From Gammaproteobacteria bacterium (lineage in GTDB: Bacteria > Pseudomonadota > Gammaproteobacteria > CAJXQU01): a stretch of DNA of 64,000 nt. Of the stretch, positions 1 through 64,000 are shown piece by piece. Position 1 is the stretch's first letter. Every line of letters starts with the position of its first letter. Under the pieces are notes generated by a model. The model saw nothing but the letters and a program-made list of their open reading frames with translations, searched no databases and had not been told where the DNA came from. The stretch covers positions 2,880,001-2,944,000 of the forward strand of contig CBDEGZ010000003.1 in assembly GCA_965238175.1 (NCBI GenBank), written 5' to 3'. Made by a program: the position numbers and the translations under genes.

Positions 1-212
1 TCAGCTTTTATTGCTCTTGCTTTTAAATCTGCCTGAAGCACAAACACATTTTCTGTCGCCTTGATCAAATCTTCGTTTTGATTATTTTTTTTCGCAGCAA
101 TAACTGCATTTTCGATCAAAATTATTGCATCGTTTTTTTGTAATACAGACAGACTCGTTTGCAGAGAGGATCGCATCATGGGTGAGCTATTAATAATATG
201 CAGTGTAGACAT
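1..212 (-). CDS. tusB: Sulfur relay protein TusB/DsrH (3' end outside window)
   Basis: Hand translation from ATG at 212: MSTLHIINSSP...DAIILIENAVIAA...VFVLQADLKARA; follows tusD-tusC. Confidence 0.8.
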   Translation of the reverse strand, partial: MSTLHIINSSPMMRSSLQTSLSVLQKNDAIILIENAVIAAKKNNQNEDLIKATENVFVLQADLKARAIKA

Positions 213-227
213 GATCAGTATTAAAAG

Positions 228-620
228 TTAATCGTTAAAAACAAAGTCTTGTTGGTTAATTATTTTGCCTAATTGATCAGTATTTATTAATTTAACGGTG
301 ACTAATAAATCTGACGTTTTTATTGCTCTTTTTTTCAGTGATTCTTCCTCGACATAAAGTTGATCAATTTCATAATCTTGCCAGGCATGAAATGCAGGTG
401 AGAAATTTTTTATTCCAATTTCCGCAGGGTCCTGATCACGCATAATCTCTAATACGCCTTCATCCATAAACACTAAACTAACCTTATGTTCAAATGCTGA
501 AAGCGCATAAGCCATGTCCAATGCTTCTTGCGCATGACTGCTTTGGTAAGCTGATTTACGATTAATAAACAAACAGGTTTTTTGTTGGTTCATTTCATGC
601 TCACTCATCTTAGGCACCAA
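228..620 (-). CDS. tusC: Sulfur relay protein TusC/DsrF (true start may be a few codons downstream)
   Basis: A-Y-S-HAQEALD, LVFMDEGV, LYVEEESLKKR motifs; lies between tusD and tusB. Confidence 0.85.
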   Translation of the reverse strand: MVPKMSEHEMNQQKTCLFINRKSAYQSSHAQEALDMAYALSAFEHKVSLVFMDEGVLEIMRDQDPAEIGIKNFSPAFHAWQDYEIDQLYVEEESLKKRAIKTSDLLVTVKLINTDQLGKIINQQDFVFND

Positions 621-966
621 AGGTAATCACGCGATCAGAAACGGTAACCGCTTCGCTCAAGCGGCCAAGTGTGTCGATTTTAAATCCTGGCGCGAGTCTC
701 GTTCCGACACCTCTTTTTTTTGCGACAGTAGAGCAGATGATCAAATCCAGATTATTATCGGTTGCAAGCATTGACCAATTTTTGATCACATCTCGATCAT
801 CCTGTGGTGGCTCCGCTGTATCAACACCATGCCATGCACCATCAAAATAAAAAAACACCTGGACAAGATCGTGCCCCTCTTTTATGAGTGCATTGGCAAA
901 TTTACAAGCTGTATCAGACGACTGTGATTGATACGGGCCATTGTTGACTATGATGGTGAATTTCAT
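610..966 (-). CDS. tusD: Sulfur relay protein TusD/DsrE
   Basis: GPY, VFFYFDG, conserved Cys in ICSTVAKKRG, C-terminal DRVITFG. Confidence 0.88.
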   Translation of the reverse strand: MKFTIIVNNGPYQSQSSDTACKFANALIKEGHDLVQVFFYFDGAWHGVDTAEPPQDDRDVIKNWSMLATDNNLDLIICSTVAKKRGVGTRLAPGFKIDTLGRLSEAVTVSDRVITFGA

Positions 967-983
967 GCGTATAATATGATCAA

Positions 984-1511
984 ATGCTTAATACTTTGAA
1001 AACCCTATTTACCTCGTTTATGGAAATTTGCCTGTTTCGTAGCCAACCACAAGATCTCCCAGCTTCCAATTTTTTTCTTGGAATGCTGGTGCTACTTTCA
1101 ATCGTCTTTGGTTTGTTAATCAATCTGATCAACTTACCATTCGAACACGCGATGTTAGCGGTGATCTTAAATCTGTCTGTGATCGCCATTATCACCCAGT
1201 TAGTTCTTAGACTCTACAATAAATCCTTGCGCTTCAATCAGACACTTATTGCTCAATTAGGCACTGGGATCGTAATAGCAGTCATTGCTATGCCTGTCAT
1301 TGTTATGCTGCAATATGCTGAGGATAACAATGTAAATATGGCTCCAGGAGCGATTCTATGGCTGATTCTTTTTACCTGGGAGCTCTCAGTCAATGCACAT
1401 ATTCTACGTCATGCACTTTCCACCAGCTTCGTACATGGGTTTGTGATATCAGTATTATATCCTTTGATCTATTTTCGACTGTTTGAGTTTCTAATTCCTG
1501 CACAACCATGA
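984..1511 (+). CDS. Hypothetical multi-pass membrane protein
   Basis: 175-aa ORF with several hydrophobic helices; stop overlaps the mpl start (ATGA). Confidence 0.7.
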   Translation: MLNTLKTLFTSFMEICLFRSQPQDLPASNFFLGMLVLLSIVFGLLINLINLPFEHAMLAVILNLSVIAIITQLVLRLYNKSLRFNQTLIAQLGTGIVIAVIAMPVIVMLQYAEDNNVNMAPGAILWLILFTWELSVNAHILRHALSTSFVHGFVISVLYPLIYFRLFEFLIPAQP

Positions 1512-2875
1512 AAAAAATTCACATCCTTGGAATTTGCGGCACCTTTATGGGTGGCCTTGCACTGATCGCACGCGAAATTGGTTTTGAAATCAGCGGCACT
1601 GACGCAAATGTCTACCCGCCAATGAGCACTCAACTTGAAGAAAGTGGGATCACACTTTTTCAGGGCTACAAGGCTGAACACCTTGACCCCGTACCCGATT
1701 TAGTCATCGTAGGAAATGCGATGTCTCGGGGTAATTCGATGGTTGAAGCGGTGCTTGATCGCGGGATCCCTTATACTTCTGGACCACAATGGCTGGCCGA
1801 TAATGTTCTGCAAGATCGTTGGGTTCTCGGTGTCGCTGGCACACACGGCAAAACCACAACCACCAGTATGCTCGCCTGGATTCTGGAAGATGCAAAACTC
1901 AACCCTGGATTTTTGATCGGTGGTGTAGCTGAAAATTTTGGTCTCTCTGCACGGCTTGGTGAACATCCTTTTTTTGTCATTGAGGCCGATGAATACGACA
2001 CGGCTTTTTTCGACAAACGATCTAAATTTGTTCACTATCGACCACGAACCGCAATCTTAAATAATCTTGAGTTTGATCATGCAGATATTTTTGATGATCT
2101 CGATGCGATCAAAAAACAGTTCCATCATCTGGTTCGAACCGTTCCTGCAACAGGTTTGATCATTCATCCACAGAATGACGAAAATATTGACGACGTGCTT
2201 GACCAAGGATGTTGGTCCGAAAGGCAATCTATTAGTCAAAAAGCAAATGACTCCGCCTGGTCGATCCAACCTATCTCAGCAGATTATGGAAAATTTCAAA
2301 TTTCCCATAATACTTCAACTAATAATGCATCATATGAAATTAATTGGTCTTTGATCGGCGAGCATAATGCCATGAATGCCGCTGCCGCGATTATTGCTGC
2401 CCAACACGTGGGCGTAACCCCACAAATTGCATGTGAAGCTTTATCTACTTTCAAAAGTGTAAAACGCCGTATGGAATGTTTAGGAGTGATCAATAACATC
2501 ACCGTTTATGATGACTTCGCCCACCATCCAACCGCCATTGAAAAAACACTGGAAGCACTGCGCCAGCATGTTGGTAATGCACGCATCATCAGTATTCTTG
2601 AACCAAGATCAAATACAATGCGGATGGGTATTCATAAAGATTCGTTAGAAAATTCACTGAATAATTCTGATCATAGTTTTATTTTTCAACCTCCTAATTT
2701 TGATTGGGATATTGAATCAATGATTCAAAACAATCATAAAAATAACATCTGCGATAATATTGATTCCATCATTAGTTCGGCTGTTGAGTTAGCAAAATCA
2801 GGTGATCATATTTTAATCATGAGTAATGGTAGTTTTGCTGGAATTCATACCAAACTGGTAGATGCTCTAAAGTAA
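1508..2875 (+). CDS. mpl: Murein peptide ligase Mpl
   Basis: IHILGICGTFMGG, GTHGKTTT, EADEYDTAFFDKRSKF, DDFAHHP. Confidence 0.96.
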   Translation: MKKIHILGICGTFMGGLALIAREIGFEISGTDANVYPPMSTQLEESGITLFQGYKAEHLDPVPDLVIVGNAMSRGNSMVEAVLDRGIPYTSGPQWLADNVLQDRWVLGVAGTHGKTTTTSMLAWILEDAKLNPGFLIGGVAENFGLSARLGEHPFFVIEADEYDTAFFDKRSKFVHYRPRTAILNNLEFDHADIFDDLDAIKKQFHHLVRTVPATGLIIHPQNDENIDDVLDQGCWSERQSISQKANDSAWSIQPISADYGKFQISHNTSTNNASYEINWSLIGEHNAMNAAAAIIAAQHVGVTPQIACEALSTFKSVKRRMECLGVINNITVYDDFAHHPTAIEKTLEALRQHVGNARIISILEPRSNTMRMGIHKDSLENSLNNSDHSFIFQPPNFDWDIESMIQNNHKNNICDNIDSIISSAVELAKSGDHILIMSNGSFAGIHTKLVDALK

Positions 2876-2994
2876 TCTCTATTTTAAGAAAACCAATTCC
2901 AAATCAAAGCTTTAATCTTTACAAAACATCAAGTTCTTTTTCAATCTGTCGCTAACATTGTAACTACTCACAACATATAAGAGGAACGGCGACA

Positions 2995-3333
2995 ATGGCT
3001 AAACCAAGAATCTCAGACGATCCTTTATTTGCCTTATTGCGTACCGGAAAAATCTCGGAATTTAATTCTTCTATTGCAGCGGGCTCAAGCTGTGATCTGA
3101 CAGGATCGGATTTAAGTCGAACTGATTTACGCGGACTTGTTACTGAGGGTTTGGATTTCAGCAATTGTTATTTCCGTATGTCGGATCTACGTGGTATTGA
3201 TTTCAGAAACTGTAAACTTGAAGGTGCCAGTTTTGCCGATGCTAATATTTCCGGTACTTATTTTCCAAAAGAAATTGCCGCTGAAGAAATCAACATGGCC
3301 TTGGCTCATGGAACGCGAGTCCGTTATCGTTAA
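2995..3333 (+). CDS. Pentapeptide repeat protein
   Basis: CDLTG SDLSR TDLRG ... SDLRG IDFRN CKLEG ASFAD ANISG repeats; AGAGGA RBS. Confidence 0.85.
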   Translation: MAKPRISDDPLFALLRTGKISEFNSSIAAGSSCDLTGSDLSRTDLRGLVTEGLDFSNCYFRMSDLRGIDFRNCKLEGASFADANISGTYFPKEIAAEEINMALAHGTRVRYR

Positions 3334-3370
3334 TTTAAATTAGCAATACAATTCGTAAGCCTGTAAAACG

Positions 3371-4243
3371 CTAATATAAAATCGTATCCTCCGGTTCATC
3401 AATCACTGTATTTTCAATCGTTCCAATACCTTCTATCTCAATTCGACAAACCTGTCCCGCCTTCATGTAACCACGCGGTTTCATTTTCACCCCAACCCCT
3501 GCTCCGGTTCCGGTTGAAATAATATCTCCGGGCATTAATGTAAAAGCGGTGGAAAGCGTTTTGATCATATCGTAGCAATCAAAAATCATTTCGCTGGTAT
3601 TTATCTTCTGGCGCTGTTCATCATCAACCCAGACATTAATATTCAAATTATGCGGATCCGAAATTTCATCTGAAGTCACTATCCAGGGTCCAACGGGTCC
3701 GTGGGTATCGAATGATTTTCCTAGTGTCATCGTTTGCGCCCAAAACTGCCAATCGCGAACTGAAACATCATTTACAATAGTGAATCCAGCGATCACTTTA
3801 TGGGCTTTTTCTTTCGGTACATGACGACATTTTTTGCCAATCACAAATGCGAGCTCTCCTTCATAATCGAGTTTGTCAGAGACTTTAGGTAGATGGATTG
3901 GTTCAAAAGGCCCATTCACGCAACTTGATTGCTTATTAAAAAAAGTCGGAAATGCAGGTTTATCCATTCCCGTTTCAACAATATGTTTTCCATAGTTCAA
4001 ACCGATGGCCAAAAACTTTTGTGGGTTTTGGATCGGTGCTTCAAGATGAACTTCATTCAGAGGAATTCGATCAGAATTTACGTCAATTAAATTTTGTAGT
4101 TTTTCCATCGCAACCGATCCTTCAGCTAAAAAACTAATCATGTCCATGGGTAAATTTTGATCTTGTGATGCATCAACAATTTGATCGTCAACAATCGCAC
4201 CAACTTTCATTTTGTTATTATGCGTGAAAGTTACTAATTTCAT
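3371..4243 (-). CDS. Fumarylacetoacetate hydrolase family protein
   Basis: AIGLNY, LDYEGEL, NDVSVRD, GKSFDT, GDIISTGT. Confidence 0.92.
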   Translation of the reverse strand: MKLVTFTHNNKMKVGAIVDDQIVDASQDQNLPMDMISFLAEGSVAMEKLQNLIDVNSDRIPLNEVHLEAPIQNPQKFLAIGLNYGKHIVETGMDKPAFPTFFNKQSSCVNGPFEPIHLPKVSDKLDYEGELAFVIGKKCRHVPKEKAHKVIAGFTIVNDVSVRDWQFWAQTMTLGKSFDTHGPVGPWIVTSDEISDPHNLNINVWVDDEQRQKINTSEMIFDCYDMIKTLSTAFTLMPGDIISTGTGAGVGVKMKPRGYMKAGQVCRIEIEGIGTIENTVIDEPEDTILY

Positions 4244-4287
4244 TTTTATGCCTTCGTGATTTTTTATGATTTCGATCTATTTAATTT

Positions 4288-5124
4288 TTATATTTTTGAC
4301 AATATTTTTTGCAACATTCTATCCGGTAATATTCTTCTTAAAAAAGCAAAAAAATGCGTTGGGAAAGTAACGAAATAGTGATTTTTAGGTCGAGAACTTT
4401 CTAATGCGTGGATCACTTTTTTTAATACCGCCTCTGGTGGCAAGGTAAACGGGACTGCAGGACCCTCTGTTTCTAATCGATCCATTGTTTTTTGATACGC
4501 CTCTTTATGAACACTATTTTCCACATCGATATGCCGAAGAAATGCCCGTGTCGCATTTGCTCGAAATTGACTTTCTATCGGGCCTGGTTCTACTAAAGAA
4601 ACAAAAATACCACTGTCGTGCAATTCCATTCTTAACGTTTCACTTAAACCGTTCAAGGCAAATTTAGTCGCGTTATAAGCACCTCGATGAGCAAGTGCGA
4701 CTAAGCCCAACACCGAACTATTTTGAATAATTCGTCCTTGTTTTTGTTGTCGCATAACTGGAATGATCAAATTAGTCAACTCATGTGTACCGAATAAATT
4801 AACTTCAAATTGTTCGCGTAAAGCCTCTCGTGTTAGATCCTCAACAGCACCAGGTTGGCCATAAGCTCCGTTATTAAAAAGCGCAAACAAATTACCGCCC
4901 GTAAGTTTCAACGTTTGATCAACACAACTCTGAATCGAGCTGCTGCTTGCCAGATCTAACATAACAACTTCTAAACCTTGTTTATTTAGTTGCTCCCGAT
5001 CAACTTGTTTCCTCACCGTTGCAATGACCTGATAACCTCTTTCTTTCAGGCCAAGCGCAACGCAATGTCCAATGCCTGACGATGCGCCGGTGACAAGAAT
5101 GGATTTTTTCGAATTATTTTTCAT
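4288..5124 (-). CDS. Short-chain dehydrogenase/reductase (YbbO-like)
   Basis: TGASSGIG, NNGAYG, YNATK. Confidence 0.9.
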   Translation of the reverse strand: MKNNSKKSILVTGASSGIGHCVALGLKERGYQVIATVRKQVDREQLNKQGLEVVMLDLASSSSIQSCVDQTLKLTGGNLFALFNNGAYGQPGAVEDLTREALREQFEVNLFGTHELTNLIIPVMRQQKQGRIIQNSSVLGLVALAHRGAYNATKFALNGLSETLRMELHDSGIFVSLVEPGPIESQFRANATRAFLRHIDVENSVHKEAYQKTMDRLETEGPAVPFTLPPEAVLKKVIHALESSRPKNHYFVTFPTHFFAFLRRILPDRMLQKILSKI

Positions 5125-5186
5125 ATACAGGTTTATCTTCTTGGGAGGACATATTATTATCCTGCGGTTCCTTCACTTATGATCAT

Positions 5187-6221
5187 ATGAAAATACTCAT
5201 TTCGTTAACCCTGCTGGTTATTTCGTTTCAGTGTTGGGGTGAATCCTTTAATTTTGATAAAAGAATACCATTTCAACAACCTTTAGGGGCAAATGAACTC
5301 GCAGTCATCATCAATAAAGCCGATCCCTTAAGTGCAACTCTTGGGGAATATTATGTCGCCAAGCGAAAAATCCCTCGCAAGAATGTTATCTATATTCATT
5401 TTGCACCCAATAAAAATGTCATGTCGAAAGAGGAGTTTTCAGTTCTCAAACGTCAAGTTGATGAAGCCACGCCCTTTAACGTACAAGCATATGCCTTAAC
5501 CTGGGTTGCGCCTTTCCGAGTTGACTGCATGTCAATCACAACTGCGTTTGCAATGGGTTTTGATCCGGCATTTTGTGCCGAAGGTTGCAAACCCACTCGT
5601 GAGAATCCTTATTTCAACTCTCTTAGTCGCAGGCCTTGGTCTGACTTTGGGATCCGACCAACAATGTCAATTGCAGCGACGTCGCTACAAAATGGCATTT
5701 CTTTGATCAGAAATGGCGTCGCCGCCGATTTTTCTTATCCGGCTGGAACTGCCTATCTGGTTAGTACCAGTGACAAGTACCGTAATGTGCGATCGCGATT
5801 TTATCCGGATTTGATCAAACGAATAGGTCCAATTTTTAACCTTGAAACAATTAAAACCAATACTCTGGAAGATAAGCATGATGTTTTTTTCTATTTTACC
5901 GGCCTAACAAAAGTAAAGAAGTTAGATACGCTAACCTTTCTTCCTGGTGCGATTGCTGATCATTTAACCTCTGCCGGTGGTGCTTTGACAGGAAGTGGCC
6001 AGATGAGTGCTCTGCGTTGGTTGGAAGCCGGTGCAACGGGGAGCTACGGTGCGGTTGTTGAGCCTTGTAATTTTATACAGAAATTCCCACTCCCCACGGT
6101 TGTCATGCAACATTATCTCTATGGCAATACCTTAATCGAAGCCTATTGGAAAAGTGTCGTCTGGCCAGGCCAGGGCATTTTTATTGGTGAACCTTTAGCG
6201 AAACCTTTTAGCTTGTTCTAG
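5187..6221 (+). CDS. Secreted protein resembling the TIGR03790 family (exosortase-associated distribution)
   Basis: Signal peptide; YY..KRKIP, PGAIADHLTS.GG, AGATGSYGAVVEPC, IGEPL motifs. Confidence 0.75.
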   Translation: MKILISLTLLVISFQCWGESFNFDKRIPFQQPLGANELAVIINKADPLSATLGEYYVAKRKIPRKNVIYIHFAPNKNVMSKEEFSVLKRQVDEATPFNVQAYALTWVAPFRVDCMSITTAFAMGFDPAFCAEGCKPTRENPYFNSLSRRPWSDFGIRPTMSIAATSLQNGISLIRNGVAADFSYPAGTAYLVSTSDKYRNVRSRFYPDLIKRIGPIFNLETIKTNTLEDKHDVFFYFTGLTKVKKLDTLTFLPGAIADHLTSAGGALTGSGQMSALRWLEAGATGSYGAVVEPCNFIQKFPLPTVVMQHYLYGNTLIEAYWKSVVWPGQGIFIGEPLAKPFSLF

Positions 6222-6316
6222 CACTATCTTTTAACCTCATCTTTTGGATTCCAGTTCTTTCTATGGCATGAATTCTGCGTATTAAACTTGATTACCCTAA
6301 ATCGATAAATATTAAT

Positions 6317-7771
6317 ATGGCGATTAAAACTCAAATCGATCTACTAAACCAACGACGTACAAAAATCATTGCAACATTAGGACCCTCTTCTAATGATGAA
6401 TACACCATTCGGCATCTTTTAGAAGCCGGCGTCGATGTGATTCGACTGAACATGTCACACGGTACACATGAGGATCACGAAGCAAGCTATCAGTGTGTGC
6501 GAAAACTGTCATCCGAATTAAATCGTCCTGTGGCTATTTTTGCGGATCTATGTGGCCCAAAGATTCGTACCGGCAAGTTCAAAGACGATCAAATTGAGAT
6601 TACTAATGGCGAGGAAGTCACAATAACGACTCGCGATATTCTTGGTGAATCAGGACTTATCCCCTCGCAGTACAAAGCACTTGCGCAAGACGTAATGGCC
6701 AATGACCGTATCTTAATGGACGATGGCAAACTCGAACTGCGCGTCGAATCCGTCGCTGGAGAAGATATTTCCTGTCGAGTCATACAAGGCGGCACGCTAA
6801 AAAATCACAAAGGGATCAACTTACCCGGTGTTAACGTAACAGCCCCTTCTTTAACTGAAAAAGATGAGAAAGACGCCGTATTTGCACTCAATCTTGGTGT
6901 TGATTTTCTTGCATTATCATTCGTTCGTAGGGCTGCAGATATCCACAAACTTCGCGATCTGATGGATGAACAAAAACTAGATGCCGGCATTATTGCGAAA
7001 TTTGAAAAGCCCGAAGCGCTGGAAAATGCACCTGAAATTATCCATGCTGTAAATGCGATCATGGTTGCACGAGGCGATCTCGGTGTAGAACTCACGCCTG
7101 AAGAAGTCCCAATTGCACAACGAAAATTGATCACCATGGCTAGAGATCTAAATTGCCCAGTGATCGTCGCTACACAAATGTTGGAATCCATGATCGAAAT
7201 TGCGCAACCAACACGCGCCGAAGTTTCAGATATTTCACAAGCCGTTTTCACAGGTGCAGATGCGGTTATGTTATCGGGTGAAACCGCTGCCGGAAAACAT
7301 CCTATACAAGCCGTTCGCATGATGTCACGGATTATTCACCAAACAGAAGCCTATATGTGGCAAGAAAACAGGTTCTCTGCGCTGGAGCGAGATCTAAATG
7401 AATTTGACGAGTCACCTTTTGGGCATGCAGTTGCTCACATTACTGCTGAACTAGCGCAACACCTGCAAATTAAAGCCATCCTTACACTCTCACAGTCGGG
7501 CATGTCTGCCGTTACCATTAGCTCTGCAAGACCCGCTGCACATATGATCGCGATATCCTCTGACGAACGTGTTTATCGCCGCACGAATATGCTTTGGGGA
7601 ACATTGCCAATTCTTGCTAAAGATGCAGGTTCAAAACATCCTAACGTGCTTGCACGCCAGGTTGCTAAAGATGCAGGGTTTGCAAATGAGGGTGAATATA
7701 TCGTTCTGATCCGCGGTTTCCATGCAGAAACTGAATTGAATACACCCTCAGTTACACTTCTAACAGTCTAG
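6317..7771 (+). CDS. pyk: Pyruvate kinase
   Basis: RTKIIATLGP, RLNMSHG, MVARGDLG, ATQMLESM, MLSGETA. Confidence 0.96.
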   Translation: MAIKTQIDLLNQRRTKIIATLGPSSNDEYTIRHLLEAGVDVIRLNMSHGTHEDHEASYQCVRKLSSELNRPVAIFADLCGPKIRTGKFKDDQIEITNGEEVTITTRDILGESGLIPSQYKALAQDVMANDRILMDDGKLELRVESVAGEDISCRVIQGGTLKNHKGINLPGVNVTAPSLTEKDEKDAVFALNLGVDFLALSFVRRAADIHKLRDLMDEQKLDAGIIAKFEKPEALENAPEIIHAVNAIMVARGDLGVELTPEEVPIAQRKLITMARDLNCPVIVATQMLESMIEIAQPTRAEVSDISQAVFTGADAVMLSGETAAGKHPIQAVRMMSRIIHQTEAYMWQENRFSALERDLNEFDESPFGHAVAHITAELAQHLQIKAILTLSQSGMSAVTISSARPAAHMIAISSDERVYRRTNMLWGTLPILAKDAGSKHPNVLARQVAKDAGFANEGEYIVLIRGFHAETELNTPSVTLLTV

Positions 7772-7875
7772 TCTTTCCTATAAATCTGATCTTTATCAGG
7801 TTGATCTAGCTTAGAATGAACTTTTTGTTGATATACTAGAAATTAGTTAATTCTATTCTGTAGGAGATTTTTATC

Positions 7876-8751
7876 ATGATGCGAATTGCATTATTTCTCG
7901 GCACCAATATGGCGATCATGTTGGTACTTTCTATCGTCATGAGATTGTTTGGTGTTGACCGAATGATGGCGGGTAATGGTATCCCTTATCAAGGTTTATT
8001 GATTATGTCTGCGGTCATCGGCATTACTGGTGCTTTTATTTCACTCGCCATGTCAAAAATGATGGCGAAAAAATCGGTTGCTGCGCAAGTCATTGATCAA
8101 GCTTCCAGCGAGCAAGAAATCTGGCTGGTCGAGACCGTCACACGACAAGCACGTGATGCGGGCATCGGTATGCCAGAAGTGGCGATTTTTAATTCACCGA
8201 CTCCTAATGCGTTTGCGACTGGAATGAACAAAAATAATGCGCTGGTGGCTGTCAGTACAGGGCTTTTAGACGAAATGACACGTGATGAAGCTGAAGCCGT
8301 GATGGGTCATGAAATTGCTCATGTCGCGAATGGCGATATGATCACCATGGCATTAATCCAGGGCGTAGTGAACACCTTTGTTATCTTCCTTGCCAGAGTC
8401 GCTGGTTATGTTGTCGATGGTATGCTTTCCAAAGGTGAGCAGCGTGGTAGACCGGGGTTTGGTTATTACATTTCCAGCTTCATCTTTGAAATGATCTTCG
8501 GTTTTCTGGCGAGTATGATCGTCATGTGGTTCAGTCGACAACGTGAGTTTCGAGCCGATCAAGGTGGTGCAGATCTGGCTGGTCGTCAAAAAATGATCGC
8601 AGCTTTACAACGGCTACAATCATTACAGAATCCACAACCATTACCAGAATCGTTAACTGCGTTCGGCTTTATTGGTGGCAAATTTGGAAAATTATTCTCC
8701 AGTCATCCACCGCTTGAAGTTCGTATCGCTACATTGCAAGGTCATAGCTAA
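7876..8751 (+). CDS. htpX: Membrane zinc protease HtpX
   Basis: [28 protein letters not shown]. Confidence 0.95.
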
Positions 8752-8768
8752 AGCTAGTCTGATCAAAA

Positions 8769-9554
8769 GTGGAGCTTAATTATTCACTCCTGAATGAAGG
8801 TAGTGAACACACGCCTATTTTTATCTTACATGGCTTGCTTGGTTCTCTGAAAAACTGGGGAGCTATCGCCCGAAAGCTGTCTGATAAATACACGGTGGTA
8901 AGTGTCGATCTCAGAAATCATGGCCGATCTCCACATACCAAGACTATGTCATATCCAGAAATGGCTGAAGATATAATTCAGCTTGTGGATAGTTTGGGCT
9001 ACCAATCGATCAACATACTTGGCCATAGCATGGGTGGAAAAGTCGCTATGAGTTGCGCGCTTGAATATCCCAATCGCATTAAAACTTTATGTGTGGCCGA
9101 TATCTCACCCGTTACTTATCAGCCTAAATTTGATGACATCATTTCTGCTTTGAAAGCACTTCCGTTAGTTCAGGTAGACAATCGAGCAAACGCAGATCAA
9201 CTATTGTCTGAAACAATAGAACAACCTCAGTTACGTCAATTCTTTTTACAAAATTTGATCAAAGAAAACGATCACTACAACTGGCGTATCAGCCTTGATG
9301 TTATTGAAAAAGCCATGCCGGTTATTTCAGGATTTCCAGACTACGCTGAAAATCGCACTTTCAACAAAGGCGCAATTTTCCTACGTGGCGCGAATTCTGA
9401 TTATATCGTTCCAGAACATCATTCCACGATCAGAAAACGTTTCCCTCAAGCTAAAATCCAGACTTTAACCCATAGTGGTCATTGGCTACATGCAGAACAA
9501 CCTGATCTTTTTTACCAATCCCTGACTGAATTTCTGGACGAAAACGCCAACTAA
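8769..9554 (+). CDS. Alpha/beta hydrolase, YbfF-like esterase
   Basis: HGLLGS, DLRNHG, GHSMGG, GHWLHAE. Confidence 0.9.
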   Translation: MELNYSLLNEGSEHTPIFILHGLLGSLKNWGAIARKLSDKYTVVSVDLRNHGRSPHTKTMSYPEMAEDIIQLVDSLGYQSINILGHSMGGKVAMSCALEYPNRIKTLCVADISPVTYQPKFDDIISALKALPLVQVDNRANADQLLSETIEQPQLRQFFLQNLIKENDHYNWRISLDVIEKAMPVISGFPDYAENRTFNKGAIFLRGANSDYIVPEHHSTIRKRFPQAKIQTLTHSGHWLHAEQPDLFYQSLTEFLDENAN

Positions 9555-9602
9555 AGGCAGAATGCAGCATTCTCGTAATGTGCATCTCAGGAAACAAATA
9601 AA

Positions 9603-10817
9603 ATGTCAGAAAATTCAGTCGATAAAGTCGTTCTCGCCTACTCTGGTGGTTTAGATACCTCCGTCATTCTGAAATGGTTAGAAGATGAATACCAATGTGA
9701 GGTTGTCACGTTCACCGCTGATTTAGGCCAGGGTGAAGAAGTTGAGCCGGCGCGTGAAAAAGCCAAACAAATGGGTATTAAAGAGATCTATATTGATGAT
9801 CTCAAAGAAGAGTTTGTACGCGATTTTGTTTTCCCTATGTTTCGAGCGAATACCATCTACGAAGGTGAGTATCTACTCGGCACTTCAATAGCCAGACCTT
9901 TAATCTCAAAACGACTGATCGAGATTGCAAATGAAACCGGTGCTGATGCCGTTTCACATGGCGCAACAGGTAAGGGAAATGATCAAGTTCGTTTCGAACT
10001 GGGTGCTTATGCGCTGAAACCTGATATCAAAATTATCGCGCCATGGCGTGAGTGGGATCTCTTATCACGCGAGAAATTATTGACCTACGCAGAAAAACAC
10101 AATATCCCTATTGAAATGAAGCAGGGCAAAAAATCACCTTACTCGATGGATGCGAATTTACTGCACATCTCATATGAAGGTGGGATTTTGGAAGATCCAT
10201 GGAATGAGTCTGAAGAATCCATGTGGCGCTGGTCAGTATCACCTGAAAATGCACCAGATAAAGCTCAATATCTTGAACTCACCTACGAGAAAGGTGATAT
10301 CACAGAAATTGATGGTGAAGCAATGTCTCCAGCAACTGTTTTGACTGAGTTAAATCGCATTGGTGGAGAACATGGAATTGGCCGTCTTGATATTGTTGAG
10401 AACCGTTATGTGGGCATGAAATCACGTGGTTGTTACGAAACACCGGGCGGTACCATCATGTTAAAAGGACATCGTGCCATCGAATCGATCACACTCGATC
10501 GAGAAGTTGCACATCTTAAAGATGAGCTGATGCCACGTTATGCGAAGATAATCTATAACGGATACTGGTGGAGCCCTGAACGCGAAATGATGCAACAAAT
10601 GATCGATGCTTCGCAGATGATCGTAAATGGTATCGTTCGATTAAAACTCTACAAGGGAAATATTGAAGTTGCTGGTCGAAAATCTGATGACAGTCTATTT
10701 GATGAAAACATTGCAACCTTCGAAGATGATGCTGGTGCTTATGATCAAAAAGATGCTGAGGGCTTTATCAAATTGAATGCTTTACGCTTACGTATTGCCG
10801 GTAAAAAAGGTCGGTAA
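9603..10817 (+). CDS. argG: Argininosuccinate synthase
   Basis: [32 protein letters not shown]. Confidence 0.97.
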
Positions 10818-10860
10818 AATAATAAGTATAAGTTACATTCCTACACAACCAAACTTAACC

Positions 10861-12086
10861 TGTAGAAATTCAGATTTGATCTGACAGTTACCCAATTATC
10901 AGTAACCGACTGTCAGGTTAAGTTTAATTCACAAACTTTTCCTTCCAGATAGCTTGTCCGTCGATGAGTGTTTCCATCGGCGTCCTCCCGCAGCACATTT
11001 TGCCTTGGTGAGTTCGTTGAGTATTGTATTTGAGCAACCATTCGTCAAGGTCGAGTTGCAGTTCATCAATCGATTGGTAAATTTTCTTACGCAAAGCGAC
11101 TTGATAAAACTCATTGAGGATCGTCTTATGGAATCGCTCACAAATACCATTCGTCTGAGGTGATTTGACCTTGGTTTTGGTGTGTTCGATATTGTTCAAC
11201 GCCATATAAAGCTGATAATCATGCTGGTCAGCTCGCCCACAATACTCCGTCCCTCTATCTGTCAAAATGCGCAACATAGGCAAACGTTGTTCTTCGTAGA
11301 ATGGGAGGACGCGGTCATTGAGCATGTCAGCTGCCGTAATCGGTGTTTTAGTCGGGTACAGTTTCGCGTGAGCGACCTTGCTGTAAGTATCAACAAACGT
11401 TTGTTGATAAACCCGACCAATGCCTTTGAAAGTACCGACATAGTAAGTATCTTGCGAGCCAAGATAACCAGGGTGTGCCGTCTCTATCTCGCCACAAGCC
11501 TCATCGTCGTCTTTTTTGCGTTCCATCGCCGCGACTTGAGACTCAGTGAGGATCAAGCCTTCACCAGCTACCTTATCAGACAATGCCTTCAGGCGATCTT
11601 TAAAGCAAGCAAGACCATGACGAAGCCAGATACAACGAACGCCACTGGGTGAGACAAATGTTCCCCGTTTGCGCAGCTCGTTACTGGTGCGCGTTTGACC
11701 ATGTGCGGGCTCTTCCAGTGCATACTCGAGCACAACGGTTTCAATAGCCGGGTCGATTCTGTTTTTAAGATTTGGGGTACGCCGATTACGATCAAACAAG
11801 GCTTCTACACCGCCTTCATCAGCCGCTTCTTTGTAGCGATAAAATGTATCTCTGGACAAACCCATCATCTTGCAGGCTTTTGAGACATTGCCGAGTTCTT
11901 CAGCGAGATTGAGTAGACCAACTTTATGTTTTATAACTTTGTCATTAGTATGAATCATGAGAGTTACCTCTTTGTGTTTTGATGTTTACGTTGCAGTTAC
12001 ATCAAAGCGGGTAACTCTCACTAAATCAAGCGTCGCTACGCTCCGCTTGATTTAGTGATGTGTCAGATTGGGTCTAAACTTCTACA
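10861..12086 (-). mobile_element. IS481-family insertion sequence, apparently intact
   Basis: TGT...ACA ends with 26-bp imperfect IRs (10861-10886, 12061-12086); direct repeat CTTAACC at 10854-10860 and 12087-12093. Confidence 0.9.
10924..11958 (-). CDS. IS481-family DDE transposase
   Basis: N-terminal HTH, then QDT..., LTDRGTEYCG, QTNGICERFH integrase core. Confidence 0.93.
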   Translation of the reverse strand: MIHTNDKVIKHKVGLLNLAEELGNVSKACKMMGLSRDTFYRYKEAADEGGVEALFDRNRRTPNLKNRIDPAIETVVLEYALEEPAHGQTRTSNELRKRGTFVSPSGVRCIWLRHGLACFKDRLKALSDKVAGEGLILTESQVAAMERKKDDDEACGEIETAHPGYLGSQDTYYVGTFKGIGRVYQQTFVDTYSKVAHAKLYPTKTPITAADMLNDRVLPFYEEQRLPMLRILTDRGTEYCGRADQHDYQLYMALNNIEHTKTKVKSPQTNGICERFHKTILNEFYQVALRKKIYQSIDELQLDLDEWLLKYNTQRTHQGKMCCGRTPMETLIDGQAIWKEKFVN

Positions 12087-12148
12087 CTTAACCTGACAGT
12101 TGGTTGCTGATAAACGAGCAACCGTCAGATCGAGTCTGAACTCCTAGA
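12087..12148 (+). repeat. Degenerate relic of an IS481 end
   Basis: 50/62 identity (hand alignment) to the reverse complement of 10861-10922. Confidence 0.75.
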
Positions 12149-12198
12149 CCTGATCTTAGCCAGTCTCTCGGCTTAGCGATCTCTTAACTCAACTATGA

Positions 12199-13134
12199 CT
12201 ATGGTTTGTCGATAGCGTCAGCCAATAACTTCCTTTCAGAGGTTTCCTCGTTATCTTCAGCAATAATGACTCGGTTGCGTCCTTGCTCCTTTGCTTGATA
12301 GACAGCAATATCTGCTCTTTTTAACAACTCTTCAAAAGTTTCCTTACCAGAACTATATTGTGCTAAACCTATGCTTACTGTCACCAAAATATTTTCTGGG
12401 GTTAACTCCTCAATTGCTCGGCGAATATTCTCTGCTTTTAATTTAGCGCCATCGGCTTCTGTATGATCAAGGACAACCACAAATTCTTCCCCACCAAAAC
12501 GAGCAACGATATCTTCAGTACGAGTTACCTCCATCAATAACTTTGCAACTGCTTTTAGAACCTCATCCCCGATTAGGTGCCCATGCTGATCATTAATCAA
12601 TTTAAAGTAATCAATGTCCATCATTAATAAACTAAGTTCATGCTTATGCCGCTTGGCAAAAGCAATTTTATGATGTGCCTCTTCAAGTAAGTAGAACCTG
12701 TTATATAGATCTGTCAGTTGATCGCGTAAAGCCATTGTCTTCAACTTATCACGCTGTTGCTTCAGAGTGACGTGTGTATCCACTCGAGCCAATACAATCG
12801 CTGGTCGAACAGGTTTAGTAATATAATCTACCGCCCCAAGTTGCAACCCTTTTTCTTCATCAGCATCCCCATCTTTTCCGGTGACGAATATTATTGGGGT
12901 CAACTCCGTTTTGCTATAACTCTTTAAACTTCGACAAACGGTGTAACCATCCATATTTGGCATTTCAATATCGAGCAAAATCAAATCAGGTATGAACTGG
13001 TTTTGGATCAAATCCAGGCATTGCTGCCCAGAAGTCGCAACTTTGATCACATACTTTTGTTTCAAACAAGCTGCGAGTAGTTGGATGTTTGTAGACTCAT
13101 CATCAACGATAAGTACTGTAGGCTTATCTGTCAC
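12199..13134 (-). CDS. REC-GGDEF diguanylate cyclase response regulator
   Basis: VDD...LLDIEMP receiver; RTED I-site; RFGGEEF active site. Confidence 0.93.
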   Translation of the reverse strand: MTDKPTVLIVDDESTNIQLLAACLKQKYVIKVATSGQQCLDLIQNQFIPDLILLDIEMPNMDGYTVCRSLKSYSKTELTPIIFVTGKDGDADEEKGLQLGAVDYITKPVRPAIVLARVDTHVTLKQQRDKLKTMALRDQLTDLYNRFYLLEEAHHKIAFAKRHKHELSLLMMDIDYFKLINDQHGHLIGDEVLKAVAKLLMEVTRTEDIVARFGGEEFVVVLDHTEADGAKLKAENIRRAIEELTPENILVTVSIGLAQYSSGKETFEELLKRADIAVYQAKEQGRNRVIIAEDNEETSERKLLADAIDKP

Positions 13135-13150
13135 TTGGATAGCTCCATAT

Positions 13151-16100
13151 TTAAGTTTGTTCGTTTGATGTATTTATACTGAGCTCGAAGTTTTCTAGCT
13201 CGGCAATTTCATTTAACGTATCTAATGCATCGCTGTTTTTAAATTGATTAATTTGATTTACTAACTGTTCTAATAGACTTCTTAAAATAGGGCTACCATT
13301 AACCTTTCCAAGTGATTCCAGCTCTTGTGGATCAATATAATCACTCGATTCCAATCGATTCCCTAACTGTTGGAGCAAAGGCACGCACTCACTAATACTG
13401 ATCGTTAATGCTTTCACTGATGTATTATCGGTGCGCTCCATTTTATAACGCATGAAATGACTCAAGAGTTGCTCGCACGCTTGATCCATTTCAGGAAGTA
13501 AACTTAATATCTGGGCTTTATCTTCCTTCTCTGCAGCAGACTCCATATTAGCCGCATGATATTGCAACGATACACCACCGACATTACCCGTCACACCCTT
13601 TATAGAATGTGCGAGGCGTCGTAGATGATCAAAATCATTATCATCTACTGCTTGTTTAATTTCCTCAAATTGTACTGGCAGATCATTTAGACAAGCATTT
13701 ACTACCCTATTTAAAAGTTCTTCATCTCCCAACAGACGTTTAAGTGCTGCATCACTATCCCATACAACAATAGTTTGATCAGACGTTTTTTGTTCCATAT
13801 TTGATGCTATTTTTTCAACCGTTTCTGACGATTTATTTACTAAGTAACTTTGAATTTTCGTTAGTAATTTCTCAGGTTCAATTGGCTTAGCCAAATAATC
13901 ATCCATACCTGCATTAATACATTTTTCACGAATACCTGTCATTACATTAGCAGTCATCGCAATGATTGGAATATTCTTATTGAATTCACCCGCATCACCA
14001 GAACGAATTATTCGAGTTGCTTCATAGCCATCCATTTCGGGCATTTCACAATCCATTAACACCAAGCTATAGGGCTGCTTTTTAGTTGTCTGATGTAGAC
14101 AATCAACTGCTTCCAGGCCATTAATAGCAATATCTGCATGCAAACCCATTTGCGTTAACAATCCTGTTGCAACCAATTGATTTATTTTATTATCTTCGAC
14201 CAATAACACCCTCGTGTTTAAAGGCCAGTTTACTTTTTCCTCACTTTTATCAGTTTCTTTACCGTGTGCTAAGGATTTAAGATAATGCCTGGTCACCAGT
14301 GGTTGAGCATTTTTTAGCGCATCCCCACCTTCAGCGACAACTGACAGTGCATCGAATAGATCGGCTGTTGTTGCAGGTTTAGGAAAATAAATGCTGAAAC
14401 CTATTTCTGCAAATTCACGTGCATCACCTTGACGTCCTATTGACGTCATAATCGCTAGCTTCATATCGTTGAACCGAGGATCAGCCCTAAGTTGTCTACC
14501 TAATTCATCGCCGTTCATATCAACCATATGCATATCTAAAAATGCAATGTCGAAAAACTTCATATCTGTCCGCCGAAATCGCTCATCGCAAATAACGAGT
14601 GCCTGTTTCGCACTATCGGCTTCTACAACATTGGCTCCCCAGTGTTCAAGTTGGTGCCGTAGTACATGTCGATTAGTCACATTATCATCAACCACTAACA
14701 AGGTTAAGGATTTCATATCTACTTGAGGGATTACTTGAACTGACTGGTCACTTTTTTCCAACACCACGTTAAATTCAAAGCAACTGCCTTTTCCAACTTC
14801 ACTACTTGCCTTGACATCCCCTCCCATTACACAACAAAGCTTTTTGACAATTGACAACCCTAACCCTGTACCACCAAACTTACGCGTTGTTGAAGCATCA
14901 ACCTGACTAAACGATTCAAATAAATATGGTATTTTATCTGCTGGGATGCCAATACCAGTATCTGAAACTTCACAATTTAGATTCCAAAATATCCCTTCAG
15001 AATCATCTAAAGTCTCTTTTAAAGATATCCGGATTAGTACTTCGCCGCCTTCTGCTGTGAACTTAATCGCATTGCTAACAAGGTTAGTTAATACTTGTCT
15101 TATACGACCGGGATCGCCCTTGACCATCATTTGATCAATGTCAGTCAAATCGAGTATCAATTCCAGGTCTTTGTTTTGCGCCTGAAACGCCATTGCTTCA
15201 GCAAAACTCCCAAGCATATCGGATAAGTTAAAATCGATCATCTCTAGATCTAACTTACCAGCTTCAACCTTGGAAAAATCAAGAATGTCGTTGATCAAAC
15301 CCAGTAAAGACTCAGCGCTCTTTTGAGCAATACTTGCCCGATAGTGTTGCTCATGATCTAATTCAGAACTTAGTAAAAGACCCAACATCCCCAACACACC
15401 ATTCATAGGGGTTCGAATTTCATGACTCATACTGGCCAAAAATTCGCTTTTTGCCTGTACTGCTTGCTCAGCCTCAACTTTAGCCTCAATCAACGCATCT
15501 TCATTCAATTTGCTTTGGGTAATATCAGTACGAATTGAAATATATCTTTCAGGTCCATCGTCTCCTATAAATGGAACAATGGTGGTGTCTACCCAATAAA
15601 TTTCCCCGGCCTTGTTATGGTTACAGATCTCACTGTGCCAGGTCTCACCGTTTGCTATCTTTTGGAACATATTCGAGAAAAAAGTTTTATCATGGTAGCC
15701 AGAATTAAGTATGCGATGATTTTGACCTAGTAACTCTTCTCGACTATAACCACTGATATCACAGAATTTGTCATTCACAAAAGTGATCGCACCCTTACCA
15801 TCCGTCACTGCAACGATTGCATGCTGGTCGATGGCAAATTTTTGATCTGCTAGCTCCATTAATGCCTGACGTGATTCTAGCTCACTATTTTTCAGCGATT
15901 TTTCATAAATCTGACGAGTTTCTAGCATGCGATTGAATGACAATGCTAACTGCCCGATTTCATCATTTGTTCTTACTTTTAGAATCGGCCAACTATCACC
16001 CGACGCCGCCTTATCACTAGCACTGGCTAATTCTATAATTGGTAGCGTAATTCGACGAGATAGATAAATGGCCAAACAGATTAGAGCACAGGTTAATAAA

Positions 16101-17131
16101 ACCACAGAAAAGAAAATATCTCTCTGCAGCAAACGAATAAGTGCTAATGCCTCACTCTTATTTACTTCGGTAACTAGTAACCATTTAGTATCAAGAAAGT
16201 TCAATCTTTCCTGCATACCCAGTACTAAGTCACCTCTTGGGCCGATATACTCATAGATATTGGACTTAGCTTCAGACCTGTTTGTTTGTTCTACCTGTTG
16301 AAAATAATCTAATTTGATAGTTTTCTTCAACACTTCATTCCTAAATTGATTACCAATAGGTGAGAGTAGAAGACCATTTTCATCGACTAAATAATGAGCG
16401 AGAGACGTCGTCTCTGTGGTTTGGGTCTCTAATAACTCATTTATTCGATCTATTCGTAACTGGATTGCGTAAACCCCGATCTTTTCTCCTGCCGCACTTC
16501 GAAGTAAGCCCGTGATGAACCCAGCGATGATGTTGTCAGAAGGTGCATAACGCTCCAGGCCAGAAAATTGCGTCTTCCCCGTTTCTTGTGTCAAACGAAC
16601 AGCTGAGGCAAAAGCCGTTTGTGAGTATGGACCATTCTGAAGATTCGTGCCCAAATCATCTTCTTTAGCCTCGCTATATAGGATATTGCTCTCATTGTCG
16701 ATCAAAAACAGATCATAGATGTAGTCATAATCACGAATCAAATTAGCCAAATTATTTGCTGAACTCTCCATCCGTTTTGCCCAATCATAACTTTTCACAT
16801 ATTGCGAAATCGGTCGCTGGCTCTGCTTTAATCCTTCAGCAAGTTTCATTAATAGTGCTGCATTACTTTTTGATTCTACCTGAACTTGCATATCCATTAG
16901 ACGGTAATCGAACCAGCTTCTTATGAAATTAACACTTAATTTCGATGTATTATTCACTTCATCTTGAGCAATTTTGATCAGATTATCACGAGTCTGGTAA
17001 TAGCTACTAAATGACATCAAGCCAAGTGGCATTAATCCCATCATGAGAAACCACAAAATCAAACTTTTGCGTATTGAAGTTGGTTTTTTATTAAATCCAG
17101 CCTCTATATCGACGATGTCAATATTATTCAT
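13151..17131 (-). CDS. Hybrid sensor histidine kinase (periplasmic sensor-HAMP-PAS-HisKA-HATPase-REC-REC-Hpt)
   Basis: Two TM helices, [22 protein letters not shown], two receivers, AHSIKG Hpt motif. Confidence 0.93.
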   Translation of the reverse strand: MNNIDIVDIEAGFNKKPTSIRKSLILWFLMMGLMPLGLMSFSSYYQTRDNLIKIAQDEVNNTSKLSVNFIRSWFDYRLMDMQVQVESKSNAALLMKLAEGLKQSQRPISQYVKSYDWAKRMESSANNLANLIRDYDYIYDLFLIDNESNILYSEAKEDDLGTNLQNGPYSQTAFASAVRLTQETGKTQFSGLERYAPSDNIIAGFITGLLRSAAGEKIGVYAIQLRIDRINELLETQTTETTSLAHYLVDENGLLLSPIGNQFRNEVLKKTIKLDYFQQVEQTNRSEAKSNIYEYIGPRGDLVLGMQERLNFLDTKWLLVTEVNKSEALALIRLLQRDIFFSVVLLTCALICLAIYLSRRITLPIIELASASDKAASGDSWPILKVRTNDEIGQLALSFNRMLETRQIYEKSLKNSELESRQALMELADQKFAIDQHAIVAVTDGKGAITFVNDKFCDISGYSREELLGQNHRILNSGYHDKTFFSNMFQKIANGETWHSEICNHNKAGEIYWVDTTIVPFIGDDGPERYISIRTDITQSKLNEDALIEAKVEAEQAVQAKSEFLASMSHEIRTPMNGVLGMLGLLLSSELDHEQHYRASIAQKSAESLLGLINDILDFSKVEAGKLDLEMIDFNLSDMLGSFAEAMAFQAQNKDLELILDLTDIDQMMVKGDPGRIRQVLTNLVSNAIKFTAEGGEVLIRISLKETLDDSEGIFWNLNCEVSDTGIGIPADKIPYLFESFSQVDASTTRKFGGTGLGLSIVKKLCCVMGGDVKASSEVGKGSCFEFNVVLEKSDQSVQVIPQVDMKSLTLLVVDDNVTNRHVLRHQLEHWGANVVEADSAKQALVICDERFRRTDMKFFDIAFLDMHMVDMNGDELGRQLRADPRFNDMKLAIMTSIGRQGDAREFAEIGFSIYFPKPATTADLFDALSVVAEGGDALKNAQPLVTRHYLKSLAHGKETDKSEEKVNWPLNTRVLLVEDNKINQLVATGLLTQMGLHADIAINGLEAVDCLHQTTKKQPYSLVLMDCEMPEMDGYEATRIIRSGDAGEFNKNIPIIAMTANVMTGIREKCINAGMDDYLAKPIEPEKLLTKIQSYLVNKSSETVEKIASNMEQKTSDQTIVVWDSDAALKRLLGDEELLNRVVNACLNDLPVQFEEIKQAVDDNDFDHLRRLAHSIKGVTGNVGGVSLQYHAANMESAAEKEDKAQILSLLPEMDQACEQLLSHFMRYKMERTDNTSVKALTISISECVPLLQQLGNRLESSDYIDPQELESLGKVNGSPILRSLLEQLVNQINQFKNSDALDTLNEIAELENFELSINTSNEQT

Positions 17132-17430
17132 CGTGAAACAAACCGATTATGTTCAAAAGGCAGATATAAAGGATGACGTTTTTGATCAGATCTAGTTAAA
17201 TGCAAGCATCTTTTATAACAACTAGATAAGGTTGCATCATGGGAAAGAAGGCTTGGACAGTACGAAAGAACTAACAAGACTACACTTTGAAAGCGTCTAT
17301 AGATAACAAGCTGTATTAGAAGAACATTAGTGTCGTACATAATTCCCCACATGGTCGTTTGCTGTTTTCAAGTCTAAAATGAATTGAATAGCATAAAACA
17401 TGCCTAAGGGAGCAACAAAACTACTTAATC

Positions 17431-17495
17431 TGATGTGATGGTCTCCTCACTTACGACATCTTGGTGCCATAATTGAACTGCTATAAACACAATCA
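17431..17495 (+). mobile_element. Orphan left end of an IS1111-type element
   Basis: TGATGTGATGGTCTCCTC...GGTGCCAT..TTGAACTG...ACACAATCA closely matches the left end at 32243-32309. Confidence 0.8.
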
Positions 17496-18247
17496 CAATA
17501 GGATGTACACAGACGCGTATCTGCCATTGTGGAAGCCTGAGCTATCGCCCAAGCGACAAAACAACCCCGCCGCACCAATTTCACCGACGCCTTCAAGTGC
17601 CATCAAACGGCGACAGGGATCAGAGTGGGTAGCTTGCTGGCGGAGTAATTTATCAACGGCATTAAGTTGTCTTTCTGTCCCCAACCATTGTGTCCCAAGC
17701 AGTTCAAACAGTGTTTTGTTCACCTTGGGTAAGGCTTCATTATCAGGTACTAACAAGAGGTCTATTCCCTAGCGTAAAGATTTCTTGCCCACCCCAAGTA
17801 CAAAACCATACTCATACAACAATGCATGAAGATGATTACTCATTTGGGTCAAGGATTTGTCCAGAAGGCGTCTTGATGTCTGTAATGCTTGTAGGTTTTG
17901 TTGCTCAACCGTCATTACCCGGCAGAAAGTCATGTTCGGTTGACGAACCGCCACGGCGATACCGATGGCGTCATTGGCATCCGTTTTTTGTTTACCGATA
18001 AAGGGTTTTACTTTCTTGGGTGGCATACCACGAACAATATGGCCGTGTTTTCGTGCAATGCGTCCCCAGTAATGAAAACTACCACAGTCTTCCATGGCCA
18101 CAATACAGGGGGAGAGTTGGCCAATATTTCTTTAGCCTTGGCAGGTAAGACTGGCTTGTTGAAAAATATTTCGCCGACAGGACTGACTTTACTGATTTGA
18201 ATAACACGTTTTGCAAGATCCAGTGAAATAACATTATGCTTGATCAT
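17493..18247 (-). pseudogene. IS110-family transposase pseudogene (frameshifted, 3'-truncated)
   Basis: Split across three ORFs: ISLDLAK / MEDCG..HYWGR..KTDANDA / GVGEIGA..FHNGR; ends before the SSGGK motif; left-end-like GATGTATGGACACC near 18305. Confidence 0.88.
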
Positions 18248-18440
18248 GTATGGGCTCCTTTGGTTACTCCACGCTACTTCTTCGGTAGGGTGGTGGTGTC
18301 CATACATCGAGTTCGGATTACTTAAGAATCGTATAAATATTCGATCCGAACCTTGAGATATCAAGATCCGGATCGATTGGATTTTTCTAGCATTTACGGT
18401 TTTTGATTAAAAGATCAAAAATAAAAACCTTTGGTGACTA

Positions 18441-18944
18441 TCAATCAGAATGATTTCCACAGCGCTTCATTAGTAAGTGATCAAGACTCAACTTACCACC
18501 GCCTCTAAATAATAGTGGTAAGAACATCACCAAGTATAATAAGGGAAGCTTATAATTTCCGAAACCCTTATTTGAGATTGAATAGCCTTGTAATAATTCA
18601 GAAAAAGTTGTCCATTGTTCTGGCCAATGAACACTGGCAATTGCAATAATCGTTACTACGATCAATGAAACACTCGCAAACCTTGTGAACAAACCAAATA
18701 ACAAAAGCACTGCACCAATTAGTTCGCCCCACATTGCTAGATTCCAGTTAACCTCTGCGGAAAGTATGCTAAAAGGAAATGGGAACATATCGGCAGAAAA
18801 CCAGTTCTCACCTTTATATTTCATCACCCCAGCTTCCCAAAACTCCCATGCCAGAATGATCCGTAAAGCCAGCTGTGGTAACCAATCCCCAAACCAGTTA
18901 AGTAGTCGTATAACGCTACACCCTATGGACATGATCGCTTTCAT
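18441..18944 (-). CDS. DoxX-family membrane protein (HvfX-like)
   Basis: LRIILAWEFWEAG..K, GLFTR, VHW, GNYKLPLLY, GGGKLSLD. Confidence 0.85.
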   Translation of the reverse strand: MKAIMSIGCSVIRLLNWFGDWLPQLALRIILAWEFWEAGVMKYKGENWFSADMFPFPFSILSAEVNWNLAMWGELIGAVLLLFGLFTRFASVSLIVVTIIAIASVHWPEQWTTFSELLQGYSISNKGFGNYKLPLLYLVMFLPLLFRGGGKLSLDHLLMKRCGNHSD

Positions 18945-19048
18945 TATTACCCTCCTATTATTCAGTTATTTTTTATTAGAGAACAAACCAATTTTCTTAA
19001 CACCCTAGTTCATTCAGCATCAGTAGACAACTGTCAGGAGGTTTGGTT

Positions 19049-20545
19049 TCAAATTGGTTTTTTTATTGGTACAACTTCAGGAAATAACTCATTCAATGGT
19101 TTCGAATATCCACTCGGCATAACGATCCGTGCATGGTGACGTTGGAACTGTCTTGGTGCTTTTACGCCACAAGCATGTGCGATCATTCCTACTTCGTGAA
19201 CCATATTACTCGCATAACTACAAACACGTTCAGCTTTATCCGACGGAACAAGTCCACGTTGTAATTTTTTATCATGCGTTGTGATACCTGTTGGGCATGT
19301 GTTCTTATTACATTGAAGTGCTTGAATACAACCGAGTGCAAACATAAACCCACGTGCTGAAGTAATAAAATCCGCACCTGCACAGAGCGCCCAGGCAACA
19401 TCTGCGGGAGTGATCAATTTACCAGAAGCAATAACTCTTATTCGTCCACGTAGACCATAAGTATTCAACTTATCGACGACTAATGGTAATGACTCTCGTA
19501 AAGGCATGCCCATATCATCGATAAGCGGTAACGGAGCGGCACCTGTACCGCCTTCAGCTCCATCAACAGTAATAAAATCTGGTGCAAATTCTACACCACG
19601 TTTTCTTATCTTGATAAATAATGAATCCAGCCAACCTGCCTCACCAATCACGGCTTTAAAACCGACAGGTTTACCCGTCACTTCTCGGATATGTTGAATA
19701 ACATCTAATAGCTCTTCATCATTTCGAATATCCTGATGACGATTAGGACTAATTGCATCTTTGCCTTTTTCTACACCTCGAACCGCGGCAATCTCAGCGG
19801 TGATCTTCGCACCGGGAACAATCCCACCTTTTCCTGGTTTCGCGCCCTGACTTAATTTGATCTCAAACATTCGTACTTGTTCATGAGCTGCTACTTCTCG
19901 CAACTTCTGATCAGACAAATTTCCTTGCGTATCACGAACACCATTTTTTGCCGTCCCTATCTGAAAAACCAGATCTGCATTTCCGGAAAGGTGATGTTCA
20001 AATAAACCACCCTCCCCTGTATTCATCCAGCATCCTGCCAGCGCAGCACCTTTTGAAAGCGCACGTACTGCAGGTTTTGATAATGCACCATAACTCATTC
20101 CCGAGATATTAAATAACGAGGCTGTTTTGTACGGTGTTCTGCAATCTTCCCCAATGACAACAACCTCTGGTTCAACCGCATCTTCTTTTAATGTTGGATA
20201 GGGACAGTTAGTAAAAAGTACCGTTCCTGGAATTTGTAGATCTCTTGATGAACCAAAAGCCACTGTTGTATCAACATTTTTAGCAGATCGATAACACCAG
20301 GAACGTTGTGTTCGATTGAAAGGCATTTCTTCGCGATCCATCGAGAAAAAATATTGTCGAAAGAATTCACCCATATGTTCGAAAAAATATCGGAAACGAC
20401 CAACAACGGGATAATTTCGACGAATTGCCTGTTTGGTTTGAGTTATGTCGGATATGTACATCACAACAACTGAAACGATTACAAATACGATCAAAAATAG
20501 AATCAAACCAACGGAAATTTGAAGGAAAGTGTTCATCAAGTCCAT
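19049..20545 (-). CDS. FMN-binding glutamate synthase family protein
   Basis: SGMSYGALS, NTGEGG, EIKLSQGAKPGKGG, GCIQALQCNKNTCPTG. Confidence 0.92.
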   Translation of the reverse strand: MDLMNTFLQISVGLILFLIVFVIVSVVVMYISDITQTKQAIRRNYPVVGRFRYFFEHMGEFFRQYFFSMDREEMPFNRTQRSWCYRSAKNVDTTVAFGSSRDLQIPGTVLFTNCPYPTLKEDAVEPEVVVIGEDCRTPYKTASLFNISGMSYGALSKPAVRALSKGAALAGCWMNTGEGGLFEHHLSGNADLVFQIGTAKNGVRDTQGNLSDQKLREVAAHEQVRMFEIKLSQGAKPGKGGIVPGAKITAEIAAVRGVEKGKDAISPNRHQDIRNDEELLDVIQHIREVTGKPVGFKAVIGEAGWLDSLFIKIRKRGVEFAPDFITVDGAEGGTGAAPLPLIDDMGMPLRESLPLVVDKLNTYGLRGRIRVIASGKLITPADVAWALCAGADFITSARGFMFALGCIQALQCNKNTCPTGITTHDKKLQRGLVPSDKAERVCSYASNMVHEVGMIAHACGVKAPRQFQRHHARIVMPSGYSKPLNELFPEVVPIKKPI

Positions 20546-20592
20546 AATACTTTTCTCTGTAATTAAGTGCTATCTATAACTTCTAATTTTTT

Positions 20593-22032
20593 CTAAACTT
20601 CTGAGGATCGAACCACCATCATTTTTTTGATCTGCATATCGTGCATAGTGTGTGGAATTCCCCCGACACCAAGACCAGACTGTTTCAAACCTGCAAATGG
20701 CATCCAATCAACGCGAAAAGCCGTGTGATCATTAACCATCACTGCAGACGCATCCAAATTTGAATAGGCTCTTAAGGCAGTATCGATGTCCTTCGTGAAA
20801 ACAGATGCCTGGAAAGCAACTGGCAAAGAATTCGCGCGTTCAATTGCATTGTCCATATCTGAATAAGAATAAACACAAACGACAGGACCAAATATTTCAG
20901 CGTTGGAAACACGGACATTATCTGGTGGGTTAAGTAAAACTGTCGGCGCGTAACAAGTGTCAGATAACTTTTCACCACCACAAAGCAGCTCGGCTCCTGC
21001 ATCAACGGCCTCGGTCACCCACTCATGAACACGATCAACTTCATTTGGCCTAATAAGAGGTCCGATATCAGTCTCGACTAATACAGGATTGCCGACGTTC
21101 AAGTTTTTAGCCTCAACAACTAAACGATCAGCGACTTTTTTAGCAATAGTTTCATAAACAAATACACGTTGAACTGAGACGCAAACCTGGCCTGCGTGAT
21201 AGAAACCACCTTTGGCCATCACAGGAATACCGGCCTCCAAATCCGCATCTTCTGCAACAATTACCGGTGCTGCGCCACCGTGCTCTAGAGCACAACGTGT
21301 TCCAGGAGCCAATTGCGATCGCAACATCCAACCGACGCGCGCACTGCCGATAAAAGTAAAAAATCCTACACGTTCATCCGTTACCAGTTTCGTGGCCACA
21401 TCAAGATTATTAACAGTTAATGCCTGACACCACTCATCTGGCAATCCTGCTTCGCGTAAAATTTCGACAAATCGAAAACATGAAATAGGCGTATCTTCCG
21501 CCGGTTTGACGATCACCGGACAACCTGTCGCAATTGCTGGCGCAACCTGGTGAACAATTAAATTCAGAGGATGATTGAAGGCACTAACCGCGACAACAAC
21601 ACCAATGGGTTCAGATCGAGTAAAGGCCATGCGTCCGCTAGATGCGGCATTAAGGCCCATTGGGATTTCTTCCCCGGCTTCAGTTCTTAGTGTTTCAACA
21701 CACAGTTTCATCCCATCAATTGCACGTATAACTTCAACACGAGAATCATTAAGCGGTTTGCCACCTTCTCGGGCAGCTTCAACAACCAGATCATCAAAAC
21801 GATGCTGCATAATCTCTGCAGCTCGCTCTAGAATTTCAATCCGTTCAGGAGGAGATAACCAACGACTTCGGTCACGATATAAGGCATAAGCCGTAGACAA
21901 TGCGATCTCAACAGCCGCTGCATCAGCCGTATCAGTCGTTGCAATAAGACTACGATCAAAAGGTGCAAAAATTTCCAACAAGCCATCTGTTGTAGTGGCG
22001 CCTGGAATCATTAAAGAAAAGTGCAACGTCAT
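20593..22032 (-). CDS. Aldehyde dehydrogenase family protein
   Basis: AFNHPL, FIGS, LEHGG, AGQVCVS, EIFGP. Confidence 0.92.
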   Translation of the reverse strand: MTLHFSLMIPGATTTDGLLEIFAPFDRSLIATTDTADAAAVEIALSTAYALYRDRSRWLSPPERIEILERAAEIMQHRFDDLVVEAAREGGKPLNDSRVEVIRAIDGMKLCVETLRTEAGEEIPMGLNAASSGRMAFTRSEPIGVVVAVSAFNHPLNLIVHQVAPAIATGCPVIVKPAEDTPISCFRFVEILREAGLPDEWCQALTVNNLDVATKLVTDERVGFFTFIGSARVGWMLRSQLAPGTRCALEHGGAAPVIVAEDADLEAGIPVMAKGGFYHAGQVCVSVQRVFVYETIAKKVADRLVVEAKNLNVGNPVLVETDIGPLIRPNEVDRVHEWVTEAVDAGAELLCGGEKLSDTCYAPTVLLNPPDNVRVSNAEIFGPVVCVYSYSDMDNAIERANSLPVAFQASVFTKDIDTALRAYSNLDASAVMVNDHTAFRVDWMPFAGLKQSGLGVGGIPHTMHDMQIKKMMVVRSSEV

Positions 22033-22200
22033 AAATACCCCTCAGTAGCTATTCTTGTTTGTTAAGCAATGAACGTGCCTTGTCTCAATAGAAAAAATAT
22101 TGAGGCAAATCATCATATTACATTTGAGTAGACTACGGCTAACCCGACAAGTTTAAAAATGCGAAATACTGCTTTTTATCATCCGGTTAAACCGGTTGCT

Positions 22201-23187
22201 TTAGAAAGAAGTTTTGAGGTGATTAAGAGAATCAACCATTGAATATGATAGAGATACGCGATCACTAATTTGGTTTGGAATAGACTTCAACTTTTCGATC
22301 TTTTCTAATCTTTTCAATAAGCCACATTGATTAGCAATCTGGATACTCAGTCCAGGACGGGCATTCATTTCGAGCATCAAAGGGCCATGAGTTCGATCAA
22401 GAACAATATCGACGCCAAGATAGCCAAGTTCTGCCAAGTCGTAACATTGTGCCGTTAGATGGAGAATTTTATCCCATTCAGGAATTTTTAAGCCGATAAT
22501 AGAAACACCTGTATCTGGATGTCGATCAATAATCTGTTCATGCCAAACGCCTGAAGACGTTACACCTGTTTTCAGATCAATTCCCACACCAATTGCGCCT
22601 TGATGCAAATTTGCTTTTCCATCAGACATGCGTGTGGGCAATCGGATCATTGCCATCACTGGCACTCCACGAAAGACGATCGTTCGAATATCAGGAACCC
22701 CCTGGTAACTAACATCGGAAAAAATGGGATCAAATTCTACTCGCTGCTCAATTAAAGCAGTGTCTGACAAACCACCCAAACTATACATACCACTGAGAAT
22801 ATTCGAGATATGATATGCAAGCTCCTGCGTTGAGATCAGCTGTCCATTACTTTTCCTGAATCCATGCGAAGTGCGAGCTGTGATCACAAGAATTCCTTCT
22901 CCACCACTACCATGTGAAGATTTTACGACAAAATCCTGATATTGCTCCAACTGCTCAGAAATTGTTCTGATCTGTTTTTCTATCTCAACAACTGCGTAAA
23001 GTTTCGGAACGGTAACACCCGCAGCTTCCGCCAGGCGCTTAGTCTTCACCTTGTCATCAACAAGAGGATAACGAGAACGTTGGTTATATACGGCAATAAA
23101 ATCACCATTACGTTTATTCATTCCCAAGATACCCTGGGCTTTTAAACGTCGCCAGGGAAGAAAATGATCTAAGTTAAGTGCCGTCAT
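22201..23187 (-). CDS. Alpha-L-glutamate ligase-like ATP-grasp protein (RimK-related)
   Basis: GMNKRN, VDDK, GSGGEG, GKANLHQG, LEMNARPGL. Confidence 0.9.
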   Translation of the reverse strand: MTALNLDHFLPWRRLKAQGILGMNKRNGDFIAVYNQRSRYPLVDDKVKTKRLAEAAGVTVPKLYAVVEIEKQIRTISEQLEQYQDFVVKSSHGSGGEGILVITARTSHGFRKSNGQLISTQELAYHISNILSGMYSLGGLSDTALIEQRVEFDPIFSDVSYQGVPDIRTIVFRGVPVMAMIRLPTRMSDGKANLHQGAIGVGIDLKTGVTSSGVWHEQIIDRHPDTGVSIIGLKIPEWDKILHLTAQCYDLAELGYLGVDIVLDRTHGPLMLEMNARPGLSIQIANQCGLLKRLEKIEKLKSIPNQISDRVSLSYSMVDSLNHLKTSF

Positions 23188-24731
23188 TAAATCGTCGCCC
23201 TAAATCGCCAAAGTTCAGTCAAGCGATAGCCTGTATATCGGCCTAATAACAAAGTCGCAGCAAGTATGATCAAAAGTATTTCAGGGAATACAAATATCTG
23301 ATGATTCAGTGTCTCATTACTCATCACTAAAAAACCAAGCGAAGCAACGACCATACTTCCGATCCCTTGTTGTAGCGCTTCCCCTGGCCCATGCTCTTCC
23401 CAAACCAGCGACATACGCTCTATGGTCATGGCTAAAATAACCATTGGAAATAAAGCCACTGACAAACCATGTTCGAAACCCAATTTATAGCTAATAACTG
23501 TCACAATCGTCATTAATATGATCACAATAATCAAAACTGCGGCAAGTCTCGGTACCAGTAAAAGTTTTAAATATTCCATATAAAATCTGATTGCTAGCCC
23601 AAGCGCGACAATGAGAGTAAAAAGTGCAATTCCCCAAATTAGATCTGTTTCTCGAAAAGCAAGCGCGATCAAAATCGGCATAAAAGTACCAAAGGTTTTT
23701 ATACCAATGATGTTGCGTAGAAATACGATCAAAAAAGCACCTAACGGCACCATTAACAAAATGCGGTAGACATTCTGCGTTTCAATTGGAAGACTGAAAA
23801 GTGAAAACTCCACTGCCCGCGAACCCAATTTTCGAGCTCTTTGCTCGGCAAGCCTTAAAGGCTCTTGTGTATGACGACTAATCGAAAATTCCAGATCAGA
23901 TTTTTTACCACCATCGACATTAAATATTGGCGTGTCACCGATTTGCCAGATAACGGCATTTTTGGGGATTTCGGTTTCACTGTTTTGTGGATTAAATGAA
24001 AGCCACTGTTTTTCATTGTGCACTTGCAACCAAGGCATTAGTTTTCCATGCCTGAGCCCTTCCTTTAGAACGAGTATGTAGACTGTTCTTGAGGGAATTC
24101 TTGCACCAGCAAGTACTTCACGTATCAAACCAACACGTTCCTTTTTTGTGTTAACTTCGCTTAAAAGCAGTTGTACATTTTCGTCCGGCGTCTCAGAATT
24201 AAATCTGCTCAATAACTCACGTGTAAAGGTTTTAATATCGGCAGATTTTTGACGTACTTCTTCTAACAGTGCATTAACTGCCGTAGCTTTCCCTTCTGAA
24301 TATTCTGGGACTTTAGGATATGAAACTTCTTCTTTATTACTTTTTTGATCTTCTTTTTTTTGTCCGGCTAACTCTTCATTGGTGTCACGCGCGAGTTGCA
24401 ATTGATAATAAAGAACTTGTTCATTTGATGCCCGTCTAACCGCCCACTCAGCAATGCGGTTTTCTTTATCATCCTCTACTGCAAGACCATATTTTCCCGA
24501 GACATAATTTTCATCAACAATAACATAACCTGAGGGTAATCTTGGCAAGGTGAGTTGCGCCTTAATCGGGCCTTCTTTCGCTTCAAAAGCCAACCTCGCT
24601 TCTACGCTCCAAACTTCAATTTCTTCACTTGGAAACAAAGGTAAACCAAGTTTTGTTACTTTAAAATAAATTAAAGATACAGCGATCAAAAACAACGCCA
24701 GTGCGAGTAACCTTACGTGCAGATTCCTCAA
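23187..24731 (-). CDS. Inactive transglutaminase fused to 7TM domain
   Basis: N-terminal TM, WSVEARL, GTFMPILIALAF, FPMVIL..TIER, GRYTGYRL.EL.RF. Confidence 0.88.
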   Translation of the reverse strand: MRNLHVRLLALALFLIAVSLIYFKVTKLGLPLFPSEEIEVWSVEARLAFEAKEGPIKAQLTLPRLPSGYVIVDENYVSGKYGLAVEDDKENRIAEWAVRRASNEQVLYYQLQLARDTNEELAGQKKEDQKSNKEEVSYPKVPEYSEGKATAVNALLEEVRQKSADIKTFTRELLSRFNSETPDENVQLLLSEVNTKKERVGLIREVLAGARIPSRTVYILVLKEGLRHGKLMPWLQVHNEKQWLSFNPQNSETEIPKNAVIWQIGDTPIFNVDGGKKSDLEFSISRHTQEPLRLAEQRARKLGSRAVEFSLFSLPIETQNVYRILLMVPLGAFLIVFLRNIIGIKTFGTFMPILIALAFRETDLIWGIALFTLIVALGLAIRFYMEYLKLLLVPRLAAVLIIVIILMTIVTVISYKLGFEHGLSVALFPMVILAMTIERMSLVWEEHGPGEALQQGIGSMVVASLGFLVMSNETLNHQIFVFPEILLIILAATLLLGRYTGYRLTELWRFRATI

Positions 24732-25327
24732 GGTTCATTCTCCAACGTTCCTTTTTCACCTGGTAACTCTTTCACACTATTTTTCTCATGATTCTGCAAA
24801 AGTTTTCTGCATTTTTTTGGAGTGATTTTAGTCGTGAAAGTAGATGATGGATCAACAATAATCCCTTGCTGCATCATCCGACGACCAAGTAAAACATGAT
24901 AGTTAAAACGACTACGATCTATCAAACTAAATTCGCTAGTATAGACATGCCCATCGAGACAGAATGTCATTTCTACAACCGGACGAATTTGTGCTGCTTC
25001 TTTATGTCTTTTTATTTTAACTTCGCGAACAAGAGGAACCTCTATGAGTTTTAGACTACTTTGATCTTCGGGATCTGTTGTACTAAAACGCACCCACTCC
25101 TTATCGTCACGTTTAAAGCGCTTAATATCAACGGCATGTAATGATGATGTTTTTGCACCTGTATCAAGCTTAGCCCGAAATTTAATATCCCACGGCGCAA
25201 AGATAACACTTTCAAGCCAGCCGATTGTAATCGGTTCTTTATCCGTTTTAGCAAATAAACTGATCGGAACTATGCTCAAAAACAAGAATAGAATAATGAA
25301 GTTACAACGTATATGATTTAAATACAT
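24728..25327 (-). CDS. Secreted retropepsin-like ('ATP-dependent zinc protease' family) protein
   Basis: Signal peptide; IGWLE, AKLDTGAKTSSLHA, LLGR. Confidence 0.88.
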   Translation of the reverse strand: MYLNHIRCNFIILFLFLSIVPISLFAKTDKEPITIGWLESVIFAPWDIKFRAKLDTGAKTSSLHAVDIKRFKRDDKEWVRFSTTDPEDQSSLKLIEVPLVREVKIKRHKEAAQIRPVVEMTFCLDGHVYTSEFSLIDRSRFNYHVLLGRRMMQQGIIVDPSSTFTTKITPKKCRKLLQNHEKNSVKELPGEKGTLENEP

Positions 25328-25489
25328 GTTTTTATAAGTTAGAAATTTTTTTTAATTAGTTGCTAACCACTTAGAAACAATCTTCAATTACTTAGTTCCA
25401 CTAGAATATACTTTCTTAAATAAACTGACGACGAGTTCACAAAGACGGCAATTTTTAAGGGAATCTAATACTACAGGAAGGTAATAGTT

Positions 25490-26254
25490 TTAAGGATTTT
25501 TAGCGCCGAGAATAATGTCACATTGTTGCATTTGTTGCAGAATTTCTAAACCACCTTGTATGACTATTTCCGGTTGCGGATGCTGAAGTTCTTCAACAAT
25601 GGCCTGCAAGTGTTGTTGACCCGTTTGGTCAAAAATATCACACATTCTTTCGAGCAGCCTCGCCGTCACTGGATTTAACTCCATGAAACCAATTTCGTCG
25701 TGTCGATCACGATAAACAACGAGATAGGTTTGTTGATCAGGTTTTTCCGTGGGTAAATAACTTTTTCCAATCTTTTGTACTGGATAATCGTAGGCTAGCC
25801 GCAAAATCAAATTATTGACTAATGGAATACCTGTGAGAATCTCAGCATTTTGATCAACCTCAGAATCGTCAATTTCTCGTGTATCTATGCCAAGTGCAGA
25901 CTCGACCCATTCATAATGAGCAAGCTCGATCAAATATGGCCATTTCTCATTTTGATCAAATTCATTTTCTAAAAAACTCAAAAATTCTGTCGGTAACTTG
26001 GGGAAAAGCGGTGTGCTTGCATTATGATTGACAAAATAATTTCTAACCAGCTCATGCCATTCATCATCCATCATGATTTCACGAATAACTGGGAAATTAC
26101 TCGACATAAATCCTTCGATATTGTTGTAAAGCAAATCACGATAGATCGCCATACGCCGATCTTCGATATTGTCTGGAGCAGGATTGTTTTCTGGATCCCG
26201 ACAGTGTCGAGTGAACTCATATTGTTTTTGAATAAACTCAGGCGTGGCGGACAT
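25490..26254 (-). CDS. DUF2063 / HvfC-family RiPP maturation partner
   Basis: FTRHCRDP, RMAIYRDLLYNN, FPV, ELAHYEW; overlaps the DUF692 gene. Confidence 0.88.
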   Translation of the reverse strand: MSATPEFIQKQYEFTRHCRDPENNPAPDNIEDRRMAIYRDLLYNNIEGFMSSNFPVIREIMMDDEWHELVRNYFVNHNASTPLFPKLPTEFLSFLENEFDQNEKWPYLIELAHYEWVESALGIDTREIDDSEVDQNAEILTGIPLVNNLILRLAYDYPVQKIGKSYLPTEKPDQQTYLVVYRDRHDEIGFMELNPVTARLLERMCDIFDQTGQQHLQAIVEELQHPQPEIVIQGGLEILQQMQQCDIILGAKNP

Positions 26255-27098
26255 TTTTTTGTGGATCTACATTTAAATACCGTTGTTGAATTGCTAAAAT
26301 TTGATCAACTTCGTTTAGTAATTCATTCATCGGTGGGATATTAAAATCACGTTCTAAAAGTGTCGGAAAAACACCAAAATGATCATAAGCCACATCGAGT
26401 AATTTCCAAACTGGGTCAATAACGTCAGCACCATGTGTGTCGATGATCAAATCTTCATATTCATTATAGTGACCAGCAATATGCGCGTACGCAATCCGTT
26501 CACCCGGCAGTGATTTTAAAAATTCTTCTGCGTCATAACGATGGTTGACACTGTTTACATAAATATTGTTGATATCAATCAAAAACTGACAATCGGCTTC
26601 TTTCAAAACAGCACGAATAAATTCTATTTCAGTAAGCTCACTTGAAGGGGCTGCATAATAAGACGCGTTTTCAATGACAAATGGACGTTCGATAATTTCT
26701 TCTACTCGATGGATCCGCTTAACGACATGTTCAACGGCGTCTTCAGTAAAAGGGATTGGCATCAGATCATAAAGATGACCATCATCCGCACAATAAGTCA
26801 GGTGATCGCTATATACACGGACATTAAATCGATCAAGAAATTCTTTAATTTGCTGAAGAAAGGCTTCATCTAATGGCGCTGGACCACCGATGTTGAGTGA
26901 TAGTCCATGGCAAGTAACAGGAAGTTGATCCGCAATTGACGCAAACTTTCTACCCACAGCCCCACCAAAATCAATCCAATTTTCTGGCGCAACTTCAACA
27001 AAACCAATCTGCTCTGGAATTTGATCCTTCAGCGAGTCCAGATGAACTCGCCGAAGGCCTAATCCGGCACCTTGAACTTTATATGAATTAATCTTCAT
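26238..27098 (-). CDS. DUF692 multinuclear non-heme iron oxidative enzyme (MNIO, HvfB-like)
   Basis: GLGLR, EVAPENW, HGLSL, SDHL, EN, DINNIYVN, HIAGH, IDTHG, LLERD. Confidence 0.94.
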   Translation of the reverse strand: MKINSYKVQGAGLGLRRVHLDSLKDQIPEQIGFVEVAPENWIDFGGAVGRKFASIADQLPVTCHGLSLNIGGPAPLDEAFLQQIKEFLDRFNVRVYSDHLTYCADDGHLYDLMPIPFTEDAVEHVVKRIHRVEEIIERPFVIENASYYAAPSSELTEIEFIRAVLKEADCQFLIDINNIYVNSVNHRYDAEEFLKSLPGERIAYAHIAGHYNEYEDLIIDTHGADVIDPVWKLLDVAYDHFGVFPTLLERDFNIPPMNELLNEVDQILAIQQRYLNVDPQKNVRHA

Positions 27099-27130
27099 TT
27101 AAAAAATGCCTTTTTGACTTCTGAACAAGT

Positions 27131-27553
27131 TTATTTCAGATGGCCAACACTGCACTTAGCTGCAGAGAAACTCCCGCAAACCGCCGGATCTTTCTTACCA
27201 GTAGCTATTTTACCACCGGCATATTTAGCCATGTTATCGCCGCCGTATTGGAAGTTTCCTAATTCGACAACATTACCTTGCATGTCTACACCCTTACCAC
27301 CACATTTTCCTTCGCCACATTTGCTTGCAGCTTTCTTCTCCCCGCATTTACCTTCGCCACATTTGCCTTCAGCTTTCTTCTCTCCGCATTTGCCTTCACC
27401 GCATTTGCCTTCAGCAACTTGGTAACCTGTAGAAAGATCATTTAATGAGAAAGGATTTGTTTCAGCATTTGTTACAGGTGAAAAAGCCAGTGATACCGCA
27501 AAGGCAGTTCCAAACATTCCTACAACAGGTTTAACAGAATTCTTTTTAGACAT
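27131..27553 (-). CDS. HvfA-like RiPP precursor 2 with C-terminal extension
   Basis: Signal peptide, NPF...GY motif, six KCG motifs, then ~55 extra residues containing two more Cys. Confidence 0.85.
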   Translation of the reverse strand: MSKKNSVKPVVGMFGTAFAVSLAFSPVTNAETNPFSLNDLSTGYQVAEGKCGEGKCGEKKAEGKCGEGKCGEKKAASKCGEGKCGGKGVDMQGNVVELGNFQYGGDNMAKYAGGKIATGKKDPAVCGSFSAAKCSVGHLK

Positions 27554-27903
27554 TTTTATATTCTCCGCAATAAAATAACTATATTAAGTATGTGGTGTGC
27601 CTTCAGTATTAAAGTAACTATCAGAACACAGCCCTTTTTTAGGATAACCGTCCCCAGGCTAGAAATCCAGAACTGAATAAGCTATACCTTAACGTCCGAC
27701 TTGTTACTGACTATAGAGTTCCATACTATTATGAACGAGCGTAATTATGCCAAATCGTTTCAAGGCTTTTCGACGAGAATACGAGGGGAAATTACGGCGT
27801 TAACTATCTTTCAGTGGTTCAATAAACAGAACAGGAATAGCATAAATCATCTGAAAATCATGATTACCTAAATGCACAACGGGTGTTATTTTTCTTTAGG
27901 TAT

Positions 27904-27937
27904 AAAAAACGGACATGCTTTTTCAAACATATCCGTT
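27904..27937 (-). terminator. Probable intrinsic terminator after precursor 1
   Basis: Minus-strand stem ACGGATATG/CATGTCCGT followed by a T run. Confidence 0.6.
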
Positions 27938-27978
27938 CTTGTTTTTACGGAATAGCTAAGTAATGAAAATCAGGACGA

Positions 27979-28485
27979 TTACTTACTATCTCCACATTTA
28001 CCTTCACCACATTTGCCTTCAGCTTTTTTTGCTTTTTTAGCTTCGCCGCACTTACCTTCACCACATTTGCCTTCAGCTTTTTTTGCTTTTTTAGCTTCGC
28101 CGCACTTACCTTCACCACATTTGCCTTCAGCTTTTTTTGCTTTTTTAGCTTCGCCGCACTTACCTTCACCACATTTGCCTTCAGCTTTTTTTGCTTTTTT
28201 AGCTTCGCCGCACTTACCTTCACCACATTTGCCTTCAGCTTTTTTTGCTTTTTTAGCTTCGCCGCACTTACCTTCACCACATTTGCCTTCAGCTTTTTTT
28301 GCTTTTTTAGCTTCGCCGCACTTACCTTCACCACATTTGCCTTCAGCAACCATATATCCATTGGAGAGTTCGGACATTCCAAACGGATTTTCAGCAGCAT
28401 TTGCAAGCGGAGAAGCTGCCAATGTAACAACGAAAGCTGTACCCATGATTGCAGAAACAGGTTTAAGTGCATTTTTCTTTAACAT
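27979..28485 (-). CDS. HvfA-like RiPP precursor 1 (7 x EGKCGEGKCG, 14 Cys)
   Basis: Signal peptide, ENPF...GY, six AEGKCGEGKCGEAKKAKK units plus AEGKCGEGKCGDSK; GAGG RBS. Confidence 0.92.
   Translation of the reverse strand: MLKKNALKPVSAIMGTAFVVTLAASPLANAAENPFGMSELSNGYMVAEGKCGEGKCGEAKKAKKAEGKCGEGKCGEAKKAKKAEGKCGEGKCGEAKKAKKAEGKCGEGKCGEAKKAKKAEGKCGEGKCGEAKKAKKAEGKCGEGKCGEAKKAKKAEGKCGEGKCGDSK
27998..28347. repeat. Perfect 54-bp coding tandem repeat, about 6.5 copies
   Basis: Unit ttaccttcaccacatttgccttcagctttttttgcttttttagcttcgccgcac repeated with no visible substitution. Confidence 0.95.
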
Positions 28486-28551
28486 TATAAATTCCTCATT
28501 AAGATATTAATTGGTTACTAGTCTGATTAGATATTTCCTAGTTGCAACCTT

Positions 28552-28578
28552 ATTGACTTGGAGATACTTAAAAAGTTC
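28552..28578 (-). promoter_or_regulatory. Possible RpoE/ECF-type promoter of precursor 1
   Basis: Minus strand GAACTT-N16-TCAAT, about 66 nt upstream of the ATG. Confidence 0.45.
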
Positions 28579-28700
28579 TCAGCAGCTGTCAAAAGACATT
28601 TAATCTATGGCATAACCTTTGCATTATTAACCTAACAATTGATCAGATGTAAGAACTGATTTTTACAAAATGTACAATTAAAAGATACGGAAATAACAAA

Positions 28701-29225
28701 ATGCTGAATATTCATCCCTACCAGGAATCTCAAAAACTAATTCGTTGCAAAGTGTCTTCTGAAAAAAATTCATCGAGCATTCGTTACATAGAGTTAGAAA
28801 ATTACAAAATGTGGGAATATATGGTATCAACTAAGCATGGACTTATCATTGAGACAGATCTATCACTATGTTTATGGGTGCATGAGGAAGAGTATCTTCG
28901 AAATGAGGATGTTTATAGTCGTGCTGGAAATGTGTCAGCCGTCAATAGGTTGATGATAATGATCAACGATGAAAACCATGGTTATTATTATTCAGCCAGT
29001 CGTTTCGTTGCTTCAAAAGAAACAGAGATGGTAAAAAATATCTTGTTATCACACAAAACTAATAAAAATGGTGATGAAATGACCGATATCGAAGTCATTC
29101 CTGGCTATACTGTTGAGCAAAAAGAGCATATGGAAGAAACAATAACATCAGGTTTATCGACTGCCCCTCTACAAACAGCCAGAGCTGAAGCTAAAATTGA
29201 GATATTAGAAGAAATACTAGATTAA
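28701..29225 (+). CDS. Hypothetical protein
   Basis: 174-aa ORF filling the gap between precursor 1 and lysS; no recognised motif. Confidence 0.6.
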   Translation: MLNIHPYQESQKLIRCKVSSEKNSSSIRYIELENYKMWEYMVSTKHGLIIETDLSLCLWVHEEEYLRNEDVYSRAGNVSAVNRLMIMINDENHGYYYSASRFVASKETEMVKNILLSHKTNKNGDEMTDIEVIPGYTVEQKEHMEETITSGLSTAPLQTARAEAKIEILEEILD

Positions 29226-29250
29226 TTAAACAGAACTAACGGGAACTTTC

Positions 29251-30780
29251 CTACTCTTGTTCTACTTTGGGCCGCATATGAGGGAAAAGTAATACATCCC
29301 GGATCGAAGGTGAATCAGTTAAGAACATAACCAATCGATCAATCCCGATCCCTTCCCCAGCTGTTGGTGGTAAACCATGTTCTAGTGCACGAATGTAGTC
29401 TGCATCAAAATGCATTGCTTCATCATCACCAGCTTCCATTTCTTCCACTTGCTTTTTGAACCGTTCGGCTTGATCTTCCGCGTCATTTAATTCGGAAAAA
29501 CCATTTGCAATCTCACGGCCACCAATAAAAAATTCAAATCGATCAGTGACAAAAGGATCGTCATCATTCCGACGTGCTAGTGGTGAAACTTCTGTAGGAT
29601 AAGCAGTAATAAAGGTAGGCTGATCAAGATTAGCCTCAACTGTTTTCTCGAATATTTCGATCTGTACTTTTCCTAACCCATAACTATCTTTAATCGGAAT
29701 ACCCAGGTTTTCAGCGATCCGTCTCGCCAATTCCAGCTCCTCAAGTTGTTCCATATTGAGATCAGAGTTGAAAGCCAAGATTGATTCTTTAACAGTCATA
29801 CGTTGGAAAGGCTGAGCCAAATCATACTCTTTTCCTTCGGTGTTCACTGTTGTTGATCCCAATACATCTTTCGCCAGGCAGCGCAGCATATCCTCTGTCA
29901 GATCCATCAAATCGCGGTAATCAGAATATGCTTGATACCACTCTAGCATAGTGAATTCTGGATTATGTCGGGTTGATAAACCCTCATTTCTGAAATTACG
30001 ATTGATCTCGAAGACTTTTTCAAATCCACCAACCACTAAACGCTTTAAATACAACTCTGGTGCAATTCTCAAATAAAGCTGCATATCTAAAGCATTATGA
30101 TGCGTCGTAAAAGGCCGAGCCGTGGCACCACCAGGAATGACTTGCATCATCGGCGTCTCCACTTCCATAAAGTCTTTTGCCATCAAGTAGCGACGAATGT
30201 AATCAATAATTGCAGATCGTTTTTTAAATGTTTCGCGCGCTTCCTCGTTCATAATCAAATCAAGATAACGTTGGCGATAACGCGTTTCTTGATCCGTCAG
30301 ACCATGAAATTTTTCCGGTAAAGGATGTAATGCCTTGGTAAGAATATGAATATCATCGAGCATAACCGACAACTCGCCCTTATTGGTTTTGAACATCACG
30401 CCTTCAGCACCAAGAATGTCGCCAATATCCCAACGTTTGAATTCGGCATATCGACCTTCCGGCAAATCATCACGTTTGACGTACAATTGGATCTGACCCG
30501 ACATATCTTGAAGATGTGCAAAAGAGGCTTTTCCCATCACTCGTCGCGTCATCATACGTCCCGCAACTTTTACCCTGACTGGGTTCTCGGCAAGTTCATC
30601 TTTGGAAAGCTCTTCGTAACGCGCGATCAATTCTGCTGATAAGGAATCGCGACGAAAATCATTTCGGAACGGATTACCGTTTTCACGTAATTCGGCCAAC
30701 TTTGCTCGGCGCTGGGCGATCTGATCGCTATCATCAATTTCATTGTTCGCTTCGTTATTGTTTTCTTTATTGTCGCTCAT
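29251..30780 (-). CDS. lysS: Lysine--tRNA ligase
   Basis: [36 protein letters not shown]. Confidence 0.97.
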
Positions 30781-30801
30781 AATCTGTTATGTCACCCGCT
30801 G

Positions 30802-31900
30802 CTAAAGTCCGCTCTTGAGGCTTGCTTCGATAAATTTATCCAGATCACCATCAAGTACGGCTTGAGTATTGCCCGTTTCTACACCGGTTCGCAGATCTTT
30901 AATTCTTGATTGATCAAGAACATAAGATCGTATTTGACTGCCCCAACCAATGTCCGATTTACCTTCTTCTAACACTTGCTGATCGGCATTACGCTTTTGG
31001 ATCTCCAATTCATATAACCGAGATTTGAGTTGCTTCATGGCATTCGCACGATTCTTATGTTGCGATCGATCATTTTGACATTGGACTACAATACCCGTTG
31101 GCTCATGAGTAAGTCTAATCGCAGAATCGGTTTTATTGACGTGCTGTCCACCGGCACCACTGGCACGATATGTATCTACTCGTAAATCGGCAGGGTTAAT
31201 CTCGATCTCAATTTCATCATCAATTTCGGGAGATACAAAAACCGACGCAAATGAAGTATGACGGCGGTTACCCGAATCAAAAGGTGATTTACGTACCAAT
31301 CGATGCACACCCGTTTCAGTCCTTAACCAACCAAACGCATATTCACCTTGGTAACGGATCGTTGCGCTTTTGATCCCCGCAACATCACCTGGTGAAACTT
31401 CCATCAGTTCTGTTTTAAAGCCATGACGTTCACCCCAACGCAGAAACATTCGCAACAACATTTCAGCCCAATCCTGCGCTTCAGTCCCACCTGATCCAGA
31501 CTGGATATCCAAAAAGGCACTGCACTCATCCGTCTCGCCAGAAAACATCCGACGAAACTCCAATTCTGCCAATCCTTTTTCTATTTGTTCAAGATCTTGA
31601 ACAACTTCGTTGACGGTATCTTCGTCATTCTCTTCTTTAGCAATTTCGAGAAATTCCGCTCCATCACTGAGGCCGTTATCCAGCGTCTTTACAGTCTCAA
31701 CAATTTTTTCTAAAGAAGCTCTTTCCTTACCTAACGCTTGTGCCTGAGCCGGGTCGTCCCAAACCGTCGGCTCTTCTAATTCACGCTCAACTTCTGTAAG
31801 TTTTTCACACTTAAGATCGTAGTCAAAGATACCCCCTGAGCGCATCAACACGCTCTTGCATCCCTTTGATGCGGGCAAATAGACTATTTAGTTCTATCAT
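30802..31900 (-). CDS. prfB: Peptide chain release factor 2, programmed +1 frameshift
   Basis: ATG at 31900 ([25 protein letters not shown]), then AGGGGG-TAT-CTT-TGA-C; SPF and GGQ motifs downstream. Confidence 0.96.
31822..31837 (-). promoter_or_regulatory. prfB autoregulatory frameshift site
   Basis: Internal SD AGGGGG plus CTT TGA C at codons 25-26. Confidence 0.93.
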
Positions 31901-32327
31901 CACCGTTGTTCCGTGGCTGAAAAGCGTCGGATCCTACTATAAATGGATAAAGAAAACGATTTATAGATTTGCTGAGATAGCGCCTACATCATTTAGAATC
32001 GACATAGATTGACGAAAAACATTTTTAAACGTTTTTTGAGAGCAGCTATCAACTACATTTTTAAAGAACGATGCATTTTAGAAAAATATGCACAACAAGA
32101 TTTTAAAATTGCCTTTGGTGCTAAATATTTCAATAGCCTGTTTGTTATTAGATGATTTTTTAGTCAAGGTTGGAAGAAAAGAATGCTAGCCAATTATATA
32201 TATTGAAAACTTTTCTGAAAAAATCTGAATTATTTACTAACCTGATGTGATGGTCTCCTCCCCCTAACGGCATCTAGGTGCCATGATTGAACTGACATAC
32301 ACACAATCAAAAGAGGAGAAGACCAAA

Positions 32328-33341
32328 ATGAAGACTACAACAATCGGGTTAGACATAGCAAAAAACGTATTTCATGCTGTCTGCTGTAATCAACAAGGGC
32401 GTATAATCAAAAAGAAAATGTTAAAGCGAGCGCAGGTACTCTCCTTTTTTCAATCTCAACCTCCTTGTTTAGTCGCAATAGAATCTTGTGCAACGTCACA
32501 GTATTGGGCCCGAGCGATACAACAACAGGGACATCAGGTGAAATTACTACCACCTCAGCATGTTAACGCATTTCTAATCGGCAATAAGAATGATTATAAC
32601 GATGCCTTGGCCATCGCCGTTGCTGCGAAACAACCTCATTTAAAAAGTGTGGGCATTAAATCAGTTGAGCAACAAGACAACCAGGCACAACATAAAGCAA
32701 GAGACTTAGCGGTCAGACAAAGAACCGCATTATGTAACCAAATGAGAGCGCTTGTTGCAGAATATGGCATTAGCCTTCGTCCCGGCCTAAATACCCTACG
32801 TCAATCTATCCCGTTGCTATTAAGTGATGAGAACGAACGGTTGTCCGTTACTTTCAAAAGGATACTGCGCCAGCTAAAGGAACAATGGCAATCACTTGAT
32901 GCCTGTATTGCGACATTTGACCAATTGATCATTCAATCGGCAAAAAACAATGCGATTTGCCAACGCTTACAAACTATTCCAGGGTTTGGGCCGATGGTCT
33001 CGAGCGCGTATTTTAATGAAGTGGGAAACGGCGCTCATTATCACAAAGGGCGCGATGTGTCCGCCTCATTAGGACTTGTTCCACGACAGTACAGTAGTGG
33101 TGGTAAAGAGGTGCTACTGGGGATCAGTAAACGCGGCAATAAATACCTTCGTTGTTTGTTAATTCTAGGCGCGAAGGCCGTGGTATCAAGAGCCAAAACG
33201 AAAGGCGATAAACTGAGTCAATGGATTAATCGTTTAGTTGAGACGCGGGGGCATAATCGAGCGTGTGTGGCGTATGCCAACAAAATGGCAAGAATGGCCT
33301 GGGCTATAACGGTTTCTGGTGATGACTACTCACCGGCCTAA
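32328..33341 (+). CDS. IS110-family DEDD transposase/recombinase
   Basis: GLDIAK, IESC, KNDYNDA, GLVPRQYSSGGK; GAGGAG RBS favours the ATG at 32328 over 32283. Confidence 0.94.
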   Translation: MKTTTIGLDIAKNVFHAVCCNQQGRIIKKKMLKRAQVLSFFQSQPPCLVAIESCATSQYWARAIQQQGHQVKLLPPQHVNAFLIGNKNDYNDALAIAVAAKQPHLKSVGIKSVEQQDNQAQHKARDLAVRQRTALCNQMRALVAEYGISLRPGLNTLRQSIPLLLSDENERLSVTFKRILRQLKEQWQSLDACIATFDQLIIQSAKNNAICQRLQTIPGFGPMVSSAYFNEVGNGAHYHKGRDVSASLGLVPRQYSSGGKEVLLGISKRGNKYLRCLLILGAKAVVSRAKTKGDKLSQWINRLVETRGHNRACVAYANKMARMAWAITVSGDDYSPA

Positions 33342-33570
33342 ATAGAGAGAACAAATCATTTCAACGAATTGCGAAGGTAAAACTAAAGATGGCATAACAG
33401 GTCAAACCAGCCTATTGAAAACCTGTCGAGCTCAGGGGTAACTAATACCGATAACCTGATAAGGAAAATAGGCGCGTAATACATCCAGGTCAGAAGTTGA
33501 AAACTTCATTGAAGGCCGTATATATGACAGCAATCCTGTCCCTGTTATCTGAATGTTTTATCTTGCAATA
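33342..33570 (+). ncRNA. Putative bridge/seek RNA of the IS1111-type element (boundaries approximate)
   Basis: Stems ATAACAGG/CCTGTTAT and GCCTATT/AATAGGC; loops contain TAACCTGA (target flank plus core) and ATATGA / ACATC (donor junction). Confidence 0.7.
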
Positions 33571-33587
33571 CGGGAGGAGACCATATA

Positions 33588-33794
33588 TGAACCCAGGATA
33601 AGAATATCCCATAAAAACATTAATAAAAACAATTAGTTATATGAAAAAATGGTGATTGTTTTGCCTTGTGGACTTCTTTTAGCGACTATGTAAGGCAGAG
33701 TTGCGTAGCAATAGTGGGCTATTGGAAACAACTCCAACGCACAGAGGCACTAAAAGAAATTTGCTGAAGGGGTATTTCCTATCCGAGTTCAGGT
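33588..33794. repeat. MITE/ERIC-like palindromic element; first bases stranded at 32240-32242 by the IS
   Basis: Terminal IRs ACC|TGAACCCAGGATAAGAA and TTCCTATCCGAGTTCAGGT; nested internal palindromes; TTACTA direct repeat at 32234-32239 and 33795-33800. Confidence 0.7.
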
Positions 33795-33801
33795 TTACTA
33801 G

Positions 33802-33834
33802 CAAAAAAGCCGAAGATGAACTTCGGCTTTTTTG
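33802..33834. terminator. Bidirectional intrinsic terminator
   Basis: CAAAAAAGCCGAAG-ATGAA-CTTCGGCTTTTTTG. Confidence 0.88.
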
Positions 33835-33876
33835 TAAACCTAAATAAAAAAGCTTATGCTAATTATGACCTTCACA

Positions 33877-34530
33877 TCACTTTTTAGCGAATTTTCTACG
33901 ACCTACCATCCCTAAGAGTCCTAAGCCCATTAATGCTAACGTGCCTGGTTCAGATACGCTCGCTGGTTCCGGTAGCGGTTGAAACGGATACGGTTCTACT
34001 ACTAGTCTGTCTACATTGGTTCTAACATTACCCTTATCAATTTGATCTATCCTTTGACCGTTGCTGTGGACATTATGCCAAATACCCAGTTTATCTCCGA
34101 AACCAACGCTATACTTTTTGTCAAAATTAGTATGATCAAGTCTCAATGAAAAACCACCTTCTCCAATATTGATAATATTATCAAAAGACGCGATTTCTGT
34201 TCCGCCATTCCAATAATCTCTAACACTAACTTTGTTATTTACTAAATCTAAGTTGTATGAAAAGTACTGCTTGGCTCTATTTGGCGAACCGCCACTAGTT
34301 AACGTGAATTGGGCTTTGTCCACTTTTCCAGCATTATTATTAAAACTAGAAAATAGACTAAGTACATTGTTGTAGGTATTCCAAGATGTGGAAAAACTTT
34401 CTATTGGACGATTTTTTAATTTGTCGGAATAACTATAATGATAAACATTAAACGCTTGTGCTGAAAATGCGATGGTTGATGCTATGGTTAAAATAATGGT
34501 AGGAACTAATTTTCTAGCTGTGAATTTCAT
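33877..34530 (-). CDS. PEP-CTERM sorting domain surface protein
   Basis: ATG at 34530 with AGGAGA RBS; signal peptide ending AQA; C-terminus LPEPASVSEPGTLALMGLGLLGMVGRRKFAKK. Confidence 0.88.
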   Translation of the reverse strand: MKFTARKLVPTIILTIASTIAFSAQAFNVYHYSYSDKLKNRPIESFSTSWNTYNNVLSLFSSFNNNAGKVDKAQFTLTSGGSPNRAKQYFSYNLDLVNNKVSVRDYWNGGTEIASFDNIINIGEGGFSLRLDHTNFDKKYSVGFGDKLGIWHNVHSNGQRIDQIDKGNVRTNVDRLVVEPYPFQPLPEPASVSEPGTLALMGLGLLGMVGRRKFAKK

Positions 34531-35155
34531 GCTGTATCTCCTTATAAGTAAAAATTGATAATCCTTTATCAATGAACGTGCTAGTTCAATAACCAATTAC
34601 AATGGCTTTCAGGAGTGTGTACTTGATAAAAGTAAATAGCAAGGTTATTTAGCTTATAATTAGAGCAAGAGTATTTTAAATCCCCTCTCTAATCTCGATC
34701 AGTAACTTTTCATTCCTCAATGCTATTTACATTTTCGTTTCATGCTTGCATTACTTGTTGTATTTTTCCTTAATAAATTGAGCGTTAGTCGAAGAAAGGT
34801 ACGCACGATTGCCTCGCCATATTCTAACCTCAGATCTGCATAAGGATCCGTTCTTCATTCCAAGAGATGTTGATACTGGGTTTCTTAGGTTGAAAGGTAT
34901 ATACCCGTGGCACCTGGAAATGCAGGTTTCAGTGGCTCTGTCGTTCTTGCTGGCAAGGCGTGCTTCGCCGGAAAGGGGGCTTGTTAATTGCTTGGCCCTT
35001 TCCAAGAAACACAACGATGCCCAGCGAGAATGATAGAGTCACCCAAAAGGCACGGGTATATGCGATCAACCCGCAAGCAGATGTACCATAAAACTTACAG
35101 TGGGACATTACTCAATAATACTAAGAACTTCTGGTCTAGAGCCTTACAAATTCAG

Positions 35156-36784
35156 TCAAAAGAATTTTGAACGTCTTGATAGCACATCAATAACAGTCAG
35201 GTTTTTTGCATGTGCAATTGTATGCGTTCCTAATAAACTTGACTCCCAGTGAGGTTCGATAAAATCAACCTCTTGTTCTTCATACTTAGTTTCCGTTAAT
35301 GTGATAATTTCATTTAGCCGGAAACCATATCCATAACGTACAGATGAATCTTGAGCAGGCCTGATCAATTTACCTTCATGTTCATATATTCGCCCGGCTG
35401 AACGTGCTCGCCTGACATCTGCAACAACGGGGCTTTGTGGATGCAAAGTCCAATCTTGGCTCAGTGGAGAATCCGCATAATAGATAGACAATTCAGCATC
35501 AACGCTCACGTCTTGATCGTGTCTACAACTTGTAAACATCCACCATTTTTCGTTATGGTATAAGAGCGTTGTATCGACCGCCCGAATATCTTCCATCAAA
35601 TTACTATGAAACTCCCATTGATCAGGAAAACGAGAAGCTTTGTATACTTCGATAGTTCTATTACTTCCAGTTTCCGGAACCATGTAGCACTCTCCGTCCC
35701 AGAAAAATACGTATGGATAAGATAAATGATATGGTTTGATTAAACAGGGTTTTATCTCTCCTATGTTGCCATCTTCTTCAATTCTAACCACTGAAATATC
35801 AGCGTTTTTATGATCATAAACCGCGTCTTCAAAAAACAGGAAATAACTATCGTCCTTATAGATAATAAATGGATCCGCCCACAAACCACCAAGCTCAGGC
35901 TCTAATTTCTGGAATTGATCAAAATCCATTGATAGACCATCAGCAAGTTTGTAACGCAAACTCCATTCTTCTGCGTATAACCAATTGATCGCCCGCATTT
36001 TTAACGACCTAATGAATTTCTTTACAAAGAAAATAAACATTCTTATATTGCCGGGTTTATCAGAACGAAAACCTTCAGACTCTTGAAGATGTTTTTCTGT
36101 CAAATCGCTATGTGTACTCAAAAAATCATCTGTGCCTAAACTATGCAGTTGTTTGAGTTTTCTCAAAATAGTTGTATCGCCAATTCGATAGGATTTTTTC
36201 TGAGTCGAGCGTGCCGAAGAATCCTCATTAGCCGCATATACAACTTGGTGTAACAATTTGCCAGTGGAATTAGTTAACAAACATTCCATCGTTGGTGAAG
36301 TATCATAAGTTTCCCAAAAACCAACAGGAAACGTTTTCTTATTTACTTTCCCATTTTTAAAGTGGAGTGACCAGATACCCGCTTTAATTTTTGGAAAAAG
36401 TTGATCAGGAAAATTCTTTTGAGTCAGGTTTAATAAAACATCTAAGTTCGCATCGCTAGTTGCTGCTAAACATTCTTTAGACGGGTTACTTATATTTAAC
36501 ACAGGTCCTTCAAGTGTTTCTTTAGAAAGGTCATTTTTATCGATCCATAAACGATCTTCCTCAGTATCAGGCCACCGATAACGTTCCAAATCACAATAGA
36601 CAGAATAGAGTTTATGCTTCCGCATATCAGTAGGTTCCATTACATCTGTAATAAGGGTAATTTCAACTGCAGCAAATGAACTCGCATCGATATCTTTGAT
36701 CAAACGCGATATCCACATCGACTCTTTACTCGTTTTATCTAGTATCAACCCAATCTTGAGTTTATGTTTGGATTTAGCCATCAA
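35156..36784 (-). CDS. EPS-associated protein with C-terminal glycoside hydrolase-like beta-propeller (GINT1 N-domain-like)
   Basis: WADPF, HLSYPYVF, MVPET, VDTT, RSAG, IRPAQD...YG motifs; GIWSLH in N-terminal half. Confidence 0.7.
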   Translation of the reverse strand: MMAKSKHKLKIGLILDKTSKESMWISRLIKDIDASSFAAVEITLITDVMEPTDMRKHKLYSVYCDLERYRWPDTEEDRLWIDKNDLSKETLEGPVLNISNPSKECLAATSDANLDVLLNLTQKNFPDQLFPKIKAGIWSLHFKNGKVNKKTFPVGFWETYDTSPTMECLLTNSTGKLLHQVVYAANEDSSARSTQKKSYRIGDTTILRKLKQLHSLGTDDFLSTHSDLTEKHLQESEGFRSDKPGNIRMFIFFVKKFIRSLKMRAINWLYAEEWSLRYKLADGLSMDFDQFQKLEPELGGLWADPFIIYKDDSYFLFFEDAVYDHKNADISVVRIEEDGNIGEIKPCLIKPYHLSYPYVFFWDGECYMVPETGSNRTIEVYKASRFPDQWEFHSNLMEDIRAVDTTLLYHNEKWWMFTSCRHDQDVSVDAELSIYYADSPLSQDWTLHPQSPVVADVRRARSAGRIYEHEGKLIRPAQDSSVRYGYGFRLNEIITLTETKYEEQEVDFIEPHWESSLLGTHTIAHAKNLTVIDVLSRRSKFF

Positions 36785-36830
36785 GTAATATATAGAAAAT
36801 TCTTCTTAGCTTCATAATTAGCTAACCTGC

Positions 36831-37883
36831 TTAAATCAACGTAGCCACTTTTGCCCAAAAAAGATCAGGTAGAAAGACACCTTTGTCATTGGTACACATA
36901 TTCGGATCAATATTAATTCTCTTCAATTGATGAGGATCCTGACCTTTGTAATTAATTCCCGGTATGGTTGTACAAGAATGCTGATACGTGGCTGAAGTAA
37001 ATTCCAAAACCGTATCATTGTAATCATCAATTGTTCCATTAGGGTAAGCAAAACCTGTCACTTCATCGCTTAACTTCTCTTCAAGTATTCTCTTTGACTC
37101 GACAACTTCTTTTTCAATCGATGCTCTATTTTCTCTTGAGAGTATCGGATGCGAAAGTGTATGTGAACCAAAATCGATCAAATCCTGTTTCATTTCACCT
37201 ATCATATCCCACGTCAACATAGGACTAACATCTATTTGCTCAGGTCTGACTTCAAGACGTTTTATTATGGCTTCACACTTATCCAACCTTTCCTTGTCAG
37301 TATAATTCTTTAACCATAGAATTATTTCATCAATGGCGAATTCTTGCTCTTTTTGAGTTTCAAGACCGAAATTTTCAAAACCCATATCATCCAACTCAAT
37401 ACTTTGTTTTTGTGAATTCTGTAATGCCGACATAACTCTTTCGTACCAGAAAGAATAATCACCCACTACATGTCCATAGCTTAAATAAATAGTGGCTTGG
37501 GCGTTATAATTCTTTAGTATTGGATAAGCTTTTTCGTAATTATCTCTATATCCATCATCAAAAGTTATAACAAATTTAACATTATCATCAACGATCAAAT
37601 TCCCTTCGCTATCAAGTAGCGTTCCTAAAGAGACTATATTATATTTTTTTGAAACTTCTGAAATAATCTGCCCAAAAACAGTCGGTGAAATTGTAAGTAA
37701 TTGTGGGTCATGTCCATCATTTATTTTATGAAACACTAAAATGATCACACCACCTTTTTCCAAGTGCTTTTCAACCGCTCCCATTTTATTTAAGGCTATT
37801 GCGACAAAACGTTTGCTGTACTTTCGAAGTAGACTTTTTATGTTCATTTTTTTAGTTTTTAGGAAGATTAATTTGTAATACAA
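36831..37883 (-). CDS. Polysaccharide deacetylase (CE4/NodB); start may be internal
   Basis: ITFDDGYRDN, GSHTLSHPIL, FAYPNG. Confidence 0.9.
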   Translation of the reverse strand: MYYKLIFLKTKKMNIKSLLRKYSKRFVAIALNKMGAVEKHLEKGGVIILVFHKINDGHDPQLLTISPTVFGQIISEVSKKYNIVSLGTLLDSEGNLIVDDNVKFVITFDDGYRDNYEKAYPILKNYNAQATIYLSYGHVVGDYSFWYERVMSALQNSQKQSIELDDMGFENFGLETQKEQEFAIDEIILWLKNYTDKERLDKCEAIIKRLEVRPEQIDVSPMLTWDMIGEMKQDLIDFGSHTLSHPILSRENRASIEKEVVESKRILEEKLSDEVTGFAYPNGTIDDYNDTVLEFTSATYQHSCTTIPGINYKGQDPHQLKRINIDPNMCTNDKGVFLPDLFWAKVATLI

Positions 37884-38983
37884 ATAGATCGATAAATTTT
37901 CCCATATTCAAAACTTTGTATATCTGCGCTGAATTCTTTTTCCACTCTGCTCCTGCAATTTACTCCAATTTCCTTAGCATACTCTCTATTTTCAACAATA
38001 GAATCCATCTGTTTCGCAAGACCATTTACATCACCTGCAGCCACCAATTTTCCATAATCACCCCTTAATAGATATCCAACTGAACCAACATCCGTCGCAA
38101 CAACAGGCAGCGCACAAGCCATTGCTTCAAGTATGCTCATCGGCATAGCTTCTGTGTGAGAAGGAGAAACATAACAATCCAGATCATTTAGAATACGCTC
38201 AACTTCAGTTTGAGAACCTGCAAATTTAATCTTTTCTTGTAAGCTTAGTGATTCAACCATCTCGGTCAATTCTTCAAGAAGCAGCCCATCTCCAACTAAT
38301 AGTAACCTTACATCTTCATGCTTCTCTGTAAGCTGTGAGAAAGCTTCAATCAAAACACGATGGCCTTTCTCTTCACTCATTCTTGCTATGGTTCCGAAAA
38401 CAAAATCAGATTGGGCAAACCCCCAGTTTTTTTTATGAAAACCTTCAGTGTCGGGGTTGAAGGTTTTATCGTCAACCCCATTGGAAATTTGAGATAACTT
38501 TTCAACCAAACCCGTTTTCGACAACTCTTTATAAAGTGGATCAGAAACGACGGTTATATAGTTCACCATACGTAAAAATAAGTTCTCTGCCAATTCATAG
38601 GTACGGTTTTTTATACTTCCTGACGTTTTGCCGTGCAATGTAACAATTTGACGACAACCCGAAATTTTTGATGCAATAATTCCATAAAAATGACTTTTGT
38701 AATCGTGAGTGTGGATTATGTCAATTTTATTTTCTTTACAGAAACTGACGAGATGAGAAATGGTTTTTTTATCTATTCTCGATTTACATGGAATTTCAAT
38801 CGCCCGTAAATCAGATGCTTGCGCACACTTTAACAATGATTGATCATGAGTAAGATAATTTTCAATACAGGCTAATGTTGTGTCCAGATTGTCTCCAGGC
38901 GCGCACTTCATTAAGGTCATAATAACGCGTTCAGCCCCATAAAATCCTGCGCTTGAGCGCAAATGCAATACTCTAACTCGCAT
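37868..38983 (-). CDS. Glycosyltransferase family 4
   Basis: GAER, ARMSEEKG, EAMPMSILEAMA. Confidence 0.9.
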   Translation of the reverse strand: MRVRVLHLRSSAGFYGAERVIMTLMKCAPGDNLDTTLACIENYLTHDQSLLKCAQASDLRAIEIPCKSRIDKKTISHLVSFCKENKIDIIHTHDYKSHFYGIIASKISGCRQIVTLHGKTSGSIKNRTYELAENLFLRMVNYITVVSDPLYKELSKTGLVEKLSQISNGVDDKTFNPDTEGFHKKNWGFAQSDFVFGTIARMSEEKGHRVLIEAFSQLTEKHEDVRLLLVGDGLLLEELTEMVESLSLQEKIKFAGSQTEVERILNDLDCYVSPSHTEAMPMSILEAMACALPVVATDVGSVGYLLRGDYGKLVAAGDVNGLAKQMDSIVENREYAKEIGVNCRSRVEKEFSADIQSFEYGKIYRSICITN

Positions 38984-40281
38984 TAAAAACTACGCAATAT
39001 TACGCCAGAAGCAGGGCTATTTTCTCTTGTCAATATTAAAGCTCTCAAAACAATGGCTAAGTAAACATAAAAATATGCGGCAAGTGGATAATGAGTAAAT
39101 CTATCACCAAAAATGTTGCCTGCAGCTAAACTGACAACCACACCAAAAAAACCTATGCCAAGTGCCCGATATAGCGGGTCTTCTGATTCATCATATAAAT
39201 TCTTACCAGCCTTCGCTGCTCGCCAGAGAATAATGACAAAAATAATAAATCCGATAATCCCCTGTTCAGCAAGTAATTTCAAATAGTAGTTGTGTGTATC
39301 CAACCTGGCTGGATTACGTTCTATAAACGTCAAATAGCCTTGACCTATAACAGGACTTTCCCAAAACTGTTCCATGGCCAATGCCCAGAAAACAAATCTT
39401 GATTGAGCTGATTTGTCACGATCCGATTCACTCTCAAAGGTGCTTTCAAACCTCTCTTGCACCGATTCAGGCAAGAAATTTAGCATTACACCGCCAAAGA
39501 TAAGCATTGTCGGAATAAGCATAAAAACAAACTTCTTTCGCGTGTGCCACAAAATTGCAAATATCGCCAATAAAAATCCGAGATAAGCACCTCGAGAATA
39601 ACTATATACAAGACTGTACATATTTAAGAAGATCAAAAAAACAAGAATGCACCGTACTTTGGTCGTTTTGATAAAAAAGAATAATGCAATTAACATAAAT
39701 GTGTAGGCAGAATAGAATGTGGCCATTTCATTACTACCAAGCAAGGTGAATGTTCCGCTAATTCTAAGATCATGATCATAGTGATGACTGCTTACAGATC
39801 TATGTTGCGAAAAGAAAACTCGAAACATATAGAGAAGAGGAAGAATGGTCGCCCCTAAAGCAAGGACAATCCCTCTCCTGTCACGGACACAATTCAATGT
39901 AATAAAGAACAAAAACGGAGCAAGAAAAATATCTTTCACTTTTATCAGGAGCTCCGATGGAAGCTCGCCTAGTGTCACTTTATGCATGAGTAAAGCAAGC
40001 AGCAGTGAAAGCATGAAAAAAATAATCGGTTTATTGAATGGTGTTGGTGTTTTTATATTCAGTTCAGAACGCGTTTTCCAAATAATAAATGACAGTAGAA
40101 AACATATGTTGAGCAAGTTTACTCCACCACCAAAACTCGGCAATTTCACTATATATATATTTTGTAGAGGGATTAAAAAGATCAAAAATAGTAATACAAA
40201 ATTCGCCTTGATATTTCCATCATTTCCAACCTGAGAAGATGTATGAGAACGTGATTTTTTAATGATTACTGAATCTGACAT
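38983..40281 (-). CDS. O-antigen ligase/Wzy-like polymerase family protein
   Basis: Polytopic membrane protein; SRGAYLG, SAQSR, PVIGQG, THNYYL..LAEQG. Confidence 0.85.
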   Translation of the reverse strand: MSDSVIIKKSRSHTSSQVGNDGNIKANFVLLFLIFLIPLQNIYIVKLPSFGGGVNLLNICFLLSFIIWKTRSELNIKTPTPFNKPIIFFMLSLLLALLMHKVTLGELPSELLIKVKDIFLAPFLFFITLNCVRDRRGIVLALGATILPLLYMFRVFFSQHRSVSSHHYDHDLRISGTFTLLGSNEMATFYSAYTFMLIALFFFIKTTKVRCILVFLIFLNMYSLVYSYSRGAYLGFLLAIFAILWHTRKKFVFMLIPTMLIFGGVMLNFLPESVQERFESTFESESDRDKSAQSRFVFWALAMEQFWESPVIGQGYLTFIERNPARLDTHNYYLKLLAEQGIIGFIIFVIILWRAAKAGKNLYDESEDPLYRALGIGFFGVVVSLAAGNIFGDRFTHYPLAAYFYVYLAIVLRALILTRENSPASGVILRSF

Positions 40282-40296
40282 GATAAGCAGGCAGGA

Positions 40297-41487
40297 TCAG
40301 ATTACTGATGAGGCTTGTTGTTCCAACTTATTAGCGGATACTTTTTTATTAATAATTCCGATATAACTAGCGATCATTTCCTCATAAGAAAATTGTTGTT
40401 TGACATGCTCAAATGCCTTTAAGCCCATTTTGGTACGTAGCGCCTTTGAATCAAATAATTTTTCCATAGCGACAAGGATTGAATTAGCCTCAGTAGATAC
40501 TAAAAATCCATCAACACCATCTTCTATAACCTCGACATTTCCACCAACACAAGATGCTATCGCAGGCTTTTTTGCAGCCATAGCTTCTAATAATGCATTT
40601 GACAGCCCTTCTGTATGGCTCGCTAGTACAAATATATCAATAGCATCATAAACATGTTCAATATCATCTCGTGATCCTAAAAAGTGTACATATGACTCGA
40701 GATTTAAACTAGAAACCAGTTGCTCTAATTGCGCACGTAAATGGCCTATACCGGCGAGTATCAGGTGTGCGTTTTTACCTTTTTCATGCATTGTTTTCAG
40801 CGCACTTATAACAGAAGAATGGTTTTTAACCGGGAATAAATTTGCAACCATTCCAAAGATTTGTTCATTCGAATTTACACCTATCTGCGTTCTAATTTCG
40901 TTTCCATTTAAATTCTCAAAACGTTTAAGATCAACCGCATTGTAGATAACTTTTATTTTTTCAGCAGTAACACCTTGATCAATAATTGAATCTTTCACTG
41001 CATTCGAAACAGCAATGAAATGTGTAAAAAGCCTATTTACGACTCGGTATACCAATGCCAATTTCTTACTATTTCTAAAACCTGTATCTCTCCGATTAGA
41101 AATTCTCATTTCAATACCAGCAAAATACCCTAAAGTTCCAACTACTACGTCTGACGTTTCAAAAAATGACATAGCACAATCATAATCACCAGCCTTCATA
41201 ATCTTATAGATTTTGATCAAGTGTTTTAGCGCAGAGGGTGCGTACACTCTTCTAATTGGTATTCTATGAAAGTTTATATTAGATAATTCGGACAAATAAC
41301 GAGCGTCAAATACATTGTCAACAGGGTTATCCATATCAAAATAGATAACATCCACAGAGCAACTTTCAGGATCCAAGCCTAATAATAAATTCCAAAGATG
41401 ACACTCTGCACCTCCTGTCCGACCACCGACTACCGTGTCAGTTAAAATTAATAATTTCCGCACAATTAATATTTCCCTGTTTTGCAC
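40297..41487 (-). CDS. Glycosyltransferase family 4
   Basis: GGAE, PVKNH, EGLSNALLEAMA. Confidence 0.9.
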   Translation of the reverse strand: MQNREILIVRKLLILTDTVVGGRTGGAECHLWNLLLGLDPESCSVDVIYFDMDNPVDNVFDARYLSELSNINFHRIPIRRVYAPSALKHLIKIYKIMKAGDYDCAMSFFETSDVVVGTLGYFAGIEMRISNRRDTGFRNSKKLALVYRVVNRLFTHFIAVSNAVKDSIIDQGVTAEKIKVIYNAVDLKRFENLNGNEIRTQIGVNSNEQIFGMVANLFPVKNHSSVISALKTMHEKGKNAHLILAGIGHLRAQLEQLVSSLNLESYVHFLGSRDDIEHVYDAIDIFVLASHTEGLSNALLEAMAAKKPAIASCVGGNVEVIEDGVDGFLVSTEANSILVAMEKLFDSKALRTKMGLKAFEHVKQQFSYEEMIASYIGIINKKVSANKLEQQASSVI

Positions 41488-41535
41488 AACGCATAATCTA
41501 AATTACGTTTGTATGTGCGTACAACAATTGATTTA

Positions 41536-42648
41536 CTATCCAGGTTCACCAGGAGGAATAAACCCTTGTATGACACCACTCGACTCACTATTTTTTTGAA
41601 TAACAGCCGCTCCTTTTTTCTCAATCGAAACGAGTTTCGCAGTTAGCTCATTACTCTCGACTTGCTGCTGTTTTTTCTTAAACTCTTCAAGTTTATTATC
41701 CATCATGCTACCAATCGCATTGATTAATTGTTCCTGTTGAAGTAGCGCATTAGCAGAACTATTAACGTTAGATACATCGGGGCTAATAGGGTTTACTTGA
41801 CCAGGCCCTGCTGCAGGATCTAGCTCATCTGTTCCCCAAGACTCTTCTACAAGATCTCCTCTCACCATTTCAAGAATTGCTTCGCCAATTTCGCTACTTT
41901 CTTCAAGACCAGCACAAAGTAACAGGCGATCACAAAATACATTTATCTTTCTTGGGATTCCTTTTGCGTGTTCATATATCGCATCAAAAGCCTGCTCAGT
42001 AAATATAGGATTTCCAACCCAACCAACCATCTGCAAACGATGAGTAACATAACCTTCCGTTTCATCTCGGCTCATTGGTTTTAAATGGTAGGCTGCAATT
42101 ACACGCTGTCTTAGCTGCTCAAATTGAGGTAACCGCATGGTTGCCCTAAATTCTCTTTGCCCTAACAAGAAGCTCTGTAGTAATGCTCTACTATCCATCT
42201 GGAAATTTGATAGCATTCGCAACTCTTCTATTGATCTCGGAGGTAAATTTTGAGCTTCATCGACCAGTAATAATGCCCTTTTACCTTCATGAGCAAGCTG
42301 TCTAAAAAAAGTTTCAAGATTTTTAAGCAGAACCGCTTTAGAAACTCCGTCATAGGCAAGCCCAAACTCGGCTGCAACAACCCTCAATAAATCATCTTCT
42401 TGAATCTGTGTAGTCACTACCTTAGCAGCAACGATGTGCTTATTTTCCAGCTCATCTGATAAAGCATTTACTAAAGTTGTTTTCCCTGTCCCAACATCGC
42501 CAGTAATGACGATAAACCCTTCCATCGACTTTATTCCATATAGTAGATACGAAAGGGCTCTTTTATGACCGTTACTTTCATAAAAAAATCGATGATCAGG
42601 CGTTATTTGAAATGGCTTACCCGTAAAATTGTAATATTCTCGATACAT
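41536..42648 (-). CDS. ExeA-like ATPase, XrtA/PEP-CTERM system associated
   Basis: KPFQITPD, GDVGTGKTT, VDEAQNL, EELRMLSN, GIPRKIN. Confidence 0.88.
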   Translation of the reverse strand: MYREYYNFTGKPFQITPDHRFFYESNGHKRALSYLLYGIKSMEGFIVITGDVGTGKTTLVNALSDELENKHIVAAKVVTTQIQEDDLLRVVAAEFGLAYDGVSKAVLLKNLETFFRQLAHEGKRALLLVDEAQNLPPRSIEELRMLSNFQMDSRALLQSFLLGQREFRATMRLPQFEQLRQRVIAAYHLKPMSRDETEGYVTHRLQMVGWVGNPIFTEQAFDAIYEHAKGIPRKINVFCDRLLLCAGLEESSEIGEAILEMVRGDLVEESWGTDELDPAAGPGQVNPISPDVSNVNSSANALLQQEQLINAIGSMMDNKLEEFKKKQQQVESNELTAKLVSIEKKGAAVIQKNSESSGVIQGFIPPGEPG

Positions 42649-42700
42649 AAGTCTAGTTCACACTGCTAATTTATTTTCATTCTGTAGCTAAAATCAATAC

Positions 42701-43624
42701 TCAGGGACTGTTATAATAACCATAGTAGCCTGAGTCACTTTCATCATCACTTTGATTTAAAATCAAACCAACATATTTAGAATGATCAAGGCGCTCGACC
42801 GCACTAATAAATTCTTTTTCTGTAGTCTTACCTGCGTGTATAACAAAAGCTACCTGCCCTACCAAGCTAGCCAAAACTGGAGCCTCACTTGTTGCTAATA
42901 TCGGTGGACAATCGAATAAGATAACCCGATCCTTGTAACGCTTGGATAGCTCATTAACCAAAGCTTCCATACGACTACTGGACATTAGCTCAGTTACGTT
43001 ATTAACTTTCTTGCCGGTAGGCAAAATCGTCAGGCCATCGATATCTGTCCTAATCAATACCTCATTAAGACTAGCATTTCCAATCAAAACCTCCGTCAGT
43101 CCAGCTTTACCAGACAAACCAAAGTTTTTCGTCGTATCTGATTTAGCAACATCTGCATCGATAAGAAGGACTCTTCTATCAATCTCACGGGCAATACTTA
43201 AAGCGAGATTTGTAGTGATAAAAGTTTTACCTTCATCTGGAAGCGAACTCGTCACCATGATTAGATTACCCTTTTCTATTGAGGTACCATCACCTAACCC
43301 TGCAGAATTCAATAACAACCTACGCTTGATCATTCTCAACTCTTCATTAAGGCGTGGGTTATCCTCATTAATCAGCTCAACGTGTTCTTTACGTAAGCGT
43401 CTTAAATCTACTTTAATCGTTTCAGTAGTACTTTCTTCTACGGCACGGTTTTCTACACTAGGCTCTCTACTGTTGGAAAAACGCTGACCACTCACACGAT
43501 CAGCTTCGGCAACGACAGCCCCAAAGACTTCAGCGACACTTTCAGAATCTTTTTTCTGGACAATTCTGTTTGGTTCTATAGGGTCAACCATCAGCTTGTT
43601 TACTGCTTTTTCTATGATACTCAT
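42701..43624 (-). CDS. XrtA-associated tyrosine autokinase (BY-kinase)
   Basis: MSIIEKA, TSSLPDEGKT, LIDAD, FDCPP, C-terminal GYYGYY. Confidence 0.9.
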   Translation of the reverse strand: MSIIEKAVNKLMVDPIEPNRIVQKKDSESVAEVFGAVVAEADRVSGQRFSNSREPSVENRAVEESTTETIKVDLRRLRKEHVELINEDNPRLNEELRMIKRRLLLNSAGLGDGTSIEKGNLIMVTSSLPDEGKTFITTNLALSIAREIDRRVLLIDADVAKSDTTKNFGLSGKAGLTEVLIGNASLNEVLIRTDIDGLTILPTGKKVNNVTELMSSSRMEALVNELSKRYKDRVILFDCPPILATSEAPVLASLVGQVAFVIHAGKTTEKEFISAVERLDHSKYVGLILNQSDDESDSGYYGYYNSP

Positions 43625-43647
43625 AATATTATTCTCAATACTTTTCC

Positions 43648-45309
43648 TTATTCCAACATATCCTTAATAGAACCACCAACACCATCATCTATTTGTTCTT
43701 CTACTTGTTCGACACCAAACCCGGCATAGTCCCGAACGTAATCAACATCAAACAAATATGCCAACATCAAAGTTGCATATACTAGAAGTAACATACCTGA
43801 TGCCAGCGAATAAGAGATATTACCAGCCCCTTTTACCAAGTGGCTGCCAACACTATTTAATTGTGAAATATTACCCAAAATAGGCAAGGTCGTTAATTGT
43901 TTTATAGACTGCTTGCTATATATTTTAGGTTGCATCATTGACAAACAGATACCGCCTCCCACACCACCAGCAAGTGCTAACAAAAACACCACTGTTAGCA
44001 ACTTAAATCGGTTCGGTCCAATAGGTGTAAGTGGCACACGTGGTGGATCAATTATTTCAAATTGAAGCTTATCAGTATTATTCACATCCTCTGTGATACT
44101 TGCAGCTTCTCTTCTCTTTAATAATTCAGCATGCTCTACCCTATTTACCGAATAATCACGATCCAATCTGGCTAACTTAGCTTCAATATCGGGCAAAGTA
44201 TCAACTGAAGCTTCCATTTCGATTAATCTTTTCTTATATTCGGCCACTCTCGTCTTGAGTGCAGCTACCATAGCATCCGCCTCACCATAAGCTAACTTTA
44301 AGGTTTGATAAGCGGGGTTTGCAACAGAAATTGGAGCTGTGCGAATTGCATTACCATCGCCTGCATCAGTCACTACGCCCGTTACACCAGCACTTTTTTG
44401 TGCTTGTAGTTGCTCCAGTTTCCTTTTAGCAGATGCAACATCAGGGTGTGCACCTGAGTACTTTAATAATAACCCATCAAGTTCAGCCTGAGCTGTCATG
44501 ATGTTGATATCAATCGGTAAACCTCCGCTCTGCCTAACACCACCAACAACCCCACCTCCAGTTGCTGTATAGGCTGGAGTTGTCTTTAACTGTTTTGCAA
44601 GAGCAGCACGTCGATGCTCGAGCTCTTGCAAATCTAATTTTGCAGTTTGAAACTGCAGTTTCATTGCCTCTAAGCGTGTGAAATAAGTTCTTTCATCATT
44701 AGCAATAACACCTGGATGTTCTTTTTTAAATGCAACCAGTCGTTGTTCTGCACCCTGTAACTTTACTTCGTACTCAGCAATTTTCTCATCTAGAAACCTT
44801 TTTGAGACATCCGTATCTAACCTGTTTGCACTAACGACTTTTTCAATGAATAAATCTAATAATGTTTGAACCACCTTTTTTGCCACAAGGGGATCACTAC
44901 TCGTGTAAACCAGGCTATACACATTATTTTCTTCCCTACCCCCACCAATTAAGATCTGCTCTGAAAGTCTTTTTAGCATTTTCTCATAACCTCTGGAAGT
45001 GCTAACTTTCTTATCTAGCTCAGCTCTACTAGCAACGATCTCTAAGTTAGGACGGGAAAGTAATGTTCGTTTCATTATTTCTGCTGTCGACTCGGTTACC
45101 GTACTTTCAACAGTAATATTTTTTAATAAAGGTTTTAGCATTGAACGGGTGTCGACATAAACACGGCTCGTAACTTCATAACTGTCTGGCGTAACAATCA
45201 CTGCCACCCAGCCAATAACCGAAATTAAAATAGCCACGATCAAACCCAGCCATCGGTTTTCCCAAAAGTTCCTAAAAAGATGTTTTATCTGTTCTACTGT
45301 TTCTTCCAT
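43648..45309 (-). CDS. XrtA-system polysaccharide chain-length determinant
   Basis: Two TM segments flanking coiled coils; LLSRPNL, HPDV, IIDPPRVP..P.GPNR. Confidence 0.88.
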   Translation of the reverse strand: MEETVEQIKHLFRNFWENRWLGLIVAILISVIGWVAVIVTPDSYEVTSRVYVDTRSMLKPLLKNITVESTVTESTAEIMKRTLLSRPNLEIVASRAELDKKVSTSRGYEKMLKRLSEQILIGGGREENNVYSLVYTSSDPLVAKKVVQTLLDLFIEKVVSANRLDTDVSKRFLDEKIAEYEVKLQGAEQRLVAFKKEHPGVIANDERTYFTRLEAMKLQFQTAKLDLQELEHRRAALAKQLKTTPAYTATGGGVVGGVRQSGGLPIDINIMTAQAELDGLLLKYSGAHPDVASAKRKLEQLQAQKSAGVTGVVTDAGDGNAIRTAPISVANPAYQTLKLAYGEADAMVAALKTRVAEYKKRLIEMEASVDTLPDIEAKLARLDRDYSVNRVEHAELLKRREAASITEDVNNTDKLQFEIIDPPRVPLTPIGPNRFKLLTVVFLLALAGGVGGGICLSMMQPKIYSKQSIKQLTTLPILGNISQLNSVGSHLVKGAGNISYSLASGMLLLVYATLMLAYLFDVDYVRDYAGFGVEQVEEQIDDGVGGSIKDMLE

Positions 45310-45613
45310 AACTATAAGAATTCTTCAATTAATGTAAAAATTTATAATTTGCATTATCCCTTCTTAAGCGAAACGCATCATCCTTTGCTAAATCAATCCT
45401 TTAACTCTAGTTAGAGTATTAATTTTCTCCTAGATCCACCAGTCAGAGTCAGACAAAACCTCTATTATATCACCTTAATGCTAACAGAGTTTTACATAAG
45501 TGCCGAGGATCATTAATAACTAGCTAATGCTTCCCAGGCCTCATACTTCCGATAATCGATTACTGCTATTCTTTAAAATTAACTTTGCCTTTAAACTGAT
45601 CAAAAAAATTGTC

Positions 45614-47029
45614 CTAACGCCCTCCTTTACCCCAGAGTACCACTTGAACAGTCTGTAGCAGTATTGTGATATCTAAAAACAGACTATAATTTTTCAGGTA
45701 ATACAAATCGTACTGAAGTTTTTCGCGTGAATCTTCTTCTGAGGCACCATACGGATAACAAATTTGAGCCCAACCTGTGATACCTGGTTTCACATGATGA
45801 CGCATTTCGTAATATTTAATCGTTTTTGCCAGTTCTGAAACAAACTGAGGTCTCTCCGGTCTTGGACCTACAAAGCTCATGTCCCCGCGAAGCACATTAT
45901 AAAGTTGCGGCAATTCGTCCAGACGTGTTTTACGTATAAATGCACCAACCCCGGTAACACGACTATCATTAGATTGCGCCCACTGTGCCACACCATTCTT
46001 CTCAGCATCAACACGCATACTTCTAAATTTCAATATTTCAAAATGCTTCCCATTTAAGCCTACACGTACTTGCCTATAAATAACCGGATCTCGAAACCCG
46101 GATTCTATAAAAATCGCCAGAGCAGTAAGCCCAATAAATGGTAAAAATAGAATTGCAAGAATCGTACTGACAACAACATCAAAAACCCGTTTACCTGAAG
46201 ACTTTAGTACAGCCTGTGTAAAACCATCTGCAAAAATAAAATTACTTGGATGTAAAGAATCCAGCTTCATTTTTCCAAGCTGGCGTTCATAAAAGGTAGA
46301 CACATCGATAATTTGGACGCCTTGCATTTTACATTGCAAAATATCATCGACAGGAATACTGTTTCGCCTATCATCTACCGCAACCACGATTTCATCGATG
46401 TCACTGGATACGACATAGTCTATGAGGTGTATATTCTCAAGAGAAATGATTCGTTCATCAGCTACAACCTGTTTATCATTACCTACCGGAGCAAACCCAA
46501 CTAAATTAATACCTCGATGATCTGTTTTTCGTCTGAGTTGGCCAATAAGTTGGGCTGTATGACCTACACCCAGGATCAATAAGTTCCTTTGCCATGCAGT
46601 ATCTGTTCGATGAAAACAAAGAAACCGACTGGAAATAATCCCAATGAAAGCACAAAAGAAGGCCATGCCAAATGCACCCCGACCAAGTATCAAGTCCGGA
46701 GTCATGTAAAAAACCAAAGCCATCAACAACAATCCTATAAAGAAACTGCCGACAATTCTTACAAAAGTCGTTTTTGATCCTTCACGATAATCCCGTTGAT
46801 AGAGCCCCATTGTTGTCATCACACCAAACATGACAAGCATAAAAACCATTGCACGAGGGAAAATAGTTTGGAGTGGACCTTCAATTTCAATACTGTATAT
46901 CTGGTATGAGTGCCAATCGTAGAAACGTAAAATCACACCCAAATAAACAGATACAAAAAAAATGGCGAGTTCAACCATTATTAGCATCATTATTGTCTTT
47001 GGCACGTAATGTCTGAAGATTCTGTACAT
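45614..47029 (-). CDS. Priming sugar transferase, XrtA/PEP-CTERM type (TIGR03013-like)
   Basis: RIFRHY N-terminus, KFRSM, LDELPQ, GPRPERP, KPGITGWAQ, KLQYDLYY. Confidence 0.92.
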   Translation of the reverse strand: MYRIFRHYVPKTIMMLIMVELAIFFVSVYLGVILRFYDWHSYQIYSIEIEGPLQTIFPRAMVFMLVMFGVMTTMGLYQRDYREGSKTTFVRIVGSFFIGLLLMALVFYMTPDLILGRGAFGMAFFCAFIGIISSRFLCFHRTDTAWQRNLLILGVGHTAQLIGQLRRKTDHRGINLVGFAPVGNDKQVVADERIISLENIHLIDYVVSSDIDEIVVAVDDRRNSIPVDDILQCKMQGVQIIDVSTFYERQLGKMKLDSLHPSNFIFADGFTQAVLKSSGKRVFDVVVSTILAILFLPFIGLTALAIFIESGFRDPVIYRQVRVGLNGKHFEILKFRSMRVDAEKNGVAQWAQSNDSRVTGVGAFIRKTRLDELPQLYNVLRGDMSFVGPRPERPQFVSELAKTIKYYEMRHHVKPGITGWAQICYPYGASEEDSREKLQYDLYYLKNYSLFLDITILLQTVQVVLWGKGGR

Positions 47030-47070
47030 ATATTATATTACTTTTGGCCTTATTTGGTTTCTTCTTAGTT

Positions 47071-47097
47071 TTATCGGCAGCCTGACTAGGATCTTTA
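47071..47097 (-). promoter_or_regulatory. Sigma-28 (FliA) consensus promoter
   Basis: Minus strand TAAA-N15-GCCGATAA; -10 box ends 41 nt before the ATG at 47029. Confidence 0.7.
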
Positions 47098-47288
47098 AAG
47101 TTAGAACCAATAATAGAACGACTGTGTCTGTAAAACAGGTACGATACTTTTCAATAGCTAAATATTACAGAGATAGTGCAGATTCATCTTACGAAAGACA
47201 AGGAAACAATCCTTTTAATAACAACATGTTACATTTTACATTGTTATAACAATTACTAGATAACTCAGTTATTTAAAAGCAGGAATTC

Positions 47289-47306
47289 TGTCGTTATCTA
47301 ACGACA
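47289..47306. promoter_or_regulatory. Palindromic TGTC-N10-GACA box (GlrR-type site) upstream of the EPS cluster
   Basis: TGTCGTTATCTAACGACA. Confidence 0.55.
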
Positions 47307-47408
47307 ATTAGAATTGGTACAATAGAATAAATGTTAGTTCTACTTTAAATAGATAATTTTTTATAATTCGAATATAAAACTATCATCTTAAAGAGTATCG
47401 AAGATCAG

Positions 47409-49973
47409 TCACTTCATAAATCGATCAAGTGTTTGTAACAAGGTCGCCTTTTTAATCGGTTTTGTCAGATGAGAATCACAGCCAGCCTCCAGGCTTTTTT
47501 CCATATCTTCTTTAACAGCATGAGCAGTTAAGGCGATGATAGGAGTTGATTCTAAATGATTTTCTTTCTCCCAACGTCTAATCTCACGGGTTGCAGTATG
47601 TCCATCCATAACGGGCATCTGAATATCCATTAATACCAAACTATAATGCCCTTTTGTGAATTTTTCGACCGCAATCTGGCCATTCTCTGCTTCTTCAATC
47701 TTAAATGTTGTTCTCTTCAAATAAGCATTGATCAATAACCGGTTATCTTCGTTATCTTCAACCAGCAAAATAGGTGCGCAATTAATAAACGACTTTTGTT
47801 CAATTGTATTTAGGTGTTGATTGTCGCTGGGTAACGACACCGATAATGTTCCGGCAACAGCCCTCAATAGCTCTTCAGATTTGATCGGTTTTACCAAGTA
47901 ATTGCTTACACCACATGACTTAGCTTTTTCCAAATCACTATTTAAGTTGGAAGAAGATAACATGAGTACAGTCCTGACACTGCCACCGATTTTATGGACC
48001 CTATTTATGACATCAAAACCATCTATATCTGGCATATGAAAATCAGAAATAACCAAATCATATGGAGATCCTTTTTCTATCGCATCTTTGTAGGCAATAA
48101 CTCCAGAATGACCATCTTTTGCCTCTGTGATAATCATCTCTTTTTGCGATAATATTTCTCTGAGAACGAGCCTATTAGTATCATTATCATCAATGATCAA
48201 AACTCGTTGACCTGACGTATCAGGGATAGCAATGGGTAATAGATCTCCCATAGGTTCGCCCTTCTGCATCCTTATCGTAAAATGGAAAACACTGCCTCTT
48301 CCTTGCTGACTTTCCACCCACATCTGACCACCCATTATTTCTGAAAGACGTCTTGATATGGTCAAGCCCAAACCTGTTCCTCCATATTTGCGTGTGGTAG
48401 ATGAATCGACTTGATTGAAACTACCAAATATAGTGTCAAGTTTTGCTACAGGAATACCAATTCCTGTATCCGCTACGGAACACTGCAACAGAAAAGGATC
48501 ATCCTGATCAGGAGCTTGTCTAACTCTTAGAAAGATCTCACCACTTTCAGTAAATTTAACCGCATTTCCAAGCAAATTGAGAATAATCTGCCTTAACCTT
48601 CCTGGATCACCTTTCACCCAAACTGGAACATCCGCAACAACCTGACAAATCAATTCAATCCCTTTTTCATCAGTTTTTAAAGAATAAATATCGGTTGCTT
48701 CTTCAATTAATCGCGGCAAATCAAAATCAATCTCTTCTATGACGAGTTGTCCTGCCTCAATTTTAGACAAATCAAGAATATCGTTTACCAAACTTAGTAA
48801 CGCTTCGCCAGATTTACGAAAAATATCAACATAGCGGTTTTGTTCTCCAGAAAGCCTTGTTTCAGACAATAATTCAGCCATCCCAATAATCGCGTTTAAC
48901 GGCGTGCGAATTTCATGACTCATGCTGGCAAGGAATTCAGATTTTACTCTAGAAGCTTCTAACGCCTGATCGCGAGCCGTTGCTAATTCTCGTGTTTGTC
49001 GCTCAACTTGTCGTTCAATCTCTCTATTTCTTTCACGTAACTCTCGCGCTTGTATCTCTTTAGCTCTTGCAAGTGCGATCAATAATAAGGTAACCCCTGC
49101 ACCAAGAAACAAAGCTGTCAAGATTAACTTTTGATCAAGATCCGCCCAATACACAGGTCGCTGTATAGTTAATTTAGTCGAATAGTAGGGAAATTGAACC
49201 AGTGCTTCTTCGCTTAAATTCGTTATATTCCAACCTTTTGAAGAAAGATCTTCTTTGATCTTTTTCCGGAAGAGTAACTGTCTTCCTGCAATTCCCTCAG
49301 ATTCACTTTGTAACCTTATTGACAATGCATCAGAAAGTGAATTACCTAATAATGCCTCCGGTGTAATAGCCACAATGACCAGATTGTGTTTAGTTATACC
49401 TCCTGAAGCTTCATCACTCGAAACTCCTTGGACTGATTTTATCAACATATAATTAGGTTGATCGTCTCCTTCTTGATTCATTGGAGTAGGAACAACATGT
49501 TCTGTGTTCATTGCAGAATCTACTGCAATTCTCATTTGCTCTGGTATCTCTAGCATATTGTTAATACTACATACTCTATCACCACTTTTTCCTACATGAA
49601 AAATACACCTCAGTTCTGCATGTTGCTTATTGGAATAGCGTTGCGAATTTTGTGATCCAACTTCGTAATGAGAAATAGAGCGAATAAAAGAATGTCTTTC
49701 TATAAATGATTTTGCGAATGAGTGAAAAGTGTTTTCGCTCATCTCAGGGAGGGATTCAAAAAGATCTGCCATTGTTATGGTCACATCATCAGCAGCAGAA
49801 ACGCCTCGGTTAACCAAAGAACTTATCGAAACTGTCTCAAAGGCAAACTCTTTTTTCTCATCATCTATCGAATTAAACCAGGCCAATAAGAAAAGTATTA
49901 ATGTAAATGACAAACCGAGAATGGTCGTCACTAAATAGATAAATCGTCTGGAAGGCAATCGATTGTGTTTCAA
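47409..49973 (-). CDS. Hybrid sensor histidine kinase (periplasmic sensor-HisKA-HATPase-REC-REC)
   Basis: Two TM helices, [21 protein letters not shown], two receivers. Confidence 0.92.
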
Positions 49974-50009
49974 ACCTGACCCCGGTTTTGGAAACGTAGA
50001 AATAAGCGC

Positions 50010-50309
50010 TTAAGAATAAACTACTTCTACTCGATTAACATAATCTTCTAATATTTGGACAGCTTGAACAATTTCATCTTTGCTAGATGCAAGTGCTGCA
50101 ACCTCGATTCTACTGCCTAACTCTGTAATGGCGTCAAACCCATATCCACCACCAGATCCCTTCATGCTGTGTCCTAAAGTATGAATTTGATCAAAGTTTT
50201 TAGTCTGAAGACATTCTCTAATAAGTACGATGTCCTTACGACGATTATCCATATATCCGGGAATCAAATCCTCAAGATCAGGGTCGCACTGCACGGTTAT
50301 ATTTTCCAA
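50010..50309 (-). CDS. Stand-alone Hpt phosphotransfer protein
   Basis: GHSMKGSGGGYG. Confidence 0.88.
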   Translation of the reverse strand: MENITVQCDPDLEDLIPGYMDNRRKDIVLIRECLQTKNFDQIHTLGHSMKGSGGGYGFDAITELGSRIEVAALASSKDEIVQAVQILEDYVNRVEVVYS

Positions 50310-50341
50310 TTTGATTCTCCCTTCCTTTTTATTATCTATCT

Positions 50342-51709
50342 CTATAAGGCTTTCGCCGTATCTCGAAAATCTGCTGGATCAAGATTATGTGTGCTTAACA
50401 ATTTATAAAATTCCGTACGGTTCCTGCCCGCTATACGTGCCGAATTAGCAACCTGACCTCTGGTTAATTGTAAAACGCTGATCAAATAATCTTTTTCAAA
50501 CGAATGCTTCGCATCTTTAAGCGTTAAAAGATCTCTTGCCTTATTGCCTAACGCCTTTTGCACCATACTCAAAGGAATAATATTAGCTTTGTTCAATGTT
50601 GCACACAAATCAACAACATTTATCAACTGCCTGACATTTCCAGGCCAAGATGAGGCGATCAAATAGTTAATCGCATCAGGGGAAAAACCTTTCTTCTTCT
50701 CGCCTTTTTTCTTGGCAAACTTTTCTAAATAGTGCTCTAACAATAGTTCGATATCTTCGGGTCTTTCGGCCAAACTAGGAATCGCCAATGGCACAACATT
50801 CAACCGATAATATAGATCAGCCCGGAACGCACCGTCTGAGACCGCCTGTTCTAAATCGGTATGAGTAGCAGAAATAATGCGAACGTTTATTGAAACACTA
50901 CGTACTGAACCAACAGGTCTTACTTGAAAATCTTGTAGTACACGAAGCAATTTGACTTGCAAATCTAGAGGCATATCACCTATTTCATCAAGAAATAATG
51001 TTCCACCATCAGCCGCTTTGAACAAACCCTCATGTTGAGCCATCGCACCTGTAAAAGCACCTTTCTCATGACCAAATAACTCAGACTCTAATAGTTGTTC
51101 TGGAATTGCACCACAGTTCACACCAATAAAAGGTTTGTCTTTTCTAGGACTAGCATCGTGTATTGCTTTAGCCAATATTTCCTTACCAGTACCCGTTTCA
51201 CCACTGATAAATACGGTGATATCTCCATCAGCAACCGCCTTACCTTGGGCAATCAATTCAGCCATGGACGAACTGCGGTAGATAATATTTCGACCAAAAT
51301 CGCGATCTTTCTTAGCCTTACCTTTATTAAGGTGTAGATTTTTTCTAATTTGTGAAACAAGTTCTTCCTTATCAACTGGCTTAGTTAAAAATGCAGAAGA
51401 ACCTAAATGAGTCGCCTTTACAGCATCAGGAATATTCGCCTGTCCGCTTAGCATAATCACAGGAAGCAAAGGATTAAGACGATGAATTTCTGCCAACAAA
51501 GCCATACCATCCATTTCATCCATTATAAGATCTGTGATCACAATGTCTGGTCTTGTAATACTAATCTGAGCAAGTGCGTTTCTTCCAGAATTAACAGCTA
51601 CAACATCAAAATTTTCGGCTTTAAGCCATTTCGAAAATAATGCAAGAATATCGCTATCGTCGTCGACAACTAATATTCTAGAAGTTAGTTCTTTTGTTTT
51701 TTTACTCAC
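50342..51709 (-). CDS. Sigma-54-dependent response regulator, GlrR (QseF/YfhA)-like
   Basis: [26 protein letters not shown]-terminal [15 protein letters not shown] typical of GlrR. Confidence 0.85.
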
Positions 51710-51841
51710 AATGTTCCGCTATCTCATAATTTCTAACTGACGATTGTATTGACTTGGTTAAAAACTAACCATATCCAACTGTGAAAAAACATAAACAGGA
51801 AGAAAACTTACGTTTCATATTGATAGGATTACCTACTCACC

Positions 51842-53674
51842 TTACTCAACTGTCACCGATTTTGCCAGATTCCTCGGCTGATCAACATCAGCCCCTTTGA
51901 TTACTGCTACATGATAAGAAAATAATTGTAATGGGATGGTATAAATAATAGGTGCTATTGCATCTTCAACGGATGCAACATTCAAAACAGTCACTCCCTC
52001 AGAATCTGACATATTTGCATTCACATCTGCAAAAACGATTAATTCACCACCACGTGCACGCACTTCTTCTAAGTTCGATTTTAACTTTTCGATCAAACTA
52101 TTATTCGGTGCAACGGCAATAATAGGCATATCTTCATCAACTAGTGCTAATGGGCCATGCTTCAATTCACCCGCAGGATAAGCTTCCGCATGAATGTAAG
52201 AAATTTCTTTGATCTTTAAAGCGCCTTCCATTGCAATCGGGTACATCGTTCCACGCCCCAAATACAAGGCATGATGTTTCTGTGAAAAACGTTTAGACAA
52301 GGATTCAATTTTATCGTTTAATTCTAGTGCAACATTAACTTTACCGGGCAAACTCTCAAGCTGAGAAATAAGCTCTTCTTCTTGAGCTCTGGTCATGCCA
52401 TTTCTACGACCAAGTGCAATAACCAAAAGCATTAACGCCACTAGTTGCGTAGTAAAAGCCTTAGTTGAAGCGACACCTATTTCAGTTCCAGCTCGAGTCA
52501 ACAAGACTAGATCAGATTCTCTGGTTAACGAGCTCTCAGGCACATTGCAAATTACCATTGAATGATCAAAGCCTGACTTTTTAGCTTCTTTAAGCGCAGC
52601 TAAAGTATCAGCTGTTTCACCAGATTGTGAAATCGTCAAAAACAGAGTATCTGGATTAACAACATGTTCTCTATACCTAAATTCGCTAGCAACTTCGATT
52701 TGACATGGAACACAAGCCAGCGACTCCAGCCAATATTTTGCAACCAGCCCCGCATGGTAGCTCGTACCACAAGCGACGATTTGAACAGCTTTTACCTGAT
52801 CTAAAATAGCATCTCCGTTTAAACCAAAAACATCCTTAGCTAGCTTGTCATTTATAATTCGACCTTCTAGCGTATCCGCAATTGCACGAGGCTGAGTAAA
52901 GATCTCTTTCAACATATAATGTCGATAACCTGCTTTATCCGAAGCATCTGCAGACAATTCAGATGTGCTTATGGGTCGATCAACTTCGTTGCCTGATGCG
53001 TCATAAATAACCAATGAATCTTTACGAATATCAGCGATATCTCCATCTTCAAGAAATATAAAACGTTGCGTTACTGGTAATAATGCAAATACATCCGATG
53101 CAATAAAATATTCCCCAATACCAACACCAATAACAAGTGGGCTGCCTAAACGCGCTGTGACAAGATGATCTGGCTCTTCATTACTAACAACACCTAGAGC
53201 ATAGGCACCTTCTAGTACAGGAATCGTCGCACGTACTGCATCTAGTAAGTTCTTACCCGACTCCATATGATCATAAACTTCGTGAACAATGACTTCCGTA
53301 TCAGTTTGGGAAATAAACTTATGCTTTAGTTCTAATTGTTTTTGTCGAAGAATTTCATGGTTCTCTATAATACCATTATGAACTACCGCAACTTTTCCAC
53401 CACAGATATGTGGATGGGCATTGGCGGTACTCGGTTCACCATGAGTTGCCCAGCGAGTGTGCGCTATCCCCAATGAGCCAAGTAACGGTTCTTTCTCTAA
53501 TGCCTCTTCCAGCCCAACAACCTTACCTAAAACCCTGTGTCGATCTATTACAGAATTTTGATCGATTATTGCCATCCCAGCAGAATCATACCCTCGATAC
53601 TCAAGTCGTTTTAAACCTTCTAATAAGACTGGCGCAATATCACGTTGGCCTACTCCACCCACTATTCCACACAT
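51842..53674 (-). CDS. glmS: Glutamine--fructose-6-phosphate aminotransferase
   Basis: [41 protein letters not shown]. Confidence 0.97.
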
Positions 53675-53822
53675 TGATAAAATCTCTCTTCGTTAAAAAA
53701 CTAAAAACACACTGATGTAAGATAATATCCAAAGACCTTACATTTCTGTGATAAACATTGTCAGAGAAACGCTTACTTGACCTTTTTATACATTGTCTTA
53801 GATAGCCATAGTAACAAAGAGT

Positions 53823-53842
53823 TTGTCGTCAATTAACGACAA
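53823..53842. promoter_or_regulatory. Palindromic TGTC-N10-GACA box upstream of glmS
   Basis: TTGTCGTCAATTAACGACAA, about 150 nt upstream of the glmS ATG. Confidence 0.55.
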
Positions 53843-53984
53843 TACTTTAATTTTGAGAAGGTTTTAACAGAAACTGAAATATTAATACTTATTTTAAAGA
53901 ATTGACCAGGAAATAAAATGCCCCCTTGATACGTTCCTAGAAAAACAACAGAATAATAAAAATGGAGCTAACTATGTGTTTTTA

Positions 53985-54062
<78 letters not shown>

Positions 54063-54129
54063 ATTATGAATTGTGACTAGCTTGATTGGAATCTAGATGC
54101 TTTAAATTTGTAGAGACTAAATTGAAAAA

Positions 54130-54486
54130 CTAACGTTTAAGGATGTCCAGAACTTCTTCCAGCTCACCTCGAAGTTGTTTTACTATTTGTTTGCTAATAT
54201 CTGAATCTGCTTTTACTTCATCTCCAGACAATCTTTGTCTGGCACCACCGATAGTGAAACCGTGCTCGTATAACAAACTACGTATTTGACGGATCAAGAT
54301 AACATCTTCACGTTGGTAATAACGTCGATTACCACGCCTTTTGATTGGGCTTAATTGTGGGAACTCTTGTTCCCAATATCTCAGAACGTGTGGCTTTACC
54401 GCACATAATTCACTGACTTCACCGATAGTAAAATATCGTTTCCCTGGTATTACAGGTAGTTCGTTATTATTAGCTGCTTCCAGCAT
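54130..54486 (-). CDS. MerR-family regulator conserved downstream of ihfA
   Basis: [31 protein letters not shown]. Confidence 0.92.
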
Positions 54487-54766
54487 AAACTTCCACCCTA
54501 GCTTTTAATTTTTGTCCTGGTTTAAAGGTTACAACTCTGCGGGCACTAATGGGTATTTCTTCACCTGTTTTAGGATTACGTCCAGGACGCTGACTCTTAT
54601 CGCGCAAATCAAAATTACCAAATCCTGATAACTTAACCTGTACACCCGTACTCAATGCGGTGCGGATCTCCCCAAAAAACATTTCGACCAGTTCCTTTGC
54701 TTCTCGCTTGTTCAATCCAAGCTCATCAAATAGCATTTCTGCCATATCTGCTTTGGTGAGTGCCAT
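54470..54766 (-). CDS. ihfA: Integration host factor alpha
   Basis: [23 protein letters not shown]; follows pheT. Confidence 0.96.
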
Positions 54767-54813
54767 ATTTCCCCGTGATTATAATGTCGTTCAATCAATG
54801 CTAATAAGTGATT

Positions 54814-57198
54814 TTATTCTCTAGGTGTCGCCCCTATGTCACTTTTCAATCTTGATAGTATTATTTTTAGTAATTCGTCAATTTCCTGATCTACAAGAGT
54901 GCTCGAAGTTCCTTGAAAGATCAAGCCCAGTGCCACACTTTTTTTCATTGATTCAACGCCTTCACCCTGATATAGGTCAAATAACTGCACATTTTTTAAT
55001 ATTTGTGACTTATTTCCTTTTATACAACTTGAAATTCTTGAAACCTCTACATCTTTATCAACAAGCAAACTTATATCGCGACGCACAAATGGATACTTAG
55101 ATAAGCCAGAAAATTGCGGTAGCGTTCCTTCAAGAATAATCCCAAGATCTAACTGAAAAAAACCAGTTTCTTGTTCCAAGCCCAATTTTGGAGTGACAAC
55201 AGGACTTAACATACCTAAGTAACCTATTTTTTGCCCGTTCTTATAAATATCTGCTGACTGTCCAGGGTGCAAAGCTATGTAACCTCCTTTTTTGAACTCA
55301 TAGTCAGATAAATTACCAGATTGCGACAATAGCGCTTCCACATCGCTTTTTAGATCATAAAAATCTAAGGCCTTAGGAACTAAGCCCCATTGTTCAGGAA
55401 ATGTATTGCCACTGACAATCCCCGCAAGAACATTCTTTTGCACAGTTTTATCACCTTCGTTAAAGAAAACCATGCCGGTTTCGAATAATCTAACACAATC
55501 ATTTTGACGATTAAGGTTATAAATCAATGCTTGGGATAATCCTGTTAATAAGGATGTTCTCATCACTGACATATCATTCGAGATGGGATTCATTAAAGAA
55601 ACGGCGGTTTGATGATCATGCTCGGCTAAACTATCTTGCATGGCAGGCTCAACAAAACTGTAAGTAATTGCTTCCTGATAGCCTTTTACAACTAATACAT
55701 TTCGTAGGCCATTTAGATCAAGCTGAGCTTCAGCACGTGGTTTAATCACCATTGAAACCGCAGGATTGTTAACGGTTAGGTTGTTATAACCTTTGACACG
55801 TGCAATTTCCTCGATCAAATCTGCTTCAATCGCAATATCATAACGATGCGATGGAGAAGTAACAGACCAGTCAGATCCACTTTTCTCTACCGTCATTCCA
55901 AGCCGTTTAAGACTGGTTTCAATGTACTCATCATCAAACTCGATGCCAAGTAGTCGGGTGATTCTAGTCTTACGTAATTGGATTTCTGATCTGACAGGTA
56001 AATTTTGCTCTGAAGCTTGTTGTGAAACAGGGCCAGCATCACCACCACAAATTTCTAAAATAAGTTCAGTTGCTCGCTCTATGGCAATAGTTTGTAGTTG
56101 AAAATCGACACCACGCTCAAAACGGTGTGAAGAATCTGTCTGCACTTTATACTTTCTAGTTTTACCTGCCATTTCTGCGGGTGTGAAAAACGCACTTTCC
56201 AGAAATAACGCTTCTGTACCCTCGGCCACAGATGAATCTAACCCACCCATAATTCCAGCTAAGGCTATAGCATTTTTTTGATCAGCAATTACCAACGTAT
56301 CTTCATCTAACTCAACTTCTTGCTCATCCAATAATGTCAGCTTTTCACCTTGTAGTGCTTTTCTAACAATAATTCCACCTTTTAACTTAGCCAAGTCAAA
56401 AGCATGCATAGGTTGCCCAAGTTCCAACATCACATAATTTGTAATATCAACAACCGGATGAATTGATCGAAGGCTACTGCGACGTAAACGTTCTTGCATC
56501 CAAAGTGGAGTCACCACATTCGTACTAATATTAGTAATCACTCGTCCAATGTAATTTGGACACCCACCAGGCAATTGGACATCAATTGGAAAGGTTTGAT
56601 CAGTAGTTGCGTTAACTACCCTAATATCATTGCTTAGAACTTCGCTATTACTCAAGACACCAACATCTCTGGCAACGCCACGTAAGCTAAAACAATCGCC
56701 ACGATTGGGTGTTAGATCAACTTCAATAATGGAATCGTCTAGATCAAAATAATCACGTAGATCCTGTCCTATTTCAGCATCTGCCGGTAATTCCATAATA
56801 CCGTCAGCTTTATCCGCCAAACCTAACTCAGAGGCTGAACTTAGCATTCCAAATGAAGGTACGCCTCTTAATTTAGCCTTCTTTATCTTCATCCCACCAG
56901 GCAATACGGCACCAACAATAGCAAGTGCTGTGATTAAACCTTCTCGTGCATTTGCAGCACCGCAAACAATATCAACCAGTTCATCACCACCGAAATCAAC
57001 TTTACAGAGCTGTAATTTATCTGCATCAGGATGTTGCTCTGCAGATATGATGCTTGCGACGACTACGCCAGAGAATTCAGGCGCAGCAGGTTCTACACCA
57101 TCGACTTCCATGCCACCCATCGTCAAAAGATCGGACAACTCACTTGTTGAAAGTGTGGGATCCACACTTTCTCGCAACCATTTTTCACTAAATTTCAT
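54814..57198 (-). CDS. pheT: Phenylalanine--tRNA ligase beta subunit
   Basis: MKFSEKWLRE, TPNRGDC, RFERGVD, DLIEEIAR. Confidence 0.97.
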   Translation of the reverse strand: MKFSEKWLRESVDPTLSTSELSDLLTMGGMEVDGVEPAAPEFSGVVVASIISAEQHPDADKLQLCKVDFGGDELVDIVCGAANAREGLITALAIVGAVLPGGMKIKKAKLRGVPSFGMLSSASELGLADKADGIMELPADAEIGQDLRDYFDLDDSIIEVDLTPNRGDCFSLRGVARDVGVLSNSEVLSNDIRVVNATTDQTFPIDVQLPGGCPNYIGRVITNISTNVVTPLWMQERLRRSSLRSIHPVVDITNYVMLELGQPMHAFDLAKLKGGIIVRKALQGEKLTLLDEQEVELDEDTLVIADQKNAIALAGIMGGLDSSVAEGTEALFLESAFFTPAEMAGKTRKYKVQTDSSHRFERGVDFQLQTIAIERATELILEICGGDAGPVSQQASEQNLPVRSEIQLRKTRITRLLGIEFDDEYIETSLKRLGMTVEKSGSDWSVTSPSHRYDIAIEADLIEEIARVKGYNNLTVNNPAVSMVIKPRAEAQLDLNGLRNVLVVKGYQEAITYSFVEPAMQDSLAEHDHQTAVSLMNPISNDMSVMRTSLLTGLSQALIYNLNRQNDCVRLFETGMVFFNEGDKTVQKNVLAGIVSGNTFPEQWGLVPKALDFYDLKSDVEALLSQSGNLSDYEFKKGGYIALHPGQSADIYKNGQKIGYLGMLSPVVTPKLGLEQETGFFQLDLGIILEGTLPQFSGLSKYPFVRRDISLLVDKDVEVSRISSCIKGNKSQILKNVQLFDLYQGEGVESMKKSVALGLIFQGTSSTLVDQEIDELLKIILSRLKSDIGATPRE

Positions 57199-57202
57199 AA
57201 AC

Positions 57203-58237
<1,035 letters not shown>

Positions 58238-58246
58238 TTATAAAAC

Positions 58247-58277
58247 AAAATGGGGAAAGGTTTTTAGCCTTTCCCCA
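58247..58277 (-). terminator. Intrinsic terminator between rplT and pheS
   Basis: TGGGGAAAGG/CCTTTCCCCA stem with T run on the minus strand. Confidence 0.75.
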
Positions 58278-58331
58278 GAATTTGTAATCCATCCGTGCAC
58301 TACCCATTCTGGTAGACACAAAATATATATA

Positions 58332-58691
58332 TTAAGCTGCCAGTGCGTTCTTGGCCTGCTCTGCTAAATGACTGAATGCCGTGGCATCATTAACTGCCAA
58401 CTCTGCCAACATCTTGCGATCTACTTCAATTGAGGCTTTTGACAAACCATTCATGAACCTGCTGTAAGACAAGCCATTTAATCTCGCTGCAGCATTAATT
58501 CGTGCAATCCATAAAGCTCTAAACTGACGTTTACGTTGACGTCGATCTCGATAAGCGTATTGCCCTGCTTTTGTGACTGCTTGTACGGCTACGCGATATA
58601 CATTCTTACGCCGACCTCTATAACCTTTCGCTTGCGCGATGACCTTCTTGTGTCTGGCGTGGGCTGTTACACCTCTTTTTACTCTTGGCAT
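58332..58691 (-). CDS. rplT: 50S ribosomal protein L20
   Basis: [26 protein letters not shown]. Confidence 0.97.
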
Positions 58692-58762
58692 CTCTTAATT
58701 CCTCAATCTCTCTGATCTTTTTGGCTGATCTACTTGTCTGATCTATTCTGCTTACTTTTTAT

Positions 58763-58960
58763 TTACATGTAAGGCAACATTTTATCAACTAACTTTTTAT
58801 CAGGCAGTGATAAAACAATATTCTCTCGTAACTGACGTTTACGCTTCGGACTCTTTTTAGTCAGAATGTGGCTGGTAAACGATTGGCGATGTTTGATCTT
58901 GCCAGAAGCTGTGCGTTTAAAACGCTTAGCCGCACCACGATTTGTTCTGATTTTAGGCAT
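58763..58960 (-). CDS. rpmI: 50S ribosomal protein L35
   Basis: [20 protein letters not shown]. Confidence 0.96.
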
Positions 58961-59021
58961 TACTTGTCTTCTCCAATATTGTCTAGCTGTTCTGATAAAT
59001 TCATCTATAAACTATCAGAAA

Positions 59022-59540
59022 TTAATTCTTTCTCGGTGCTATAACCATCACCATTTGGCGACCTTCCATCTTAGGAAATTGTTCAACACTTCCCAATTCG
59101 TCCAAATCTGCTTCAACACGTTTTAGCATCTGCATGCCAATTTCCTGATGCGCCATTTCTCGACCGCGGAATCGCATGGTCACTTTTACCTTATCGCCAT
59201 TGTTGAGAAATTTTGTTAGATTCCTGAGCTTAATATTGTAATCACCAATATCGGTCGCCGGTCGGAATTTAATTTCCTTAATCTGCACCTGCTTCTGTTT
59301 TTTCTTGGAGGCATTACGCTTTTTACTTTGTTCAAATCTGAACTTACCAAAATCCATGATGCGGCAAACCGGTGGTTCCGCATTTGGTACTATTTCTACC
59401 AGATCTTTTCGGCTATCGGCGGCACTTTGTTTTGCTTCTTCAAGCGTTACTACGCCTACCTGTTCTCCATCCGCACCTATAAGACGAACCTTAGGAGCGG
59501 AGATCGCGTCGTTAACACGATTCTTCTTGTCAGCTGCGAT
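59022..59540 (-). CDS. infC: Translation initiation factor IF-3, non-canonical ATC start
   Basis: GGAGG-AATAAAAC-ATC GCA GCT, 3 nt after the thrS stop and in frame with the provided 111-aa ORF; 173 codons including stop. Confidence 0.92.
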
Positions 59541-59543
59541 GTT

Positions 59544-61469
59544 TTATTCCTCCAAAACAACATGACCGCGTGTATTAATATCCTGCTGAAGATGGTTAAC
59601 AAACTCTTCAGGAGTCATTGTCCCGAGATCTTTTCCTTCTCGAGTACGCACGGACACGGTACCATTTTCAATTTCCCGATCACCTGTTACCAGCATGTAG
59701 GGGACGCGTTGTAAAGTGTGCTCGCGGATTTTAAGCCCGATCTTCTCATTTCTCAAGTCCGGAATCACACGAAACCCCTGTTTTTTCAAGGATTCTGTTA
59801 CTTTTGATGCATATTCGGCCTGAGAATCTGTAATATTGATAATTACGGCCTGGATCGGTGACAACCATGTCGGAAATGATCCGGCATGTTCTTCTATCAA
59901 TATTCCGATAAATCTTTCCAACGATCCCAATATCGCTCTATGCAGCATTACAGGGGTTTGACGGCTGCCATCTTCAGCAACATATTCTGCTCCTAATCGT
60001 TCTGGCATGGAAAAATCAACCTGTATCGTCCCGCACTGCCAGACTCGACCAATGCAATCTTTCAAAGAGAATTCAATTTTCGGGCCATAAAATGCACCTT
60101 CGCCAGGCTGTAATTCCCAATCGAGCTTTTTGTTATTTAAAGCCTGTTCAAGTGCTTTTTCAGAGTTGTCCCAAACATCATCGCTACCAACACGCTTTTC
60201 TGGCCGAGTCGAGAGTTTGATAATAATCTCTTTAAAACCAAAATCTTTGTAAACTTCATATAAAAGATCAATAAAGTCCGAAACCTCATCTTGAATTTGA
60301 TCTTCTGTACAAAAAATATGCGCATCGTCTTGTACAAAATTTCTCAGGCGCATTAAACCATGCAACGTTCCGGATGCTTCATTTCGATGACAAGATCCAA
60401 ACTCGGCCATTCGCAATGGTAAATCACGATAACTTTTGATCCCACGATTATATATCTGTACATGACATGGACAATTCATTGGTTTCACTGCGTAATCCCG
60501 ATTTTCGGAATTAGTGGTAAACATGTCCTCGCGGAATTTCTCCCAGTGACCAGATTTCTCCCATAAACTACGATCAACTAATTCAGGCGTATGAACCTCT
60601 TCATAGCCATGTAAGCGGATCTTATTACGAATATAATTTTCAACCTCTTTGAAGATTGTCCATCCTTTATCATGCCAAAAGATCATACCCGGCGCTTCAG
60701 GCTGAATATGGAAAAGATCTTGCTGTACAGCCAGCTTACGATGATCACGTTTTTCGGCTTCTTCAAGCCGGTGTAGATAATCTTTTAGATCTTTTTTATC
60801 AGACCAAGCGGTTCCATAAATCCGTTGCAACATTTCATTATCAGAATCACCACGCCAGTACGCGCCAGCCAACTTCATCAATTTAAAGACTTTTATCTTA
60901 CCGGTACTCGGAACATGGGGACCACGACAAAGATCAATAAACTCCCCTTGTTTATAAAGCGATAGATCTTCATCACTTGGAATAGATGCAATGATCTCAG
61001 CTTTATATTCCTCACCCATGTCACGGAAAAAATTCACCGCTTCATCACGTCCCATGACACTGCGTTCTACTTGAAAATCTTGCTTTGACAGCTCCTTCAT
61101 TTTTTTCTCTATGGCGGTCAAATCTTCCGGCGTGAATGTTCGCTCATAGGCAAAGTCGTAGTAAAAACCATTTTCAATAACAGGTCCAATGGTAACCTGT
61201 GCAGTCGGGAACAATTCTTTAACAGCTTGTGCCAACAAATGTGCACAACTATGACGAATAACATCAAGACCTTCTTGATCTCTTGTTGTGATAATCGCAA
61301 GTTCAGCATTCTGATCAATTTGATACGAAGTATCAACAAGTTCACCATCAACTTTACCCGCTAATGCAGCACGAGCAAGCCCTTCGCCGATCGACATTGC
61401 GACATCATGAACGCTTACGGTGTTTTCATATTGACGTTCGCTACCGTCAGGAAGTGTAATAGTGAGCAT
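59544..61469 (-). CDS. thrS: Threonine--tRNA ligase
   Basis: [38 protein letters not shown]. Confidence 0.97.
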
Positions 61470-61482
61470 GTCTTAACTCCAT

Positions 61483-61505
61483 GGTGATCGATACGAGGGA
61501 TCATC
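61483..61505 (-). promoter_or_regulatory. thrS translational operator hairpin (tRNA-Thr anticodon mimic)
   Basis: GATGATC-CCTCGTATC-GATCACC with CGU in the loop, just upstream of the GGAG RBS. Confidence 0.6.
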
Positions 61506-61568
61506 TTCAGGTTGATTTTAATTTAAACAAAAAAGCACCGTAGTTTTAACACAGTACTTCAAAATAAT

Positions 61569-61645
61569 TGGTAGGCACGAGTGGATTCGAACCACCGACC
61601 CCCACCATGTCAAGGTGGTGCTCTAACCAACTGAGCTACGCGCCT
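61569..61645 (-). tRNA. tRNA-Val(GAC)
   Basis: 77 nt; anticodon loop TTGACAT; GGTTCGAATCC; CCA end. Confidence 0.95.
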
Positions 61646-61721
61646 ATACTCAAGGTCGGGGAGGATACATTAAAACTATTTTTTAGGCTAGCTGACTGTG
61701 ACGCAAGTCTAACGCTTCACA

Positions 61722-63122
61722 TTAATTCCTCGAGTTTGGATCAGTATAGTAGTTCAATGAATCTCCAAAATTCAGATAAGCAAGAACCTCGCTGGCAACC
61801 TCATTTCGACGGATCGTCTTTTTAATCTCCAGATCAGCATGAGCTGCCAAATCAATAATTTTGGCGTCTTCTTTTGGGATATCAGCACTGTAGATGAGTA
61901 AAGTAGGGTTCAATGGATCATTACGATTTATCGCAATAACTCCTGCAATATTATCGTCTGATAATTTGACTATTGTCCCAGGTGGATAAACACCCAACCT
62001 ATTGATAAAGATAGAAAGAATATTTTTATCAAACTTCTTCTGCGAATACATATATGACATTGCTTCATAAGGTGTTAGCAATTTTGAGTTTTGGGTGTTG
62101 TTACAATATCCATCATAAGCATTCGCGACCGCGACAATCTTACTTAACTCACTAATTTGACCGCCTACCAACTGATTCGGATAACCAGATCCATCCTCAC
62201 ATTCACAATGCTGACCAATAATTTCAATAACTGGCTTTGGCAATTTTCCTACTTTTTCAGCTAGTTGCACACCATAGCGTGGGTACAATTGATAGGTTCT
62301 TCGCTCAATATCATTTAAAGGTTTGGTTTTACGCAAAATTGGCGTCGGAATTTTAAGCTGTCCAAAAGTATGCAACATAGCACCCACCCCAAGGTGGTTA
62401 AGTTCCATATCTTTAAGGCCTAATTCCTTACCAACAAGAAGAGACAACATAGTTACGTTGACAATATGAAAGTAACTATTCTCATCCTGGCCTTTCATAT
62501 TCACCAGTTGAATGGCTGCATGAGGATTTTCAACCACTGAGCCAACAATATCACCGACAAGCACTTCAGCTGCCAGCAATGACTCTTTTGGCTGAGCGCG
62601 CATGTTTTTCATGAGATCTTTTACAACTTTTGTCGAATTTGAAAAAGCAGCTTCGCTACGTTTCAGGCTATCTTTACGTGCTTTTTGATCTTTTGCATAA
62701 ACTACTTCTTCAGAAATTTCTTCCTCGAAGATCTCTTCCTCTTCCAATTCTTCCTCGAAGATCTCTTCCTCTTCCAATTCTTCCTCGAAGATCTCTTCCT
62801 CTTTCAATTCGTCCTCAAAATCCAGATCAGGAATATCTTCATCAAAGTCTTCCGTAACTGATGCAACCTCAAGTTCGGGAACCTTAAGATCACTACGAGC
62901 GGTATCGATCGTAATCGTCTTTACACCCATTTCAATAATAATGTTAATTTGTTTCTTATTTTTGATCTTGAACGCGCGGAACATGAACGGATAGTCCGTC
63001 CAGGCACCATCAAGCTTTACGTAATGCCCAACGCATAATTGTTCAATTGATATTTCTTTAAGCGACAAGCTTATTTCATCCGCGAAACTTTCATCATCCC
63101 TCAAATATCGACTCATCCTCAA
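61722..63122 (-). CDS. DUF3391 + degenerate HD-GYP domain protein
   Basis: QLCVGHYV N-terminus, DGSGYP, GVYPPG; HD dyad reads HT. Confidence 0.85.
   Translation of the reverse strand: MRMSRYLRDDESFADEISLSLKEISIEQLCVGHYVKLDGAWTDYPFMFRAFKIKNKKQINIIIEMGVKTITIDTARSDLKVPELEVASVTEDFDEDIPDLDFEDELKEEEIFEEELEEEEIFEEELEEEEIFEEEISEEVVYAKDQKARKDSLKRSEAAFSNSTKVVKDLMKNMRAQPKESLLAAEVLVGDIVGSVVENPHAAIQLVNMKGQDENSYFHIVNVTMLSLLVGKELGLKDMELNHLGVGAMLHTFGQLKIPTPILRKTKPLNDIERRTYQLYPRYGVQLAEKVGKLPKPVIEIIGQHCECEDGSGYPNQLVGGQISELSKIVAVANAYDGYCNNTQNSKLLTPYEAMSYMYSQKKFDKNILSIFINRLGVYPPGTIVKLSDDNIAGVIAINRNDPLNPTLLIYSADIPKEDAKIIDLAAHADLEIKKTIRRNEVASEVLAYLNFGDSLNYYTDPNSRN
62718..62807. repeat. 30-bp coding tandem repeat, 3 copies (LEEEEIFEEE)
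   Basis: ttcttcctcgaagatctcttcctcttccaa x3, one substitution in the third copy. Confidence 0.9.
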
Positions 63123-63143
63123 TAATCTTAAATTAAACTGTAT

Positions 63144-64000
63144 TCACATACCTTTTTTCAAGCCTTGTTCACGCATTCGTTCAATTTCGTCGCGCATGCG
63201 TGCAGCATCTTCAAATTCCAAATCACGTGCATGTCGATACATTTGCTCTTCCATCTGTTTGAGTCTTTTCACCAATACTTCTGGAGTCATCGCCATATAG
63301 TCCGCACTATCCTCGGCTACAGCCTTTACACTTCTTTGATCAGACACACTAGTGCGCGCGCCTTCCATAATGTCGGCAACTGCTTTTTTGATCCCTTTGG
63401 GAGTAATACCATGTTCTTGATTAAATTCAGCTTGAACAGTTCTACGCCGTTCAGTTTCATCCATTGCACGTCTCATAGAACCTGTAATGCTATCCGCGTA
63501 AAGAATGGCCTTCCCTTCCAAATGACGAGCAGCACGACCTATCGTCTGAATTAGAGAACGTTCTGATCTCAAGAATCCTTCTTTATCTGCATCCAATATG
63601 GCAACGAGAGAAACTTCGGGTATATCCAATCCTTCTCGTAATAAATTGATCCCAACTAACACATCAAATTTGCCTAAGCGTAAATCACGGATAATTTCTA
63701 CACGTTCAACCGTATCAATATCTGAATGTAGATAACGTACTTTGATCCCATGTTCTCCCATATAATCCGTCAAATCTTCAGACATACGTTTGGTTAAAGT
63801 TGTGACTAATACGCGTTCCTGTTTTTCTACGCGAAGGGTAATTTCAGATAACAGATCATCAACCTGCGAGGCAACCGGCCTTACTTCTACGGGTGGATCT
63901 AACAATCCGGTCGGCCTGACTATCTGTTCAACAACTTGCCCAGACTTTTCATCTTCATAAGCTCCTGGTGTAGCAGAAACAAAAATTGCCTGTGGCGCAA
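63144..64000 (-). CDS. uvrB: Excinuclease ABC subunit B (5' end outside window)
   Basis: [29 protein letters not shown]-terminal [11 protein letters not shown]. Confidence 0.97.

Follow-up and report, generated by a model that had tools for sequence, protein, structure and literature searches.

Insertion sequences of the IS1111 group are described as having a longer non-coding region downstream of the transposase gene, a transposase of 330-350 aa, and a GL-P----S(T)G motif (Siddiquee et al., PMC11187229, in the sections available). In the same sections, IS1111-type seekRNAs are described as carrying a segment complementary to the top strand that lies 5' of the one complementary to the bottom strand, and the two matches overlap. 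The bridge RNA of IS1111 members is located in the right end, according to the portions of Durrant et al. (PMC11208160) that were available. For IS621, the available portion of PMC11208158 gives a core in which the T is invariant and the C is less conserved.

The window, which is the whole stretch of 64,000 nucleotides analyzed from a Gammaproteobacteria bacterium, contains an IS1111-group (IS110 family) element of 1345 bp that runs from one core TG to the other (Table 1). Positions 32243-33589 can be read as one active-looking copy of this insertion sequence. The left junction is TAACC-TG-ATGTG (32238-32249) and the right junction is CCATATA-TG-AACCCA (33582-33595). By direct reading, the left end is short (83 nt) and the right end is long (246 nt, 33342-33587), so that, as in the IS1111 group, the long non-coding region follows the transposase gene. 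A repeat search returned subterminal inverted repeats of 13 nt that are 100% complementary and fall within the 7-17 bp typical of the group. These repeats are strongly conserved in the family, and the terminal extensions outside of them are short, with 5 nt on the left and 3 nt on the right. Insertion is site-specific and without target duplication beyond the shared core, as unoccupied sites have a single TG.

Table 1. Features of the element and of its insertion site (positions in the window).
Feature	Position	Strand	Basis or detail
Left target half (LT), TAACC	32238..32242	+	Host/MITE DNA, outside the insertion sequence
Left core copy, TG	32243..32244	+	TG seen at both junctions
Left end: extension ATGTG (32245-32249) and subterminal repeat ATGGTCTCCTCCC (32250-32262)	32245..32262	+	
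Transposase/recombinase gene, 337 aa	32328..33341	+	ATG at 32328; Pfam and NCBIfam matches
5' strands of two basal stems (33388-33394 and 33397-33401)	33388..33401	+	Covariation, 69 sequences
Target-binding loop	33410..33473	+	Stem GCCTATT(G)/(A)AATAGGC; clamp 33422-33424/33462-33464 (3 bp); hairpin 33437-33440/33446-33449
Top-strand guide (RTG), CGAGCTCAG	33427..33435	+	Complementary to LT-1 (C), core TG, and RT+1 to +6 (AGCTCG)
Bottom-strand guide (LTG), TAACC+TG(+A)	33452..33459	+	Identical to top strand, left target and core
Donor-binding loop	33474..33531	+	Closing pairs 33474-33475/33530-33531; inner stem 33488-33491/33514-33517; hairpin 33493-33497/33503-33507
Right-donor guide (RDG), TACATCC	33480..33486	+	Complementary to core G and left-end ATGTG
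Left-donor guide (LDG), ATATA+TG(+A)	33520..33527	+	Identical to right-end terminus (AT ATA) and core
TTGCAA, putative -35 of a junction promoter	33563..33568	+	Direct reading; putative function
Right subterminal repeat GGGAGGAGACCAT (33572-33584), extension ATA, core TG (33588-33589)	33572..33589	+	
Right target half AACCCA... and remaining MITE-like repeat	33590..33797	+	Flanks shared with other copies

The DNA that hosts the element is a MITE-like repeat. The target is its terminal inverted repeat, and the other terminal repeat was read directly as an inverted copy at 33776-33797. An IS1111-type element reportedly has a single insertion position within the terminal inverted repeat of a Tn21-type transposon. 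In contrast, the host in the window is a short, non-autonomous repeat of about 215 bp.

The transposase has the domains expected of the IS110 family, a DEDD (RuvC-like) domain at the N-terminus (PF01548, DEDD_Tnp_IS110; E 3.6e-16, 59.8 bits against a cut-off of 29) and a Transposase_20 domain at the C-terminus (PF02371; E 6.4e-20, 71.8 bits against a cut-off of 21.3). It also matched the NCBIfam model NF033542, 'IS110 family RNA-guided transposase', with 302.9 bits (cut-off 140). The translation contains GLVPRQYSSG, which fits the GL-P----S(T)G motif. An in-frame upstream ATG at 32283 would yield 352 aa; alignments with homologues begin at the first residue of the product from 32328. The nearest relatives from named genomes are in marine Gammaproteobacteria (Halioglobus, Colwellia, Shewanella, and Pseudoalteromonas) with 68-78% amino-acid identity. 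Identity to plasmid-borne IS110-family transposases of Enterobacteriaceae is about 45%. The plasmid matches to the transposase carry only the annotation 'IS110 family transposase', and no ISfinder name was found for the element.

The element resembles ISEc11, ISPa11, ISKpn4, and ISPst6, as these are presented in the available portions of PMC11187229 and PMC11208160. The likeness consists of a DEDD transposase of ~337 aa with the GL-P----SG motif, subterminal inverted repeats, a long non-coding region after the transposase gene, and targets inside repeated, potentially folded host sequences. It differs from all four, of which ISEc11, ISPa11, and ISKpn4 were compared by description only, in its lineage and in its target, a MITE-like terminal repeat. 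The arm order of the IS1111-type seekRNAs and the overlap of their arms at the insertion point are also present here, as is the right-end location of the IS1111-type bridge RNAs. With IS621 (8WT6-8WT9), the element shares two internal loops that each contain two guides, which are for opposite strands and overlap at the core dinucleotide. Of the two core bases, the second is invariant in both elements and the first is less constrained. However, the RNA of IS621 is in the left end upstream of the gene, its guide order is reversed, its core is CT, and it does not have long subterminal repeats. The guide lengths here are 5+2 and (1+)2+6. Protein similarity is weak, as the solved IS621 and ISCro4 recombinases are distant matches (E 2.3e-4) over the C-terminal 120 residues only, with the Ser motif included.

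The right end after the transposase gene very probably encodes the bridge/seek RNA of this IS1111-type element. Sequence comparison supports the view that the 3' non-coding end has the anatomy of such an RNA. Its 246 nt contain two stem-enclosed internal loops in a conserved structure, as expected for a bridge RNA, and an nhmmer search with a 9-sequence alignment found the region in 79 of 80 related loci. The predicted RNA is on the + strand, would be ~160-220 nt long, and would extend from roughly 33359/33388 to 33550/33577, with basal stems that carry a target loop and a donor loop. The original prediction of an IS110/IS1111 bridge or seek RNA with these two loops agrees with the covariation between arms and flanks across 53 homologues and with the donor covariation in 48 of 51. 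The stem motifs that it listed (GCCTATT, 33410-33416, with AATAGGC, 33467-33473; GGTA, 33437-33440, with TACC, 33446-33449) are present, as are its guide motifs GAGCTCA (33428-33434), TAACCTGA (33452-33459), ACATC (33481-33485), and TATATATGA (33519-33527). This is a clean new example of a class of guide RNA that has been known since 2024. It adds no new mechanism and leaves the known one unchanged.

The target loop can be read directly against the insertion site. The LTG (33452-33458) pairs with the bottom strand, the complement of TAACC-TG, and its pairing overlaps that of the RTG at the core TG. The guides were compared with the flanks of related elements. Of the 80 related loci, 15 were dropped, 6 for gapped arm or right-end columns (mostly at a contig end), 4 where an exact match did not locate the tail of the right end, and 5 without a left end. 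The 64 related loci and the window gave 65 rows, and removal of 5 rows with short flanks left 60, which hold 53 distinct guide pairs. Among these pairs, the left guide was identical to the left flank at 4.81 of 7 positions (permuted 1.91 +/- 0.16, maximum 2.55 in 2000) and the right guide to its flank at 5.17 of 7 (permuted 2.18 +/- 0.17, maximum 2.81). The expectation that insertion flanks covary with loop 1 was therefore borne out, with about 5/7 identical against about 2/7 when permuted.

Counts for single positions need 9 nt of right flank, and with the loss of one row they cover 52 relatives. Identity between guide and flank was.87,.90,.88,.83,.71, and.67 at RT+1 to +6 and.79,.83,.92,.92, and 1.0 at LT-5 to -1, with ~.3 when permuted in both cases. 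The extra 3' base of the RTG pairs with LT-1 in 41 of the 52, where 15.5 are expected, and 0 of 5000 permutations reached 41. The read positions are thus 5 + 2 + 6, plus LT-1 on the top strand. The right half of the programmed target, for which GYTC had been proposed, is AGCTCG with six read positions. Chance was modeled with 20,000 first-order Markov sequences that have the composition of the 230 nt of non-coding sequence. Of these, 1.6% contained the left-target 7-mer and 4.1% the right-end 7-mer, and, with <=1 mismatch, 5.4% contained the reverse complement of the core plus the commonest right target and 30% that of the left-end 7-mer. All four guide matches together occurred in 0 of the 20,000. 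The family covariation and the occupancy gradient in the genome (below) are as expected of the target-loop guides of a bridge RNA or seekRNA.

The core is a YG dinucleotide, in which G is invariant and Y varies. It is TG or CG in the relatives, with the two target arms, the LDG, and the right junction in agreement. A three-base core of TGA had been suggested earlier and was not upheld. The guide and the left end keep an A after the core, but this position is not constant in the targets of relatives; in two of them (L035 and L036) the target has TG and then G, while the left end retains the A. Handshake-like pairings between RTG+2 and LT-2, RDG+1/+2 and LT-1/-2, and LDG+2 and RT+2 gave no signal, as more than half of the permutations reached the observed values. 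LDG+1 against RT+1 was weakly positive, with 29 of 52 against 19.8 (10 of 5000 permutations).

Both donor arms are complementary or identical to the ends of the element as expected of a donor loop. The RDG forms 5 Watson-Crick pairs and 1 G.U pair with the left end, with a C opposite the core T and an A opposite an A further in. The LDG matches the right-end terminus and core at 7 of 7 positions. Support here falls short of that for the target loop, as the ends of the element are nearly invariant; the LDG and the right-end terminus hardly change in the family, so that there is no covariation there apart from the core Y.

A shorter guide is an alternative. The target loop alone could guide as a seekRNA of ~65-95 nt (~33405-33478), and the protein would then read the donor ends mainly via the 13-bp repeats, which are themselves strongly conserved. 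The matches in loop 2 would be incidental or only scaffold. The predominant RNA found with three IS1111-type transposases is indeed short, 82-96 nt with two target matches, in the available portion of PMC11187229. The mismatch of the RDG at the first core base, its non-pair further in, and the 30% of random sequences that contain an RDG-like match with <=1 mismatch also point this way. However, at position 4, the left-end position that varies, 48 of 51 relatives have a Watson-Crick pair with the partner base in the RDG. In one relative (L057), the left end ...ATGTAAT and the RDG ATTACATCA have both changed, and this coordinated double change gives 9 contiguous pairs. The core Y of the LDG tracks the core at the right junction of each element. 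Loop 2 is also conserved as an RNA structure, since 8 of its 9 stem and hairpin pairs have compensatory changes (3/4 in the inner stem, which is 100% paired, and 5/5 in the hairpin). Donor loops have been reported for IS1111 members in the available portion of Durrant et al. (PMC11208160). A guide confined to the target loop is accordingly improbable, and the two-loop bridge RNA is preferred.

The fold of that RNA was examined across 69 distinct sequences. The sequence set (A2) covers 68 of the 80 loci, with exact duplicates, N-containing matches, and truncated matches removed. The 54 pairs of the structure were 89.2% paired, compared with 81.5% in shuffles, and changes on both sides occurred in 33 of the 54 pairs, compared with 20.6 expected; 0 of 500 shuffles reached any of the measures. 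When the partners were slid by 1-3 columns as a control, only 33-40% were paired. The covariance alignment proposed with the original prediction therefore gave compensatory changes in more than half of the pairs. The closing stem of the target loop has them in 8 of 8 pairs, with 99.5% of cells paired, and its central hairpin in 5 of 5. The basal pairing of 33397-33401 with 33535-33539 is 96.2% paired with compensatory changes, that of 33388-33394 with 33543-33549 is 90.5% paired, and one pair of the basal stems has changed on both sides in 8 sequences. Compared with shuffles, the single-sequence fold has only a weak advantage (z -2.68 over 249 nt; z -1.5 over 167 nt), so the structural evidence comes from covariation and not from folding energy. 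In the minimum-energy fold, a small CCUG/CAGG hairpin takes up some of the top-strand guide.

The outer stem first drawn, ATAACAGG (33394-33401) with CCTGTTAT (33541-33548), is perfectly complementary as claimed, but its register is not conserved. Its pairing (74.1%) hardly exceeds that of the shuffles (73.8%), of which 186 in 500 are as good. This stem is a possible alternative for the present sequence, whose minimum-energy fold uses it. No Rfam 15 family matched 33342-33590 even at E <= 1. Three weak Rfam matches in 31900-33900 were outside of the RNA and were taken as chance; they are HrrF and STnc40, both over a terminator-like hairpin at 33699-33834, and RUF20 (32052-32135).

The covariation also bears on two readings without a guide RNA. 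The right end could act as DNA, through transposase-binding or recombination-enhancer sites, and its similarity to the target would be mimicry at the DNA level. The region does include a putative promoter -35 and a subterminal repeat, both of which act as DNA. However, pairing is kept by the compensatory changes, and G.U pairs are frequent (one pair, for instance, is GU in 64 of the 69 sequences). These are compatible with the + strand only, as they would be C.A on the other strand, and together the two are characteristic of transcribed + strand RNA, not of sites in duplex DNA. Separate arms for both target strands lie inside internal loops as in the experimentally shown guide RNAs of relatives, and a purely DNA-level role is highly improbable. 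A 3' UTR element of the transposase mRNA (terminator, stabilizer, or translational regulator) with no guide function would account for a structure directly after the stop codon and for a terminator-like hairpin flagged at 33526-33540, but the count of 2 such hits is within the shuffle expectation of 1.4 +/- 1.3 and a UTR element does not need two hypervariable arms that track the flanks of each element, so this too is very hard to credit.

The bridge RNA reading also fits the distribution of the element in its genome. There are 24 complete copies, each of 1347 bp including both cores, and one further copy that is cut at a contig end. The matches to the left end numbered 31, of which 25 are copies of the insertion sequence and 6 are solo fragments or remnants. 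It had been expected that other sites would share TAACCTGA-like flanks, and TAACC precedes the left end in 24 of the 25 copies and AAACC in the remaining one. In unoccupied genomic sites, TAACCTGA is immediately followed by the right-flank sequence. The right flanks of other copies and the unoccupied sites have TGAACTCGGGATAAGAA... in common. The repeat aaactTAACCTGAcagtcgg, an example of an unoccupied site, occurs ~60 times in the genome and is occupied once. A complete, naturally programmed pair of recombinase and guide is plausible because the transposase frame is open in all copies and the 24 complete copies vary at only 2 SNP positions in total. Three sequencing runs of one study were listed for the element, none of them recorded as RNA. 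Among their contigs, over 32000-33800 of the window, the repeat had collapsed to a ~1353-nt contig (32238-33590) with many alternative flanks as loose ends, and no circle junction or empty-site joint was among the contigs.

In this genome, occupancy drops steeply as mismatches to the guide-encoded 13-mer rise. Occupied and empty sites number 0 and 1 with no mismatch, 9 and 3 with one, 8 and 50 with two, 5 and 533 with three, and 4203 empty sites stand against 1 occupied with four; one site with five is occupied, and empty ones were not counted. Sites with <=2 mismatches hold 17 of the 24 copies. The only perfect match to the 13-mer in the genome (C3:393936) is unoccupied, and 22 bp from it a copy occupies a poorer site. 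On the right side, the tolerance that had been suspected from the window is real and measurable, since 19 of the 24 occupied sites have A instead of the guide-expected G at RT+2 and the site in the window has 3 mismatches. As the occupied sites read, the preferred targets here are the terminal inverted repeats of the MITE-like repeat (TAACCTGAACTCGGGATAAG...), off the programmed site at RT+2. These data suggest a recent burst of 24 near-identical copies, with 19 of 24 placed at an rC:dA mismatch at RT+2, through either position-specific tolerance or a preference for the context of the MITE terminal repeat. The 24 insertions may not all be independent, because some of the occupied sites are copies of the same repeats and have long right flanks in common.

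A second irregularity concerns the core. In 11 relatives, the guides and the right junction have a CG core and the left junction has TG; the reverse was never seen (11 against 0). If this asymmetry is not CpG decay, the first core base would come from the target on the left and from the donor on the right. The first core position would then be outside the exchanged overlap in IS1111-type recombination. Neither the RT+2 mismatch placement nor the left-TG/right-CG asymmetry was found described in the available portions of the IS1111 bridge RNA and seekRNA literature. A tentative and rather doubtful reading is that this lineage amounts to a natural specificity map, through the mismatch placement with its empty perfect site and through the core asymmetry.

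The locus offers a natural example of RNA-guided transposition with readable guides, intact and very recent copies, and ~50 relatives that have different guides matched to their flanks. The reading rules of a sub-lineage are defined by sets of this kind; here they are 5 + YG + 6 positions and a further top-strand base across the core. Natural mismatch tolerance can be useful for the engineering of bridge recombinases, and the sets of guides for correct annotation of the ends of insertion sequences.

How the element moves can be inferred from its analogy to IS621, ISEc11, ISPa11, and ISKpn4, and this applies to transcription and processing of the RNA, its binding by the protein, the circle intermediate, and the chemistry. 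The element would excise as a circle. The joined ends of the circle would create a promoter (-35 TTGCAA, 17 nt, -10 TATGAT) from which the transposase gene and the downstream RNA would be transcribed. The DEDD/Ser recombinase would bind this RNA, and the ribonucleoprotein would recombine the circle junction with the 13-bp target TAACC-TG-AGCTCG at the core. A promoter scan of the + strand of the integrated element gave no promoter-like site, with counts within shuffle expectation, and production of the RNA may be limited to circles or depend on read-through. After the 17-nt spacer, the integrated element reads TATGAA; the -10 TATGAT arises only through the joining of the right end to the left end. 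Within the putative -35 region, CTTGC is invariant in the 69 sequences.

By every testable feature, the element is an IS1111-group member (IS110 family) with a bridge/seek RNA. Its transposase contains PF01548 and PF02371, both domains of IS110-family enzymes, and scores 302.9 bits against NCBIfam NF033542, "IS110 family RNA-guided transposase". Over its C-terminal 120 residues, a stretch that spans the GL.P....SG serine motif, the protein shows a weak alignment (E 2.3e-4) to the IS621 and ISCro4 recombinases, whose structures are solved. In protein length, in its subterminal repeats, and in combining a short left end with a long right one, the element agrees with the description of the IS1111 group in the relevant parts of two studies (Siddiquee et al., PMC11187229; Durrant et al., PMC11208160).

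Features of the element and of the RNA structure in its right end, in window coordinates
Feature	Coordinates	Strand	Remarks
Element	TG 32243-32244 to TG 33588-33589	+	Bridge/seek RNA lies in 3' part
Left extension ATGTG	Left end of element	+	5 nt
Subterminal inverted repeats	32250-32262 and 33572-33584		13 bp, perfect; repeat search
Transposase gene	32328-33341	+	Sole gene of element; 337 aa; alternative in-frame ATG upstream at 32283
Non-coding right end	Downstream of transposase gene		246 nt
Conserved basal pairing	33397-33401 with 33535-33539, then 33388-33394 with 33543-33549		Covariation
Further helix	33368-33378 with 33560-33569		84.9% paired

A scan of one genome per species identified 80 loci that encode transposase relatives (49-78% identity), the nearest in Halioglobus, Colwellia, Shewanella, Paraglaciecola, and Pseudoalteromonas. 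Searched with a right-end profile of the window plus eight close relatives, 79 of these loci proved to contain the homologous region. When 69 distinct sequences were aligned, the scaffold was conserved and two short hypervariable stretches were seen in loop 1, the target-binding loop. RNAalifold predicted stems closing each loop and a hairpin within each, with compensatory changes in 23 of 35 pairs. A more complete 54-pair structure had 89.2% of cells paired as opposed to 81.5% in column shuffles, and changes on both sides in 33 pairs (20.6 expected). None of 500 column shuffles reached any of five measures, and pairing fell to 33-40% when the 3' partners were slid by one to three columns. Many sequences contain many G.U pairs, so the structure fits a transcript of the + strand only. 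All motifs of the original prediction were found in place by direct reading, and its interpretation as a bridge/seek RNA was correct except for details. One of these is its outer stem (33394-33401 with 33541-33548), for which pairing across the 69 sequences was no better than in shuffles. The window's own sequence can form both this register and the conserved one. Rfam 15 contained no model matching the bridge/seek RNA.

The arms of loop 1 vary with the insertion site. In the window and 64 loci (65 rows in total), both element ends were located through the subterminal repeats and the flanks were read. For 53 distinct guide pairs, the left flank matched the seven 3'-arm nucleotides preceding the core at a mean of 4.81 positions (1.91 +/- 0.16 permuted), and the right flank matched the reverse complement of the 5' arm at 5.17 (2.18 +/- 0.17 permuted). 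None of 2000 permutations came near these values. For example, one relative (L031) occupies CCAGATC-TG-AGGTTAA with arms ATAACCTCA (reverse complement TGAGGTTAT) and GACGATCTGA, and another (L040) occupies CGATTT-TG-GGGACTT with arms AAGTCCCCA and GAGATTTTGA. On the left side of the core five positions are read (identity.79 to 1.0) and on its right side six (.87 to.67); the seventh positions are at background identity. The 5'-arm base after the core complement pairs with the last left-target base in 41 of 52 cases, compared with 15.5 expected. The top-strand-complementary arm precedes the other and the two matches overlap, as described for IS1111-type seekRNAs in a portion of Siddiquee et al. 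(PMC11187229).

The core is YG. The G is invariant, and whether the first base is T or C is consistent across the two target arms, the donor arm, and the right junction. The same pattern, a nearly invariant second base and a looser first, is given for IS621 in part of the published account (PMC11208158). In 11 relatives (L077, L086, L059, L056, L088, L058, L100, L108, L094, L093, and L065), the guides and right junction have CG and the left junction has TG. The reverse combination occurred in none, and both junctions read CG in 18 relatives. This means either that the first left core base was kept from a TG target or that CpG decay took place there. The left-donor guide base after the core also tends to equal the first right-target base (29 of 52, 19.8 expected; 10 of 5000 permutations). 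A is the base in the window (33527) and the first base of all 24 sites. A handshake-like contact after strand exchange is a possible explanation of this agreement between sequences.

In the donor-binding loop (loop 2), 33520-33526 (ATATATG) is the same as the element's last seven bases, core included. Positions 33480-33485 pair with the core G and left-end ATGTG through five Watson-Crick pairs and one G.U, and the C at 33486 lies opposite the core T. Little covariation is seen in the donor arms because the element ends are almost invariant in the family. At the single variable left-end position (T or A), the partner matches in 48 of 51 cases, and in locus L057 the left end (ATGTAAT) and guide (ATTACATCA) have both changed to give nine contiguous pairs. 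Compensatory changes are also seen in 8 of the 9 pairs that make up this loop's stems and hairpin. Based on these matches, the covariation, and the compensatory changes, the whole region can be read as a putative two-loop bridge RNA. In the part of Siddiquee et al. concerned, a shorter target-loop RNA is the predominant species for ISEc11, ISPa11, and ISKpn4 (PMC11187229). By analogy, the mature predominant species here could be such a shorter RNA.

Chance agreement was assessed with 20,000 composition-matched random sequences modelling the 230-nt stretch from the stop codon to the right repeat. Singly, the left target plus core was found in 1.6%, the reverse complement of the core plus commonest right target (at most one mismatch) in 5.4%, the right-end terminus plus core in 4.1%, and the reverse complement of the core plus left end (at most one mismatch) in 30%. 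All four together were found in none (0/20,000). The predicted bridge/seek RNA corresponds to a real sequence feature of the right end.

The genome holding the window (3.35 Mb, 3 contigs) contains 24 complete copies and one cut by a contig end. The 24 differ at 32966 and 33513 only (window coordinates) and the transposase frame is open in every copy, which points to a very recent burst. TAACC precedes 24 of the 25 left ends and AAACC one; the other six of 31 left-end matches are solo fragments or remnants outside this count. Flanks diverge beyond these five bases. After TG, the right flanks at 24 sites are AACTCGG (eight), AACTGTA (three), AATTCGG (three), AGATCGG (two), and eight others once each, the window's own AACCCAG among the latter; since several occupied sites share long right flanks, these insertions need not all be independent events. 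Several unoccupied sites read TAACCTGAACTCGGGATAAG and one reads TAACCTGAGCTCGGGG, and of the roughly 60 occurrences of the repeat aaactTAACCTGAcagtcggttactg, one is occupied. These sites and flanks place TAACC in the target DNA, outside the element, and a single target TG becomes TG on each side after insertion.

Sites in this genome were binned by mismatches to the guide-encoded 13-mer, TAACC-TG-AGCTCG. Occupied and empty sites numbered 0 and 1 with no mismatch, 9 and 3 with one, 8 and 50 with two, 5 and 533 with three, and 1 and 4203 with four; one site with five was occupied, the tally of empty sites covering up to four mismatches. Occupancy falls from 75% at one mismatch to 14%, 0.9%, and 0.02% at four, as guide-directed insertion predicts. 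The sole perfect site (C3:393936, on a contig of this genome) is empty. Its inverted partner in the same palindromic repeat, 22 bp distant, does carry a copy; that site differs from the 13-mer at three positions and matches the guide at 3 of the 7 post-core bases. At the second right-target position, A is found instead of the guide-expected G in 19 of 24 sites (rC:dA mismatch), and in the relatives the guide is matched in 90%. The empty perfect site and this mismatch run against a simple guide-directed reading. Tolerance on the right side, suggested in the original prediction, is confirmed by the 19 sites and by the three mismatches of the window's copy (TAACCTGAACCCA), although that copy, used there as the illustration, is among the poorer matches and is not typical.

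A promoter scan found no sigma-70-like promoter on the + strand of the integrated element. When integrated, TTGCAA (33563-33568) is followed by 17 nt and TATGAA. Joining the right end to the left end would give TTGCAA, 17 nt, and TATGAT, a putative junction promoter. This arrangement at joined ends is that of a classic junction promoter. CTTGC is invariant across the 69 right ends. For ISEc11, Siddiquee et al. report seeing no promoter other than the junction promoter (PMC11187229). A search of public sequencing runs yielded none recorded as RNA that contains the element. Within the 5' untranslated region (32250-32325), GGUCUCCUCC of the left subterminal repeat pairs with GGAGAAGACC, the transposase gene's ribosome-binding region (minimum free energy -22.8 kcal/mol, z -2.16). 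Such pairing may restrain translation of read-through transcripts.

Right-end bridge RNAs were predicted in 93.0% of catalogued IS1111 elements, according to one part of Durrant et al. (PMC11208160), and the principle was proved for four of them in experiments described within Siddiquee et al. (PMC11187229). Novelty is limited to this member: its lineage, its target, and the wealth of naturally occurring guide/target pairs. Either study may already list it, or a near relative, in its supplements.

In this genome the common right flank (AACTCGGGATAAGAAATACCCATCCAGCAGACTTCTTTTAGCGCC...) is found repeatedly, both with and without the element. About 200 bp downstream in the window, its terminal part occurs again in inverted, diverged form (TTCCTATCCGAGTTCAGGTTTA, 33776-33797), which places the element within one of the terminal inverted repeats of a short MITE-like repeat. 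Repeats and transposon ends are known targets of IS1111-type elements. The MITE-like repeat (33590-33797) occurs in many places in the genome; in the window the IS interrupts its left repeat, and 33776-33797 is the right one. A rho-independent terminator-like hairpin follows at about 33807-33834 and accounts for weak Rfam matches to HrrF and STnc40. An abundant repeat (about 60 places, e.g., C3:5308, 11573, and 129461) ends in aaaagtttgtgaattaaactTAACCTGAcagtcggttactgataattgggtaactgtc, with the left half-site and core present and a poor right half; one copy is occupied, C3:589237.

Other IS sequences were also found. Locus L029 contains, at 1500-1575 (C3 about 1393269-1393344), a 76-bp perfect palindrome in which the first 38 nt or so of the IS left end occur twice, head to head, between TAACC-TG and CA-GGTTA. 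This palindrome is possibly a mini-element, or it may have been left by aberrant recombination. In the window, 17426-17503 is a left-end remnant (84% identical, 78 nt) of a related IS1111-type element after TAATC-TG, near a truncated DEDD transposase fragment on the other strand (about 17808-18116, -). A further, different IS110-family transposase gene is at C3:1730241-1730693. The upstream neighbours, judged by translation, are presumably prfB-like (30802-31878, -) and lysS-like (29251-30780, -) genes; the odd TTG start of the former would be consistent with the usual programmed frameshift. The ORF at 33877-34596 (-) has what we take, from its translation, to be a PEP-CTERM-like C-terminus.
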